The translations under genes and the position numbers were made by a program. DNA of 64,000 nt from Candidatus Kapaibacterium sp. (GTDB taxonomy: Bacteria > Bacteroidota > Ignavibacteria > Kapaibacteriales > UBA2268): the NCBI GenBank assembly GCA_963665665.1, contig OY762428.1, positions 1,216,001 to 1,280,000 of the forward strand, in the 5' to 3' direction. Below the pieces are notes generated by a model. That model had not been told where the DNA came from and ran no database searches. It was given only the letters and a program-made list of their open reading frames with translations. Shown here in pieces: positions 1-64,000 of this stretch. Each line of letters starts with the position of its first letter. Position 1 is the first letter of the stretch.

Positions 1-601
1 GCTCAAATACAGACAATCTCTGCTCCCAGGTGAAATGCCTTGATTCAGTAATATCCGGAGCCGCAAGGTCCATACTTTTAACCGGGGCAACAAGGAATAC
101 CGGGTTGGAGTAACGGATAGCCATATTCAGTTCATCATACCAGTCAGGAAGCTTTATTCCGGCAAAATGGCTGAGCAGCTTCCAGTGATGAAAACACCTG
201 TCGAAAAAAGTAATGCCCTTTTCAGAATTAAAATACTTTTCCCGGTCGATTTCAACAATAGTCTCAAGCCATGCTTCCGGAGCCTTTTCAAAATCGAGGC
301 CCTTCTCTGCAATTCTGACGTTTGCTTCGGCCACGGATTCATGTATACAGTGGTATCCTTTGCCAACCATGGTGTTATCGAAATTATCCCCGGATTCACC
401 ATCCGAAATACCGAATAATACCGTTGATTTCCCCGATCCGGGAGGCCCGTCCAGCACGTAACGTTTAATGTCGGAGCCGTAATCAAACTTCATTCCGCAC
501 TGCCGGCACACAGAAACAAACATTCCTGAAGCGTCCCGGCTGATAATATGCTCCGTATCGGAAGCGCATGAAGGACATTTTTTCACCAATGAAAATTCCA
601 T
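1..601 (-). CDS. Zn-ribbon + AAA_28 (NadR/Ttd14-like) P-loop NTPase, truncated by window edge
   Basis: Not in ORF track; hand translation from ATG at 601 (GGAGAG just upstream): MEFSLVKKCPSC...VCRQCGMKFDYGSDIKRYVLDGPPGSGKST...TFFDRC...YSNPVFLVAP; open to window start. Confidence 0.75.
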   Translation of the reverse strand, partial: MEFSLVKKCPSCASDTEHIISRDASGMFVSVCRQCGMKFDYGSDIKRYVLDGPPGSGKSTVLFGISDGESGDNFDNTMVGKGYHCIHESVAEANVRIAEKGLDFEKAPEAWLETIVEIDREKYFNSEKGITFFDRCFHHWKLLSHFAGIKLPDWYDELNMAIRYSNPVFLVAPVKSMDLAAPDITESRHFTWEQRLSVFE

Positions 602-609
602 TTGCTCTC

Positions 610-1227
610 CTAAAGTTTAAAAGAAAGTTTTATACCTTCAACAACCATTCCCGTTCCCATTATTGCAAGAATCAGGCCCATTAGTTTGCCGATAACCGTT
701 ATAAGATTCTTGCCAATTGCCTTAACAATATACTCACTTAAAGAAAATGCAAGATATGTTAGAAATATCATAAGCGCAAAAACAGCAATTACAATACCAA
801 GATGAACATATTCAGTATTGGGAATAAAATTCATTGCCGTAACAATTGTACCGGGCCCGGCAAGTATAGGAATAGCAAGCGGAGAAACCGCCACCCCGTC
901 ATCAGCATCAACGTGATCCTGGCTGTGAACCTTTGACTTCTTTGCCACAAGCATCTCGAATCCGACATAGAATATCAGGATACCGCCGGTAAGTTTGAAT
1001 GCCGGGATAGTAATCCCGAAGAGTTCAAAAATATACTTCCCGAGTATCAGAAAAGCCGTTACAATCAAAAAAGCCGTAATTGTAGCCGTACGGGCAATCC
1101 CTTTACGGGTTTTTTCGTCTTTTCCCTGCACCAGCCCAAGGAAAATAGGCGTATTGGCAATGGGATTCATTATAGCAAAGAATCCGGTAAATACGGAAAT
1201 GGCAAAAGTCAGTAGATTGTCTGTCAT
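610..1227 (-). CDS. MarC family membrane protein
   Basis: FAIMNPIANTPIF, PLAIPILAGPGTI, KLMGLIL motifs; ~6 TM; ATG start at 1227 preferred over 1302. Confidence 0.92.
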   Translation of the reverse strand: MTDNLLTFAISVFTGFFAIMNPIANTPIFLGLVQGKDEKTRKGIARTATITAFLIVTAFLILGKYIFELFGITIPAFKLTGGILIFYVGFEMLVAKKSKVHSQDHVDADDGVAVSPLAIPILAGPGTIVTAMNFIPNTEYVHLGIVIAVFALMIFLTYLAFSLSEYIVKAIGKNLITVIGKLMGLILAIMGTGMVVEGIKLSFKL

Positions 1228-1662
1228 CTCATTTCCCTGAATATTTTGAATAGTAATAACATACAGAACCTGCCCCAAAAGCAGACTGACATTAATATAC
1301 AAAAAATGGTGGTGGAGACGAAATTTAAATGGGTGGAAAGAGAATTAATTATTCTAACAAATTTTTTATTCAAGGGACCAAAGCCCGTCTGTTAATTTCT
1401 TATTTGCTAACCACGAGCTAAAACACGTGGCTACTTTGAATATAATTATAGATAATACGTTCAGTTATATTCAGTACTTTCTATATTATTGTCATTTTGC
1501 ATTATTTATTTATCGATAAATTATAAATTCCGAATATTGGAAATAATAATAGATATGTTTAAATTAAACTGTGTTATAACAAAAAGTGTCTTTTAGGATA
1601 ATTAGCTTTATCTTTTCCGGATTGAAATAATGTATTATTTTTCATTTGAATTTGATCAATAA

Positions 1663-2674
1663 ATGAGTATTATAAATGCTTCAAATGATGAATCATTTCA
1701 ATTAATTCTTGATATGATCCAAGAATCGAGAGCAAAAGCATCGAGAGCAGTAAACCATGAATTAATTGACTTATACTGGAAAATCGGAAAGTATATTTCT
1801 GATAAATGCTCTGTTTCGGGTTGGGGAAGCAGTATTGTTGTAAATTTATCTGATTTTATCCATAAAGCCGAGCCAAAGTCCAGGGGATTTTCATCTCAAA
1901 ATCTGTGGCGAATGAAACAATTTTTTGAATCATACCGTGAAAATAAAAAACTCTCGCTAATGGTGAGAGAAATAAACTGGACAAATAATATGCTGATTGT
2001 AGGCCATGCAAAAAGCGATGAAGAAAAAGAATTCTATTTGCAAATGACGATAAGAGAAAAGTATTCGAAATCAGAACTACTACGTCAATTGGACAGTTCC
2101 CTTTTCGAACGAACCATGCTTTCCACTGAAAATATCTCGCCAATAGCGAGAGAAATTTATCACGGGATAAAGAATCATATCAGGGATTTTTATTCTTTTG
2201 AGTTTCTAAGTTTAGGAGATAATTTCTCCGAAAGCAGTTTTCAAAAGGCAATTCTTAAAAATCTGAAACAGTTCATACTTGAATTCGGGAAGGATTTTTT
2301 GTTTATCGAAGAGGAATACAGGATACAGGTTGGAAATACGGATTATTTCATTGATCTCCTATTCTATCACAGGGGACTGAATTGTCTGGTTGCAGTAGAT
2401 TTGAAGGTTGGCGAATTCAAACCCGAATTTATGGGAAAGATGGATTTTTTATCTTGGGGCATTGGACAAATATGTAAAAAAAGAGCATGAAGCCCCGAGT
2501 ATTGGTATAATAATGTGCAGAACAAAAAATGACAATATTGTTGAAATATCATTGAACAGAAGTTCATCACCGACAATTATCAGTCAGTACGAAACGAAAT
2601 TGATCAGCAGGGCATTGCTAAAAAGCAAAATGGACGAGTTATTTGAAAATTTAATAAATATGCTTAATTTATAA
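1663..2674 (+). pseudogene. YhcG/DUF1016 PD-(D/E)XK nuclease-domain protein, frameshifted
   Basis: LYWKIGK..GWG..GFS..NLWRMKQF N-domain, IDLLFYHRGL..DLK; one extra T in T6 run at 2445-2450 splits GKMDF|YLGALD..PSIGII. Confidence 0.85.
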
Positions 2675-2707
2675 GTAATCAATCAGTTCTTTGAAATGTG
2701 CAGATTC

Positions 2708-2784
2708 AACCTTCGGAAGGTTTGTGTTTTATATCACCGGTATTATCAACGACATGTTTCTTAAATAGGAACCTTCCGAAGGTT
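2708..2784. repeat. Pair of REP-like palindromes AACCTTC(G/C)GAAGGTT
   Basis: AACCTTCGGAAGGTT at 2708-2722 and AACCTTCCGAAGGTT at 2770-2784 (reverse complements of one another). Confidence 0.7.
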
Positions 2785-2918
2785 TTGGCAAGCGTAGAAA
2801 AAAGGTTAAAGCTCATCCTTCGGATCCCGACAAGTAGTGGACTGGGCGGGATTGGAGAGGTCAGTAGATGAATTATATTTTATAACTATTATTTTTAAAA
2901 AAAATATAAGGCCAAACC

Positions 2919-3479
2919 ATGAAAAGAGCCATTTTAATTATATTTCTAATGCTTTGTTTTTCTTTGTCATTATATAGTGGCAGCCAGGATACTATTTCTT
3001 ACGGAGATACTGTATGGCAGACTACGTATGAAGAGTTATTAAAAGAAGACTCCACATACTACTCGTCAAATCCATTTAAGATATTCAATAAAATTAATAT
3101 TGGCATCATTTATGATCCCAATGAATATTATAACAAGGATTACGTGACCATATACTCGAATACAGTCTGGAATAAAGTTGTGGAGATAAACCCTTCTCTT
3201 AAATATCAACGTGTATTAAATATCGAAGATATTGAATATGATAAATTGTTTAAGAAAATTGAAGAGTCTGATTTCAAAGACCCGGTTTTTGACAGTACAA
3301 AAACAAGAAAATTGCATTTATCCATTACCACATGGGATGGAAAGTTTAAAAAGACTTACAGGTATAATTTACCTGAAAAATATGAATTACTGAAGGAAAT
3401 GTTCTGCTGTATAAAACATGAGAGGATAGATTTTTGCGAAATGATGACTCGACTTTTATCCCATTACTTCAAAGACTAA
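2919..3479 (+). CDS. Hypothetical secreted protein
   Basis: 186 aa ORF, N-terminal signal peptide MKRAILIIFLMLCFSLSLYS; AT-rich. Confidence 0.7.
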   Translation: MKRAILIIFLMLCFSLSLYSGSQDTISYGDTVWQTTYEELLKEDSTYYSSNPFKIFNKINIGIIYDPNEYYNKDYVTIYSNTVWNKVVEINPSLKYQRVLNIEDIEYDKLFKKIEESDFKDPVFDSTKTRKLHLSITTWDGKFKKTYRYNLPEKYELLKEMFCCIKHERIDFCEMMTRLLSHYFKD

Positions 3480-3565
3480 TAAAATCCAATGACAACAAGG
3501 TAAAACATGAAAATAAAATAATTATATCGATTTTAGTTGCTTTTTCGCAGGGGTAGTACAGTTCT

Positions 3566-4153
3566 TTAATACCCAAAAACTTCGAAATATTTATGCCATA
3601 TAATCTTTTCATATTTTGTAGCATAATTTTCAGCATAGTCTTCACCCCTTTGAGAGGAATACCTGTCTTTTGTATTAATTCTGTCGTGGTGATGTCCTAA
3701 TTCATGAAGCAAAATATGCAATAATTGGTATGCCCTAATCTGATCTTCATTGAAATGACAAACAACTACTTCTCTTTTAACTTCATATTTAACTTCCAAT
3801 CGGTCAAACAATTCTTTGTGCTCAAGGAAATAATCCTTATCAAGTGATGACTTCATATTCTTATCCCATGCGCAAATACCAATCACTCCGTCACAATACC
3901 AGCCGTCATCACCGCCTCCCTTACTAAGTACTATAGCATCGAGTTCAATATCAATTTCCTCCCAGTTTGGCAGTAACTCCAGGAATTTGATAATATCAGA
4001 TTTCTTCAGGAAATGTTTATAACCCGCGCCCGGAGGATCCCGGTCGATAACAAGGTAGTCCTGTCTTGTATTCCAATAATTTGGCGTATCTCTGTACAGA
4101 TTTTTTTTCTGTACTTTTCCGTTCTTAACCTTTGGCGTTGTCTTTCTGTTCAT
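3566..4153 (-). CDS. Hypothetical protein with HExxH zincin-like motif
   Basis: 195 aa; LHILLHELGHHHD followed by E..AE.YA; starts 21 bp after the uvrA stop. Confidence 0.7.
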   Translation of the reverse strand: MNRKTTPKVKNGKVQKKNLYRDTPNYWNTRQDYLVIDRDPPGAGYKHFLKKSDIIKFLELLPNWEEIDIELDAIVLSKGGGDDGWYCDGVIGICAWDKNMKSSLDKDYFLEHKELFDRLEVKYEVKREVVVCHFNEDQIRAYQLLHILLHELGHHHDRINTKDRYSSQRGEDYAENYATKYEKIIWHKYFEVFGY

Positions 4154-4174
4154 ATCTAACCCCTAACATGAATA

Positions 4175-6961
4175 TCACCCAAAAAACTCCTTCAGCGCCA
4201 TTCCGGTGTAAGACCTCTTATTCTTGGCAATATCCTCCGGTTTTCCCTGGGCAACAATCAGCCCGCCGCGCTCGCCGGCTTCGGGCCCGAGGTCAATTAT
4301 CCAGTCGGCAGATGCGATAACGTGCATATTGTGCTCGATTATCACAACCGAATGCTTCTGCTTTACCAGCCTTCGGAAGCAGTCATTCAGTTTGGAAATA
4401 TCGTCAAGATGAAGCCCTGTTGTAGGCTCGTCGAAAATAAAAAGAGTATTGGAAATCTTGTGGGTATCCAGATGTCCGGCAAGTTTTATCCTCTGGGACT
4501 CACCTCCGGATAATATCGTACTCGGCTGGCCAAGCCTGAGATATCCAAGCCCGACATCGTGAAGTATCTGCAATTTTTTGGTTATCTTGGATACTCCTTC
4601 AAAGAATTTCAGAGCCTCGTCCACACTCATACTTAGCACGTCAACTACCGATTTCCCTTTGTACAATATATTCCGTACTTCTTTTTTATAGCGTGTACCT
4701 TTGCAAGCTTCGCATTCAAGCTGTATATCAGGCAGGAACTGCATATCCACCTGCACTGCTCCCTCACCGTCGCAAACGTCACACCTGCCCCCAGGAACGT
4801 TAAAGGAAAAATGCCCCGGTTTCCATCCAAGTTGCTTTGCAGCCTGTGTATGTGAGAACAATTCCCGAATATGATCAAATACTTTTACATAAGTTGCAGG
4901 AGTCGATCGCCTGGACTTACCAATTGGCGATTGATCAACCATTTCAATATGCTCAACATATTCCGATCCGTTAATTTTTTCAAAAGCTCCGGGCATACCA
5001 TTGAACCCGCCTTTTAGCTTTTTTAGCCCGGCATACAATATATCATGAACCAAAGTACTTTTTCCCGAACCCGAAACACCTGTAACAACAGTCATACAGC
5101 CGAGAGGAAATTCCGCTTTCTCAATATTAAGATTGTGCTGCCGCGGTTTCAAAACAGTAACTTTGTTTTCAGGTTTGACTCTTTTCTTAGGGATTTTCAA
5201 TTTCATTTTTCCTGATATATACTGCCCTGTCAAAGATTTTTTCGATTGCAGCATATCATAGAAATTCCCGCTGTAGATTATCTCTCCACCATATTCCCCC
5301 GCTTTGGGGCCAAGATCAAGTATATAATCCGCTTCCCTGATGATATCCGGATCATGCTCGACCACTACCACGGTATTACCGAGATCTCGTATTTTCTTCA
5401 ATATTTTTATCAGCCTGTCGGTATCCCTTTGGTGCATTCCTATACTTGGTTCGTCAAGCACAAACAAAGTACCAACCAGGGATGATCCCAGCGCAGTGCT
5501 AAGATTAATTCTCTGTGCCTCGCCACCGGACAGGGTATGAGTAAGTCGTTCAAGCGTCAGGTAGTCAAGCCCGATATCGACAAGCAACTGAAGCCGCCAT
5601 TCAAGTTCCCTCAATACCTGCGCTACAATTTTTCTCTGATATTCTGTAAGGTTTATACTTTTTACAAATTCGAGTAGTTTTTCAAGCGGTTGGATAATTA
5701 GCTCAGGAATGTTTTTTCCTCCCACGTAAACCTGCCTGGCAGAAGTCCTCAGGCGTGAACCGTTGCATGAGGTACATTTAGTATAGCCGCGATACCTGCT
5801 AAGCATAACGCGGTTCTGTACCTTATACATTTTGTCTTCAAGCATGGAAAAAAAGCCGTAAACACCCTCGAATTTTCCAAATCCGTTAAGGATTTTCTCC
5901 ATCTGCTTTTCATCATACCTGCTAACGGGTATATCCACAGGGAAGCCAATTTTATCAGCTTCCTTGATCAACTGGCGGTTAAACTTTGCATGGCCCGGAG
6001 AACGGAAGGGATGTATCGCCCCGTTTTTGATCGATTTGGATTTATCAGGAAACACCAGGTTCAGGTCAATACCGATTGTTCTGCCGAATCCCTGGCAGTT
6101 CGGGCAAGCCCCGTAGGGATCATTGAATGAAAAGAGCCTTGGTTCGGGTTCATAATATAGTATCTCGCAGGAAGCGCATTCAAATTTGGTTGTAAAAATA
6201 TTATTGGAATTATCTTTCAGCTTATGGATTATTGCCCTGCCGTCGCCGTGGATAAGCGCTGATTCCACGGATTCATGCATACGTGAGCGATTCTCGCTGT
6301 CATGCCGTATAGCCATCCTGTCCACCAGCACAAGTATATCTTCAGCCAAAGTACCCCGTGGTATGGATTCATTTTCCAGGTCAATCATTTTACCGTCTTT
6401 TTTAAGAACGATACGAAAGAACCCCTTTTTACTGAGTTTTGCAAGGGCATCTTTCATATTCAGATTACCCGGTTTGAATGGGAAAGTTATATAAACTTTT
6501 TCCCCTTCAGGCCAATCCATAATTTTATTAACAATAGTGTTCGGAGAGTCTTTTTTTACTTCCTCGCCGCATTTGTGGCAATAAGTGGTTCCCACACGCC
6601 CGAAAAGCAGCCTCAGGTAATCATATATTTCGGTGGAGGTTCCAACCGTGGAACGCGGGTTTTTCGAACTTGGCCTCTGCTCGATAGCAATTGCCGGCGG
6701 CAGGCCGTCGATACTGTCAACATCGGGTTTGGCCATTCTCTCAAGGAACTGACGGGCATAGGAGGACAATGACTGTACAAAACGCCGCTGCCCCTCGGCG
6801 TAAATAGTGTCGAAAGCAAGCGAGGACTTGCCCGAGCCGCTCACTCCGGTGATAACCGTCAGAGAGTTTCTTGGTATATCAACATCAATATTTTTCAGGT
6901 TGTGGAGCTTTGCGCCCCTTACTTTTATAGATTTTAAAGCCTGCCCGTTATTTCCTGCCAT
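4175..6961 (-). CDS. uvrA: Excinuclease ABC subunit A
   Basis: Two GVSGSGKS P-loops, LSGGEAQRI/LSGGESQRI signatures, DEPSIG/DEPTTG, Zn-finger Cys pairs; ATG at 6961. Confidence 0.97.
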   Translation of the reverse strand: MAGNNGQALKSIKVRGAKLHNLKNIDVDIPRNSLTVITGVSGSGKSSLAFDTIYAEGQRRFVQSLSSYARQFLERMAKPDVDSIDGLPPAIAIEQRPSSKNPRSTVGTSTEIYDYLRLLFGRVGTTYCHKCGEEVKKDSPNTIVNKIMDWPEGEKVYITFPFKPGNLNMKDALAKLSKKGFFRIVLKKDGKMIDLENESIPRGTLAEDILVLVDRMAIRHDSENRSRMHESVESALIHGDGRAIIHKLKDNSNNIFTTKFECASCEILYYEPEPRLFSFNDPYGACPNCQGFGRTIGIDLNLVFPDKSKSIKNGAIHPFRSPGHAKFNRQLIKEADKIGFPVDIPVSRYDEKQMEKILNGFGKFEGVYGFFSMLEDKMYKVQNRVMLSRYRGYTKCTSCNGSRLRTSARQVYVGGKNIPELIIQPLEKLLEFVKSINLTEYQRKIVAQVLRELEWRLQLLVDIGLDYLTLERLTHTLSGGEAQRINLSTALGSSLVGTLFVLDEPSIGMHQRDTDRLIKILKKIRDLGNTVVVVEHDPDIIREADYILDLGPKAGEYGGEIIYSGNFYDMLQSKKSLTGQYISGKMKLKIPKKRVKPENKVTVLKPRQHNLNIEKAEFPLGCMTVVTGVSGSGKSTLVHDILYAGLKKLKGGFNGMPGAFEKINGSEYVEHIEMVDQSPIGKSRRSTPATYVKVFDHIRELFSHTQAAKQLGWKPGHFSFNVPGGRCDVCDGEGAVQVDMQFLPDIQLECEACKGTRYKKEVRNILYKGKSVVDVLSMSVDEALKFFEGVSKITKKLQILHDVGLGYLRLGQPSTILSGGESQRIKLAGHLDTHKISNTLFIFDEPTTGLHLDDISKLNDCFRRLVKQKHSVVIIEHNMHVIASADWIIDLGPEAGERGGLIVAQGKPEDIAKNKRSYTGMALKEFFG

Positions 6962-7153
6962 TTGCAAAACCCACGGTTTATTCCAATATCAATTTCACAA
7001 GAAAGCAATATAAGAATAATTATTGAAAAGAGGACGAATGAAGTTATAAACCTGAAATTTATAAATTCAACACATTCCTCATCAGTAATATATAATTTAT
7101 ACTCCCCATTTTCGTTTAAAGCTTTCGGAATTAGGATTATTTTGTATTTAGGA

Positions 7154-7594
7154 ATGGAAATGAAAAAAATCAAGGATATAAACGTAAGTACACTAAACGG
7201 AGAAACCGTTAACCTGATGGATGTTTATAAAAACAAACCAATGCTGATACTATTCTTCAACCTGAAATGCCTTGGCTGTGTCGGACGGGGCATTCCGCTT
7301 GCTTATGATTTCATGCAGGAATTCGTTGGCCTGAATGTTATGGCAATCCACAGTAAATTTACCGATGAAGTTTTTACTAAAGAAGATATTCTTGATATTT
7401 TCATCGATAATGCTCTCCCCTTCCCAATTTATTTTGATAATGAACACGATGTTTACGATCAGTTTGAATGCGAGGGCACTCCGCACTGGATAACAATAAA
7501 CAGAACTGGCGAGATTCACCGCTCGCTTTTCGGTTCGCAGGAAAACGCATCAAACCGCCTGGGCTATGTACTTCAAGACCTGATGGAAGGTTAA
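7154..7594 (+). CDS. TlpA/redoxin-family thioredoxin-fold protein
   Basis: FFNLKCLGC CxxC motif, EGTPHW cis-Pro loop; ATG at 7154 or 7160. Confidence 0.8.
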   Translation: MEMKKIKDINVSTLNGETVNLMDVYKNKPMLILFFNLKCLGCVGRGIPLAYDFMQEFVGLNVMAIHSKFTDEVFTKEDILDIFIDNALPFPIYFDNEHDVYDQFECEGTPHWITINRTGEIHRSLFGSQENASNRLGYVLQDLMEG

Positions 7595-7689
7595 TAATAA
7601 AAAGTCAAATACAAAAAATGATAAATTTCATCTTTGCCAAAAGACTTAATAGTATTAAATTGTGAGGTTTTTTGTGACTGAACGGATTA

Positions 7690-8709
7690 TTGTTGATGAA
7701 AAAACCGGATTTAAAAATTCATTTCACTGATTTCTGGCCTGTATTCAATCCGCAGGACAATCTCTTTGTTAAATTGTTGAGCAAAAAGTATAATTTATTA
7801 TTTGACAATCAAAATCCGGACATTCTATTTTATTCGGTTTTCGGATGTGAACATCATTATTACAATACAAAGAGAATTCAGTTCATCGGGGAAAATATCA
7901 GGCCCAACTTCAAGGAATGCGACTACGCATTTTCCTTCGATTATATTGATTCGGACCGCCATTACAGGCTGCCTCTTTACGCTCTATACATGGAAGAAAA
8001 TGATATCAGCTCAGTTTTTCGCGAACCAGATATTGATAAAATCCTTAATGAAAAAAAGCGCTTCTGCAATTTTATCTATTCAAATCCAGGACAAAAGAAA
8101 AGAAACGAATTCTTCAAAAAACTATCAAAGTATAAAAAAGTTGACAGCGGTGGCAGGTTATATCGAAATATTGACCGACCGATTCTTAATAAAATTGATT
8201 TTATTAAGGAGTATAAATTTACAATTTCCTTCGAGAACTCTTCTTACCCGGGATATACGACGGAGAAGATTTTCGAACCGATGATTGTTGGCAGCCTTCC
8301 TATATATTGGGGCAATCCCTTAGTCGATAAAGATTTTAATTCTAAAAGTTTTCTGAACTACTTTGATTATAACAACGATGAAGAGCTGATAGAACGTATT
8401 ATTGAAATTGACAATGACGATAATCTTCTCGCTGAAATTCTTAAGCAACCCTTCTTCCAGGGTAACAAAGTTAACGAATTCGTCAGTCATGATAATATTC
8501 TGAATAAACTAACAGAAATAATTGAATCGGATATCCGGCTTGTCAGTTCCGGTTCAAATGTATTTTCCAAAAATCCGCTACTTGCCAAAGCAGCAAAAAA
8601 TCAAATAAAGGCCTCCTGGCAGGCTTCTGTATATTATCAGAAAATGAAAAATTTTAAGTTTTATAAATTTAAGATCAAGCTTGATAAAATTATAAATAAG
8701 CCCCGGTAA
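7690..8709 (+). CDS. Glycosyltransferase family 10 (alpha-1,3/1,4-fucosyltransferase-like)
   Basis: GENIRPNF..CDYAFSFD, FCNFIYSN, YKFTISFENSSYPGYTTEKI..P...PIYWG GT10 motif. Confidence 0.92.
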   Translation: MLMKKPDLKIHFTDFWPVFNPQDNLFVKLLSKKYNLLFDNQNPDILFYSVFGCEHHYYNTKRIQFIGENIRPNFKECDYAFSFDYIDSDRHYRLPLYALYMEENDISSVFREPDIDKILNEKKRFCNFIYSNPGQKKRNEFFKKLSKYKKVDSGGRLYRNIDRPILNKIDFIKEYKFTISFENSSYPGYTTEKIFEPMIVGSLPIYWGNPLVDKDFNSKSFLNYFDYNNDEELIERIIEIDNDDNLLAEILKQPFFQGNKVNEFVSHDNILNKLTEIIESDIRLVSSGSNVFSKNPLLAKAAKNQIKASWQASVYYQKMKNFKFYKFKIKLDKIINKPR

Positions 8710-8710
8710 G

Positions 8711-9757
8711 CTATTTCTCCAATAATTCCTTCATTTTTATAAATACATTTCCGGCTGTTATCGAAGTCATACATTCCAATGTACCGAGCGGGCATTCTTT
8801 GCTGCCATGTATTGCGCAAGGCCTGCATTTCAAATTTTCGTTCTGCATTATTGCATTTGTTCCGGACATTGGAGAAAATCCAAATTCAGGTACAGTAGGG
8901 CCAAAAATTGCTATTACAGGACATCCGGCAAGCCATGCAAAATGGGTGGGAGCGCTGTCGTTTGTTATCAGCAATTTTGATTTTGACAGCAAATTAATTG
9001 TTTCAGGTATCGTAGTTTTTCCGCACAGGTTAACAGCTCCGCTTTTAGAAGATATTAATTCACACACAGGTTCATCAGCCGCTCCGCCAATTAAAACCGG
9101 TATAAAATCATTAGATAATAATATGCCTGCTAATTCCGAGAATCTTTCTTCCGGCCATTTTTTTGTTTCCCATACGGATCCGGGAGCCAATACTATTAGT
9201 TTCTTATCATTATAAGGATTGATTTCCTTGATTATATTATCAACCTTACTTTCAATTTCATCGCTATATTTTACTAATCCGGTTAATACCGGCTCATCAG
9301 GACAATATTGCAATTTTTTTAATAATTCATAATTACGATAAATTTCATGCCGGTGAATTTTATATTTAGCTCTTTTAGTATATAAATATGATATTGATGC
9401 TTTGTTGAAGCCAATTTTTGCATCGGATTTGGTATGATAAGCAATTAATGTAGAGCGTAAAGACCTGTGTGGTACAATCAGGCATTCAGTTCCAAATTCG
9501 TCAATTTTTGCAGCAATATCCTTAATACCACTATACCCTTTTTGGGCTTTCCTTTTATCGAAACTTACTACTTCCCTGATAAAGGGAGACATTTTTGTAA
9601 TTGACGATGCGGCGGGAGTTGTAACAAACTGAATTCTCGCTTCAGGATTAACTGAAATAATTGTGGCAGGCAGATGCATTGTAAGTGCCACATCACCAAG
9701 AAAGGCCGTATTAAGTATTGAATAACTTTTATAATCGTAAAGGCTATTTTTTTTCAT
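8711..9757 (-). CDS. Glycosyltransferase family 9 (WaaF-like LPS heptosyltransferase)
   Basis: TAFLGDVAL, APGSVWETKKWP, TNDSAPTH, FGPT, CRPC..HG..CP. Confidence 0.9.
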   Translation of the reverse strand: MKKNSLYDYKSYSILNTAFLGDVALTMHLPATIISVNPEARIQFVTTPAASSITKMSPFIREVVSFDKRKAQKGYSGIKDIAAKIDEFGTECLIVPHRSLRSTLIAYHTKSDAKIGFNKASISYLYTKRAKYKIHRHEIYRNYELLKKLQYCPDEPVLTGLVKYSDEIESKVDNIIKEINPYNDKKLIVLAPGSVWETKKWPEERFSELAGILLSNDFIPVLIGGAADEPVCELISSKSGAVNLCGKTTIPETINLLSKSKLLITNDSAPTHFAWLAGCPVIAIFGPTVPEFGFSPMSGTNAIMQNENLKCRPCAIHGSKECPLGTLECMTSITAGNVFIKMKELLEK

Positions 9758-10655
9758 TATTAACTCCCGGTGGTTGATGTTTCCATCTTCTGTGCTGCCA
9801 TGCCCAGAGTTCAGGTTTCTTCCTTATCTGGTTTTCAAGCTCCCGGACGTGCCTTTTAGTTAGTTCAAGGATTCCCTCGGTTGTATCTTCAAGATCATCG
9901 TGAGGTATTTCTTTCAACTCGACCATGTATCTTCCGTCATTCTGTCTTTCGGCAAATCCCATAATAATCGGTGTTTCAAACTTCAATGCCAGAGCAGCCG
10001 GTGATTCAAACGTTGATGCCGGCCTGCCAAAAAAATCAACAAAAACATCCTTATCTTTAGAAGCACTTTGGTCGGCAAGCAGAGCAACTGTCTCGCCTTT
10101 ACGAATTGTTTTCACAATTGTCATAGCCGCTTTGTACATTGAAACAATTTTATTACCCGAACGGGTTCGGAATTTATTCAGGTAATTGTCGAAATATTTA
10201 TTCTTCTGTGGTTTAACAATGATCGTACAGGGAATACCTGTGAATATTCCGGCAGAATATGCCAGTATTTCCCAGTTCCCATAATGTCCTGACAATAAAA
10301 TCAGGCCTTTACCCCGGGCATGAAGATTACGAACCATATCAATATTTTTATATTCAATCAGATTCTTCAGGCTATCATCATCCATATTCCTGAAAACAAG
10401 AGATTCAAGTAATACTATACCAAGATTCTGAAATGATTTTTTTGAAATAATTTCAATTCCGGATAATGCTTTTTCAGGAAAAGCCTTGGACAAATTATTA
10501 AAAGTAATCCTTCTTCTTGATGGTGAAATCAGGTAAAACACATTTCCCAATATCTTACCAAATGCTCCCGCAGCTTCAAAACCAAAAAATGATATTACTT
10601 TTCCAATAATCAATAATATATTCGTTATAAATATTTCCTGAAATTTTATTTTCAT
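9744..10655 (-). CDS. Lipid A late acyltransferase (LpxL/HtrB family)
   Basis: GHYGNWE catalytic motif, LADQ, FFGRPA, PELWAWQHRRWK. Confidence 0.92.
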   Translation of the reverse strand: MKIKFQEIFITNILLIIGKVISFFGFEAAGAFGKILGNVFYLISPSRRRITFNNLSKAFPEKALSGIEIISKKSFQNLGIVLLESLVFRNMDDDSLKNLIEYKNIDMVRNLHARGKGLILLSGHYGNWEILAYSAGIFTGIPCTIIVKPQKNKYFDNYLNKFRTRSGNKIVSMYKAAMTIVKTIRKGETVALLADQSASKDKDVFVDFFGRPASTFESPAALALKFETPIIMGFAERQNDGRYMVELKEIPHDDLEDTTEGILELTKRHVRELENQIRKKPELWAWQHRRWKHQPPGVNNEKK

Positions 10656-10657
10656 CT

Positions 10658-12085
10658 CTACAAACCATTGTCCTGTGTATCGTTATTATCGCGAAAGATC
10701 TGCACATTGTTTCTGAACCAATCCGGATCATACATTTCCCCGGTCATATTGGAATGAACCAGAAGATAATTACTTATTCCCTGCCTGTCCACAAAAAAGA
10801 ATTCCGAACCGCCCCTTAATTCAGCGTAGAACCAACGCTCGTAAGGCCTGTTGTTGCCTTCCTGTGGAAATCTCTCTATTTCAGTAGGTTGGCCATATAC
10901 TAACAATATCCTGCCCCGATCGGTTCTCCAGCCGTCTCTTAACTCACCAACTTTGAAAAACTTGTTAGCATAATCAATATTTCTTCTGTATTCAACCAAT
11001 TTTTCGTTAACAGGGGTCTGGTTATCAGTATCCCTTAGTTTCCAGAACCTGTAAAGAAATCTTTGTTTTGCCTCGGTGGTTTCAAGTATTTCAAATTTTT
11101 CTTTCTCATCTTTTGTTGCAAGATATTTTGCCTGCTGGAATTCAAGTTCCAGCCTGGCATCAGACATTGTGGAAAATTCACTTTGCTCGAAAGTACCACT
11201 TTCAATAAATTTTGTTAATTGTTCAGGCGGCATTTCAGGATTGATATAATAGAATCTTTTCTTTGTTCTAATTGTATCATTAGAATTTTTTGTTTTATTC
11301 ACTATACTTGCAGTAAGGAAATACAAGCCACTGGTTAATGGGTCGAGAGATAACTCAACTATTTGCCCCATACCGTCGGAATATGGCTTAAGTGATTTAT
11401 TTAAAGTAACTATTTCCTTATTCAGCGCATTGTCAAGCCTGTATGAAATCTCAATTTCATCACCACCAAAAGTTGCGGCATTGTAAATTTCGTAATAACC
11501 TCTTAATATGGGGTTATCGCCATAGAAAGTAATTTCCGGATTGGGAACAACATAAATATTGTTTTTAACAAACATTTTATTCCATGTATCATTTTTTGTT
11601 GTATCGGCACTGATGAACCTTGCAAGCTGTATCTGGCTTATTCCGATAGTTTTCTCCGGAAATGATTCGGCTGTAAACTTAAATTTTTTTTCGGCCTTAG
11701 TAGATGGATCATATACATCCCTTACCTTCAATACCACTTCATACTTGCCCGGGCTTACAGAATATTTCTTTTCGCCCATAAGGTCCTGCATCAACTTTTT
11801 CGATGGCGATTTTGTTGTATGCTTCAATTCCCAGGAATCAGTCAGCGTATCCAATCCTGATGATATTAACAGCAAATCAATTTTTAACCTGCCCTCGTAA
11901 TTGCCCTCGTTGACGTATTCATATTTCAGCAATGTATCCGGAAATGAATAATATATCTCCCAAATTAAATTTTTTCCCTCACCCCTGAACAAAGCGGCAT
12001 CAAATGATAAATTTACTCTTTTCGCCGGTACAGAATGAGCAAATGAAGATAATAAAAAAAGTATTAAGAAAATCGACCTTTTCAT
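10658..12085 (-). CDS. GWxTD domain-containing secreted protein
   Basis: Signal peptide; FWKLRD..TPVNE...GWRTDRGRILLVYGQP...YERWFY. Confidence 0.92.
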   Translation of the reverse strand: MKRSIFLILFLLSSFAHSVPAKRVNLSFDAALFRGEGKNLIWEIYYSFPDTLLKYEYVNEGNYEGRLKIDLLLISSGLDTLTDSWELKHTTKSPSKKLMQDLMGEKKYSVSPGKYEVVLKVRDVYDPSTKAEKKFKFTAESFPEKTIGISQIQLARFISADTTKNDTWNKMFVKNNIYVVPNPEITFYGDNPILRGYYEIYNAATFGGDEIEISYRLDNALNKEIVTLNKSLKPYSDGMGQIVELSLDPLTSGLYFLTASIVNKTKNSNDTIRTKKRFYYINPEMPPEQLTKFIESGTFEQSEFSTMSDARLELEFQQAKYLATKDEKEKFEILETTEAKQRFLYRFWKLRDTDNQTPVNEKLVEYRRNIDYANKFFKVGELRDGWRTDRGRILLVYGQPTEIERFPQEGNNRPYERWFYAELRGGSEFFFVDRQGISNYLLVHSNMTGEMYDPDWFRNNVQIFRDNNDTQDNGL

Positions 12086-12148
12086 ATTAGCACCATAGTT
12101 AAAATATTAAACATATATATATCCGGCGAAACTTTAAAAATTTATTTT

Positions 12149-12185
12149 AAAAAAAATGCCGCCCTTTTGAATATAAGAGCGGCAT
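12149..12185 (-). terminator. Rho-independent terminator after porV-like gene
   Basis: ATGCCGC/GCGGCAT stem followed by a T-run on the minus strand. Confidence 0.65.
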
Positions 12186-12206
12186 AATCAAAAATAAAAC
12201 TTCGGC

Positions 12207-13250
12207 TTAGTCCATTTTCATGCCAATTGAAATTCTGTGTACTGTTGTGAAGTCTTCCAATGGGCTTATTGAATAATTAACAGAACCGTTGAATCCGCCA
12301 CCAATATACTGGATACCAGCGCCGCCGGAGAATCCGAATGAATCCTGGCCAAGCAGGTAACCGGCGCGTAATGAAAGCAGATTGTGCCATGTATATTCTG
12401 CTCCGAGAGCAAACTGCTCGGGAACATCAGAATATGTAAAGAAGTCGGCAGCAACCAAAAGTTTGTGTTCATCTTCAATATTAATAATTTCCGATGACAA
12501 ACCGGCACGGAATATCAATGGAATGTTGTATGAACTGGAAAGATATTCAGCATCAAGCGGGCTTGCGTCAAGAGATGTGAACAACTGTTTTGTTGTCCTC
12601 AGGTCCTGACCCATGTACTGCATGGTTGTACCAAGATTAAAAATAGCAAAACCAAGAGTAATACCCTGAATACCGGTATAATATTTCGTTCCTACGTCAA
12701 ATGCAATACCGTCACTGGAAAGGCTTGCAAATGAATTCTGAATATACTTTGCTGTAATACCGAATGAGAACTGATCTGTGAGATAACCACTAAATGACAG
12801 CCCTACTTCAACATCACTTACAGTATATTTAGAACCTGTTCCCTGCTGTTCTTCCATTGTTGTAATCGGAATCGGGTCGGAAGAAAAGCTGATTGCGTGA
12901 GCAGCAACAGTAAAGCTTTCGCCAAGTGGAGCTGCAACAGCGGCAAAATTGTGTGAAAAATCAGCAAACCACTGAGTATAAGAGAAATTTGCCCCTAATC
13001 CTTTCACGTCGGCAAGGCCAGCCGGGTTCCAGAAAATTGATGTAATATCGTTTGCAACGCCTGTATAAGCGCCACCCATAGCATTTGCCCTGGCGCCAAC
13101 TCCAATTTTAAGGAACTGGGAGCCAGAGGCACCAATTTTTTCAAAATCACCTGCTGACGACCCGTAAACTACATTGTCAACAGCCTTTGCCTGGTAGCTG
13201 AATAAGATCAGCACGAGACTTAAACAAATAATTGAAAATAATTTTTTCAT
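12207..13250 (-). CDS. PorV/PorQ family outer-membrane beta-barrel
   Basis: FLKIGVGARANAMGGA..A.D..SIFWNPAGLA motif, GAEY..LRAGY, C-terminal HRISIG; ATG at 13250. Confidence 0.9.
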   Translation of the reverse strand: MKKLFSIICLSLVLILFSYQAKAVDNVVYGSSAGDFEKIGASGSQFLKIGVGARANAMGGAYTGVANDITSIFWNPAGLADVKGLGANFSYTQWFADFSHNFAAVAAPLGESFTVAAHAISFSSDPIPITTMEEQQGTGSKYTVSDVEVGLSFSGYLTDQFSFGITAKYIQNSFASLSSDGIAFDVGTKYYTGIQGITLGFAIFNLGTTMQYMGQDLRTTKQLFTSLDASPLDAEYLSSSYNIPLIFRAGLSSEIINIEDEHKLLVAADFFTYSDVPEQFALGAEYTWHNLLSLRAGYLLGQDSFGFSGGAGIQYIGGGFNGSVNYSISPLEDFTTVHRISIGMKMD

Positions 13251-13329
13251 TTTATTACGTACTCCGATAATTTTTTTCAAATTTTTAAATTCAGGCCGGT
13301 TTAATAATAATCCGGCCTGATCATTAATA

Positions 13330-16300
13330 TTAATTATCATCAGATATAATCCTGAATCCACCAACTACAACAGAGAATTTCTTCACTGTCTGAGCTCCGT
13401 CCGGAGTTTTAATTAAAGCTACCAGAGTCTGACTTTCAATTCTTTGTTTATTTGTTGAAAGTAAATCCCAAACTTCAACTGAATGCCTGTCAACTTCGCC
13501 GGTTCTACCATCGTGCTCGATTGTCTGGATAAGATCACCGAGTACAGTATAAATTTCAATTGTACAAACAGGAGGAAGTTTTGTGAAATAGATTCTGCCG
13601 TCATAAGGTGATTTCTGTCCCTGGTGTGTAACATAATACGGGTTAGGAACAACCATCACATCATCCATCATATCGTCTGAATATTTACCATCAAGAGGCT
13701 GTTTCTGGCTAACAGTAAAGCGTACTTTTGCATTTGGTAAAGGAAGCCCGAGAGCACCGCCAAATGTTTTGAATGTAACTTTGTCGCCATCTTTAAAGTC
13801 AGGGCCGCCCCACTGGTATTCATCAACAGGAACAGAAAATGGCTCATCATTACCATATACATCATTCCAGTCATTATTGGAGGCAGTTTTGAAACGTGCT
13901 TTATTAGCATAATCCATTACAAACTGGCAACTGGAAACTACAACCCTGTGTGTAAAGTCAATAGTATCCTGTCCGTCTTCGGAAACTGCTGTAAGATAAT
14001 ATCTTCCCTGCTGTCCGATAATCGGGAACTGCTGTTCGGAAAGCCAGCCTGAAACAGGTTTTGCTATCTGCCTTGGAACTCTGATTGTTGTATTAACCCT
14101 TCTACCGTTAACAAAACCAACAGCAGAAATATTATATTTATCAATCATATCTTCACTATCAAAACCAAGTGTCTTTGGATGCGGATATGATTCAAGAGTC
14201 TCATTTCCATCCACAACAGTATCAATAGGAATATATTTGTGTTCCATTATATTCGGATATCTAACAGCAACAGAATCAAGTGAGTTCATTGATACAGGCC
14301 TGTTATAGGATATTACATTCTTAACAACCATATCAAGATATCTAACCTGGAATGTATTTCTGTCAGCGCCATTATTCCATGTAAGGTCCATTGTTTCAAC
14401 CCCGCCATTATCTACAAATTCAACTTCAACTTCGGCAGGGCCGTTATTGAATGAACTGTAAACAGGAACAGGATACCAGGAAGTACCAGTATTTAATGCA
14501 GACTGCTGAGCTACTTCCATTGTTGTGTAACACTCACTTGTGTACTCTAAAATATCTCCATCTTCAACTCTTTGACGATCGACATCAATAAATGATACAG
14601 GTGTGATAGCTTCAACACCAGAGTTCTTTATTGCTGTATCCGGCCTGTACCTTCCGCCCCACTGCTCTAAGCTGTAACGGAAACTGAATCCCATTGTGCC
14701 ATAAGCTTCGCGGGAGAAACTATAATTATAGCAGAAACGAGGAGTTCTGAAATCGCCTGTTTTGAATTCACCGGAACGATATCTTTTCTCCCTGTTATAG
14801 GGCCTTCCGAATGTAATTTCTTTATTTGAAATCGAGTCGATAATTACTTCGTCAGACAGGATGTATGAGTAAGAGTTCTCTGTGAAAGCACCCCTGTAAA
14901 GGAACTGGCAGGGAGATACTTCAAGAAGAGTAACACCGTCGAATAATACATCGTCTGTTTTTTCATTTTTAATAGTCATTCTTCTGCGGTAAAGGCCAAA
15001 TTCTCTTTCATTGTCTTCGCCAAAGCGAATTGTTGAAAGATCCCAGTAAGGATTAAACTCAAGAACCAGAGTATCACCGCCAAAGAGCTGTGTTACCCTG
15101 TCTTCGTCTATCGCGAAGAATTTGAAATCATAAAGGCCGCCAATAAGACTGGAGTCAACGCTGAGAATATTAAATTCAAGTTCTTCTCCAATTTCTTCAG
15201 CTTTTGGTATTGAAGTTACAACGTTAGGAGTCTGTGTGTTACCACTGTTAATCTTCACAGGTGTTTTCTGTGCGTAATCACCTTCGTCATAAGCAAGCAT
15301 TTTATAATAATAATCAACATTGTTGATAATTTTCTCGGTTTTTGCCGGATCATCGTTCAGGGAAATAACACCGTCAACATTATCATCACCGATATCAACA
15401 AATGTTCGGCCATTAGTCTGTTGTTCCATGTAAGGTTTAATTACACTGTCAAGAACATTAAATCCGCGGGATTCATCAACAGCATAAAGATCTGGAAATA
15501 TTAGCTTAACCGAACCATCCTCGATGAACTGATAAAGAGAATCCAGAGCAGCCTGAACGTGCGCGCTGTCAAGCATGCATTCTTCAGGATTTTCAAAAGG
15601 AGTTCTTGTATCAATTACCCATCTGTCGGCACCGTCAACTTCAATCTGCCTGTATGTATTCCTGAGATAAACTTTAATTATCTCGTTTGTTGTCTCGTCT
15701 TTTACAATACCGTTTTCAGGAAGTCCTGTGGTATCGTCAATAGTTTCAGTTTTCGAGTAGAAAAGCAATGGGTTGTAATCGATAAGAGCTGTATTAAGTT
15801 CAGCTTTACCAACCATAACATTTTCCATAATAAAATGATTCGGCTCATCTTCTCTCCAAATCATCGGTGTAGCGCCTTCTTCAACAAAACTGTTATAATA
15901 CGGACCCCATGGCCTGGAACTTGAAACCGTATCAAACATAGCAATGATCGGCGTATACAGACCAGCATTTAATACTCCGGCAAGTGAGTCGCCAAATACC
16001 CTTACACCCTGGCCAAGACGAAGAACACGAATTGAATTCATATCAACCTGTCCGTTTTCAATTACAGGGTAGAGAATTCTAAGTGAATCAATATACGGAT
16101 ACCCTGTTCCGGGTTCATTTCCGCCGGCAACATGAGAAGATTTCTGGAATGGAGTGGGTAACTGCCACTGAGCAATCTGTTTCCATCCAAACGGGCCTTT
16201 TCCTGAAGGATATGCCAGGTTGGCAGCTTCATTGTTTACGCTGAATGTATCAAGGTCATCCCTGCGTGCACGATATAGCCTGTAGCCAAGAAAATCAAGG

Positions 16301-17895
16301 CCGTCTTCTATTTTATCCTGTGATTCTTCTGATTTTTCGTCCCAATGAACAATTACGCCATTATTAATCGGACTATAAGTTAATTCACACCTCTGCGGCG
16401 GAGTAGGAGCGCGGAAGTTATTGTCGTAAACAGCCTGTGCAAATTTATCTCTTTCCACAAGGTCGGCAAGGTCTTCTTCCGATCCGTCCGTTTCATCCCT
16501 TACAGAAGCATTAGCAAGAACAATAGCAACCACAACACGAACAGTATCGCCCGGCCTCATGTGGAAGGGCCCGGTTGCCATCATAAATCGTTTATCACCA
16601 GGGCCGTTATCGCCGTCCCTCAGGCCTGACGACATAAAGTCGTACCTGCGATAATCCTCGTTTATATCATCTGCAATAGCCCAGTTACGGAATGTTCTCA
16701 AACCAAGCTGTTCCGCATTAGCATAAAAGCGTTTGTCCTTACGAACAAAATTTGTACTGTCAACAATTCTTTCAGCATAAGTTGTATCATAAACCCAAAC
16801 TGAATTAACAGAATCATAAGTTCTGTCAATTGTAGTGTCTATCACGTGAATAGTTGCAGGAGATTCCAGGAAGTCGAAACCAAGATATCCAAAGCCGTAG
16901 CCTTTTTCACCCTGGTCGTCGTTTGTCCACTGGAAAGCCATATTCAGTGTTGAATCTTCTTCATAATAACGAGTCCTGTCGTTAGCAGCACCATTCTGAG
17001 AGTTGGCGCCGCGGGCAATATCTACGTCCATAACCGGAGCCATCCAGCATTGCCAGAGTGTATCAGGCGAGAAGTTGATAATATCATATTTCAGGAAGAT
17101 AAAATCTTTATAATCGCCAAATCCCCATGAATAAATGGTTGTTTCAAACTGAAGGCGCATCGGGTATCCGCGGTCGAGCATTTCTGTAACACCACCGTCA
17201 AAGAAGTTAATATCAGTATCTTTGAATACTGCAATAATATCTTCACCGGAAATAAATGCGGGGCCTTTCGGGTGCTCTGCCACAGTCCTGAGTTCAGGAT
17301 CAGCTTCATAAGTACCGAAATAGCGGTTAAATTTAAGTGTATCGTTGGGGTCGTCGCTTGAATCCCAGATTGGCCATGCTTCCATGTCAGTATCACCGTA
17401 AGGTGTACCGTCGGAAGTATTAAAATCAGTAGAGAAATATGTTCTGTATTTTGTTGTTTCATCCTGATCTGCAAGGTCCTCATCATCATAAGCAATGTGG
17501 CCCGGCACCATCCAGGAACGTCCGTTATTCGGATTGTAGGAAACTTCAACATACTTTGTCATAACTGTATCTTCGGGAAGCCTGTATTTCTGCGAACCAA
17601 ACCAGATACCACCACCAAAGATGTACTGGTTCTGGGAGTTGCGCGGCCAATACCCGCCGCCACGTCCGGTGGCAACATTCAGGCCAAAGATACCATAGTT
17701 AGTTGTATAGAACTGTATATTACTTACAGTATTCTGCTGTAAATCAAAATATCCGGAATATGTTCTCTGAACCTGCTCTTTGTTTTTCTTTGCCACAGGC
17801 TCCACCGGAGTTTTTGTTTTCGCCATTAACTGAACTGATGATGTTGTAAACATCAGTACTGCCATGAAGAAAACAATTCTCTTAAATAATTTCAT
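13330..17895 (-). CDS. 1521-aa secreted protein with T9SS-CTD-like C-terminus
   Basis: Signal peptide; acidic; FnIII-like segment (IVHWD..GYRLYR..YYYKMLAYD); C-terminal VVPNPY..IYFTKLP..IEIYT..GDLI..WDL. Confidence 0.85.
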   Translation of the reverse strand: MKLFKRIVFFMAVLMFTTSSVQLMAKTKTPVEPVAKKNKEQVQRTYSGYFDLQQNTVSNIQFYTTNYGIFGLNVATGRGGGYWPRNSQNQYIFGGGIWFGSQKYRLPEDTVMTKYVEVSYNPNNGRSWMVPGHIAYDDEDLADQDETTKYRTYFSTDFNTSDGTPYGDTDMEAWPIWDSSDDPNDTLKFNRYFGTYEADPELRTVAEHPKGPAFISGEDIIAVFKDTDINFFDGGVTEMLDRGYPMRLQFETTIYSWGFGDYKDFIFLKYDIINFSPDTLWQCWMAPVMDVDIARGANSQNGAANDRTRYYEEDSTLNMAFQWTNDDQGEKGYGFGYLGFDFLESPATIHVIDTTIDRTYDSVNSVWVYDTTYAERIVDSTNFVRKDKRFYANAEQLGLRTFRNWAIADDINEDYRRYDFMSSGLRDGDNGPGDKRFMMATGPFHMRPGDTVRVVVAIVLANASVRDETDGSEEDLADLVERDKFAQAVYDNNFRAPTPPQRCELTYSPINNGVIVHWDEKSEESQDKIEDGLDFLGYRLYRARRDDLDTFSVNNEAANLAYPSGKGPFGWKQIAQWQLPTPFQKSSHVAGGNEPGTGYPYIDSLRILYPVIENGQVDMNSIRVLRLGQGVRVFGDSLAGVLNAGLYTPIIAMFDTVSSSRPWGPYYNSFVEEGATPMIWREDEPNHFIMENVMVGKAELNTALIDYNPLLFYSKTETIDDTTGLPENGIVKDETTNEIIKVYLRNTYRQIEVDGADRWVIDTRTPFENPEECMLDSAHVQAALDSLYQFIEDGSVKLIFPDLYAVDESRGFNVLDSVIKPYMEQQTNGRTFVDIGDDNVDGVISLNDDPAKTEKIINNVDYYYKMLAYDEGDYAQKTPVKINSGNTQTPNVVTSIPKAEEIGEELEFNILSVDSSLIGGLYDFKFFAIDEDRVTQLFGGDTLVLEFNPYWDLSTIRFGEDNEREFGLYRRRMTIKNEKTDDVLFDGVTLLEVSPCQFLYRGAFTENSYSYILSDEVIIDSISNKEITFGRPYNREKRYRSGEFKTGDFRTPRFCYNYSFSREAYGTMGFSFRYSLEQWGGRYRPDTAIKNSGVEAITPVSFIDVDRQRVEDGDILEYTSECYTTMEVAQQSALNTGTSWYPVPVYSSFNNGPAEVEVEFVDNGGVETMDLTWNNGADRNTFQVRYLDMVVKNVISYNRPVSMNSLDSVAVRYPNIMEHKYIPIDTVVDGNETLESYPHPKTLGFDSEDMIDKYNISAVGFVNGRRVNTTIRVPRQIAKPVSGWLSEQQFPIIGQQGRYYLTAVSEDGQDTIDFTHRVVVSSCQFVMDYANKARFKTASNNDWNDVYGNDEPFSVPVDEYQWGGPDFKDGDKVTFKTFGGALGLPLPNAKVRFTVSQKQPLDGKYSDDMMDDVMVVPNPYYVTHQGQKSPYDGRIYFTKLPPVCTIEIYTVLGDLIQTIEHDGRTGEVDRHSVEVWDLLSTNKQRIESQTLVALIKTPDGAQTVKKFSVVVGGFRIISDDN

Positions 17896-17986
17896 AATTT
17901 TTTATCCTTTCGACAATACGCTGATAATTCAATTTTTAATAAATTACCGGGCCTGATGAAAAATTCAGGCCCATATCATACTAAAT

Positions 17987-20900
17987 TTAGAAATGGAAAT
18001 ATAGTCCGACCTCTGCTGTTCTCGGAGTCTGGTATCTGCCCCTGAACTGAACGAGAGTCCTGATATAATTAATATAGCTTTCATATTTTTCGAGCTGTGT
18101 TACAATACCGTTACGATCGTGATCGGAATTGATATTATAAAGCCTTTCGCCATAAAGATCATACTGATCGGAGCTGAATGTTTCTGCTATGGAGTAATCC
18201 GGCTCGTCATAGAATGATACGCTGCTGAATACACCAATACTGCGATAAATTGAAATACCATCGTCATCAGGATCGGATGTTGCAGGATAGTATCCTGTCG
18301 GTTCCTGTCTGTCAAGCAGGTTAAATATATTGAAATAAAGTTCAAGCTGTGAGTCGGCAGCCGATTCACCAAAAATATCTTTAAGATTAAATGTTTTTGA
18401 CAGCCTGAGGTTTATATTCCAGTAGGAAGGATTCCTTTCGCCGTTCTGTTCGCCAATAGCCACACCCGAAGAATTGATCTTCGTGTATGGGTAACCTGAG
18501 CGCCACAGTCCCGAGAAGTTTGCTCTTGTGTTTGCAAGAGGAAATACTCCGCCGATTTCAGGGCCTTCTTCGTCGTTAAGGAATAAATCAATAATAAAGT
18601 TAAACCTGTGCCTTACGTCATTGCTAAGAGCATAAGTTGAAAGCGGGAAAGCAAGAAGGTCAGTGTATGGATCCACCGGCGGGTTATAGTTTGAACCGGA
18701 ACCGGAAGATGTACCTTCAAGGTATCCCAAAGTATAATTAAGCCTGAAGCCGTAGTTGTCGGAATGCATTTTCCTGAGTGTAAGCTCAAGGCCTCTTGAA
18801 TTACCATATTCGTTCACAGCATACTGATAGAAAGGATCCGGAACCACTGCGTAATAAACCAAACCAACCTGGTTGTAAATATCACGATAATATAGAGTGG
18901 CAGAAATTGACATTTCATCAGTAAACTGATTTTCGTACTGTACCTGATACTGATTAGTTCTCTGTGCATCAATGTTAGGATCGCCAAGAACCTGATTTCC
19001 CCTGGCATCGTCTTTGAAGAAGTTATCATACAACAAGCCAACCTGAGGCATCTGGAAATACATACCGTAGTTGATAGATATATTTGAACTTGCTGTTATA
19101 GGATAAGCCACGTTGATCCTCGGGCTTACCTGAATTTTGGCATCAGAATCAACAAAAAGTGAATCGTCTGAAATACCAAGAAATACATCAGTACCTTCAG
19201 GCCTTGAATACAGGTTTGGATTGAAATAATCAAACCTTACACCAGGGCTGAAAATCACGCCTTTATAAGTAACCTGGTCCTGTGCGTAAGCAGACATTCT
19301 CCATGGTTTAACAGGCTTACTTGTTTTTTCGGCTGTTTCAAGATAATCCACGTAGAAGTTGCCGCCCCACTCGTCTGTGTAAACATCAAAAAAGGGGCTC
19401 TGCTCGGATGGTGATTGATTATAGTGACGTCCCATTTCATAAGTTCTGAATTCAAAACCAGTCTTGAAAATATGAGAGAATTCTTCGCCTTCACCTTCAC
19501 CAATTGGCGTAGTGAATAATTTTGTATAAGAACCTTCTATCTGGTAGTAGGATCCTCTTCTAAGCTGGAATCCGGATGATCCGTGAGTAACGAAGAAATA
19601 CTGTAGTCCGTAGGAATTCTTTGTACCACTTGAATTTCCAGGGCCTTCGAAATAACCTGTAAGAGGGTTTACAATTGGCATGGAACCGAAAAGATAACCG
19701 TCTGAAGTTGTCCTGAAAGCTGTAGGCTGCTGGTAGTGATCCACGGCACCGTCGCCATAACCAGTTCCTGCCCAAACCAGGCCGCTGTTCGAGAACCTGA
19801 TATTATCCTGAGGTATCAGGAAGTCAAAGCCGGTGAAAAATCCCGGGTCATCAGTATTTACTCTTCTTGCAGTTTCATCATTTGTTTTTGATGTAGAAAC
19901 TTTTAATTCGTAAAAGCTTTTTGAATCGATTGTATGATTCAATTTAATATATGCAGTTGACATCAATGAGTTAGAAACATTTTGCTTCATAACTCTTTCA
20001 GGAATGCCATTTGTTGTTTCAAGAATTTCTCCCTGCGAGGTTGTATCATAAAATACCCCGGGGTCGTCAGCAAAATACCAGTTCCAGGATGAGTTAGCCC
20101 AGCTTGTAAGGCCAAACTGGCCGCCAACGATAAGCTGAATATCCTGTGAAATTGAAAATTTCAAATTACCTGTAATATTTTTCATCCATATACCAGAACC
20201 CGGAATATCTGATATTGTCAAACCGGAAGGATCCTGGATATCATAACCTGAATTTTCAGTACGTGACTGATATTTTGTGGCAATATAAAATGTAGAGTTT
20301 TCAAGAACAGGAAGAGGCAGCGGGCCGCCAAAACCAATGTCGAACTGGTTTTCGTTTGATGAGAACAAATCAGCTCCACCATCAATCTGGATAATCTTCA
20401 GCTGATTTCCATCGCGGATAACATCTGCTGTTTCATCGTTCGAACCATAAAGAAGCCCGAAAGGCCTTGTCCAGTTGATAAAACCTTCATATTTATTATT
20501 ACGGCCGTGTTTAACCATTGTATTAACAATACCGCCAAGAGCATCGCCATATTCAGCAGAAAAACCACCGGTAAGAACCTGGATCTCTTCTGTTGCAAAT
20601 GATGAAACGATCGGGGCATAAGTCATACCTGCACCACCGGCACCACCAGTAAACTGATTACTAACATCAACACCGTCAACGCGGATCTGAGTTTCAGTAT
20701 TCCTGGCACCCCTGATAGATACACCACCGCCGCCTGTTACAGCACCGGCTGTGAAGCCGATAACCGACTGAACGCTGGTACCAACAGTCGAAGTGATCTC
20801 TTCGCTGCCCATTTGCTGCACCTTACCAACCGCGCCGTTGTTAACCATTACTTTAGCGCCGACAACTTCAATTCCTTCTGTTTCAGTAACTTTATTTGTC

Positions 20901-21205
20901 AATTCAACAGAAATATTGGAAGTCTGATCGGCAGAAATCGTAACCTTTACGTTGTATTCATTGAATCCAACAGAAGTTACTTTAACAGTATAAGTACCTG
21001 CCGGAATGTTCACAATTGTAAATGAACCGTTTTTGTCCTTAACGTAGGTACCTCGGGTAGTACCCTCGACCCTTACCGTCGCACCTATAACCGGCTTGCC
21101 TTCATCGTCCACGACTTTACCTTTCAGAATACCGTATATACCGGCATCCGAGGTGACGGGGTAAAGGAAGCAAGCTACCAGTAGTAGAATAAGCACTTTA
21201 CGCAT
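17987..21205 (-). CDS. TonB-dependent receptor with N-terminal carboxypeptidase-regulatory-like domain
   Basis: GKVVD..G.PVIGATV..G.Y.V.V..VGF, plug IRG..GGFSAEYG.ALGG, YAQD..G.RFDYF..SPRI, ends GLYFHF; ATG at 21205. Confidence 0.92.
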   Translation of the reverse strand: MRKVLILLLVACFLYPVTSDAGIYGILKGKVVDDEGKPVIGATVRVEGTTRGTYVKDKNGSFTIVNIPAGTYTVKVTSVGFNEYNVKVTISADQTSNISVELTNKVTETEGIEVVGAKVMVNNGAVGKVQQMGSEEITSTVGTSVQSVIGFTAGAVTGGGGVSIRGARNTETQIRVDGVDVSNQFTGGAGGAGMTYAPIVSSFATEEIQVLTGGFSAEYGDALGGIVNTMVKHGRNNKYEGFINWTRPFGLLYGSNDETADVIRDGNQLKIIQIDGGADLFSSNENQFDIGFGGPLPLPVLENSTFYIATKYQSRTENSGYDIQDPSGLTISDIPGSGIWMKNITGNLKFSISQDIQLIVGGQFGLTSWANSSWNWYFADDPGVFYDTTSQGEILETTNGIPERVMKQNVSNSLMSTAYIKLNHTIDSKSFYELKVSTSKTNDETARRVNTDDPGFFTGFDFLIPQDNIRFSNSGLVWAGTGYGDGAVDHYQQPTAFRTTSDGYLFGSMPIVNPLTGYFEGPGNSSGTKNSYGLQYFFVTHGSSGFQLRRGSYYQIEGSYTKLFTTPIGEGEGEEFSHIFKTGFEFRTYEMGRHYNQSPSEQSPFFDVYTDEWGGNFYVDYLETAEKTSKPVKPWRMSAYAQDQVTYKGVIFSPGVRFDYFNPNLYSRPEGTDVFLGISDDSLFVDSDAKIQVSPRINVAYPITASSNISINYGMYFQMPQVGLLYDNFFKDDARGNQVLGDPNIDAQRTNQYQVQYENQFTDEMSISATLYYRDIYNQVGLVYYAVVPDPFYQYAVNEYGNSRGLELTLRKMHSDNYGFRLNYTLGYLEGTSSGSGSNYNPPVDPYTDLLAFPLSTYALSNDVRHRFNFIIDLFLNDEEGPEIGGVFPLANTRANFSGLWRSGYPYTKINSSGVAIGEQNGERNPSYWNINLRLSKTFNLKDIFGESAADSQLELYFNIFNLLDRQEPTGYYPATSDPDDDGISIYRSIGVFSSVSFYDEPDYSIAETFSSDQYDLYGERLYNINSDHDRNGIVTQLEKYESYINYIRTLVQFRGRYQTPRTAEVGLYFHF

Positions 21206-21254
21206 ATTACTTCTCCTTTTATCAAACCGTGTTAGTAAAAAATTATTAATCATA

Positions 21255-23234
21255 TTATTTTACAATATTTAATATTTGTGTTTCCCTCTCGCCATTTACT
21301 GTCAATACGCAATAATATGCGCCTGAAACGAGATTATTAGTTTCTATCCTGATATTATGAAGTCCCGCAGTTACAAAATCATTATGCAGAACTTTTATTA
21401 TTTCACCCTGTACTGTATATAATTCTATTTTACAGTTTCCGGGATTATTAATATTAAAATGTAAGTTAGTATAATCAGAAGCCGGATTGGGGTAAACACC
21501 TTCAATCCTGCTGTTTTCTTTTTTAATATTATCTTCAACACCAACCACAACGTTGAAATGGCCGCAAAGCAGGTACTGAGGAGCATACATACTGCGGTAG
21601 CGGATAATCCTGTCCTGATCACTGTCATTTTCATTCGGAATACTCATCAGTTCAAGTATCGGAATTTCTTCAAGATTATTTGGCAAATAGTCAGGTATCC
21701 ATGTTATCCTGTGGTACACAAGGCTGTCATTTGTCAGGTTGGTAACATTCCAATCAGACTGCCCGACTTCCCTGCTGGCTATGAACAGGTCGTGATCGGT
21801 AAATGTAACTGTACCTTCATCAACATCATGATTGAACCCTTGCAGGTCAACCCATTTAACAAGAAGGTTTTCGCCGTCCAGAGTCCTTGATATCTGCATT
21901 TCATAATCCACCTGGTTCACATCGAAACGGAATGAACGCGTGTTATCTTCATCCCAAAGCGGCAGCCACAACGGAGCAACGTCAGATATTTTCCTCATGC
22001 CCCATACACCTGATTCGTTAAAAACTTCAACAAGATGATGCGGAAGTTCGTTATATGATAAATTGGCATTGCCTTCATAAAATTTTAATACGAAATAAAC
22101 ATCACCATTATCAAGAACAGTCATATCTTTACTTCCTGAGAAGAAAGCAACACTGTCAGGATTCATTCCCTCGTTCTGAGCATAAGTCCTGGCAAGTGAA
22201 AAATCAAAGTAATCAAGATCGGACCATGTTCTTCCGTGGTCTGTTGATTTGCAAAATGAAGGAACGAACCTGTTATTGTATTCAGATTCATTGAAAACGC
22301 AAAAAGCGCCCATGTAAATATCTTTATCTTCACCGGCAAAATGCAAACTGATTATTCTTGCTGTAGATGCGCTGTCCGAAGTAGGCTCTAAAAAGTTGGA
22401 AGCACTCCATGCTTCGGGAATAACATAATCCCAGGCGCCGAAGTCTTCTGTATACCTATAGGCCATATTACTATTATCATTATAAAGGCCGCCCCTGTTA
22501 CCACCCGGAGGCATTACACCGCCAATAGCAAAAGTGTATGGTTCTTCGTCAACCACACCGCCAAGCAATTTGGCATCTGTTCCCCAGCCGTAATTATTGC
22601 CTTCAATATCCAAAGAATAATTTGCCGAAAAAGTATTTATCGGCGCGCCATAATAGATTCCGTTCAGGAATCCCTGCCAGCCATCGCCGTCAGTTAATGG
22701 GGAAGTATATATATATACCAGGTCCTCTTCAAATATAAATGGATAAATGCTGGGATAACGTGCATAATACCTCGGCTGATCTGCCTTAGCATTGTAAACC
22801 AGCATAGGATCTGTCCAGCTGTAGCCCCAGTCATCAGAAGTCCTGTAAAAGAGGTTGTCAAGTGTATTGGTTCCCGCATCTTCATCATCCCTGGAAAGAG
22901 CGCCACGCTTAATAGTAACGAGGGTGCCCGTTTCCGGGTGATAAACAAATGGCTGCTGCCTGTAGCTGAAGTAGGAGAAGCCGTTCCATAGAGAATCCAA
23001 TATCATGTAATCAACTTCCTGGATTTTGTCTTTTCTCTTATCGTTAATTCTCGATATCAAAGAGGCATCAGAACTTACATCCGGGGATATTGGCACCAGC
23101 CCCGAATATTGATTCAAATATTCCGTATCTTCGATAAGTGGTTCCTGAGCGTTCGCTTCCGCTGTTCCTGCAAGCAGGATCATTACTGAAAAAACAACGG
23201 TTGTAAGAATAAAGCAAGTAAAATTACGTTTCAT
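21255..23234 (-). CDS. T9SS type-A CTD protein with Asp-box (BNR) repeats
   Basis: Signal peptide; SDDWGYSW and STDHGRTW Asp-boxes; YPNPA..L.SGAYYCVL..Q.LNIVK CTD. Confidence 0.85.
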   Translation of the reverse strand: MKRNFTCFILTTVVFSVMILLAGTAEANAQEPLIEDTEYLNQYSGLVPISPDVSSDASLISRINDKRKDKIQEVDYMILDSLWNGFSYFSYRQQPFVYHPETGTLVTIKRGALSRDDEDAGTNTLDNLFYRTSDDWGYSWTDPMLVYNAKADQPRYYARYPSIYPFIFEEDLVYIYTSPLTDGDGWQGFLNGIYYGAPINTFSANYSLDIEGNNYGWGTDAKLLGGVVDEEPYTFAIGGVMPPGGNRGGLYNDNSNMAYRYTEDFGAWDYVIPEAWSASNFLEPTSDSASTARIISLHFAGEDKDIYMGAFCVFNESEYNNRFVPSFCKSTDHGRTWSDLDYFDFSLARTYAQNEGMNPDSVAFFSGSKDMTVLDNGDVYFVLKFYEGNANLSYNELPHHLVEVFNESGVWGMRKISDVAPLWLPLWDEDNTRSFRFDVNQVDYEMQISRTLDGENLLVKWVDLQGFNHDVDEGTVTFTDHDLFIASREVGQSDWNVTNLTNDSLVYHRITWIPDYLPNNLEEIPILELMSIPNENDSDQDRIIRYRSMYAPQYLLCGHFNVVVGVEDNIKKENSRIEGVYPNPASDYTNLHFNINNPGNCKIELYTVQGEIIKVLHNDFVTAGLHNIRIETNNLVSGAYYCVLTVNGERETQILNIVK

Positions 23235-23389
23235 ATACTCCCTCCGGTTTAGAAACATTTGTTTCAAGGAAACAATTCAAGTTTACAATATAAAAAGATT
23301 TTTTCTAATTAGGTAAAATATTTGGAACAATCATTCGGAATGTATTGTTTATTACATGGAAATGAAAATTCCTTGAAATCATATTAACC

Positions 23390-24781
23390 TTATAACCTAA
23401 ATTGAATTCCATATACCAGGGATGCCGTCGATTTTAATTCACTGTATTTTTTCGATAGATTATACATCGCAGCCGTAAAAAGTCTCGCTTCGCCTCCTAA
23501 AGTTATATAAATACCAGACACAAGTTCATATTTTCCAAAAAATCTAAGGTATCCCAGCGGGCCGTCATTCGAAGCGCCGACACCAAGGCGTCCGTTCAAC
23601 GACAGGTTACTGGAATTCATCAGGGTTGCCTCGTAGAAAGCAGACCCCCAGAACATTTGTTTATCCCTGTCAATTTCCATGGGATAAGAGATCATATTTT
23701 CCCCGTCATCGGGATTAAATTCTTCAACCATATTGCCGGTATTTGCTGGTGGCACCTTCCCGGCAGGTACGCTGATAAACATTGTTTCCGAGTATGAATA
23801 CTCGGTATATCCAATTTCAATACCCATTCTTTTACTATCATTAATATTATAGGCCAGTGACTGTGAGAAATGGGATATCGCGGAATTATTCCTTGTATTA
23901 ATCCCTTTCCTGTAAAAATCACTACCGAAGAAAGAAGATATCTGAATTTCATCATTCAGCGAAATATTATCAAAGAATGCAAATCTTGCGGATTCACCGG
24001 GTGCACCCATCATTAAATCATTCATTGCGGAAATACCCGATGCCATTCCGAATCCATTATTGGAAAAGGTAGGCAGTACATTGGCACTTGTTTCGATTTC
24101 TTCAATATCGCTAACGTTAGAAAAGGATTCCGCAGCAAAATTCAAATTACCATTTAAGTTCTCTTCTTCGGGCATTTCAACAGCAACCATCAGGTTGTTT
24201 GAAATTGGTTCCGAATTTGCCCTGTTCATTAACTCATTTTCATTGTTTCCGAAAGCATCCTCTGCCATAGCCGGGCGCTCAACAGGGCCGGGCACCTGAG
24301 CAACAGCATTATCATTATTGTTTTCGGAAACAAATTCACCATCATTTTCCCTAACCTTTGCATCATTTTCATCCACGGACGTTCTGTTAATTTCCTGATC
24401 GTTCTGTATATTTAAGTTGTAGCTCATTATGGGGTCGGTTTCCAGCCTTGCCAAATCACTTATATTAAAAATGGTAAACAGCAGGAAAACAGCAACCATA
24501 GAAGCATAAACCGGGATGGGCCTTCTTTTGCGCGGGATAGGATTTTCATCGGGAAGCTCGCCCATAATCCGCATCATAATTTTATCTTCAGTAGCTCTGA
24601 AGATATCCTGCGGAGTTTCGATCGAAGCTGCATCTTCCCTGAAAGCAACGTGAAGGCTGACTGAGGAGTAAAATTTCTCCCTGGCATCATCATCGCTGGC
24701 AATCATCTGGCGAAGGTCTGCATCTTCGGCCTGGCTGAGTTCCCCATCGAGGTATTTCGATATAAGATCCTCAAGATTCAT
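23390..24781 (-). CDS. Anti-sigma factor with TM helix, disordered linker and C-terminal putative OM beta-barrel
   Basis: LISKYLDGELS anti-sigma start, TM PVYASMVAVFLLFTIF, acidic N/E/D-rich linker, amphipathic strands ending LVYGIQFRL; overlaps sigma gene. Confidence 0.8.
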   Translation of the reverse strand: MNLEDLISKYLDGELSQAEDADLRQMIASDDDAREKFYSSVSLHVAFREDAASIETPQDIFRATEDKIMMRIMGELPDENPIPRKRRPIPVYASMVAVFLLFTIFNISDLARLETDPIMSYNLNIQNDQEINRTSVDENDAKVRENDGEFVSENNNDNAVAQVPGPVERPAMAEDAFGNNENELMNRANSEPISNNLMVAVEMPEEENLNGNLNFAAESFSNVSDIEEIETSANVLPTFSNNGFGMASGISAMNDLMMGAPGESARFAFFDNISLNDEIQISSFFGSDFYRKGINTRNNSAISHFSQSLAYNINDSKRMGIEIGYTEYSYSETMFISVPAGKVPPANTGNMVEEFNPDDGENMISYPMEIDRDKQMFWGSAFYEATLMNSSNLSLNGRLGVGASNDGPLGYLRFFGKYELVSGIYITLGGEARLFTAAMYNLSKKYSELKSTASLVYGIQFRL

Positions 24782-25334
24782 AAAGTTCCTTACGCAATGG
24801 TTTCAATAGTTTTCTTAAAAGTACTCTGCCCCTGTGAACACGTACCTTGGCCAGAGAAAGGTCTATGCCAAGCACGTCGGAAATTTCCTGGTAAGTCAGT
24901 TCCTCGTATTCCCTCAGAATGATAGCTTCTCTCATTGCCGGCGGTAACATCTGAATAGCACTTTCGATATATTCTTTCATTCCAATATCGCTTTGCTTTT
25001 CAGTTTTTTTGCCGTGAAAAACTTCATCGAAGGAATCGTGGTCTTTACGTGCGCGGATAAAATTCAGGCAGGTGTGCCTTGCGATGGTAAACAGCCAGGC
25101 TGCGAAATTTTTCCCGTGGAAATCTTTCCTATGCTCGTAAACACGGATAAAAGTTTCCTGGAAAGCATCCTTTGCCTGAGCTTCATCGCCGAGCATTCTT
25201 AGGCAGAATCTGTAAACCTTGTTGTTGTACTTGGCATACAAAATCTGAAAAGCCTCGGCGCTACCCTTCTTCAGGTCTTTTACCGCCTGTTTCAGCTCGT
25301 CATCATTTACCCTATTTGCTCTTTTCCCAAACAT
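24771..25334 (-). CDS. ECF RNA polymerase sigma-70 factor
   Basis: AKDAFQETFIRV, FAAWLFTIARH, LP..REAIILR.YEELTYQEIS..L......KVRVHRGR. Confidence 0.95.
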   Translation of the reverse strand: MFGKRANRVNDDELKQAVKDLKKGSAEAFQILYAKYNNKVYRFCLRMLGDEAQAKDAFQETFIRVYEHRKDFHGKNFAAWLFTIARHTCLNFIRARKDHDSFDEVFHGKKTEKQSDIGMKEYIESAIQMLPPAMREAIILREYEELTYQEISDVLGIDLSLAKVRVHRGRVLLRKLLKPLRKELYES

Positions 25335-25372
25335 AATTTCCTGTTAGTTTCTCACAAGGAGCTTTTATTCGA

Positions 25373-25400
25373 AGACACTTTATCAGAAAAAAAAGTTACA
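25373..25400 (-). promoter_or_regulatory. Putative ECF-dependent autoregulatory promoter
   Basis: Minus strand TGTAAC-N16-GTGTCT ending 39 bp upstream of the sigma ATG; matches the general ECF AAC...(C/T)GTC pattern. Confidence 0.6.
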
Positions 25401-25437
25401 ATAAAATAGCCTTGAAAAAAATAATTTTCAAATCAGC

Positions 25438-27135
25438 TTATTTCTGTCGAATTTCGGCAATTAATTCTATAAATTTTTCATATTCAAGTGTGTTAACAAC
25501 ATCTTTTTTTTCAAGGCCGGCTTTTCTTGCCACATCAACACCATAATAAATATCACTTAGCGTTGAAGTTTTATGCGAATCGGGATTAATCGCAATCTTC
25601 ACGCCCTTTTCTTTAGCATACATTGCATTTTCCCAGGATAAATCCAGCCTGTAGGGATTGGCGTTAATCTCAATAATTTTCCCGTAGTCAGCCGCAGCCT
25701 GAATAATATCTTTAACATCAACCTCGTAGGCAGGCCTAACAAGTATCAGGCGTCCGGTAACATGCCCGAGCATAGTAGTATAAGGACTCTTCAAAGCGCA
25801 GATGATCCGGGTTGTCATATCCTTTTTACTCATATTGAAAGAGGAATGAACTGATGCAACAACCATTTCGAAACCCGCAAGAGTTTCCTCATCGTAATCA
25901 AGTGAGCCATCCGAAAGAATATCGGCTTCAATTCCCTTTATAATTTTAATACCATGATTCTCTTCATTCAGCTTATCAATTTCGTAATGCTGTTTTTTAA
26001 CCCTGTCAGGTGTAAGGCCATTGGCATAAGAAGCAGCCTGGCTGTGATCGCAGATTGCAAAGTGTGTGCATCCGAGTTCTTTCGATGCCAGTGCCATTTC
26101 TTTTATACTGTTCCTGCCGTCGCTCCATGTGGAATGGCAGTGCAGCATCCCTTTTATATCATCATTCTTAATTAACTCAGGGAGCTCACCCTTTTCTGCT
26201 TTATGCAGGAATTTTGCTTTTTCCCTTAACTCGGGAACCACAAAATCCATTTTCATCTGACTATAAATATCTTCCTCGGAATTTATTCCTGTGAAGTATC
26301 CGAAACTGCCATACTTCGTTTCAATTAAATTATTAAATTTTTCAAGATATTCCTTAGAAGCAGAAAGCTCATGTATTTTCAGGTAGTAACTTCTATCCTC
26401 CTCCGGGTGGATATTTATCTTCAGGGCATCAATATCAAAATCTGCAAATTTTTCATTTCTTCTGATTTTTTCAATAATTTCATTCCTGACCGAATCAGAA
26501 TCAAATATTGTCGGTTCGGAAACCATAACAACAATATCTATACTGTCAATTGTTTCTGATTTTTTCTTATAGTCACCTGAAATCTCGAACTTTACAATAT
26601 CGGGATTATCAAATTCAATCTGTTCAATGAACTTTGTAATTTTCCTGGCCTCTTCCTGTCGTAGCCTTCCCTTACCAGCCTTAACATGCTGAATACTATT
26701 CAGAACCATTTCCTGGGATTTGGCGCTGAATCCTTTAATTTTCCTGAGCTCATCATCAACACATAGTTTTTCAAGGCTGTAAATATCTGAAACACCATGT
26801 TCAAAAAATAATTGTCCGGCTTTCTTTGGCCCGATATTAGCAATTTTCCTGATCGTTAAAACAGATTCCGGAATTTCAGAAGTGAGCTTTTTGTAATACT
26901 CCATTTCCCCGTTCAAAACATAATCCGAGATTTTTTCCTGAAGAGCCTTGCCAAAGCCTTTTATATCTTTCAGGGTATTTTCCTCTACTGCTTTTTTTAC
27001 ATCAATATTCTGCTCCCTGATAATCTCGGCGGCATTTTTATATGCTCTTGTTTTAAAATGGTTTTCACCTTTTATCTCGAGCAGAGATGCTATATTTTCA
27101 AGGATTTTTATCAGTCTTTTATCAGCCATATTCAT
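25438..27135 (-). CDS. polX: DNA polymerase X / PHP-domain protein (polymerase site degenerate)
   Basis: GENHFK.RAY..AA, HhH IKGFG, PHP motifs HCHS.WSDG, CDHS, GIEADIL.DG.LDY, HSSF, EINANP.RLD, NPDSH. Confidence 0.9.
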   Translation of the reverse strand: MNMADKRLIKILENIASLLEIKGENHFKTRAYKNAAEIIREQNIDVKKAVEENTLKDIKGFGKALQEKISDYVLNGEMEYYKKLTSEIPESVLTIRKIANIGPKKAGQLFFEHGVSDIYSLEKLCVDDELRKIKGFSAKSQEMVLNSIQHVKAGKGRLRQEEARKITKFIEQIEFDNPDIVKFEISGDYKKKSETIDSIDIVVMVSEPTIFDSDSVRNEIIEKIRRNEKFADFDIDALKINIHPEEDRSYYLKIHELSASKEYLEKFNNLIETKYGSFGYFTGINSEEDIYSQMKMDFVVPELREKAKFLHKAEKGELPELIKNDDIKGMLHCHSTWSDGRNSIKEMALASKELGCTHFAICDHSQAASYANGLTPDRVKKQHYEIDKLNEENHGIKIIKGIEADILSDGSLDYDEETLAGFEMVVASVHSSFNMSKKDMTTRIICALKSPYTTMLGHVTGRLILVRPAYEVDVKDIIQAAADYGKIIEINANPYRLDLSWENAMYAKEKGVKIAINPDSHKTSTLSDIYYGVDVARKAGLEKKDVVNTLEYEKFIELIAEIRQK

Positions 27136-27323
27136 AGTTTTCTAATTTACAATAATTCAACTTGCAAAATAGCCATTTTTACCGAGAGAACCATAATCCA
27201 ACGTCATCACAAACTCATCAATTCAAACAATAAAAGTAACAGATATTATTGATCTGAATTCAGCTGAATAACTGATATATTGCTCAATTTCCAAATTTAT
27301 TCCTAATATATTCAGTAATAACA

Positions 27324-27353
27324 TTGAACTAAATCAAATAATCATTAATTTTG
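27324..27353 (+). promoter_or_regulatory. Bacteroidota-type housekeeping promoter (TTG-N19-TAnnTTTG)
   Basis: TTG at 27324 and TAATTTTG at 27346-27353, ~43 bp upstream of ATG 27396; TAnnTTTG boxes also on the minus strand at 35810-35817 (holB) and 42941-42948. Confidence 0.55.
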
Positions 27354-27395
27354 CAGATTACAGTAAGTGAAATAAATTAGAAAACCGGATAATAA

Positions 27396-29540
27396 ATGCT
27401 TCAGGTTGTGCAATATCAAAAAACAGGAAAAGTATCGGTGGAAGAACTGCCATCTCCGGGATGCCCGGAGGGCGGAGTTCTCGTCAGGACAGATTATTCC
27501 CTGATCAGCGCGGGTACCGAGAAAATATCAGTTACAAATACGAAATCTTCTTTAATTCAGAGAGCCAGAAAACAACCGGATCAGGTTAAATTAGTTATTG
27601 ATTTCCTGAAAAGGGACGGCGTAATTTCAACAGCCAAAAGGGTTCTTTCAACTCTGGATTCTTATAAAATTTTAGGATACAGCGCTTCGGGAACTGTTGT
27701 GGAATCAAGATGTGACGAATTTTCTCCGGGTGACATGGTTGCATGTGCCGGAGCGGGTATCGCAAACCATGCAGAAATGCTTGCCGTGCCAAAAAACCTT
27801 ACGGCCAGAATCCCGTCAAACGTTGACTCTGCTGACGCTGCCTATACAACCGTCGGCACTATTGCAATGCAGGGAGTGCGGCAGGCTGATGTAAGGCTCG
27901 GCGAAAATGTAGCCGTCATCGGGTTAGGCCTGATAGGGCAGATAACTGTTCAGCTTTTGAAAGCTTCGGGGTGCAGGGTAGCCGGAGCCGATATTGATAC
28001 ATCTCTTTTTGATCTTGCCAAAAAATCCGGCTGCGATGAAGTATTTCCCAGCTCTTTTGATTCTATTGATTCCATGTTGGCTTTCACGGGCGGTATTGGA
28101 TTTGATTCTGTGATAATCACAGCCAGTACGCCTTCGGATCAACCTGCTGAATTAGCATTGAAATTAGCACGAAAAAAAGGTAAAGTTATAATTGTGGGCG
28201 CTATTGGTATGAACCTGCCACGTTCCCCGTTTTATGAAAAAGAACTTGATTTAAGAATGTCATGCAGTTACGGCCCCGGACGATATGACGCAAATTACGA
28301 ACAGAGAGGACAGGATTACCCGCCCGCCTATGTTCGCTGGACTGAAAACCGCAATATGCAGTCATTCCTGCAATTAATATCTTCCGGCAGCATTGATATG
28401 AAAATGCTGACCACACATACATTTGATATTAATAAAGCCCCGGATGCCTACGGACTGATAACAGATAACACCGAACCTTACCTTGGCATTTTGCTACAAT
28501 ACCCGCAACGGGAAGGGGCAGACAAAAGAACAATAAATATAAAGACAGAAAACAGCAAAACTGACAAAGTAAAAATTACTTTCGTCGGCGCCGGCAGTTT
28601 CGCGAAGTCATTCCTGCTGCCACCGCTAAAAAGCCTCGGAACAGAGATGGTAGCTGTAAGTACTGCTACGGCAGTAAATGCGGAAACCATGGCAAGGCAA
28701 TACGGATTCGGCCAGGCATCAACTGATTCAAGCACAATCATTGCCGATAAAAATTCAAATACAGTATTTTGTGCAACTCAGCACGACACTCACGGACAGT
28801 ATGTTCTGGAAGCAGTAAATGCAGGAAAAGCCGTTTTCGTGGAAAAACCATTATGTACAAATACAGGCCAATTGAAAAAGATCAACGATGCGGTGGAGAA
28901 AAATAATGGCCGGGTTATGGTCGGCTTCAACAGAAGATTTTCTAAGTCTTTTGAATTAATCAAAGAGTTCTTTTCTTCCAGAAAAGAACCGATGAATATC
29001 ATGTACAGGGCAAATGCCGGTAAAATGCCGAAATCGCACTGGGTTCTTACTCCCGAAAACGGTGGCAGAATTATTGGCGAGGCATGCCATTTTATCGACT
29101 GCATGGCTTACCTGACCGGAGCAAAAGCTGTTAGTGTTTATGCTAAAGCCATCGGCGCAGTTGATACCGAAATTACCAACAGGGATAATGTATCGATTGT
29201 AATTTCTTTCGACGACGGATCAGTCGGTACTGTTTTATATTTTGCCGACGGTGCATCAACCATTCCCAAAGAGTACTGTGAAGTATATTGCGAAAAAGCT
29301 ACTGCCGTAATGAATAATTTCAAATCGGTTGAACTTCACCGGGCTGGTAAGATAAAAAAACACAGCCTTGACGGCAGAAAAGGACATGATGAAGAAGTAA
29401 AAGCATTTATTGAATCCTTAAGGCAGGGAAAAAATCTACCGATTGATTATTCAACTTTGCAAAATATTACACTTGCAACTTTTGCCGCCGAAGAATCTAT
29501 CAGTACTGGCAGAGTAATTAATATTAACGAGTTAATATAA
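27396..29540 (+). CDS. Bi-domain oxidoreductase (MDR/ADH-like + Gfo/Idh/MocA)
   Basis: SLISAGTE, GLGLIG, SCSYGPGRYD..YE..GQDYP..YVRWTENRN; second domain VGAGSFA, VFVEKP, VGFNRRF, GGRIIGEACHFID. Confidence 0.92.
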   Translation: MLQVVQYQKTGKVSVEELPSPGCPEGGVLVRTDYSLISAGTEKISVTNTKSSLIQRARKQPDQVKLVIDFLKRDGVISTAKRVLSTLDSYKILGYSASGTVVESRCDEFSPGDMVACAGAGIANHAEMLAVPKNLTARIPSNVDSADAAYTTVGTIAMQGVRQADVRLGENVAVIGLGLIGQITVQLLKASGCRVAGADIDTSLFDLAKKSGCDEVFPSSFDSIDSMLAFTGGIGFDSVIITASTPSDQPAELALKLARKKGKVIIVGAIGMNLPRSPFYEKELDLRMSCSYGPGRYDANYEQRGQDYPPAYVRWTENRNMQSFLQLISSGSIDMKMLTTHTFDINKAPDAYGLITDNTEPYLGILLQYPQREGADKRTINIKTENSKTDKVKITFVGAGSFAKSFLLPPLKSLGTEMVAVSTATAVNAETMARQYGFGQASTDSSTIIADKNSNTVFCATQHDTHGQYVLEAVNAGKAVFVEKPLCTNTGQLKKINDAVEKNNGRVMVGFNRRFSKSFELIKEFFSSRKEPMNIMYRANAGKMPKSHWVLTPENGGRIIGEACHFIDCMAYLTGAKAVSVYAKAIGAVDTEITNRDNVSIVISFDDGSVGTVLYFADGASTIPKEYCEVYCEKATAVMNNFKSVELHRAGKIKKHSLDGRKGHDEEVKAFIESLRQGKNLPIDYSTLQNITLATFAAEESISTGRVININELI

Positions 29541-29541
29541 A

Positions 29542-32217
29542 ATGAACTTATACAATGAAATATTGACAAAGACAAACGGGAGAAATATGAATAAGAATAT
29601 TAACCTGAAATCGATCTCAAAATATTTTACAACAATATTTTTATTTATGTTGTTTACAATTCCCGGATTGGCACAGAGCAGTAAATACAAACCATTTTCT
29701 GAAAATGAACTTAAAAAAATCGTTCCTTCATCTACCAGGCTGATTTACAGCCTGGCGGGTAAATGGCAGAAGTCATTCGATGAATCGGAATGGACAAACG
29801 TCATTCTGCCTGCTTCCGAAAACCATGAAGAAAGAGTAGTATATAAAAGAACGATTAAAATTTCTTCCGAACTTACCGAACAGTATAACTGGCAATTATA
29901 TTTCCTCGGTATTGAAGACCACGTGGAAGTTTATGTAAATTCACAGTTTGTTGGCAGATACTTCGGGGGAATGACCCCATTCTATGTGAAACTTCCTGCA
30001 AGAATGGTAAAAGGCGGAACGAATGAAGTAAAACTGGTTGTAACCCCTGTTAGCAGTACTTCAAGGCAAATTCGCGCTCAGAATATATTCGGCCACAGAA
30101 TATATACAGGACTTCTTCGTGAAGCTCTTCTGATTGGAACGCCCCATATATGGATTAAGGATATCAGCTATACAACCAAACTGAAAAGCGGCGGCAATGC
30201 TCAAATTAATTTTAAAGCAAATATCAGCGCCGGGGAAATTGAAAGCCTTTTCAAATATGGAGCTTTTAGGGATTCTCTCGGCACTCCGGGAGCCGAAAAA
30301 TTACAGGTATCGCTTGAATACAACCTGAAAAGAAAAGATGCACCTGCCGAATCCATTCCAATTACAGGTACAAGAATTATTACTGTTGAAAGAGAAAGAA
30401 CTCAGGATTTCAATTTTAACCTGAATATTTCATCCCCAAAATTATGGGCCCCGGAATCTCCTGAATTATATGATCTTACCGTGAATTTAAAAAGAAACGG
30501 GCATTTAATTGATGACTTCAGAATCGATGTTGGTTTCAGAGATCTGCGAGTTAGTAATTCTGACAGCCCGGTTATATATCTGAATGGTAAGCCTCTTAAA
30601 ATCAAAGGTATATCATATATTGAAGATATATATTCCGGAGGACAGACCCTTAACCCGGCCCAGATGGAAAGGGATATAAGGAAAATTAAAACCTTGGGAG
30701 CAAATTTAGTAAGATTTAAAATGGCTCCCCCACATCCTTACCTGTTATCATTATGTGATAAATACGGAATTATGGCTCTTGTTGAATTACCCGTTTATGA
30801 TGTTCCCGCAGAAATACTGGACATGGATGAAATCAAGGTCAGGATGAAAAATATTTCCAAACGTTTTGTTTCTTCCTATTCCGGCAACCCAAGTGTTATT
30901 GCCTGGGGTATAAGTACAGGCATTCGCGAAAATACTGAACCTTCCGAAAGATTCAACTCGCAGATGATAAAAACACTTAAAAACTCCACCGATAAATTGA
31001 TTTATAAAGTTTCCTATTTCGGTGCAAATGAAAGCAATTTAAAAGATTTTGATTTTGTCGGTTATAAACCTGTCAGGGAAAAATACAGTTTCACTGATTT
31101 CAAAAACGAAGCTGCAAGGCTGATGTCAATTTCAGGAAAGAAACCCGTAATTTTTCTTTATGGTATCGCCATTCAGCCCAAAAACCATAATGGATTTTCC
31201 GATCCGTTGTCAATTGAATCGCAGGCATATTATATCAGGAATTCATTCCATATTGTAAACGAACTGAAAGCTGCCGGAAGCATAATTAATAATTTCAATG
31301 ACTACGAACTTAACGTACCTTTGCTGATTACAAATAACAGCCAGCGATTTGTATGTTCCGGCGGGCTTGTTTCCAGAACACGTGATCAAAGGCTGTCTTA
31401 TGAGTTATTACAGACTCTTTTCAACGCCGAGAAGGAACCACTGCTCAATGCGGGATCTTACAATGAAGAAACGCCTGTAATATTTATCATTACCGGCATC
31501 ATTCTTGGAATTATTCTTGTATTCCTTATAAACAGATTCAAACGTTTCAGGGAGTATCTTTTCCGTTCAGTGCTCAGGCCTTATAATTTTTACGCTGATA
31601 TCCGGGACCAGAGAATCATGTCCTCTGTGCAAACTATCCTTCTTGGCCTTGTCATTTCAGCAACAGCAGGCATTTTCCTGGCATCAATTTTCTATTACTA
31701 TCGCACGAACATTCTTGCCGAATACTTATATATGCTGGCAATACCCGGTAGTAACCTTCGGGAACTATTCTTCAGGCTGATTTGGATGCCTGAATTTCTG
31801 CTGATATTCAGTACATCGCTGATTTTTATCCTTGCAGTTATCTCGGCATTCTTTATCAGGATATTCGCATTCTTTACCAGGGCAAGAATATTTTATCGCG
31901 ATACACTTACGATAACAATCTGGTCAGCAGTACCCTTTCTGATACTTCTCCCGGTTTCGATTGTTCTTATTAGGCTTTTAGTTTATTCCGACCAACTGAA
32001 TATGATAGTTATGGCAGTTATGGTACTAATTGTGATCTGGGTATTATTCAGGATACTAAAATCAACATCAGTAGTATTTGATATACCAAGTTATAAGGTA
32101 TATATTGTTGGATTGATACTTATCATTTTTTTAGTTGCTACAGTATTATCAATATACCAGTACCAATTCTCACTATTCAGATATATTGAATATTTTCTGG
32201 ATGTAATGCTGAAATAA
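29542..32217 (+). CDS. GH2-like (sugar-binding/Ig/TIM barrel) protein fused to C-terminal multi-TM domain
   Basis: LAGKW, VYVN, PKLWAPESPELY, VGFR, YLNGKPL, DIRKIK.LGAN.VR, CDKYGI; ~6 hydrophobic helices after residue ~645; start may be 29587. Confidence 0.85.
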   Translation: MNLYNEILTKTNGRNMNKNINLKSISKYFTTIFLFMLFTIPGLAQSSKYKPFSENELKKIVPSSTRLIYSLAGKWQKSFDESEWTNVILPASENHEERVVYKRTIKISSELTEQYNWQLYFLGIEDHVEVYVNSQFVGRYFGGMTPFYVKLPARMVKGGTNEVKLVVTPVSSTSRQIRAQNIFGHRIYTGLLREALLIGTPHIWIKDISYTTKLKSGGNAQINFKANISAGEIESLFKYGAFRDSLGTPGAEKLQVSLEYNLKRKDAPAESIPITGTRIITVERERTQDFNFNLNISSPKLWAPESPELYDLTVNLKRNGHLIDDFRIDVGFRDLRVSNSDSPVIYLNGKPLKIKGISYIEDIYSGGQTLNPAQMERDIRKIKTLGANLVRFKMAPPHPYLLSLCDKYGIMALVELPVYDVPAEILDMDEIKVRMKNISKRFVSSYSGNPSVIAWGISTGIRENTEPSERFNSQMIKTLKNSTDKLIYKVSYFGANESNLKDFDFVGYKPVREKYSFTDFKNEAARLMSISGKKPVIFLYGIAIQPKNHNGFSDPLSIESQAYYIRNSFHIVNELKAAGSIINNFNDYELNVPLLITNNSQRFVCSGGLVSRTRDQRLSYELLQTLFNAEKEPLLNAGSYNEETPVIFIITGIILGIILVFLINRFKRFREYLFRSVLRPYNFYADIRDQRIMSSVQTILLGLVISATAGIFLASIFYYYRTNILAEYLYMLAIPGSNLRELFFRLIWMPEFLLIFSTSLIFILAVISAFFIRIFAFFTRARIFYRDTLTITIWSAVPFLILLPVSIVLIRLLVYSDQLNMIVMAVMVLIVIWVLFRILKSTSVVFDIPSYKVYIVGLILIIFLVATVLSIYQYQFSLFRYIEYFLDVMLK

Positions 32218-32242
32218 ACAGTAATTATTATTATAAATATTG

Positions 32243-32274
32243 AAGAGGCGCATTATTCAGCGTCTCTTTTTTTT
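32243..32274 (+). terminator. Rho-independent terminator
   Basis: AAGAGGCGC-loop-GCGTCTCTT followed by a T-run, 25 bp after stop. Confidence 0.75.
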
Positions 32275-32693
32275 CTTATTCAAAAGAAATGATTCCGGAC
32301 TAACAATAAAAACACTGAATAAACCGCTCTCTGACCAGGGCCGGCTATCAGGATAGGCCTGGTTAATTTTTATAATTTCAGAAATAATAACTGAAAGTGT
32401 CAAAATATGATAGATTGAAGCGATAATCCTTTTACAGCCGGACATATTAAGCATTTCATACCTCGTCCGGTAGAAATTCCGTACAAAAAAATTATTACCA
32501 TTGCCGGGCATAGCAAACTTCAGTATTTATAAATAAAATATTTACACAGCCAAATCGAATTCCGGAACTTCCTGATCAAAAAATCAATTGATAAAATCGA
32601 TCGACAGGACTAATAGATCGAAAATCTATATCAAAAAAGTGAAATTCGGTGTTTTCTGAGTAAAATTTTACCTGAAAAAGTGTCTCGGAAAGG

Positions 32694-32918
32694 ATGGGGG
32701 AACGCTCGGCAGACATGAGGGAACGCTCGGCAGGCACGGGGGAACGCTCGGCAGACATGAGGGAACGCTCGGCAGACATGAGGGAACGCTCGGCAGACAT
32801 GAGGAAACGCTCGGCAGACATGAGGGAACGCTCGGCAGGCATGAGGGAACGCTCGGCAGACATGGGGGAACGCTCGGCAGGCATGAGGGAACGCTCGGCA
32901 GGCATGAGGGAACGCTCG
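32694..32918. repeat. Tandem array of a 21-bp unit ATGAGGGAACGCTCGGCAG(A/G)C, 10 full + 1 partial copy
   Basis: Units start every 21 bp from 32694 to 32904; at most 2 differences per unit. Confidence 0.97.
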
Positions 32919-33224
32919 TATAACACAAAACTATGGTTTTCCGGTGTAGAAAACTGTTACAAAAGAACGCATAAACAGTATTAATACTCATAATATCATA
33001 CAATTACATCAATGGCAACCTATTCAGCTAAATTCCTAAATAAAGATGATCCGTAACGCCGAAATCGTAATATAACCGGGCACTGATTTATCAGAATTTA
33101 ATTAATGAAAGCCCCGGGAAAACATATAATGCTCCCGCAGGGGGAGTATGGGAATTGAAAATTTTCCTGCCTGCCGCCGGTTTTGGGCGTGAGGCAAATG
33201 ACAGCTCCTTATTAACACAAAAAA

Positions 33225-33253
33225 TCATCCGATCACCATAAGTAACCGGATGA
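33225..33253. repeat. REP-like palindrome TCATCCGATCAC-N-AGT(G/A)A(T/C)CGGATGA, copy 1; probably terminates ricT
   Basis: Same family as 53438-53466 and 55958-55986; 25 bp past the ricT stop. Confidence 0.7.
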
Positions 33254-33277
33254 TTCAAAATCTGTAATTTCCTGAAA

Positions 33278-34549
33278 CTAATTTTCAGGAATATCTTTAA
33301 TAGAAACTTCTTTAGGTTTATGCTTCCCGTTTCCGTTATGGTGATATCCGTTTTTGCCGTTTATTGGCTTTTGTGTACCATTGCCATTACCGTTTCCATT
33401 CGATGGATAAACTATCTTTCCCTTTTTCTTGTATGCCTCAACTTCCTGAAGGGTCATGCTGGAATAAGCGGATTTTTTATCGTTGTAAAGGTATACAATC
33501 TCTTTGAAAATATCCACTTTAAGGATTTTCAGCCTTCCTTCTTTTGTTGTGATAATAGAATCCGGCGGCGGGAATTTCTTGAAAGCTTCCACATAGTTAT
33601 CATACTCAAACAGCAGGCAGCATTTAAGCCTGCCACAGGATCCGCTAAGCTTGGCCACATTGTTGGAAAGCTGCTGCAATTTCGCATGTTCCAAAGTAAC
33701 ATGGGAGAACTCCCTGAGGAATGAAGTACAGCACAATGTAAGCCCGCAAGCCCCCGAACCGCAGCCCAGTCGTTTTGTTTCCTCACGCGAGCTAATCTGA
33801 CGAAGCTCAATCCTGGTTTTGAAAGTACGCGCAAGTTCTTTCACCAGTTCACGAAAATCTATCCTTTGCGGAGCTGTAAAAAATATTGTCAGCCTCATTC
33901 TGTCGAATTGCCATTCAGCCTCGGTCACTTTCATATCCAGTCCGAGCCTGTCAACAAATTCCTTGGCTTTTTTTACAACTTCAGATTCTTCTTCTGTATT
34001 ATGTATATGCTGCTCAATGTCCTCACTTTTTGCGCTGCGCAGAATTTTGAATTTTGGCAGCCTGATATGCTTTTCAGATTCATCTTCCTCATCTCTGAGT
34101 TTTTTCATCTTGCTGATAGTAGACACGCAGCAGTTAGACACCCGCCCTGCGTCAATCCCGTTTTCAGTTTCCACGATAACCAGCTCTGAACCTTTAAGCT
34201 GAAGACGTTTATCATTTCTGAAAGCCATCTTCCGATTGCCTTTGAAGAGCACTTCTGCTACCGGGATATCATTTTCTTTTAAATTGTCATAAACCCTGTA
34301 ATCATCGTTGGTTATTATCTGATCGCCAAATGTCTGAATTCTGTTTTTTATACATGGTATTCCAAGCTGCTGGTCGTTTATTTCATGAAAATCTATGCTG
34401 TCATTATTATCATTATTTCCGTTATTATTGTTTCCTCTGCCATTGATTTTATTATTTTTTAATTCTTCATCCCTTTGGTTATCTATTATTTTGTAATATT
34501 CCTTTTGATTTTCTTTATATGTATCCGGAACGTCTTTATTTTGATCCAT
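33278..34549 (-). CDS. ricT: PSP1/RicT (YaaT) family Fe-S protein
   Basis: EWQFD..LTIFFTA..RIDFRELVKELA..FKTRIELRQI, CG..LCC, KLSG.CGRLKCCL.FE. Confidence 0.92.
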   Translation of the reverse strand: MDQNKDVPDTYKENQKEYYKIIDNQRDEELKNNKINGRGNNNNGNNDNNDSIDFHEINDQQLGIPCIKNRIQTFGDQIITNDDYRVYDNLKENDIPVAEVLFKGNRKMAFRNDKRLQLKGSELVIVETENGIDAGRVSNCCVSTISKMKKLRDEEDESEKHIRLPKFKILRSAKSEDIEQHIHNTEEESEVVKKAKEFVDRLGLDMKVTEAEWQFDRMRLTIFFTAPQRIDFRELVKELARTFKTRIELRQISSREETKRLGCGSGACGLTLCCTSFLREFSHVTLEHAKLQQLSNNVAKLSGSCGRLKCCLLFEYDNYVEAFKKFPPPDSIITTKEGRLKILKVDIFKEIVYLYNDKKSAYSSMTLQEVEAYKKKGKIVYPSNGNGNGNGTQKPINGKNGYHHNGNGKHKPKEVSIKDIPEN

Positions 34550-34640
34550 TTTATTAATCCGTTCATTATGTAATCTATGTATATCTTTAATTGAGAAAGT
34601 ACGTCATTTCAAAAAATTCAAGCTGCAATTTAATAATTTA

Positions 34641-35789
34641 TTAACTCTTTCCAATGAAAATATGCCTGAGTTTCAGAAAAAGCCCCAACAGCATCAAGCC
34701 GGGAGTTATATTTCTGGACATAGTTCCGATAGTTTTTTCAACTTCCCAAACCGCAGCTTCAAAGTCTCTTCCTTTAAAATAACCGATGAATTTAGCAATC
34801 GTTTCATGCTGGTCAAAATTAATCAGTCCGTCGGCAGTACCGGTTCTTGCAAGAATCGCAGCATCTCTGAGCCAAAAATGAAGTAAGCGCAGGTAAGTCT
34901 CAGTTTCACGTTTGTTTTTCAGAGCAGTAATCTTATCAATAAATTCGCAAAGTTCAAGCCTGTATTTCTTTTTTACTGAAGTTCTCAGCATGTTTACAAT
35001 ATCAGTTCTTTTTTCCTGCATCCCCTCGTCCATAAAATCTCTGGCAGCATTGTAGGAGCCTTGCGAGAATGCAGATATTATTGCTGCTTCCTCGGTACTT
35101 ACTCCATGCCTGCTAACAAGTATTTCGCTGATAATCTCATCTTGTATGGGTTCGCACCTTACCTGCTGGCAACGGGACATAATAGTTATCGGAATTGCAC
35201 TAACCTTCGAAGTAGTAAGAATAATAGTGATATTCTCATGTGGTTCTTCAAGTGTTTTCAGGAAAGCATTAGCTGCCTCGGTAGTCATCTCGTCGGCATT
35301 CGAAATAATTACAACCCGCCTTCCTTTCATTGGAGAAGTCATAGCCAGGCTATTCTTTAAATGCCTGATCTGTCCGATTTTTATCTGGCTTGCATTAGGA
35401 ATATTAATCTTATGGTAAGGATCTTTTGACTTTTCATCCAGTTCCTCTCTGATTTTATCAACCTGCTCATTACTCATTCCGGCAAGAGGAGAATCAGCCT
35501 TACTTTTAGGAGTTTTTGGGGTAGGCAAAGAATGGACAAAAATAATATTTGGATGCTTAAACTCTTTCGCCATGCGGCAGGCACTACACTTGCCGCAAGC
35601 CTCAATTTCATTATCAGTTACATTTGGCGACTGACAATTAACGACTTTAGAAAATTCTAAAGCCAAAGCATCCTTGCCAATACCATCCAAACCATGGAAA
35701 CAGTAAGCACCCGGAATACGTTTATCCGCTATGGTTTTCTGCAATATTTTCTTTATACGCTCGTGACCTAATATCTGATGCCAAGCCAT
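34641..35789 (-). CDS. holB: DNA polymerase III subunit delta'
   Basis: W.QILGHE, G.DGIGK, C..CGKC.AC, HPNI, AANAFLKTLEEP, TIMSRCQ; ATG at 35789. Confidence 0.92.
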   Translation of the reverse strand: MAWHQILGHERIKKILQKTIADKRIPGAYCFHGLDGIGKDALALEFSKVVNCQSPNVTDNEIEACGKCSACRMAKEFKHPNIIFVHSLPTPKTPKSKADSPLAGMSNEQVDKIREELDEKSKDPYHKINIPNASQIKIGQIRHLKNSLAMTSPMKGRRVVIISNADEMTTEAANAFLKTLEEPHENITIILTTSKVSAIPITIMSRCQQVRCEPIQDEIISEILVSRHGVSTEEAAIISAFSQGSYNAARDFMDEGMQEKRTDIVNMLRTSVKKKYRLELCEFIDKITALKNKRETETYLRLLHFWLRDAAILARTGTADGLINFDQHETIAKFIGYFKGRDFEAAVWEVEKTIGTMSRNITPGLMLLGLFLKLRHIFIGKS

Positions 35790-35927
35790 ATCTTTTTCAA
35801 TTTTGGTATCAAAACTACGGGGCAATTATTCTCCCCCGAAAAAAATAAAATAGCAAATTTGACTTGAATTTACAATTCGAGTTTTCCACAGCAAACAATT
35901 TAAAGTAAAAGAATCGATTATATAATT

Positions 35928-38120
35928 ATGGCAAAAAAAAATACAAGATCAACAAAATCAAAAGGTAAAACCCAATCCACAGATAATCAGCCTGAGGTTT
36001 TGGATTTAATCGAAAATTCTAAAGATGCTTCTTCCTGCAAACATTCCCGCGGCCCGGCTTGTTCGGTTGAACCTGTTGTTTTTAAAAGCACCGATCCACC
36101 ACATATCGAGCTTGGCCTGAATAAAGATGACCTTTTGTCAGCTCTGAAAAACATGCTGAAATCCAGGATGACCGACGAGAAACATCTGACACTTGTTAAG
36201 CAGGGAAAATCCTTCTTTCATATTGGCGGTTCAGGACATGAAGCAGTACAAACTGCTATTGGAATAGGATTGGAAAGCGGAAAAGACTGGTTCTGGACAT
36301 ACTACCGTGACCTGGCATTGTCGTATGCAGCAGGGTTAACTACTAAAGAGTATTTCCTTCTTGCCCTCGGCAAAGCTGACGATCCTGCGACCGGCGGCAG
36401 GCAAATGCCGAATCACTACGGGCATCCGGTATTGAATATGCCAACCCAGTCATCGCCAACCGGCACTCAATTCCTCAACGCTGTTGGAACAGCTCTCGCT
36501 TCAAGGAAAAACGGAGCCGATGAAATAACTTATGTTGCCTCCGGTGAAGGAACAACAAGCCAGGGAGAATTTTATGAAGCAATAAACTGGGCATCAAGGG
36601 AAAAACTGCCTGTAATGTTCTGCATTCAGGATAATGGATATGCAATATCTGTTCCCCGCGAAAATCAGTCAATGGGTTCTACAGTTGGCCATAGTTTCTG
36701 CTGCTATTCAAATCTGAGGATGAAAACCTTTGACGGTACCGACTTTTTTGAATCGCTCAAAGCAGTAAAGGATTCTGTAGAGTACCTTCGTGCAGGGAAA
36801 GGCCCCGTTCTGCTTCATGCAATGGTGGAAAGGCTTCTGCCCCATTCTTCAAGCGACGACCAGCGAAAATACCGCCCCAAAGAGGAACTTGAGGAAGCAA
36901 AGGAAAAAAGGGATGCAATTACATTTCTTTCCAATTATATGATCGAAAATAATATTATTGAGGAAGAAGAATTCGACCTGCTTAAACGCGAAGTTAAAAA
37001 TGAAATTAACGATGCCGTTGACTGGGCAATGGAACAACCCGACCCGAAAGCTGAAGATGCAACAATGCATATCTTTGCACCCGAGGAAACACGCAAGCTG
37101 GCTTACACCGATAACAAAGAATATTCAAATGATAAAATTGTTCTTGTGGATGCCGTAAACCATGCACTGCACGAAGAAATGAAAAACAACCCTAAAATGC
37201 TGATATTCGGCGAGGACGTTGCCGATCCCAAGGGCGGTGTATTTACTGCCACACGCGGCCTTACTCAGGCCTTCGGAGAAGACAGGGTGTTTAATTCGCC
37301 ACTGGCCGAGGCCTCAATTGTCGGTGTTGCACTTGGTTTGGCGGTCAGGGGTTACAAACCTGTAGTTGAAATCCAGTTCGGGGATTATATATGGCCGGCA
37401 TTTCACCAGTATCGCAATGAAGTATCAACAATGCGTTTCAGATCTAACAATGGTTTTGCTGCTCCGGTTGTAACAAGAGTAGCAGTCGGGGGATATATAC
37501 ACGGCGGCCTATGCCATTCGCAGAATATTGAGGGATTTTTCTCTCACATCCCCGGACTTTTTATTGCATACCCGAGTACCGCCGCAGATGCCAAAGGCCT
37601 GTTGAAAACAGCTATCAGAATACAGGACCCCGTACTATTCCTGGAGCATAAGGGAATGTATCGGCTGCCTTATGCCGCAGGACCCGAACCTGACGAGAAT
37701 CACCTTGTGCCATTTGGCAAAGGCAAAATACTTAAAGAAGGCAGCGACGCAACAATAATCACATGGGGTATGTCCTGCCGTGATTCAATGAATGCTGTTA
37801 AAAAATTCGAACGCGAAAACGGCGGCAGCATAGAAGTAATCGACCTCCGGACAATAGCACCATGGGATAAGGAAATGGTACTGAAATCAATTGCAAAAAC
37901 CAACAGAGCGTTGATAGTTCACGAAGACACAATGTCCATGGGATTTGGAGCAGAGATTTCAGCAACACTGGCCAGGGAAGCATTCAGTGACCTTGACGCA
38001 CCAGTTATGAGAGTGGCTGCCAAAGATTCTCATATCCCTTATTCACCTAATTATGAAAGTGAAGTTCTTCCGAATGAAAAGAAGATAAAAGAAGAACTTG
38101 AAAAACTTATGAAGTTTTAA
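35928..38120 (+). CDS. Fused 2-oxoacid (likely branched-chain) dehydrogenase E1 alpha/beta
   Basis: GHEA, YYRD, GRQMPNH, GEGTTSQG..N TPP motif, HSSSDD, GEDV..GGVF, EIQFGDYIWP, FLEHK. Confidence 0.95.
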   Translation: MAKKNTRSTKSKGKTQSTDNQPEVLDLIENSKDASSCKHSRGPACSVEPVVFKSTDPPHIELGLNKDDLLSALKNMLKSRMTDEKHLTLVKQGKSFFHIGGSGHEAVQTAIGIGLESGKDWFWTYYRDLALSYAAGLTTKEYFLLALGKADDPATGGRQMPNHYGHPVLNMPTQSSPTGTQFLNAVGTALASRKNGADEITYVASGEGTTSQGEFYEAINWASREKLPVMFCIQDNGYAISVPRENQSMGSTVGHSFCCYSNLRMKTFDGTDFFESLKAVKDSVEYLRAGKGPVLLHAMVERLLPHSSSDDQRKYRPKEELEEAKEKRDAITFLSNYMIENNIIEEEEFDLLKREVKNEINDAVDWAMEQPDPKAEDATMHIFAPEETRKLAYTDNKEYSNDKIVLVDAVNHALHEEMKNNPKMLIFGEDVADPKGGVFTATRGLTQAFGEDRVFNSPLAEASIVGVALGLAVRGYKPVVEIQFGDYIWPAFHQYRNEVSTMRFRSNNGFAAPVVTRVAVGGYIHGGLCHSQNIEGFFSHIPGLFIAYPSTAADAKGLLKTAIRIQDPVLFLEHKGMYRLPYAAGPEPDENHLVPFGKGKILKEGSDATIITWGMSCRDSMNAVKKFERENGGSIEVIDLRTIAPWDKEMVLKSIAKTNRALIVHEDTMSMGFGAEISATLAREAFSDLDAPVMRVAAKDSHIPYSPNYESEVLPNEKKIKEELEKLMKF

Positions 38121-38153
38121 GACAATTAATAAAAGCAGAATATTAAAATACCG

Positions 38154-38188
38154 ACTCGTTCAGCATATATATTGTTGGACGAGTTTTT
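38154..38188 (+). terminator. Terminator hairpin between convergent genes
   Basis: ACTCGTTCAGCA / TGTTGGACGAGT stem followed by T-run. Confidence 0.65.
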
Positions 38189-38191
38189 ATA

Positions 38192-39370
38192 TCATATAAA
38201 ATCAAGATATTCCCGCAGTGCTTTCTGATTTGTTCCCGTTTCATTTAATTGTTTGTTGCTTTTTGATACTTTCGATGAACGGAAAAACTTGCTACTGTTC
38301 TCTGCCCAGTATTTGAAATAATATGGAATAATTGCCGGAAAATTCCTGCTGCATTTATACCTGTAGGCAATTAATTTTGGAGACTTAAATATCTCTCTCT
38401 TAAAAAATCGTATCTTTCCAATGAAACTTACGTTTTTATATTCTCTTTCAAAAGCAGTACTTGTAGCACCTAAACTTTGGGTATCGGAAGAATTTATTAA
38501 AAGCCATGCGCATTTTTTAATTATGTCATCAAATTCCTCTGAAGCTGGAATTTGATATTTTTCAGGAAAATACCCGGGGATGATATTCATAAATATTGTC
38601 AGTTCTTTCAGGACATTCATCTCTTCAGCTTTTGAAATTAGTTTTTCCGGATCCGGTTTCATACCGGAAATTATGAATGAACAGTCCGACAATACTTTCA
38701 TACCGCCGGCAAGATTATCCCGAAAGCCATGCTCAATGCAATGCAGCAATGTTACTTCCGGTGCCAGAAATGTAACTTCCTGCCCGAGAATATCACCTTC
38801 GCGGCAATTATCCCAGAGTACATCGGCTGAAAACCTATCAGTGTTTTTCTTCCTTTTGGTAATATGGTAGTGCAGTTCGTAAGCATTCCCCAGCTTTGAT
38901 TTCAACATGGGTTTATGAAAATGATGGCCAATTTCTTCAGTTGGTGTAAACCCGTTTTCAACCATCAGATTCCAGGCTGTATCAACTTCATTTTCAGAAA
39001 TAAGAATATCACTATCGCACATAAGCCTGAGAGCCGGATGGGGATAAGCCTTATAAGCAATACATGCTCCTTTCAGCGGAGCAGCCTTAATATGACTATC
39101 ACGAAAAAGCTTCAAAACTGATTTCAATTCATGGGAACGACGCAATTCCATAGCAGAAGCAGCCCTGAACGAAGCAGAAAACTTAGATTTCCAGGGCTCC
39201 GGAATATCATTTTTATTAAAGAAATAAATAAGGTTCCCCAGGTTATTTTTGTCTGCCTGGCTACACAGTTCCTCCCTGTCATCGGTCTTTAATGACAGAA
39301 AAAAATCATTTTCCGATTTTTTAAAAGTATGATATTTAATGAAATCTAATAATAACTTAATGCTTTTCAA
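38192..39370 (-). CDS. Nucleotidyltransferase family protein (NTP_transf_5-like)
   Basis: PLKG..A...YP.PALR.M.DSDILI, ELH, LLH...H; TTG start. Confidence 0.8.
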   Translation of the reverse strand: MKSIKLLLDFIKYHTFKKSENDFFLSLKTDDREELCSQADKNNLGNLIYFFNKNDIPEPWKSKFSASFRAASAMELRRSHELKSVLKLFRDSHIKAAPLKGACIAYKAYPHPALRLMCDSDILISENEVDTAWNLMVENGFTPTEEIGHHFHKPMLKSKLGNAYELHYHITKRKKNTDRFSADVLWDNCREGDILGQEVTFLAPEVTLLHCIEHGFRDNLAGGMKVLSDCSFIISGMKPDPEKLISKAEEMNVLKELTIFMNIIPGYFPEKYQIPASEEFDDIIKKCAWLLINSSDTQSLGATSTAFEREYKNVSFIGKIRFFKREIFKSPKLIAYRYKCSRNFPAIIPYYFKYWAENSSKFFRSSKVSKSNKQLNETGTNQKALREYLDFI

Positions 39371-39429
39371 ATTTCTGATCCCTATATCACAAAAAAGAAA
39401 AATATGAAGATTTCTTTACAGGTACAAAT

Positions 39430-39466
39430 AAAAAAACCGGATGATCTGTTAAGGACCAACCGGTTT
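39430..39466 (-). terminator. Terminator after metal-uptake operon
   Basis: AAACCGG...CCGGTTT stem with A-run on plus strand (T-run on minus). Confidence 0.55.
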
Positions 39467-39487
39467 CAACTTGTAAGAACAGATTAA

Positions 39488-39838
39488 TTAATCATGTCCG
39501 CCAAGCTGGCAGCATTTGGGCAATTTGTTATATGCCCTTTTCTTCGCCTTTACCTCGTCTGCATTATATCCCGTGCGGGAAATTTTTTCTTTAATATCAT
39601 CAAGCTCAATTTCTTCAGGATCATATTTCACATACATTTCTTTTGTTTCCAGATCGAGATTAGTTTTAATTATCCCGTCCATTTTATTAATAGCTTTTTC
39701 GAGCCTGTCCTTGCACATACCGCACTGTGCAGTTGTTTTTAAATTTACTTCTTTATATTGCTTTTCATCCTGAGCATTCAGGTTAAAAGCAACAAAGATC
39801 ACAGCCAAAATCATTGTCAAAAAATTTATCTTTTTCAT
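39488..39838 (-). CDS. Secreted heavy-metal-associated (HMA) domain protein
   Basis: Signal peptide; QCGMCKDRLE, GY, C-terminal YNKLPKCC. Confidence 0.9.
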   Translation of the reverse strand: MKKINFLTMILAVIFVAFNLNAQDEKQYKEVNLKTTAQCGMCKDRLEKAINKMDGIIKTNLDLETKEMYVKYDPEEIELDDIKEKISRTGYNADEVKAKKRAYNKLPKCCQLGGHD

Positions 39839-39855
39839 ACTATTTTCTCCTGTTA

Positions 39856-42345
39856 TTAATCATTAAAAAGAGTCAGCCTGATACCGGCGTATACTTTCCT
39901 GCCCATAACCGGCGCCCATATAATCGATGAATCGAAATATTTCCCGAAAGGTTCCTGCCATGCAAGGATAGGATTTTTCTGGGTATAATCGCCAAGGTTT
40001 TCACCACCGACATATATTTCGAAATCCTTGAATTTCTTGGTAATCTGCCCCATAAATAAAAAGTAAGCATCAAATTCATCCGGGAGGCGGTATTCCACCG
40101 GATTCTGAGAAGTATTAGGAAGCCTTCCGCTGCCTATCCTGTTGGCAGTGAAATCAAATGCCCAGGAATCATCATCAGTTGTATATCCAATATTTATAAA
40201 GGATTTGTTCCTGCTTTGCAGCGGTTTTTCCTCCAGCTTGCCGTTTAGAGTCATTTTTACATCCACCCACCTGTACGCTGCTGTTATTTCCAGTCCGTAT
40301 ATTGGTTCAAGATTCATATCCACCTGAAAAGCATTGGAATATGAGTCGCCATCCAGATTATATATATGAGTTTCGCCGGGTGAACGATCCAGGTCAATTA
40401 TCATCTGGTTTATGAAATTCGTATGGTAAAACTCCGCATTAAAATTTACCGGCAGGTCGAAAATATTAACTTCTGTTGATGCGTTCACACCAAAATTCCA
40501 TGCTTCCTCAGCATCAAGGTCTTCCTCGAAGAAAATTTCACGGGAACTTGCCAGCAAATTGATATTCTCTGCATATACATTCGGAACCCTATAGCCTTTA
40601 CCGGCAGAAGCCCTGATCACATTGTAGTCATCAAACTGATATTTTAAATGGAAACGAGGTGTTACAAATGTTCCGAAATTATTGTGAAAATCAGTTCTCA
40701 GGCCGGTTATCACAGTAAGTTTATCAATTCCGGTAAAAGTATATTCCGCAAAGGCCCCCGGAACAATCTCATTCCTGTACATACTTTGTCCGTTCAGCTC
40801 TTCAATATATTCATCAAATAAAAAACTGATCCCGGTGTTCAATTTGTGATCCGACACCCAATGCCCTACATGTTTTACACAGTTGGGCAGGCCTTCTTCA
40901 TGATCATGCTCTTCCGCGTGGCCGTGCCCTTCGTGGCTGTTATGATCATGCTCTTCCACGTGGCCGTGCCCTTCGTGGTCGTCATGTTCTTCCGCCTCTT
41001 CTGCATGATCGTGGCCTTCATGAGTATCATGTTCTTCCGTCTCTTCTGCATGATCGTGGCCCTCGTGGTCTTCATGCTCCTCGGATTCTTCTGCATGATC
41101 GTGGCCTTCATGGCTGTTATGATCATGCTCACACATATACCCGAATTCCGTATCGAAAAGCAGATTTAAATAGAAAGAATTTTCGTCGGCCTTATAATTA
41201 TTGCTGCCAAAGAAAGCATCCTGCTCGTGCCTGCTGGCCGAAAATAGCAAGGCTAAACTGGAGTGATCGCCAACAAAGAAACCACTCTTGCCAAAGGCTT
41301 CATAGCGCCTGGTATTAATTTCCATACCGTAAAGATCGTTATTATCGCTGCCGAAATATCCTTTCTGCCCGCCTCTTCTTTCTTCACTCAAAGCCTTAAC
41401 GCCAAATTGAGTATGGCCCAGAGAATGGTCATAAGTCCACCTGTTCATAAAATTGATCTGTCTCGTTGTCGGCATATCAAGAAAAGTATCATCATTGTGG
41501 TCAATCTCAGTTTGCATCTGGCTGACATGAGCAAAAATTGCCGTCCCTAGATTCTCACTAACTTTTATTGAAGAGTTCAGGTTGGCCTCGAGCCTTGCGG
41601 CATCATTTGCAAACAGATTTATAAATAGTGGTTCACCTGTATTTGGCTTTTTATAATCAACGCTGATCTGTCCGGTTATTGATTCATAGCCTGTAGCAAC
41701 CGAAGCAGCCCCTTTGGAAATGGCAATCGATTCCATCCATGACCCGGGAACGTAGTTCAGCCCGAAAGTATTAGCCAGGCCACGCATCAAAGGAATCTTT
41801 TCAGTCAGCATCTGCGAATATATTCCCGCCAGCCCAAGAAGTTCTATCTGTTTCGCACCGGTTACAGCATCACTATATGATACATCAACAGATGGATTGG
41901 TTTCAAAACTTTCCGCCAGGTTGCAGCAGGCAGCTTTTCTTAAGCCGTGGCCGCCTATCCTGTCGGTACGTATATCATCGTTAAAATTGATAAGAGTTGC
42001 AGTTTCATTTGCTGTTACAACTACTTCGTCGGTGCTGTAACTCGATTCCAGGACAACTTCAATATTGTCAACAGTTGATGATATTGATATGGTATCCTTC
42101 ATATATCCGGTGTAGGATACAATCAAATTATTACTGTTGTCGGGTTTTGGGATTGAGAACTTACCCTCTCTGTCTGCAAGAGTGCCTTTTTTTGTACCCA
42201 TCCAGAACAATGTTGCTTTCGGAAGTATGTCTTTCTTCCCTTCAGCATCTATACCATATACAACACCATTAACGGTATTTGGTTCGGCATTCAAATCTGT
42301 AAAAATTCCAAGCGTTAATAATATTATAAATATCTTTTTCATCAT
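39856..42345 (-). CDS. TonB-dependent receptor (metal-uptake type) with His-rich insertion
   Basis: CarboxypepD-like N-domain, plug KAACCNLAESFETNPSVD, KG..SV..GYESITGQI, ends YAGIRLTLFND. Confidence 0.93.
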   Translation of the reverse strand: MMKKIFIILLTLGIFTDLNAEPNTVNGVVYGIDAEGKKDILPKATLFWMGTKKGTLADREGKFSIPKPDNSNNLIVSYTGYMKDTISISSTVDNIEVVLESSYSTDEVVVTANETATLINFNDDIRTDRIGGHGLRKAACCNLAESFETNPSVDVSYSDAVTGAKQIELLGLAGIYSQMLTEKIPLMRGLANTFGLNYVPGSWMESIAISKGAASVATGYESITGQISVDYKKPNTGEPLFINLFANDAARLEANLNSSIKVSENLGTAIFAHVSQMQTEIDHNDDTFLDMPTTRQINFMNRWTYDHSLGHTQFGVKALSEERRGGQKGYFGSDNNDLYGMEINTRRYEAFGKSGFFVGDHSSLALLFSASRHEQDAFFGSNNYKADENSFYLNLLFDTEFGYMCEHDHNSHEGHDHAEESEEHEDHEGHDHAEETEEHDTHEGHDHAEEAEEHDDHEGHGHVEEHDHNSHEGHGHAEEHDHEEGLPNCVKHVGHWVSDHKLNTGISFLFDEYIEELNGQSMYRNEIVPGAFAEYTFTGIDKLTVITGLRTDFHNNFGTFVTPRFHLKYQFDDYNVIRASAGKGYRVPNVYAENINLLASSREIFFEEDLDAEEAWNFGVNASTEVNIFDLPVNFNAEFYHTNFINQMIIDLDRSPGETHIYNLDGDSYSNAFQVDMNLEPIYGLEITAAYRWVDVKMTLNGKLEEKPLQSRNKSFINIGYTTDDDSWAFDFTANRIGSGRLPNTSQNPVEYRLPDEFDAYFLFMGQITKKFKDFEIYVGGENLGDYTQKNPILAWQEPFGKYFDSSIIWAPVMGRKVYAGIRLTLFND
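40879..41133 (-). repeat. Intragenic ~45-bp degenerate repeat encoding five HEGH(D/G)H(A/V)EE units
   Basis: C-EHDHNSHEGHDHAEE...HDHEEGLPN-C; 24 His in 85 aa. Confidence 0.9.
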
Positions 42346-42420
42346 AATCTCCGTAATAAAAATCAATAAATCGCTCCGCAATAAGCGGATTCAATAAAAG
42401 TGTATTTGTAATGATTAAGA

Positions 42421-42918
42421 TTAAAGGAGATTATCCGGAACATCATCCCGGTCTGAACTGAATTGTTTGGCCAGTATTATTGAAAGGATAAGTTGTGGTT
42501 TCCGGACAATTTCTACAAAGGGCCCGGAAAAATTATTATCAAAGTCAGATATATAAAGCTTCTCTCTTATAATATCGCTGATATATTCTTTAAGAAGAAC
42601 TTTCACTTTCGCAAAATGATTAGGAATATCAAAGCTTACATCCAAAACATGGAAATCAGAATAATTGATACAATGCCCGAAATCATCAAAAAACTGAGTA
42701 TCATTATTTCCGTAATCATTCGCCATAGTGCAGCAAGCACCACCACTACAACAATTGCAATTTTCATGATGCCCCTCGCAGCTAAGGTCGGAACTTAAAG
42801 ATGCGAACTTCATACCTGTATGCGAACACTCGTGATAATAAATCTCAACACCAATCAGCGAAAGCATCACCGACTGGATAAGAATTATTGCTACGATATG
42901 TTTGAAATACTTTTTCAT
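42421..42918 (-). CDS. Cys/His-rich small secreted protein (HYC_CC_PP-like)
   Basis: Hydrophobic N-terminus, YYHEC, CNCC..CC; first gene of a TBDR-HMA operon, the usual position for this family. Confidence 0.65.
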   Translation of the reverse strand: MKKYFKHIVAIILIQSVMLSLIGVEIYYHECSHTGMKFASLSSDLSCEGHHENCNCCSGGACCTMANDYGNNDTQFFDDFGHCINYSDFHVLDVSFDIPNHFAKVKVLLKEYISDIIREKLYISDFDNNFSGPFVEIVRKPQLILSIILAKQFSSDRDDVPDNLL

Positions 42919-43099
42919 ATTCTTCAAGAATTACGAATAACAAAATTACATATTTTGGATTGAAATTAAAAAACATGATCGAATAATTATTCAGGTTGCC
43001 TGCTGCCTGTAATGAAGTTTATATAAAACAGACAAAATATTCAATAGCTACGCTCTTTAACTCGTGGATAAAGATGCAAGGTTCGGAGGCAAAGAAAGA

Positions 43100-43661
43100 A
43101 AACCACTCCTATAACCCCATCCTCCGCGAGGATGGGATAAGAAGTTAAATATCATAAGATTAACTCCCCCTCTTTCGAAGGAGGGAGCCGGGGGGAGGTT
43201 GGGAGGGTCTATGGTAATGCACCGTTGTTTTGCTTCATTGATACCTTGTTCCAAATCAAAGCAAGAAAACCACCCCTGTATTCCCCTCCTACTTTAGGAG
43301 GGGATAAGAAGTTAAATAACATAGAATTAACTCCCCCTCCTTTCGAAGGAGGGGGGCGGGGGGAGGTAGGAAGTGTCGAAAGCAATGTACCAATGGTTGA
43401 AGATAATGAACTCTTGGTTGAAGCTATTGCAGCAATGTTTTGCTTTATTGCTGCCTTGTTTGAAGCTGTTGATACCTTGTTCGAAGTTATTGCTGCCTTG
43501 GTCGGAGTTATTGACGCCTTGGTCGGAGTTATTGACGCCTTGGTCGGAGGCAAAGAAACAAAACCTCCCCTGTATTCCCCTCCTCCGCGAGGAGGGGATA
43601 AGAAGTTAAATAACATAGAATTAACTCCCCCTCCTTCCGAAGGATGTGGCCGGGGGGAGGT
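43100..43661. mobile_element. Three copies of a ~100-bp double-hairpin MITE/REP element
   Basis: AAACC.CCCCT..CCCCTCCT..AGGAGGGGATAAGAAGTTAAAT..TTAACTCCCCCTCCTT..AAGGAGGG..GGGGGGAGGT at ~43100, 43267 and 43561. Confidence 0.75.
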
Positions 43662-44044
43662 AGGAAGTGTCGAAAGCAAAGCACCGATGTTCTAAGCCAT
43701 TGCAACAATGTTTTGCTTTATTGACGCCTTGGTCGAAGGCATTGCTGCCTTGGTCGGAGGCATTGCTGCAATGTTTTGCTTTATTGTTCCCTTGGTCGGA
43801 GGTAAAATACCGTTGTTCGAGGGCATTATTGCCTTATTCTTCTTCAAAGCCCTCTCCTTCGGGGAGGGTTTGGGAGGGGTCGGAGCCATTGCACCAATGT
43901 TTGATTCTATTGTTGCTTTATTCTTCTTCAAAGCCCTCTCCTTCGGGGAGGGTTTGGGAGGGGTCGGAGTTATTGCACAGATGTTTGATTCAATTGTTGC
44001 CTCGGTCGGTGGTAATGATTGCTTGTGTAGTATTGGAATCCGAA
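43380..44044 (-). repeat. Degenerate 21-bp tandem array (left arm), interrupted by MITEs
   Basis: Plus-strand unit GCCTTGGTCGGAGTTATTGAC and variants; minus strand reads GCAATnnnnCGA(A/C)CAAGnnA. Confidence 0.85.
43846..43964. repeat. Two copies of REP-like AAAGCCCTCTCCTTCGGGGAGGGTTTGGGAGGGGT
   Basis: Identical copies at 43846 and 43930, 84 bp apart. Confidence 0.85.
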
Positions 44045-44564
44045 ATATTTAGCTGATTGAATAATTTATAATACTTGAATAATAAAATATATCATAAGAA
44101 TTAGTAAATATTTAAGTATTTGTAATAAATATATTTATCAGATTATTAAATAATCATATAGATTTACAATATTAATAATATAACTAATCAAATAAATAAT
44201 TCATACAAGACATTAATCACTGTTTTTTATAAATTCTTCTTCTTCTTTTATAAAATATATTGGGTATCCAAGTATATATTTAATTGTTCTAACAAATTAG
44301 ATATACTGATTAATTAATAGGTTAATACTAATATTTAATAGTCTATAATATTAATTTAATAAATCATACCAATTATTTAATTATATGTATAAGATAAATA
44401 GTTATTTATATAAAAAGTTTTGTTAGATGAACTATATCAAGGCTTGGATATGTTATATAAATTATTATAAATACTATATATTTATTACAATTAGTATAAT
44501 ATTTAGTAATTTTACCTATATATTTGATTATTAGTTCTATCTATATACTATTCTCATCTCTACC
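44045..44564. other. Extremely AT-rich non-coding core with inverted symmetry
   Basis: No ORF of 60 aa or more; 44078-44134 matches revcomp of 44476-44532 at 46/57 ungapped. Confidence 0.8.
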
Positions 44565-44860
44565 TTCGGGATTTCAATGCCAAACAAGCAAGCAACGAGG
44601 CGGAACAAGCAAGCAATGAAGCCGAACAAGTGAGCAATGAAGCCGAACAAGTGAGCAATGAAGCGGAACAAGCGAGCAATTAGGCAAAACAAGACAGCAA
44701 TTAGGCAAAACAAGACAGCAATGAGGCATAACAAGTGAGCAATGAAGCAGAACAAGCAAGCAACGAGGCGAAACAAGCGTACAATGAAGCGGAACAAGAC
44801 ATCAGTGAGGCAAAACAAGTGTGCAATAAGCCGGAACAAGACAGTTTAAAGCCCTGCCAA
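44565..44860 (+). repeat. Degenerate 21-bp tandem array (right arm), 13 units
   Basis: Invariant AACAAG every 21 bp from 44583 to 44835; consensus AACAAGnnAGCAATGA(A/G)GCnG. Confidence 0.95.
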
Positions 44861-45020
44861 CAAAGCAATTATCCCAAACATCAGGATTCTGGTTCGAAAC
44901 AGCATTGAATTAAGGAAATTATCCGATTCATTGAAACCACAGGATGGGGAATTAAGGCGATCGGCCTGTTCATTGGGGTGGAAGAACGGGTAAACTGAGC
45001 AAAAGAATGAGATGTTATGT

Positions 45021-45307
45021 TGTCATTCCCCGACACGTCGGGGCAGGCTTCCGGAGCGAAGCGACCGAAGAATCCATCTTCTTTAGTTAGATAGTGTATG
45101 AAGAATGGATACTTCGCTCCGCTCAGTATGACAATACACCCTTAAAGCCTCCTTCCCAAGCCCCCGCTTGGGAAGGAATTTTTCCTGCAAAGTTCTACTT
45201 TGGAATTATGAAGCTCAGCTTCAAAAGAAAACTGCATTACGAAGTACAACTTCGTAATGAGGGGAAATGCATTAAGAATGGATTCTTCGCTGGCGCTCAG
45301 AATGACA
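45021..45307. mobile_element. Cluster of REP/MITE-like elements
   Basis: TGTCATT..GAGCGAAGCGACCGAAGAATCC...GGATACTTCGCTCCGCTCAGTATGACA (45021-45133); CCTTCCCAAG..CTTGGGAAGG...CATTACGAAG..CTTCGTAATG (45148-45262); lone end GGATTCTTCGCTGGCGCTCAGAATGACA (45280-45307). Confidence 0.7.
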
Positions 45308-45400
45308 TCCCAGCAACTATAATAACTTCAATAGGAAAAGAATCCACCCCCGGCCTGTCGGGGCCGGCGGGCTTCTCCCAAAGTTGCACTTTCGGGAGTT

Positions 45401-46009
45401 TCACTCAGCCACAATGAATTTGAAATGATCGATTGTTTTATTGTGTTTGATTTTCAGGCCTGATTTTTCAACTATGGGTTCCAGTCCGCCATTTCGGTAA
45501 TAATTAACAAAACCGCTAAAATGATCCGGCCCGGCAAAAAACTCGGCAAGATAATTTGATATTCCGCGCAGGTCAAGTGGCTGTGGTATGCTGTAGTCCA
45601 CTATTATTAATTTGTCCGATACGCTTTTCATGGATTTCAGCACGTCGATACGTATTTCCGGTGGCATTTCGTGTAGTGCATAAGAAATAAATGCCCAGTT
45701 GAAACCGCCGTTTGATATTTTATTCAGTTCAAGGGCATTGCCGTGAACAAAATCCACATTACCAATCTTTTTATTTCTTCTTATTTTATCAGCTTCCCTG
45801 ATGTTTTTCGAGGAAAGGTCAATTCCTGTTACTTTATCGGCAAGGTTTGCTGCAATAAATGAGAAGCCCCCGGTAGCGCAGGCAACATCGAGAACGGAGC
45901 CCGTCCTGCCGATATATTCAGCAGCCATTTTATATACTTTCTCCTGGTGCGGCACAATAAACTTCTCATAAAAAGCGCCGTCGTACCAGTGTTTCTTTTC
46001 TCTTTGCAT
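45401..46009 (-). CDS. Class I SAM-dependent methyltransferase
   Basis: VLDVACATG, GIDLS, GNA, SYALHEMP, IVDY. Confidence 0.9.
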   Translation of the reverse strand: MQREKKHWYDGAFYEKFIVPHQEKVYKMAAEYIGRTGSVLDVACATGGFSFIAANLADKVTGIDLSSKNIREADKIRRNKKIGNVDFVHGNALELNKISNGGFNWAFISYALHEMPPEIRIDVLKSMKSVSDKLIIVDYSIPQPLDLRGISNYLAEFFAGPDHFSGFVNYYRNGGLEPIVEKSGLKIKHNKTIDHFKFIVAE

Positions 46010-46026
46010 TTTCCAGCTGTTATTGT

Positions 46027-46371
46027 TTAATAAAAGCCAAGTTCCATCTGTGCTGCTTCGCTCATCATTGACTGATCCCAGGGCGGATCGAATGTAAGAA
46101 TAACTTTTGCATCCTTTACAGCGTCGATTTCTTTAACTTTCGTTTCCACTTCGCCGGGCATAGACCCCGCAGCGGGACAGTTTGGTGCTGTTAAAGTCAT
46201 TAATATCACTACTTCTTTTTCGGCTGTAACCTTTACGTCGTATATCAGGCCAAGCTCCCATATATTAACAGGTATTTCCGGATCAAATACAGTTTTTATC
46301 TGATCCACTGCCTTCATTTCGATTTCTTTGAGTTCAGTTAACTGATTATCCATAACAACCTCAGCATTCAT
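46027..46371 (-). CDS. sufT: SufT/DUF59 Fe-S assembly protein
   Basis: VFDPEIPVNIWELGLIY, MTLTAPNCPAA, FDPPW..MSEAA. Confidence 0.92.
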   Translation of the reverse strand: MNAEVVMDNQLTELKEIEMKAVDQIKTVFDPEIPVNIWELGLIYDVKVTAEKEVVILMTLTAPNCPAAGSMPGEVETKVKEIDAVKDAKVILTFDPPWDQSMMSEAAQMELGFY

Positions 46372-46804
46372 CTTTTTCATCAATAGCATCTATCATTGTG
46401 TGCCAGGCAAGGGATGCGCATTTCACCCTGGCCGGAAATTCGCGCACGCCGGAAAATACTGCGAGTTTGCCAAGCTCGGCCATATCCGGTTCTTCATCAA
46501 CAGGCATTGTTACTACATGATGAAACTTATCGAACATTTGCTTTGCCTCTTCAACGGTTTTACCTTTCACCATTGTTGTCAGCAGCGATGCGGAGGCTTT
46601 GGAAATAGCACAACCCTCGCCGGTAAACTTTATATCTTTTATAATATTATCCGAATCAATATCCAGCTGTATATCTATCTGGTCTCCGCATAGGGGATTA
46701 TGACCGTGAGCACACCTGTTCTTAGTTTGAAGTTCACCGAAATTCCTCGGTGATTTATTGTGGTCCAATATTACTTCCTGATAAAGATCATTTATTTCAC
46801 TCAT
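46361..46804 (-). CDS. sufU: SufU/IscU-type protein
   Basis: LYQEVILDH..PRNFG, NPLCGD, GCAISKASAS, PARVKCA.LAWH. Confidence 0.95.
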   Translation of the reverse strand: MSEINDLYQEVILDHNKSPRNFGELQTKNRCAHGHNPLCGDQIDIQLDIDSDNIIKDIKFTGEGCAISKASASLLTTMVKGKTVEEAKQMFDKFHHVVTMPVDEEPDMAELGKLAVFSGVREFPARVKCASLAWHTMIDAIDEKDEC

Positions 46805-46821
46805 CTCAAAACCTGAATTTT

Positions 46822-48087
46822 TTACGAAAACATATTTATAACTTTTTTAAGTGCTTTTGCCAGTTCGTCAATTTCTTCTTTTGTATTGTAGAATGCAAAG
46901 GATGCACGGGAAGTAGCCGGAATACCAAACCTTCTCATTACCGGTTCTGTGCAGTGGTGACCGGTTCTGACAGCTATACCCTGCGTATCGAGTAAAGTTC
47001 CCACGTCATGCGGATGAATATTATCAAGAACAAAAGAAATGGCTCCTGCTTTTTCCTTGGCAGTACCAATGATTTTAAGTCCGTTTATTGCAGATAGCTT
47101 TTCGGTTCCATATTCCATCAATTCTTTTTCGTATGCGGCAATTTTATCTATCCCTGTTTTTCTGACGTAGGTGATAGCTTCTCCAAGGCCAATGGCACCG
47201 ACAATATTTGGCGTTCCGGCTTCGAACCTGTAAGGCAGGTCGTTGTAAATAGTTTTTTCAAATGTTACGGATTTAATCATATCCCCGCCACCCTGATACG
47301 GCGGCATTTCAGCAAGAATATCTTTCTTTCCGTATAATACGCCTATCCCTGTAGGGCCGTATATTTTATGGCCTGAAAAAGCCATGAAATCAACATCGAG
47401 TTCTCTTACATCGACGGGAATATGCTGTATAGACTGTGCCGTATCCATTAAAACAACAGCACCAACTTCATGGGCAGCATCAATAATCTGCTTTGCAGGA
47501 TTGATAGTGCCAAGGGAATTCGATACATGAACAAAAGATACAATTTTTGTCCTTCTGTTCAACATTTTATAATATTCTTCAAGATCAATTTCGCCATCGT
47601 CGGTTATCGGAACAACTTTAAGAATAGCGCCGCTGTCTTGTGCAAGGAGCTGCCAGGGAACAATATTGGAGTGATGTTCCATTCCGGTAATAAGTATTTC
47701 ATCGCCATGTTTTACATTGGCCCTGCCCCATGTGGATGCAACCAGGTTGATGGATTCAGTTGTGCCGCGTGTAAAGATCAGCTCGATATCCCTTGTGGAA
47801 TTTACCAGCTTTTGTATCTGATGCCTTGCCGCTTCGTACCTGCGGGTAGCTTCCTGGCTAAGGTGGTGCACCCCGCGATGAATATTACTGTTATAATTAG
47901 TATAATATTTCGTTATTTCATCAATTACCTGCCTGGGTTTCTGCGTAGTAGCAGCATTGTCAAGGTAAATCAGCGGCCTGTTATGCACTTCCTGCGCAAG
48001 TACCGGAAAATCTGACCTGATCTTATCAATATCCAGGCCGTGGGTATTTAATTTAGTTGCTGTTGCATTCATATATGGATCTTTCAT
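46822..48087 (-). CDS. sufS: Cysteine desulfurase SufS
   Basis: YLDNAATTQKP, EHHSNIVPWQ, SGHKIYGPTGIG, RTGHHC. Confidence 0.97.
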   Translation of the reverse strand: MKDPYMNATATKLNTHGLDIDKIRSDFPVLAQEVHNRPLIYLDNAATTQKPRQVIDEITKYYTNYNSNIHRGVHHLSQEATRRYEAARHQIQKLVNSTRDIELIFTRGTTESINLVASTWGRANVKHGDEILITGMEHHSNIVPWQLLAQDSGAILKVVPITDDGEIDLEEYYKMLNRRTKIVSFVHVSNSLGTINPAKQIIDAAHEVGAVVLMDTAQSIQHIPVDVRELDVDFMAFSGHKIYGPTGIGVLYGKKDILAEMPPYQGGGDMIKSVTFEKTIYNDLPYRFEAGTPNIVGAIGLGEAITYVRKTGIDKIAAYEKELMEYGTEKLSAINGLKIIGTAKEKAGAISFVLDNIHPHDVGTLLDTQGIAVRTGHHCTEPVMRRFGIPATSRASFAFYNTKEEIDELAKALKKVINMFS

Positions 48088-48106
48088 TTCTTTCCGGTTT
48101 TTTATT

Positions 48107-49426
48107 CTAAAAATTCAATATGTCATCTATTTTCTCTAATAGAAATTTCTTTAATCCTTCAATTTCAATTTCCTCGACGATTTCATCGGCAAATGCTTTT
48201 AAGAGTAGTGAACGGGCTGCATCTTCGTCAATTCCACGAGCCCTGAAATAGAATATAGCTTCGTCGTCAAGCGATCCCGTTGTAGCGCCATGACTGCATT
48301 TTACATCATCGGCATAAATTTCAAGCTGGGGTTTTGTATTAATTTTTGCATCGTCAGTCAGCAGGATATTCCTGTTTGTCTGGTATGCATTTGTTCTTTG
48401 TGCATCAGGCCTTACCAGGATTTTCCCATTGAAAACGGCTCTTGATTTGTCATCCAGTATACCTTTGAAAAGCTGATTGCTTGTACAGTCGGGACTTTTA
48501 TGGTCAATTAAAATGTGATTTTCAACAAAGCGCTCGTCTGTGGTTATAAAAACACCTTTCATATCGGCATCAGCTCCACTGCCAAGCAGGGTGGTTTTTA
48601 AATTATTCCTGACAAATGAACCGTCGATGCTTACAGTATAATTTTTAAATGAAGAATCCCGATGCTGATCAAGGATAAGGTCGTTTATACTATAGGAGCC
48701 TTCCCTGTCATTTCTCACGGCATAATAATTTACTCTGCTTCCTGCTGATAAGCTGCCATAAGTAGCGGTATTTGTAAACGACATATTCGAACCGAGCGAT
48801 AAATCGGAGACCACTATATTTATAGATGAGTTTTCGCCTGCCTGAATAAAATTCATAGTGTTAGAAAATACATTTCCATTATTCGTATCGCTCAGATTTA
48901 TTATATGTACGGGACGAGAAAATGAATAATTCCGAGCCAGCTTAATTAATAAGCCGTCCGAAGCAAGTCCGGAGTTAACGGCAAGGAATGGATTTTTTCT
49001 GTAATCCCCGGAAGTAATCATATCCTTAACAGGAATAATTTCTTCATCGACGGTATTTCTGATCGGCTTTATTGTAATATTTTCATTATTCAGCAATTCC
49101 GATCCGTCTTCCTGGACGTAGCCGTTTACGATATATATTTTCACTGCATTTTCAATATCAGGCAGCCTGTCTGATTTATCAATAATAATCTTATCAATAT
49201 CATCAAAAGACGGTATTGTAAAATCATTTTTTCTCAGGAAATTAAGCGAGGTATATTTCCATTCTTCATGTTTCGGAGTTGGTAAACCCATTTCTGAAAA
49301 AACTTTAATAGCTTCTTTTTTCATAATATTTATTTCAGAATCGGCATTTCCGTTCATGGCTGCTTTTATCCTGTCAAATTCATCGGCAACCAGTTTTTTA
49401 AAATCAATTTTTTTTATTTCATTCAT
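48107..49426 (-). CDS. sufD: Fe-S assembly protein SufD
   Basis: EEWKYT, FKGILD..AVFNGKI, KPQLEIYADDVKCSHGAT. Confidence 0.95.
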   Translation of the reverse strand: MNEIKKIDFKKLVADEFDRIKAAMNGNADSEINIMKKEAIKVFSEMGLPTPKHEEWKYTSLNFLRKNDFTIPSFDDIDKIIIDKSDRLPDIENAVKIYIVNGYVQEDGSELLNNENITIKPIRNTVDEEIIPVKDMITSGDYRKNPFLAVNSGLASDGLLIKLARNYSFSRPVHIINLSDTNNGNVFSNTMNFIQAGENSSINIVVSDLSLGSNMSFTNTATYGSLSAGSRVNYYAVRNDREGSYSINDLILDQHRDSSFKNYTVSIDGSFVRNNLKTTLLGSGADADMKGVFITTDERFVENHILIDHKSPDCTSNQLFKGILDDKSRAVFNGKILVRPDAQRTNAYQTNRNILLTDDAKINTKPQLEIYADDVKCSHGATTGSLDDEAIFYFRARGIDEDAARSLLLKAFADEIVEEIEIEGLKKFLLEKIDDILNF

Positions 49427-49438
49427 AATTTGCTCCGC

Positions 49439-50197
49439 TTATGCTGCATTTTCATTTTTTATCCAGTCGTAGCCCTTTTCTTCAAGTTCCAGCGCCAGTT
49501 CCTTTGAACCGGATTTAACAATCTTGCCATTATAAAGCACATGAACAAAGTCAGGCACTATATAATCAAGTAATCGCTGGTAGTGAGTAATTACCACGAA
49601 GCCGTTTTTGTCGTTTTTCAGTTTATTAACTCCGTTTGCTACAATCCTCAGCGCGTCGATATCAAGCCCCGAGTCAGTTTCATCCAGTATTCCTACTGTT
49701 GGTTCCAGCATTGCCATCTGGAATATTTCATTCCTTTTTTTCTCGCCCCCGGAAAAGCCTTCGTTAACTGAGCGGCGCAGGAATTTATCATCCATTTCAA
49801 CTAAGGATGCTTTCTGTTTCATAAGCTGGAGAAAGTCCATGGCGTCAAGCGGATCAAGGCCGCGAAATTTCCTTACTTCATTTACTGCTGTTTTCATAAA
49901 ATTAGCATTTGACACTCCGGGAATTTCCATCGGGTACTGGAATGCCAGGAAAAGGCCTGATCTTGCCCTGTCCTCGGCAGGCATATCAAGCAGCTCTTTA
50001 TCGTCAAATGTTACCGAGCCGGCAGTAACTTCATATTCTTCTTTTCCTGCCAAAACCGAAGCCAGGGTGCTTTTTCCCGAACCGTTCGGCCCCATAATGG
50101 CGTGTATCTCGCCGGGATTTACCTCAAGGTTTATACCGTTCAATATTTGATTGTCGCCAATTTTAGCGTGCAGGTCTTTTATGCTTATTAATGACAT
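49439..50197 (-). CDS. sufC: Fe-S assembly ATPase SufC
   Basis: [50 protein letters not shown]. Confidence 0.97.
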
Positions 50198-50306
50198 CTT
50201 CTACTCTCTTTAAATATTTATAATTTATATTCTCGTTTATTTTTTCGGTGAAGCTTTTAGCTACACCCGGATTTTGTAATTTGGGTAACAATTAAAGTTA
50301 CTCCTG

Positions 50307-51752
50307 CTATCCGACGCTTCCTTCAAGGCTAACCGCAAGAAGTTTCTGTGCTTCCACGGCAAATTCCATAGGCAGTTGGTTCAGCACTTCTTTGGCATAG
50401 CCGTTTACGATCATTCCCACAGCATCCTCGGTTGAAATACCTCTTTGGTTGAAATAAAAGAGGATATCATCGGATATTTTCGAGGTTGTGGCTTCATGTT
50501 CCACCATTGCTGATTTATTTGTAGATTCAATATAAGGGAATGTATGCGCACCGCATTTGTCGCCAATCAGAAGAGAATCGCACTGGGAATAATTTTTGGC
50601 ATTCTCTGCTTTTTTATTAATACTTACAAGTCCGCGATAGCTGTTCTGGCTTAGCCCGGCGGAAATACCTTTTGAAACTATTCTTGATTTTGTGTTTTTA
50701 CCGAGGTGTATCATTTTTGTTCCCGTATCTGCCTGCTGATGGTTATTGGTCATAGCAACAGAGTAGAATTCGCCAACCGAATTATCGCCTTTCAGTATGC
50801 ATCCAGGGTATTTCCATGTTACCGATGAACCTGTTTCCACCTGTGTCCAGGAGATTTTTGAATTATCGCCTTCGCATATTCCGCGTTTTGTTACAAAATT
50901 ATATATTCCGCCTTTGCCTTCCTTGTCTCCGGGGTACCAGTTCTGCACTGTTGAATATTTTATTTCAGCATCCTTGTGCGCTACAAGTTCCACAACTGCG
51001 GCGTGAAGCTGATTCTCATCCCTCATTGGTGCAGTACACCCCTCAAGGTAGCTAACATAAGCGCCTTCCTCTGCAATTATTAATGTTCTTTCAAACTGGC
51101 CTGTCGAGGCGGCGTTTATCCTGAAATATGTGGAAAGCTCCATTGGCGAACGTACTCCTTTGGGAATATATACAAAGGAACCGTCTGAAAACACGGCCGA
51201 ATTCAAAGCGGCAAAGTAATTATCCGTTACCGGTACCACGCTGCCGATATATTTTTCCACCAGGTCAGGATGCTTTTGCAAGGCCTCGCTGATAGGCATG
51301 AAAATAATACCTGCTTTTGACAATGTATCTTTAAAAGTAGTTGCAACAGATACGCTGTCAAGAACTGCATCAACAGCCACGCCGGCAAGTTTTTTCTGCT
51401 CATCGAGAGGAATACCCAGTTTATTGAATGTTTCAATCAGTTCAGGATCAACGTCGTCCATACTTTTCGGGCCTTCCTTTTTTACCGGGGCGGCATAATA
51501 ATACGCATCCTGGTAATTAATAGGAGGATACTTTACTTTTGCCCAATCCGGCTCTTTCATTTTCTGCCACTGGCGGAATGCCTTTAAACGCCAGTTCAAC
51601 ATGAATTCCGGTTCGTTCTTCTTTTGCGATATGAACCTGACAATATCTTCGTTCAGGCCTTTAGGAGCAAATTCCTGCTCAATATTTGATACGAAGCCGT
51701 GCTCGTATTCTTTATTTGCCAGTTCATCTAATATTTTTTTTTCATCACTCAT
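50307..51752 (-). CDS. sufB: Fe-S assembly protein SufB
   Basis: [50 protein letters not shown]. Confidence 0.97.
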
Positions 51753-51778
51753 TTATATACCTGTAATTAAATTCAAAA

Positions 51779-52192
51779 TCATTTCCGGGCGAATCCGGCA
51801 AGCTCTTTGATAGTAGTGGATTCAAAAATATTATCAATCTTTTTTTGAATGTGTCCCATCGGAGTTCTAATAGTGCAGTCTTCCACGCGCCCGCAGGAAT
51901 CTTTACCGTCCTTGAAGCACTGAACAATACCGATTCTCTGCTCAACTGCACGAATAATATCAGCAATGGAAATTTTTTCAGGTTTATCGCCAAGAATGTA
52001 TCCCCCGCGAATGCCCTGTAAAGATTCTACAAGGCCTTTCTTGTTTAATAATTGCATCGTTTTGGAAAGAAAATCGAATGATATATTCAATTTCTCGGAC
52101 ATCTCTTTCACTGAGGTTTTTGCCTCGTCTTTTTCGGCCATATATTGCAGGGCCAATATTGCGTATTCCACTTTTTTTGATAACCTGAACAT
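51779..52192 (-). CDS. Rrf2 family transcriptional regulator (IscR-like, 3 Cys)
   Basis: LSKKVEYA, S.QG..GGY.L, C-X7-C-X5-C; heads the suf operon. Confidence 0.9.
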   Translation of the reverse strand: MFRLSKKVEYAILALQYMAEKDEAKTSVKEMSEKLNISFDFLSKTMQLLNKKGLVESLQGIRGGYILGDKPEKISIADIIRAVEQRIGIVQCFKDGKDSCGRVEDCTIRTPMGHIQKKIDNIFESTTIKELAGFARK

Positions 52193-52237
52193 CTTGTTTC
52201 CCGTAATAAAATAAACTCATTTCACAAGACGGAAAAC

Positions 52238-52262
52238 AAATAGGACTATTGCAATCTTATTT
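52238..52262. promoter_or_regulatory. Putative Rrf2 operator palindrome
   Basis: AAATAGGACT-ATTGC-AATCTTATTT (8/10 inverted match) 46 bp upstream of the Rrf2 start. Confidence 0.55.
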
Positions 52263-52796
52263 TAATTGATTTTTATAAATTATGCGTATGGCATTCAGCG
52301 CTAAAATAATGAATTTCCTTATATGTTCCATATATTAATATTTGTTCCAAAAATTGTTTCATTTATTGTGGTTGAGTTTTTTTTTAAATCCTGACAAGTA
52401 ATATAGTTATAAAAATAGAAATACTTGTGAAAAATATTTAAGAGTATTTATTTTTTTCTTGCTTTTTTATTTTCTTTTAATTAACTTTATTCAAATTCAT
52501 ATTTCGAATTGAAAACAGTGGAGTCAATGCTTTTATTAAGCCAATGCTTTTATTAAGCCAATATTATTGGAGGTTGAGATGAACAGAAGCCCGTAGCAGA
52601 AAATTATCCCTATGACAGCAATAATAAAAAGGCCGGGGAAAGCCCCGACCCCACATTGACTCTACGTTCCAGCCAAAGGAATATTATAGAGGACAATGTG
52701 CCTTGTTTTTCAGACGCTCTTGCGTTTGCTGTATTGCTTTGCAGTAAATGCAATGAAATTTTCAAAAAATGTAAAAATAATAAAATAGTGTGATAT

Positions 52797-53423
52797 ATGA
52801 AAAAGACTATATTTTTAGTATTTGCAGTATTAGTACTTTCGTTTAGTTTAAGTCAGGCGCAGGATCCTTGTGCGGCTTGTCTGGCGCCTAAAACATGCGG
52901 TATTGCAGATATCGGATCAATGATACCGGGTTGTCCTAATGCCAAAGCAGTTATTTGTTTTTATTGTGCTCCCACGCAGCCAATTATGAATGTAGAGGTT
53001 TTGGAAATATCCGGAATTTGTCCGGGATACGAAGATGCCTGTTGGGATGCTGTTTGGCCCTGGGTTTTGGAAAACCAGACAGAATTATGCGGCCAGGTAA
53101 ATTGTGAAAACGGTTCAAACCTTATAACTATAATAGAGCCACTTTGCTGGGACAAAATGTGGGACGGACAAACTATAACTTTAACACATAACTACTGGTC
53201 ATGTGATTTGCGCTGTGTAAAAGTTGTAGAATCATGCTACTGTACATGTACGCCTTCATGTTGGGTGCCTGATTGCGAATCACATATGGAACAAACAGTA
53301 ATAAGCGTCGAAGTTGTTGGAGCCGGTGAATGTGATGAACCTTCAAAACTTGCACAACCTGGAATTCCATGGACTGAAAGTGAAACTTGTATTTCTGTTG
53401 GAGAATGTAAAGCCGATGAATAA
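52797..53423 (+). CDS. Cys-rich secreted protein of unknown function
   Basis: Signal peptide ending SQA; 21 Cys in 187 mature residues. Confidence 0.85.
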   Translation: MKKTIFLVFAVLVLSFSLSQAQDPCAACLAPKTCGIADIGSMIPGCPNAKAVICFYCAPTQPIMNVEVLEISGICPGYEDACWDAVWPWVLENQTELCGQVNCENGSNLITIIEPLCWDKMWDGQTITLTHNYWSCDLRCVKVVESCYCTCTPSCWVPDCESHMEQTVISVEVVGAGECDEPSKLAQPGIPWTESETCISVGECKADE

Positions 53424-53437
53424 TTTGTAAAAAAAAC

Positions 53438-53466
53438 TCATCCGATCACTCTAAGTGATCGGATGA
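53438..53466. repeat. REP-like palindrome, copy 2
   Basis: TCATCCGATCACT-CTA-AGTGATCGGATGA, perfect 13-bp stem. Confidence 0.85.
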
Positions 53467-53498
53467 ATTATAAATATTATAAACCAGGGAAAAAAACT

Positions 53499-55940
53499 AT
53501 GAAAAAATATATTATTGTATTATTTGTTTTAGTAGTATTCAGCGCCCGAGCCGAAACCTTCAACCTGATGCCACTGAAAATTCATTATCTCGGGGCTGTT
53601 GGAGCGGGGGATAATATTATTTCTTACGGAACTAACGGGGCTTACCTGCTTTCGACTGATAAAGGGCAAAGCTGGGAGCAGCGAAGCCTGAATAATTTCG
53701 GGCAGATAAATCATATTATAAATTTTAAAGATACTCTATGGGGAGTGGTAAATAACGGCTATATTATCAGTTCAACTGATAATGGCTTGCATTGGAATGA
53801 ATATAATTTTTCGATTGATACTGCCGACAGGCTAATTAATATTATAGTAAATGATAACCATTTATTTATCCGCAGTCTTAAAAATATTTATCTCTTGGAT
53901 AAGAACAAACAAATAGTTAAAACTTACACCAATGACCTGATAGAAATTATGAAATATAATAACTGCATAATAAATGATTCATCAATATATTATGAAAACT
54001 ATTATGATTATTTTTTTGGTTTTCTAAACGACAATTTGGTAATTAATACAAAACCGGGAAATAACAATTTCATTGTTTTAGATAAAAGTCTATCAGTTAT
54101 TAAAACAATTAATCTTGAAGAAAATATCAAGGTTGGATCACCCTGGTATTACGATATATATAATATCTTTGAAGTATCAGGAGAGAATATATTCAATATA
54201 GGCGCGCAACTTTACCGGGTAAATGATGATTTTAGCTCATTCGAATATTTTTTTAAAGATAAAACATTCATGAATTTTAATGACAGCAATTATTATAAAC
54301 GCAGATATGTTAATCCTAATAGTTATTTCTCTTTCAACAATGAATTATATGCTTTACGCAATGAAGATGATACTATTACCTACAACGATAAGTTAATAAT
54401 AAAAAAACATTATTGTACTAAACAGGATACGTTTATTTCGTTTAATAACTATTTTATAGATAATTATGCAACAAAATATTTTCAAGCTGGCGGTTTCACC
54501 AATAGTGGTTTAGTAAATAATTTAATAAATAATGGCGTTCAATTAATTGAGGATTCCCTGGTTTTTTTGAATGGATTAAAAAAGGAAATCATTTTTACAA
54601 GCGACCTTGGCAAAAGCTGGAATTTGGTTTCATACCTGACTGGCGCTCCTGTCGCAATTATTAACGATTCCTCTTATATTTTTCACAATGATAAGAAATA
54701 TTCAAGAAGTAATTTCAACGAAATATGCAGAAGTAACGACTATGGCTCAACTTTCCTGCCTATGTATCAATGCGAAGACTGTTCTTATACTATTCGAGGA
54801 TTAACTTATCCGTCAGTATTCTATATTAATGAAGCAGGAGAAGGATTTCTTGCAGCATCAAAAGATCAATCAACCGATACAAATAATCTGGCGCTGTTGA
54901 CAGACGGGTGCAGTAAATATAAAATGATTACTCTTCCAAGAAGTTCTTATAACGCGACCAAAATTTATAAAGGGAGTAATGTGATTGATCTTGACGGGCA
55001 TTATATGTTTTCAACAAGCAGTATTCAAACCAGACCGGGATATATCCTATACTTCACTGATAAAAATTTTGAGAATTTCAGGTATATAACTTATGATTCT
55101 CTATTCTATGTTCATCATATTTTGGCGGAAGAATTTGAGAATTTCCTTATGTTTTGCTCCGTGAAAGAAGACAGGGATCATAACTTCTCAAGTTTCGAGG
55201 TTTACGAAACAAATGACAGCGGCAAAACCAAATCGTCTATTTGCAAAATTGATGATTCATTAGCTGTTAACCAGATATACGAGCTGAACAAGGATTCTGT
55301 TTTCTTTGCAGCTACATATCCCGCACGAATACTGATGTACGACAGGAAGCGCAATACATTCGATAATCTTTACGAAAACGCAGAACTGGACAGCATTTTC
55401 TTTATGGAACTTAGCGGGAATTTCTACATTCTCGGCGAGGAGCTTTTCCTTGAAAATACTGACAGAAACGACCTGACGAAATGGGAGGAAGCAGATTGGG
55501 ACTACGGACGGCCGTCATTTACATCAGTGATATTCAAGGGCAATGTGGCTCTCGTCGGGCTAAGTGACAGCCTGCGCCCCTTCAACTATTACCGCATGAT
55601 GACAGAAGAACACGCCCCGGTAGGGGTTGAAATACAAGCCGAGAAGCTTTACTACACTAATCATTTCTATGCAGGGAATCCATATCCCTTGCCGGGCCGC
55701 AACCTGATAAAAACATTTGTAACATATGACAAAAGCTTCGACCTTGAAGAATCAATATTAGGGGTTTACGATCTATCCGGCGAACAGGTACAAAACAAAG
55801 AACATATCGAAATAAATTGGCTGAACAAAGCCTCGGCTGAATTTATCTGGAACTGTTCGGCTGTTCCCTCGGGCATTTACTTCATCCTCGTCCGCCACAA
55901 CGGCATCACGGATAGTATTCCGATAGTAGTGGAGAAGTAG
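53499..55940 (+). CDS. Asp-box (BNR) beta-propeller protein with T9SS-CTD-like tail
   Basis: Signal peptide; STDKGQSW, STDNGLHW, SDLGKSW, SNDYGSTF; C-terminal PYPLP..VYDLSG..PSGIYFILV..IVVEK. Confidence 0.85.
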   Translation: MKKYIIVLFVLVVFSARAETFNLMPLKIHYLGAVGAGDNIISYGTNGAYLLSTDKGQSWEQRSLNNFGQINHIINFKDTLWGVVNNGYIISSTDNGLHWNEYNFSIDTADRLINIIVNDNHLFIRSLKNIYLLDKNKQIVKTYTNDLIEIMKYNNCIINDSSIYYENYYDYFFGFLNDNLVINTKPGNNNFIVLDKSLSVIKTINLEENIKVGSPWYYDIYNIFEVSGENIFNIGAQLYRVNDDFSSFEYFFKDKTFMNFNDSNYYKRRYVNPNSYFSFNNELYALRNEDDTITYNDKLIIKKHYCTKQDTFISFNNYFIDNYATKYFQAGGFTNSGLVNNLINNGVQLIEDSLVFLNGLKKEIIFTSDLGKSWNLVSYLTGAPVAIINDSSYIFHNDKKYSRSNFNEICRSNDYGSTFLPMYQCEDCSYTIRGLTYPSVFYINEAGEGFLAASKDQSTDTNNLALLTDGCSKYKMITLPRSSYNATKIYKGSNVIDLDGHYMFSTSSIQTRPGYILYFTDKNFENFRYITYDSLFYVHHILAEEFENFLMFCSVKEDRDHNFSSFEVYETNDSGKTKSSICKIDDSLAVNQIYELNKDSVFFAATYPARILMYDRKRNTFDNLYENAELDSIFFMELSGNFYILGEELFLENTDRNDLTKWEEADWDYGRPSFTSVIFKGNVALVGLSDSLRPFNYYRMMTEEHAPVGVEIQAEKLYYTNHFYAGNPYPLPGRNLIKTFVTYDKSFDLEESILGVYDLSGEQVQNKEHIEINWLNKASAEFIWNCSAVPSGIYFILVRHNGITDSIPIVVEK

Positions 55941-55957
55941 AAAGAGAATGAAACAAC

Positions 55958-55986
55958 TCATCCGACCACTTGAAGTGATCGGATGA
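55958..55986. repeat. REP-like palindrome, copy 3
   Basis: TCATCCGACCACT-TGA-AGTGATCGGATGA between convergent genes. Confidence 0.85.
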
Positions 55987-56001
55987 ATATTATCAGTTAG
56001 T

Positions 56002-58056
56002 TTACTTTTCAATTCTGATCCTGGCATCCACGGCAGTTACTTTATCTTTTGTGCCGAGGAGCGGGTTCAGGTCAAGCTCCATAATTTCAGGAGCAGCTTT
56101 CAGCAGGGCAGAAAGCTGTACGATGATATCTGCAAATTTATCCTCGTTAACGCCTTCCTGACCGCGAACACCTTTTATAAGGCCATAAGCTTTGATATTG
56201 CGTATCATATAAAGGGCCTCTTCCTTGCCAAGCGGTGCAAGGCCGGGCATAACGTCTTTCAGTACTTCAATAAATATCCCGCCAAGGCCGCTCAGCACTA
56301 AGTGTCCGAAATCTTTCTCGTGGTTAGCTCCAACAAAAAGTTCCCTGCCTTTAAGCATTGGTTGCAGCAGAACGCCTTCAGCTCCTTCAATTTCCATCAT
56401 TCTTGAATAAGCACCGAGTACTGCTCCTTCACTGTTCAGATTCAGTTCCACACCACCAACATCGGATTTGTGAACCGGGCCAACAACTTTCATTACAAGT
56501 GGAAAGCCAATTTCATGAGCAGCATCAAGAACTTCTATCTTGTTGGAAGCCGTAAGCTCTTTTGCCCTTGAAATACCCGCAGCATCAAGCAAAGCCTGAA
56601 TCTTTTCGGGCTGCAGGTAGCCATCCCCGGAATTTTCAATAATATTTCTTATACTTTCATTGTCAACTTTTGGAAGCTCTGTATCCTCAGCCGGTTTCGG
56701 TGTGTGGTATATTTTTGTCAGAGCACGTCCCATATCCACTTCGTCAGGAATATTGGTGCCCCCAAGGTCAAGGAAATGATCAGTTGCTTCTTTGGCTTCA
56801 ACAATCGAAGGCAGCACGGGATAAATTGGTTTTTTACATGTATTTATCTTTTCCCATAATACGTCGTAAACCGGGCTTACATCAAACATTCCGGGAGTAC
56901 CGAAGATCACAACAGAAGCATCAATATTATCGAATTTATCATCTACGAAATCAAGAATTATTCCAAGCTGTTCGGCATTTCCGGTAGCAAGAAAATCAAT
57001 GGGATTAGCCACTGAAGAACCATGGTATAGTTTCTCAAGTAGTTCCTCTGCTGCCGGGCCCTGAATGTGCGGCACTTCCAAACCACCCTTGGACAAAGCA
57101 TCTGTAAGCATAACACCAGGCCCGCCGGCATGGGTAATAACTGCAATGCGTTTTCCTGTAAGTTCCTTGTATTGGAATACTGCGGCTACCTGAAGGAGTT
57201 CATTCCTGGAATAGCAGCGAACAATCCCTGCCTTGCGAAATAGTGCATCAACGGCAACATCGCTTCCGGCAAGAGCCCCTGTATGAGAAGAAACAGCCCT
57301 TGAACCGGCATCTGTTGTTCCGGATTTCAGCGCGGCAATACGGCAGCCCTTCCGTATGAGTGACCTGGTATGTTTCAGGAATGCTTCAGGATTGTGAATT
57401 TGTTCAATATATATAATTTTTGTTTTTGAACTTGTTTCGGGGTCAAAAGTTTCGTCCCAGTATTTGATTACTTCTTCAACCCCTATCTGAGCGCTGTTCC
57501 CTACGGAATACAAAGAAGCGAATTTCAGGCCGTTAGGTATGGCTGCTTCAAGAATAAAGCAGGCTGTTGCCCCTGAACCAGTCACAAAATCACATCCTTT
57601 GGGGTCAAGTTTGGGTATTGGGCCTGCAAAAGTACCTTTGTATGCCGGAGTAAGAACACCTATACAATTAGGCCCTATCAAGGATCCGTTAACATCATTA
57701 ACTATCGAAACCATCCTGTCCTCAAGCTCTTTTCCGGCCGGGCTGGTTTCGCTAAAACCTGCAGACAATACAATAAAAGCCTTGGTGCCTTTGTTCCTGG
57801 CAAGGTATTCCATCGTATCCGGAATATATTTTGCAGCAATAGCAATAATTGCAAGGTCTGCCTGTTCAATACCTTCAGGAGTTTTAGCACAGGGTATTCC
57901 CTGTACTTCTGTTTCCTTGGGATTGATAGCCGAAACCTTACCTGCAAAACCACCGTCAAGAATATTTTTCAGGGCTTTTCCGCCCGGTTTTTCAACATCA
58001 TTGGAAGCTCCTACCACAACAATGCTTCCTGGTTCAAGCAATTCCTTTACTATCAT
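56002..58056 (-). CDS. ADP-forming acetate/acyl-CoA ligase (fused alpha-beta, ATP-grasp)
   Basis: VVGAS, SAGFSE, GPNCIG, SHTGALAG phospho-His, NPID, HKSDVGGV, ELDLNPL..AVDARI. Confidence 0.93.
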   Translation of the reverse strand: MIVKELLEPGSIVVVGASNDVEKPGGKALKNILDGGFAGKVSAINPKETEVQGIPCAKTPEGIEQADLAIIAIAAKYIPDTMEYLARNKGTKAFIVLSAGFSETSPAGKELEDRMVSIVNDVNGSLIGPNCIGVLTPAYKGTFAGPIPKLDPKGCDFVTGSGATACFILEAAIPNGLKFASLYSVGNSAQIGVEEVIKYWDETFDPETSSKTKIIYIEQIHNPEAFLKHTRSLIRKGCRIAALKSGTTDAGSRAVSSHTGALAGSDVAVDALFRKAGIVRCYSRNELLQVAAVFQYKELTGKRIAVITHAGGPGVMLTDALSKGGLEVPHIQGPAAEELLEKLYHGSSVANPIDFLATGNAEQLGIILDFVDDKFDNIDASVVIFGTPGMFDVSPVYDVLWEKINTCKKPIYPVLPSIVEAKEATDHFLDLGGTNIPDEVDMGRALTKIYHTPKPAEDTELPKVDNESIRNIIENSGDGYLQPEKIQALLDAAGISRAKELTASNKIEVLDAAHEIGFPLVMKVVGPVHKSDVGGVELNLNSEGAVLGAYSRMMEIEGAEGVLLQPMLKGRELFVGANHEKDFGHLVLSGLGGIFIEVLKDVMPGLAPLGKEEALYMIRNIKAYGLIKGVRGQEGVNEDKFADIIVQLSALLKAAPEIMELDLNPLLGTKDKVTAVDARIRIEK

Positions 58057-58354
58057 TTCTCTTCCGATCTATTATCATTCAACAAATAATTTTTCCGGAC
58101 TTGTTTATCAAAAGCAAACAAAACAAGACTTATAAAGATAAGAAATTTGCTGCTTTTTGGGAAGGTATTTGAAGGTTTTTCAGGATTATGATTTTGGAAA
58201 ATTTTTATCAATGAGCATAAAACACAATTTTTATTAACCGCTAACCGTGTTTATTAATAATAGCGATGATTGTTGAAAGATTAATTTTGTTATTATTGAA
58301 AAACAATGGTAATTTTAATTTAGGAAATTAGATGTAATTTAATACGGTTTGCAG

Positions 58355-59794
58355 ATGAGTTTAACAGGATACGATAATGATGCGGGAAAAAATGAATCTT
58401 TTGACGATATGGAAGAAAAGCTCAGGAGGTTCAGGAAAGAACTGAAAAAGAAAGATCCGGAAGATATTGAACTTCCGGGGCTTGATATGGTAGAGGGGCT
58501 GGTTCAATATTGCATCGATAAAGAAAAATTCGACGATGCCTTTAACTTTTGCAAACTCTGGCTTGAATACATCCCGTTTTCAGCCGAAGCTCTTCAAAAA
58601 ATGGGCCTTATTCTTACAAACCTTGAAGAATATTCTGTTGCCCTGGATTATTACGACCAGGCATTGAACTATAATCCTACCGACGTGGAAACCCTGATAA
58701 ACAAAGCTACCACTCTGGATCAGGCAACAAGATCAACAGAAGCCCTGGTAGTTATCAACCAGGCTTTAAGCTATGACCCGTCAAATTTTGATGCTTTACT
58801 ACAAAAAGGAATTATTCTGGAGGCTCTGGACAACTTTGATGAAGCTATTCAGATTTTCGAATATATTTCAGGTGACAGTTCATACAGAAAAACTGCCTAT
58901 CAGGAAATTGCATATAGCTTCAACAACAACCGAAAATTCTCCAAAGCAGCTGAATATTACAAAAAAGCAATCGACGAAGAGCCATTTGATTCGAATCTGT
59001 GGCATAATCTTGGGGCTGTTTATAACGAGATGAAGCAATATTACAAAGCTATTGAATGTTATGATATGGCTATTGCTATCAGGGATGAATTTTTTCTGGC
59101 CCATTACAACAAAGCAAATGCCTACTCATTACTCGGCAGGATGGGTGATTCGCAAATTGCTTATGAACGTGCCCTGGAAATAAAACCGGATGATGTGGAT
59201 GCCCTTACTAACTATGCCGGAGTTCTTGGGGATACCGGAAATTACAATAATGCCATAAGATTCTTTTCTCTTGCTATTGATTATGATCCTGCAAGATTTC
59301 AGGCATATTTCGGCAGAGCTATATGCCACGATGCCCTTGAGGATTTCCCGAAGGCTATCAAAGATTACAAGGCTGCACTTCACCTTAGCCCCATGCAGAT
59401 TGATATATGGTATGCATTGGCAGATGCACTTTATAATTATGACAAACCCGAAGATGCGCTGTTTTGCTATAAAAAAGTAATTGAACTGAAACCAAACAAT
59501 GTTGAAGCTCTTTATGATTACGCATCAACATTATATGAAATAAACCGCACTGAAGATTCAATTTCGATTTTCCGCCAGATAATTGAACTGTCACCTAATT
59601 GGGCAGAAGGGTATTACTGCCTTGCCCGCTCACTCGCTAAGGAAGGTATGTTCGATGAGTCATTAAGATTTATGGTTGAAGCTATTAAGCTTGAACCCGA
59701 AAAGATCAACGAATTCAGGGTTGATTTTAGTGAAATTCTTGACCGCCGCGAAATGACAATAATGGAGAATGCCATAAAACCGGTTGATGAGTAG
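58355..59794 (+). CDS. Tetratricopeptide repeat protein
   Basis: Successive 34-aa W/Y..G......A...Y..A....P repeats; ATG at 58355. Confidence 0.9.
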   Translation: MSLTGYDNDAGKNESFDDMEEKLRRFRKELKKKDPEDIELPGLDMVEGLVQYCIDKEKFDDAFNFCKLWLEYIPFSAEALQKMGLILTNLEEYSVALDYYDQALNYNPTDVETLINKATTLDQATRSTEALVVINQALSYDPSNFDALLQKGIILEALDNFDEAIQIFEYISGDSSYRKTAYQEIAYSFNNNRKFSKAAEYYKKAIDEEPFDSNLWHNLGAVYNEMKQYYKAIECYDMAIAIRDEFFLAHYNKANAYSLLGRMGDSQIAYERALEIKPDDVDALTNYAGVLGDTGNYNNAIRFFSLAIDYDPARFQAYFGRAICHDALEDFPKAIKDYKAALHLSPMQIDIWYALADALYNYDKPEDALFCYKKVIELKPNNVEALYDYASTLYEINRTEDSISIFRQIIELSPNWAEGYYCLARSLAKEGMFDESLRFMVEAIKLEPEKINEFRVDFSEILDRREMTIMENAIKPVDE

Positions 59795-60137
59795 GAATAT
59801 TAAATCCGGTTGGCAATCCAGGTTTTATCACTCAATATTTGTTTGTATAAAACTAAATTTATCAGATTACACAGTTCTGTTTTAATTATTGCAATTGCCT
59901 GTACTGCATTTATTGCCCGGAAATTGTTATTAAAATCCTTGGGATGATGCAATTTTTCTTTCAATGATTATTATTCAACTATTATTCTTATTTTTGAGAG
60001 ATGTTTTATCTGATAAATTTGGATAAAATTAAAAAAAGGGGTTAATGTATTTTTAGTTTTGTGGATTCATCACGCTATTCAAATATATTGGCGTTACGAA
60101 CGACAAAGTAAATATAGTTTGTAATCAGAGAGTTATT

Positions 60138-60917
60138 ATGAATTTAAAAGTTTTATTTTTTGCATTAATTATTGCCTTTACCGGCACTGCACAATCCCTT
60201 ATTGCCAATGATATTAATAAAAATGACAGCCTGAACAAAAATTTTTTGGAAAAAAAACCTTCTTTCAAAGCTATTGACCTGATAAAGGGGGATACAACCC
60301 TTCCGGATACAAGCTCCAAACCCGGGCCCCTTATGCCGGGTGGCCCAAAAATACACTACAATCCGTTACAGGACAGTGCATATTTCAGGGATTTATCAAT
60401 AAAAATTCCTGTAACCACCAGGCTTAACAATGATATGAAGAGATTTCTTGCTGAACGTGAAGCCAGGGTGGAACTATTAGAAGGCACTCCATGGAGATTT
60501 GCAGTAAAGAATATCGAAGAAATACCGAGAAAACTATTAGAGCCGTCTCCTGAAGAAATGGTTCAGTATCAGATAAATATCCGGCGCGGAATGGCGGCGC
60601 CGGGAGTGCAGAACCTGATGAATTCCGGGCTTAGCGTTCCGGTTGGCATGGTAGCAACCTTACTGGGCATAACCGAAGATGTCTCGCCCGAAATAAAATA
60701 CCAGCTGGAATATCCGGCTGATGTGAAGATAACGATTTACTCAGTAAATGCCAAAGCCATCGCTGTAATATTCGACGGGAAACAGATTCCCGGCAATTAC
60801 AAGATAACCTGGAATTTCCGCGATGATAATGGCAGGAAAGTTGCTGCGGGAGATTATGTAGGCGAAGTAAAAATCGGTAAGGACAAATATGTCCGTAAAA
60901 GGATTGTTAAACCCTAA
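60138..60917 (+). CDS. Secreted protein with C-terminal FlgD-Ig/CTD-like domain
   Basis: Signal peptide; IKYQL..ADVKITIY..G.Y.ITWN.RDDNG..VAAG.Y. Confidence 0.8.
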   Translation: MNLKVLFFALIIAFTGTAQSLIANDINKNDSLNKNFLEKKPSFKAIDLIKGDTTLPDTSSKPGPLMPGGPKIHYNPLQDSAYFRDLSIKIPVTTRLNNDMKRFLAEREARVELLEGTPWRFAVKNIEEIPRKLLEPSPEEMVQYQINIRRGMAAPGVQNLMNSGLSVPVGMVATLLGITEDVSPEIKYQLEYPADVKITIYSVNAKAIAVIFDGKQIPGNYKITWNFRDDNGRKVAAGDYVGEVKIGKDKYVRKRIVKP

Positions 60918-60950
60918 ATTACAGGTGATAAAATTAAAACAACAATAGCG

Positions 60951-61877
60951 TTGGCAATGATAGTAAAAAATGGTGGTGACTACCTGAGAAACGCAATCAA
61001 GTCAGTCAGCTCATTTTGCAGCCAGATAGTTGTTGTTGATACAGGCTCCGTTGATGACAGCCCTGCCGTAGCATCATCCGAAGGGGCGGAGTTGTATTTC
61101 TATCGTTGGAACGACGATTTTTCTGCTGCCAGAAATTACGCTATCTCTATGGTTCGAACTGAATGGATTATCATCATTGATGCAGATGAAGAATTTACAG
61201 GCAGCTTTAAAAATATTTACCCTCTTTTAAATAATAATTCCATTGGCGGAATTAATCTTCCGATATTGAATATTCTTGATGAAAAACATACCCGGAAAAC
61301 TCATAGATATACCCGTATTTTCAGAAACAGGAATGAAATCAGGTTTAATGGAATTATTCATGAACAGGTCAGGCCATCGATAGAAGAGGCCGGACTTGCT
61401 ATTAGCGAATCTGATGAAGAAATAGTTCATCACGGTTACAACATAAAATCCACAGACCGGACAGACCGAAATATCAGAATGCTGAATACTGAGCTAAAAA
61501 ATAAGCCTGACGACCATTTCTCTATATTCCATCTTGCACAGGCTGAGTTTGCGGCAGGAAATACAGACCAGGCGTATGAACATTTCAATCATATATTTGA
61601 TTCGAGTGAATTGTCAATACCACAGAACGAGATGGTGAAACTACGCATGGCCCAAATCAACCTTAATAAGAATAACATAGGCAATGTTCGGCATCTTTTG
61701 GATTTTGTCAGCTGCGATATCAATATTGAAGGCTTCCGAAAATATATTCTCGGGGCGGCAGCCCTTAGCCTCGGAGAAATGGATATTGCCAGAGAAATGT
61801 ATAATGCCGCTGAAGTTATTCAGAGTGAACTTACTGATAAAAATATACTTAGCAAAGTAATGTCAATCATTGACTAA
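60951..61877 (+). CDS. Glycosyltransferase family 2 with TPR tail
   Basis: MIVKN, VVDTGS.D, W.DDFSAARN, IDADE, F.G.IHEQ, HHGY; true start uncertain. Confidence 0.88.
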   Translation: MAMIVKNGGDYLRNAIKSVSSFCSQIVVVDTGSVDDSPAVASSEGAELYFYRWNDDFSAARNYAISMVRTEWIIIIDADEEFTGSFKNIYPLLNNNSIGGINLPILNILDEKHTRKTHRYTRIFRNRNEIRFNGIIHEQVRPSIEEAGLAISESDEEIVHHGYNIKSTDRTDRNIRMLNTELKNKPDDHFSIFHLAQAEFAAGNTDQAYEHFNHIFDSSELSIPQNEMVKLRMAQINLNKNNIGNVRHLLDFVSCDINIEGFRKYILGAAALSLGEMDIAREMYNAAEVIQSELTDKNILSKVMSIID

Positions 61878-62011
61878 TGCCTCGCCCCATATCGGATTTT
61901 TCAGGCCAGATAATTATAATTATATTTGAATAAATGGGTAAATACAATTTTTTATTTTGTTGATTGTTTTTATCCATGAAAAAACGAAATTGATATAAAC
62001 GGAGCAAATAA

Positions 62012-64000
62012 ATGACAGACGAGGAAGAATTATTATCATCATTTGATATGTCCGGGGAAAAAGAAATTGTCATACCCGAAAGATTGACAATACTGCCTTT
62101 GAGGGATATCATTATTTTTCCAAACATGATATTTCCTGTGCTGATCGGCAGGACATCGTCCTTGAAATCAGTTGCCGAAGCAGTGGAAAGAGAAAAAATG
62201 ATCTTTGTAACTGCACAAAAAAATCCGGAAATTGAAGAACCGTCCTTTGATGATATATATCGGCATGGCACTGTAGCCAAAGTTATTCAGATATTAAAAT
62301 TACCGAATAATTTACTTAAAGTTCTTGTGGACGGACTTTTCCAGGCAAGAATTAAAAGAAAACTGAAAACTAAAGATTATATGGAAGCAAAAATTGATAT
62401 TATCCCAAATATTTATGATGACAGGGATAAAGAATTAATTGCTTTTGTAAGGAATACAACAGAACTTTTCAGCGAATATATTAAAAATAACAACAGCCTG
62501 CCTCCGGACCTGGTCAGTGCTTTCGAAAATATCGATGACCCGGTTAAAAAGCTTTTCTATGCTGCAGCAAACGTTCAGACAAAAATTGAAAGAAGACAGA
62601 AATTATTAGAAATAAGAGACCTGAAAGAGCAGTATTTCGAACTGTCAACTATTTTAACGAGTGAAATCGAGCTTCTGAAACTTGAAAATGAAATTGGGGA
62701 CAAGGTTCATGACAGCATTCAGAAAACGCAGAGAAAATATTATATCCAGGAACAGATAAGATTATTACAGCAGGAACTCGGCGAGGATGAAGAAATTGCA
62801 CCCGAGCTGATTTCCATAAAAGAAGCAATAAATAATGCGAAAATGCCCGGGGAAATTCATGCTAAAGCAATGGAGGAATTTGAAAAACTCAAGAAAATTC
62901 CACAGATGTCGCCTGAATTTTCCGTTAACCGGGCTTATCTTGAACTTCTGACAGCAGTGCCCTGGCACGAACTAACTTATGACAACCTTGATATCGAACA
63001 TGTCAGGACAATACTTGATGAAGACCATTACGACCTGGAAAAACCAAAGGACAGAATTCTTGAATTTATTGCCGTTTTGAATCTTGTAAAAAATTTGAAA
63101 AGGCAGATATTATGCCTTGTGGGGCCTCCAGGTGTTGGTAAAACATCACTGGCAAGGTCGATTGCAAGAGCGCTTGGCAGAAAATTTATACGATTCTCGC
63201 TTGGAGGAGTACGAGACGAAGCAGAAATACGCGGACACAGGCGAACCTATATCGGGGCCATGCCCGGCAAAATAATCCAGTCCATGAAAAAAGCAGGTAC
63301 AATTAATCCGGTTATCCTTCTTGACGAAGTTGACAAAATGGCTATGGATTTCAGGGGAGACCCTACTTCAGCGCTGCTTGAAGTACTTGATCCCGAACAA
63401 AATGTGGCTTTTAACGACCATTATCTTGAAGTTGACTATGACCTCTCGCAGGTTATGTTCATAACAACAGCCAACGTGCGTTACGATATTCCACTGCCGC
63501 TGCAGGACAGAATGGAAATTATCGAGCTTAGCAGCTACCTGGACCCGACAAAACTGGAAATTGCAAAAAGGCATCTTATACCTAAGCTGCTTACAGAATT
63601 CGGCCTTGATAAAATGAAAATTGACTTCCAGGATGATGCTATTTTAAAAATTATCAGGGAATATACCCGCGAATCGGGAGTCAGGAATTTAGAACGCAAT
63701 ATTGCCTCGGTTCTGCGCAAGCTTGCTAAAGAAATGGTTACGGACTTCGATAAAAAACGAAAAAAACCTGAAGAGGGCGAGCAAAGAAAAGCCCTGAGGG
63801 AACTTCCCGAATTCAGGAAATCAGTAAGCCGAAGAAAATTTTTGATCAATTCAAAGAAAATCGAAGAATTCCTGAAAGCGCCTAAATTCAAGCCGGAAAA
63901 GGATGACCTGAAAGACAAGGTGGGCGTAGCAATGGGCCTTGCATGGACAAGCGTCGGGGGTTCAACACTGCCGGTGGAAATAACTATGATGCCCGGCCCG
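62012..64000 (+). CDS. lon: Lon protease (truncated by window edge)
   Basis: Not in ORF track; ATG 62012 after GGAG: MTDEEE..LPLRDIIIFPNM; LVGPPGVGKTS, LGGVRDEAEIRGHRRTYIGAMPG, LLDEVDK, ALLEVLDPEQN, GLAWT. Confidence 0.97.
   Translation, partial: MTDEEELLSSFDMSGEKEIVIPERLTILPLRDIIIFPNMIFPVLIGRTSSLKSVAEAVEREKMIFVTAQKNPEIEEPSFDDIYRHGTVAKVIQILKLPNNLLKVLVDGLFQARIKRKLKTKDYMEAKIDIIPNIYDDRDKELIAFVRNTTELFSEYIKNNNSLPPDLVSAFENIDDPVKKLFYAAANVQTKIERRQKLLEIRDLKEQYFELSTILTSEIELLKLENEIGDKVHDSIQKTQRKYYIQEQIRLLQQELGEDEEIAPELISIKEAINNAKMPGEIHAKAMEEFEKLKKIPQMSPEFSVNRAYLELLTAVPWHELTYDNLDIEHVRTILDEDHYDLEKPKDRILEFIAVLNLVKNLKRQILCLVGPPGVGKTSLARSIARALGRKFIRFSLGGVRDEAEIRGHRRTYIGAMPGKIIQSMKKAGTINPVILLDEVDKMAMDFRGDPTSALLEVLDPEQNVAFNDHYLEVDYDLSQVMFITTANVRYDIPLPLQDRMEIIELSSYLDPTKLEIAKRHLIPKLLTEFGLDKMKIDFQDDAILKIIREYTRESGVRNLERNIASVLRKLAKEMVTDFDKKRKKPEEGEQRKALRELPEFRKSVSRRKFLINSKKIEEFLKAPKFKPEKDDLKDKVGVAMGLAWTSVGGSTLPVEITMMPGP

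Follow-up and report, generated by a model that had tools for sequence, protein, structure and literature searches.

The paired 21-bp repeat arrays studied here lie in the window, by which we mean the whole 64,000-nt stretch of Candidatus Kapaibacterium DNA that was analysed. This locus probably belongs to a family of dispersed, non-coding fold-back repeats that is specific to its lineage. The module has a left (L) arm, built from 21-bp units and in-phase hairpin blocks of two kinds, then a junction, an inverted right (R) arm and a tail of ~175 bp, and the whole of it has been copied to ~47 sites. Copy number, fixed architecture, the hairpin potential of the arms, a preference for sites between gene ends and mosaic relationships among the parts are all directly observed. 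Several further features look more ordered than junk, namely the phase kept across two unrelated inserted blocks, the fixed junction, the ATGs at that junction, the spacing of a core motif and the outward-facing terminators. Judged from sequence, these would fit a transcribed, even partly coding, unit.

Layout of the window element

Two inverted arrays flank an AT-rich core (15-16% GC), and the element and its borders contain the following features.

43090-44016, minus strand: L arm; 21-bp units broken up by block A (three copies) and hairpin B (two copies) (TRF, motif map)
43085-43215 (approximate), minus strand: block A copy 1, the 'MITE' of the first-pass annotation; two GC-rich hairpins, of which the second resembles a minus-strand terminator
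43258-43380 (approximate), minus strand: block A copy 2, placed by sequence
43547-43668, minus strand: block A copy 3, the BLAST reference for block A
43846-43885, no strand: hairpin B copy 1; GC-rich stem closed by a TTCG loop, replacing two 21-bp units
43930-43969, no strand: hairpin B copy 2, placed by sequence
44017-44044, minus strand: left junction; inverted partner of 44565-44593, conserved in 15/15 copies
44040-44560, no strand: AT-rich core, with no ORF of at least 40 aa
44078-44134, no strand: left inner inverted repeat; partner 44476-44532, 46/57 complementary
44250-44296, minus strand: degenerate version of the motif region in inverted orientation; 70% complementarity with 44419-44465
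44413-44440, plus strand: conserved 28-nt motif AAAAGTTTnGTTAGATrAACTATATCAA, pointing at the R arm
44476-44532, no strand: right inner inverted repeat; partner 44078-44134
44565-44593, plus strand: right junction (15-copy alignment)
44583-44844, plus strand: R arm; 12.3 units of 21 bp
44846-45020, plus strand: non-repeat tail, following the R arm in core-bearing and core-less modules
45021-45130 (approximate), no strand: small palindromic repeat of the GTCATTC...GAATCC type, following the tail in nearly all modules
45150-45177, plus strand: terminator-like hairpin downstream of the R arm; 12 pairs, then ATTTTTCC

The first-pass annotation described inverted junctions, an inverted match within the core and two outward-facing arrays of one 21-bp unit, and all of these are recovered. 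Segment 44565-44593 aligns with the reverse complement of 44017-44044, and 44078-44134 matches that of 44476-44532 at 46/57 positions without gaps. On the right, TRF reports a period-21 array of 12.3 units at 44583-44840; on the left, it finds several interrupted arrays with periods of 21, 42, 63 and 84 bp at 43445-44002. A unit motif scan assigns the left units to the minus strand and those on the right to the plus strand. Both plus frames that had been translated through the right arm carry stops, and the absence of a gene between the arms is borne out by the lack of any ORF of at least 40 aa between 44057 and 44536; the window core contains neither an ORF nor an ORF remnant.

Two of the earlier readings are amended. 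The L arm is indeed interrupted, but the interrupting 'MITE' is mostly block A, an array-associated sequence: 61/69 near-full copies are found no more than 400 bp from a 21-bp array, and the 21-bp phase is kept across block A in 17/18 measurable cases. Both copies of hairpin B fall within the TRF period-84 row at 43825-44002. The palindrome had been given a single fixed centre and, although its 46/57 match holds, a second internal inverted pair (44250-44296 / 44419-44465) is centred at ~44357, so the core has no single dyad. The 44250-44296 column block is conserved in the 15-copy core alignment.

Comparison with shuffled sequences, which had been proposed as a check, gives different answers for the arms and for the core. 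The arms are strongly above chance (same layout in 15/15 core copies; z of -9.8 for the core-less hairpin), whereas the inverted match within the core is moderately so, its best ungapped inverted score being 24 against 14.8 +/- 2.7 in 300 dinucleotide shuffles, 3/300 of which reach 24. Of all core copies, that in the window has the best inner inverted match (46/57, against 38-42/57 in the other 14).

The element is real DNA and no assembly artefact. A fold-back introduced during assembly, the possibility raised earlier, is ruled out by the short-read contigs of two independent studies, which end at ~43163-43205 and restart at ~45303-45405, and by depth over the core, where the summed depth of core bins is 6-18x that of the flanks (one short-read run). 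Homology between the window copy and the other 14 core-bearing copies begins at ~43040-43090, and the small palindromic repeat was placed from the alignment of 51 tails together with the module layout.

A family of modules across the genome

The window element is not a unique locus: the genome, a single contig of 5.46 Mb, contains 15 full-length cores and 47 unique head-to-head array pairs. The full-length cores are 86-94% identical to the window copy, and one further, diverged core is 83% identical over 384 bp. Both arms are present at 15/15 full-length cores, always in the layout '<<<< core >>>>'. Core-bearing modules, with an AT-rich segment of ~546 bp between the arms, are one subfamily, and 32/47 modules are core-less. 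The distance between arms is 24 bp in 30 of the 47 pairs, where a fixed junction of that length joins them, 87 bp in 2 and 570 bp in 14; in the window copy it is 780 bp because the first left units have diverged. Common to all pairs is the ~175-bp tail after one arm, which has 53 BLAST matches in the genome (51 aligned). In total, arrays with a 21-bp period occupy 57,748 bp (~58 kb, ~1% of the genome) in 183 merged intervals, and each 21-mer combines constant anchors with about 4-8 variable positions. One module is tandemly duplicated with a period of 1396 bp, between copies of the small palindromic repeat.

By a crude ORF-based gene set, 21/47 modules lie between convergent genes and 6/47 between divergent genes, and no flanking gene family recurs at the 47 loci beyond generic large families. 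A tree of the tails took in the 12/15 core-bearing modules with a tail in the set; these form no clade (p-AU 0.0007), and a single origin of the core-bearing subfamily, as judged by tail sequences, is rejected. Recombination, not repeated acquisition, may account for this result.

Like MITEs and foldback elements, the modules are multi-copy and dispersed, with long inverted arms and a core devoid of long ORFs. Neither a transposase nor any target-site duplication or defined terminus came to light for them, and their outer borders blur gradually into other small repeats. No empty site was found, since the collections searched include no close relative (no genome of the same genus). We propose that the family spread by a duplicative process for which the module itself encodes no enzyme, and that its copies were homogenised and reshuffled by ectopic recombination or gene conversion. 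The arrays may turn over in 21-bp steps by replication slippage and unequal exchange, and the family as a whole would act as selfish or structural DNA.

The head-to-head arrays confer a strong fold-back potential. A core-less module folds as one long hairpin of -187.8 kcal/mol, against -130.2 +/- 5.9 kcal/mol in 100 shuffles, and does so on both strands (z of -9.8 and -10.7). Within this fold the variable tetranucleotides of opposite arms are non-complementary and remain as internal loops.

The copy number also bears on a proposal that we regard as very improbable: that the arrays are phased protein-binding sites on either side of an unwinding region, like those of iteron origins, centromeres or other sites that organise the chromosome. 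The appeal of this proposal lies in the 21-bp period, equal to two helical turns and kept in phase across inserted blocks in 17/18 cases, in the alternation of constant anchor bases with variable positions, and in the AT-rich centre. An oriC is single copy, lies at the cumulative GC-skew switch, usually near dnaA, and carries a cluster of DnaA boxes beside an AT-rich unwinding element; iteron origins and partition centromeres lie beside a Rep or ParA/ParB gene, the product of which binds the repeats. Here, by contrast, 47 modules and 16 cores are distributed over one chromosome, and for a family repeated at ~47 sites of one genome an origin or centromere is not supported. The GC-skew test suggested earlier places the element, at 1.259 Mb of the genome, away from both the cumulative minimum (1.73 Mb) and maximum (5.11 Mb). 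The dnaA gene lies at 1.550 Mb, ~290 kb away, and the single DnaA-like box in 43000-45400 (at most 1 mismatch to the consensus) is at 43063, in a flanking repeat. The earlier statement that no cognate protein is encoded nearby holds for the flanking ORFs, among which there is no Rep, Par or other DNA-binding gene: by Pfam the six are a TonB-dependent receptor, a 168-aa ORF with no match, a methyltransferase, FeS_assembly_P, NifU_N and a class-V aminotransferase. No neighbour recurs among the modules, and searches of plasmid and phage collections gave no match to the family. Iteron plasmid origins and oriC do share with this family direct repeats of ~20 bp beside an AT-rich stretch; they differ from it in copy number, position, the inverted two-arm layout, and the DnaA boxes and Rep gene that the family lacks.

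Possible coding and transcription of the arrays

Because 21 bp corresponds to one heptad of codons, the arrays might be, or have been, small coiled-coil coding sequences, the window copy then being a pair of decayed heptad-repeat pseudogenes split by an inserted AT-rich island. We judge this account unlikely. In its favour, the junction of core-less subfamilies A, B and D coincides exactly with an ATG, and a stop follows within the tail, giving heptad ORFs of 90-150 aa. Read outward (e.g. MFSKINQAFSK...NEAKFHYIKAKQ, then the stop), the 12 plus-oriented core-less modules that were translated in this frame are open to the tail stop, apart from one with a stop near its end. The core-less relative L021 passes the Pfam Alanine_zipper model (PF11839-like; 25.1 against a cut-off of 23.1 bits), and one protein of another organism shares the KANQVFS heptads. 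Start codons were counted for both the outward and the inward direction: in the inward frame Ile/Leu occupy positions a and d of the heptad, and 40/46 anchorable tails provide this frame with an ATG or TTG in register shortly before the array. In-phase insertions of 7n codons would also preserve the heptad register.

Against this, the design of the unit leaves 4/6 frames open, so that open frames carry little weight, and sense and antisense frames are both amphipathic. Codon log-odds conflict between arms and subfamilies, being -0.3 to -0.5 outward and +0.5 to +0.8 inward in the R arms of A-C, and +0.26 outward and -0.42 inward in the E-type R arm. Pfam and NCBIfam return generic coiled-coil matches on both strands; those from Pfam are of a coiled-coil or low-complexity kind, and the antisense frame 'passes' ApoB100_C. 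A search of 5.8 billion proteins yields only 1 match. At least one in-frame stop is present in 7/15 core-bearing R arms, and L-arm frames are broken by stops in 11/17 in-phase blocks. In the window, the heptad frame of the R arm (QASNEAE) has 3 stops, and from the upstream stop to the array there is no start codon (ATG, GTG or TTG); this copy thus lacks the start and the open frame required of an Alanine_zipper protein gene. Within the preferred reading of a non-coding fold-back family, the 21-bp unit may still descend from heptad-repeat coding sequence.

The core also carries the 28-nt motif. Allowing up to 4 mismatches, this motif occurs at 30 genome sites, 16 in cores and 14 in other AT-rich islands, and in all 16 cores it points at the R arm from ~125 nt ahead. 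Downstream of every site the sequence has ~17-29% GC for 150 nt; beyond that, GC rises to 0.32-0.47 at 24/30 sites and stays at 0.22-0.27 at the six sites that belong to the 2-kb repeat. The right part of the core is a copy of a type of AT-rich island that carries the motif at 30 sites. A multi-copy 295-aa ORF beside another island family was considered as the cognate protein and set aside, no link to the arrays having emerged; it has no Pfam, NCBIfam or PDB sequence match and falls in unnamed ESM Atlas clusters only.

These observations invite a further reading, in which the locus would be bidirectionally transcribed, with the AT-rich core as a two-faced promoter island and one outward transcript per arm. 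Each RNA would then be a string of 21-nt units, in which the anchors are constant and a tetranucleotide varies, and would end in a hairpin terminator, and core-less modules would give a single read-through transcript that folds into a long, imperfect double-stranded hairpin. We consider this rather unlikely, although some observations support it indirectly. The motif has a constant orientation and spacing in 16/16 cores and lies equally far from the AT/GC boundary in the 14 other islands, and towards the L arm the core presents an inverted, degenerate version of it. T-tailed terminator-like hairpins face outward on both sides, on the minus strand once per block A (43187-43166, 43355-43333 and 43644-43626) and on the plus strand at 45150-45177; nine such sites compare with 2.2 +/- 1.6 in shuffles. 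Sigma-70 promoter-like matches are also in excess (14 against 7.9 +/- 2.6 in shuffles), and the arms have the hairpin potential described above.

Other findings speak against such transcripts. Rfam 15 gives no match at E up to 1 in window positions 41000-47000, and only two chance-level matches in three related loci. The 28-nt motif would not fit the -33/-7 promoter consensus of Bacteroidota. Core-less modules, 32/47 of the family, leave no room for internal promoters. In at least one non-array island the motif is directed into an ABC-2 transporter gene, which lies convergent to it, at the 3' end, and this island has the look of an insertion, not of a promoter. Between opposite arms, moreover, the variable tetranucleotides do not complement one another.

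A more specific version would make the core-bearing modules a new kind of bacterial 'leader-array' locus. An AT-rich island with a conserved 28-nt operator would fire both ways to produce two RNAs whose 21-nt units carry constant anchors plus a hypervariable tetranucleotide, and hairpin terminators within the arms would cut these RNAs off; core-less modules would yield long hairpin RNAs. This we hold to be distinctly unlikely. If true, the family would not be junk and would serve as a regulated repeat-RNA system, for example as decoy, sponge or small-RNA precursor.

Distribution and comparison with known systems

Among the collections searched, the family is restricted to this genome. Across 40 genomes from the same family or order, DNA searches with core and tail returned only short AT-rich or chance matches, a result that reads as 'not found in those searched' because most of the 40 are fragmented MAGs, in which repeats are often unassembled. 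JGI metagenome contigs gave 0 matches to a tail pattern and an L-array pattern, and a search of the literature found no account of head-to-head arrays of 21-bp units from Kapabacteria or Bacteroidota. In two studies the contig breaks coincide exactly with the borders of the module, and the family shows how much structured repeat DNA short-read MAGs miss. It gives handles on how such repeats spread and whether they are transcribed, with the 28-nt motif as a candidate protein-binding site. For annotation, such loci should not be called origins, and hydrophobic or heptad ORFs predicted over them call for caution.

CRISPR arrays consist of identical repeats separated by unique spacers of similar length; the 21-bp units abut head to tail, and a CRISPR array is ruled out. 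A link to 23S_rRNA_IVP cassettes was also rejected: such cassettes carry a small four-helix-bundle gene (PF05635) between their inverted arrays, whereas the three PF05635 genes of this genome all lie away from 21-bp arrays, and the arms of 7-nt units that flank one of them are unrelated to the 21-bp unit. Closer in form are the eukaryotic foldback elements (Drosophila FB, Galileo), which have long inverted arms of tandem sub-repeats around a non-repetitive middle and are multi-copy and dispersed, with many gene-less copies. The present family shares the inverted arms of sub-repeats, the non-repetitive middle, the copy number and the dispersal. It differs in its bacterial host and in the asymmetric tail on one side, and terminal inverted ends, a target-site duplication and a transposase are not definable for it.

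Among bacterial repeats, the TAACTGA direct repeats of Beggiatoaceae and the cyanobacterial STRR heptamers are abundant, intergenic and genome-specific, with a suspected regulatory role (PMC4679880). Compared with those repeats, this family has paired instead of direct arrays, a 21-bp unit instead of a heptamer, and a shared flanking module. The nearest class consists of convergent, inverted pairs of short tandem arrays in intergenic DNA, exemplified by the GGGAATC heptamer repeats of Xanthomonas and described without an explanation (Rehm et al. 2015, PMC4692102). The first-pass annotation knew of no named element of this form, which stands for the exact form but not for the class, since inverted pairs of short tandem arrays have already been described (PMC4692102). 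Both kinds of pair place the same unit on opposite strands close together, are intergenic and rarer between divergent genes, have stem-loop or cruciform potential, and vary in unit number from copy to copy (PMC4692102). Unlike the Rehm-type units, which are G-rich, 6-9 nt long and arise locally, the unit here is 21 bp and not G-rich (PMC4692102). Relative to those pairs, the arms of this family are 200-900 bp long with diverged consensus units in the two arms, and its copies share a non-repeat junction, tail and core. Because these non-repeat parts are shared, what is repeated is the whole module of 1.4-2.5 kb and not a local microsatellite. Paired inverted tandem arrays are a widespread class of bacterial repeat, and this genome provides an unusually large and well-resolved case.

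Symmetry and copy number of the element

The element consists of two outward-facing arrays of 21-bp units, inverted junctions and an AT-rich core. Both arrays proposed in the first-pass annotation are confirmed by TRF rows and by a scan with the unit motif, which assigns left-arm units to the minus strand and right-arm units to the plus strand. Its inverted junctions do align, and its inner inverted repeat pairs at 46/57 positions without gaps. The claimed absence of a gene between the arms likewise stands, as 44057-44536 contains no ORF of at least 40 aa, and Rfam gives no match at E up to 1 across the element region.

Features of the element (window coordinates)
43445-44002, minus strand: interrupted arrays of the left (L) arm, with periods of 21, 42, 63 and 84 (TRF)
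44017-44044, reverse complement aligning to 44565-44593: inverted junctions
44078-44134 and 44476-44532: inner inverted repeat
44413-44440: 28-nt motif
44583-44840, plus strand: right (R) arm, 12.3 units of 21 bp (TRF)
44846-45020: non-repeat tail
45150-45177, plus strand: terminator-like hairpin

A two-fold symmetry with one fixed centre had been proposed for the whole region; this holds mainly for the arms and junctions. In a shuffle test of the kind suggested with the proposal, the best ungapped inverted score within 44000-44610 is 24, against 14.8 ± 2.7 in 300 dinucleotide-preserving shuffles of that region, three of which reach 24. The 57-nt inverted pair falls to 38-42/57 in the other 14 core copies, and a second inverted pair inside the core has a different centre. 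The symmetry therefore derives mainly from the arms and junctions, and the core interior contributes little.

The window element is not unique: it belongs to a family of repeats. The window corresponds to bases 1,216,001-1,280,000 of the genome. When the 521-bp core was searched by BLAST against this genome (one contig, 5,458,198 bp, 38.6% GC), 14 additional full-length copies were found at 86-95% identity, for 15 full-length sites with the window copy counted, together with a diverged copy (83% identity across 384 bp). Each copy is flanked by both junctions, all 15 full-length copies (15/15) have the core between a minus-strand and a plus-strand array, and homology across them extends from ~43040 to ~45340 in window coordinates. 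Genome-wide, TRF reports 288 rows at period 21, 83 at period 42 and 56 at period 63, and arrays whose period is a multiple of 21 merge into 183 intervals covering 57,748 bp. The module count suggested by the first-pass annotation gives 16 cores, including the diverged one, and 47 head-to-head loci, the latter from 52 plus-strand and 57 minus-strand unit-motif clusters forming 48 pairings, one of them counted twice. Thirty of the 47 loci have exactly 24 bp from the final minus-strand unit to the initial plus-strand unit; this gap measures 87 bp in two loci and 570 bp in 14. The window copy has a gap of 780 bp, owing to divergence of its first left units. The core thus amounts to an extra ~546 bp carried by a single subfamily within a broader family.

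A possible assembly artefact is countered by independent data. The locus is present in seven run rows from two studies, whose short-read contigs stop at 43163-43205 and restart at 45303-45405, and in one of the sequencing runs (X1) summed depth is 226-618 in core bins compared with 35 in the flanks. The breaks and the raised depth thus establish that the structure is real and multi-copy.

Module anatomy and coding potential

Core-less modules join their arms directly at a junction, which falls into one of four sequence types, A to D. The ~175-bp tail lies behind the R arm at 53 places, so that the orientation of every module can be read from it. A tandem duplicate pair at genome 1.775-1.777 Mb displays one complete module of 1396 bp, with the following order of parts.

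Small palindromic repeat
Block A
Units with hairpin B
L arm
Junction
R arm
Tail
Small palindromic repeat

Several other families of small palindromic repeats, among them the GTCATTC...GAATCC type, lie around the modules, for example at window 45021-45400, and blur their borders. Block A, described earlier as a MITE interrupting the left array, belongs mostly to the family: 61 of 69 near-full copies are found no more than 400 bp from a 21-bp array. Across block A, units remain spaced by multiples of 21 in 17 of 18 measurable cases, and hairpin B, a GC-rich stem within the L arm, replaces exactly two units (TRF period-84 row). Either strand of a core-less module is predicted to form a single long imperfect hairpin (-187.8 and -180.7 kcal/mol; z-scores of -9.8 and -10.7, 100 shuffles each), in which the constant parts of the units pair in register and the variable tetranucleotides form internal loops.

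Each 21-bp unit corresponds to one heptad, and its design leaves 4/6 frames open. Translated outward, R arms of core-less modules give KINQVFS, KVKQVLS or KVKQAWD, and those of core-bearing modules EQASNEA. Junction types A, B and D have an ATG falling exactly on the junction, and the frame terminates within the tail (...NEAKFHYIKAKQ-stop). A translated stretch that contains one 91-aa ORF of this kind scores above the Pfam Alanine_zipper cut-off (25.1 vs 23.1 bits); the antisense frame likewise exceeds the cut-off for ApoB100_C (Pfam), a match that is clearly spurious, and NCBIfam gives no match above its cut-offs. The inward frame places Ile and Leu at heptad positions a and d; for 40 of 46 anchored tails, an in-frame ATG or TTG lies shortly ahead of the array. 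Codon log-odds, trained on 1395 long ORFs (true frames +0.30 ± 0.11, antisense -0.59 ± 0.35), conflict among arms and subfamilies. For core-bearing R arms, the outward frame has at least one in-frame stop in 7/15 and a start before the array in 0/15; three stops in the window copy bear out the earlier report of stops in right-arm frames. The L-arm frame through block A contains stops in 11/17 in-phase blocks. Among 5.8 billion proteins searched, the single relative is P0001, a 130-aa protein from another organism (ENA, on a 1,051,362-bp contig), with only KANQVFS heptads in common. Its nine KANQVFS/KANHVFS heptads are flanked by Asn/Ile/Ser-rich ends without a match in this genome. The heptad unit therefore also exists in another organism, where it apparently sits in AT-rich DNA. 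The window copy is non-coding; core-less copies may encode small heptad proteins.

The AT-rich core and its 28-nt motif

The sole information-rich stretch of the core is the 28-nt motif, AAAAGTTTnGTTAGATrAACTATATCAA. It occurs at 30 genomic sites with at most four mismatches. Cores account for 16 of these; the remaining 14 lie in AT-rich islands that have no arrays and span at least three other families. Motif-marked islands are ~500-600 bp long. The ~400 nt before the motif have 14-19% GC at every site bar one (32%) and the ~150 nt after it 17-29%, past which the GC fraction is 0.32-0.47 at 24/30 sites and 0.22-0.27 at the six sites of a 2-kb repeat. The motif may be a protein-binding site, part of a promoter or the terminus of a mobile AT-rich element.

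An inverted, degenerate version of the motif is directed at the L arm. Outward-directed hairpins that resemble terminators and end in T-rich stretches occur in every block A (minus strand) and behind the module tail (plus strand); nine such sites were found, compared with 2.2 ± 1.6 in shuffles. The motif, its inverted copy and the outward hairpins provide the best, indirect, support for a putative outward transcription of the arms, the second idea of the first-pass annotation. As a counter-case, one motif island faces a convergent transporter gene and points into its 3′ end.

The ~2-kb repeat is present in six copies (genome 163595-170094, 860439, 3454771, 4627249, 4924262 and 4944501), two of them split by an IS3-family element (rve domain), and comprises a 295-aa ORF adjoining a ~1.1-kb AT-rich stretch bearing the motif. 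This ORF has no match in Pfam, NCBIfam or PDB and lies near unnamed ~300-aa clusters in the ESM Atlas. Behind five motif islands (genome 1731500-1734500, 1194086, 2358453, 2399609 and 2666436) lies a common non-coding stretch of ~350 nt that contains repeated TTTTCCGnnCCGGATATT-like boxes. This stretch has no match in Rfam and may represent a family of small RNAs or repeats that lacks annotation.

Evolution, distribution and relation to known repeats

An origin- or centromere-like site, as the first-pass annotation had suggested, is rejected. The family has 16 cores and 47 modules, and the element, at 1.259 Mb, lies away from both the minimum (1.73 Mb) and the maximum (5.11 Mb) of cumulative GC skew and from dnaA (genome 1,550,482-1,550,967), with a single DnaA-like box (at most one mismatch) within 43000-45400. 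Neighbouring ORFs are a TonB-dependent receptor, a 168-aa ORF without assignment, a methyltransferase and Fe-S assembly genes, and the core has no match among 72,556 plasmid and 50,697 phage records. The search for co-occurring genes, also proposed earlier, shows no gene family recurring beside the 47 loci. The TonB-dependent receptor ORF, of 841 aa, contains a 45-bp tandem repeat (window 40965-41113, 3.3 copies, 83% matches), which would give the protein a 15-residue repeat.

In a maximum-likelihood tree of 51 tails, the 12 core-bearing tails are scattered among core-less ones, and a tree constrained to group them is worse by 175.9 log-likelihood units (p-AU 0.0007). The parts of the module thus form a mosaic, which is what recombination among copies would produce. 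Unit order is strongly unlike even in copies with 94% identical cores, so array turnover is faster than that of the core. By a crude gene set (ORFs of at least 150 aa), the genes on either side of the 47 modules are convergent in 21 cases, divergent in 6 and co-directional in 20. The L-to-R direction follows the replication fork in 23/32 core-less modules (p 0.02 vs 0.5; gene baseline 0.57) and in 8/15 core-bearing modules, a weak signal. For the modules, neither termini nor a target duplication nor a transposase could be defined. The best-supported explanation, which we regard as somewhat probable, is a family of non-coding fold-back repeats, specific to this lineage, that spreads and recombines in this genome.

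Searches with core and tail yielded no convincing match across 40 genomes from the same family or order (best core match 83 nt at 75% identity; sole tail match at E 0.005); most of these are fragmented, so absence means only that the family was not found in those searched. Two patterns gave 0 matches in JGI metagenome contigs. A generic pattern of 21-bp-phased CAAG-N4-CART arrays matched 37 stretches among species-representative genomes, mostly in Bacteroidota and mostly resembling other intergenic 21-bp arrays; one of these matches, in a Candidatus Kapaibacterium MAG (G041:C1:1663776-1663934), has a unit near that of the L arm, at only one locus of that MAG. Intergenic 21-bp arrays with CAAG-N4-CA(A/G)T anchors occur in other Bacteroidota, including Flavobacterium sp. 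BFFFF2.

Eukaryotic foldback elements have the same architecture as the present family. A tie to 23S_rRNA_IVP hairpin cassettes was ruled out, as none of the three 23S_rRNA_IVP genes in the genome is linked to 21-bp arrays. One of them (genome 4405641-4406123; PF05635, 95.5 bits) has tandem arrays of 7-nt units around it, with AGTTGAT-like units on either side and ACTATCA-like units further out; the other two are without such arrays. The closest described class is that of the convergent tandem-heptamer pairs of Xanthomonas, with 70 pairs in one studied genome and 75 in the other; there they are intergenic, scarcer between divergent genes and in the majority transcribed, with their function given as unknown (PMC4692102). 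The present family is set apart by its 21-bp unit, its arm length and the diverged consensus units between its arms, as well as by its common junction and tail and its AT-rich island core.
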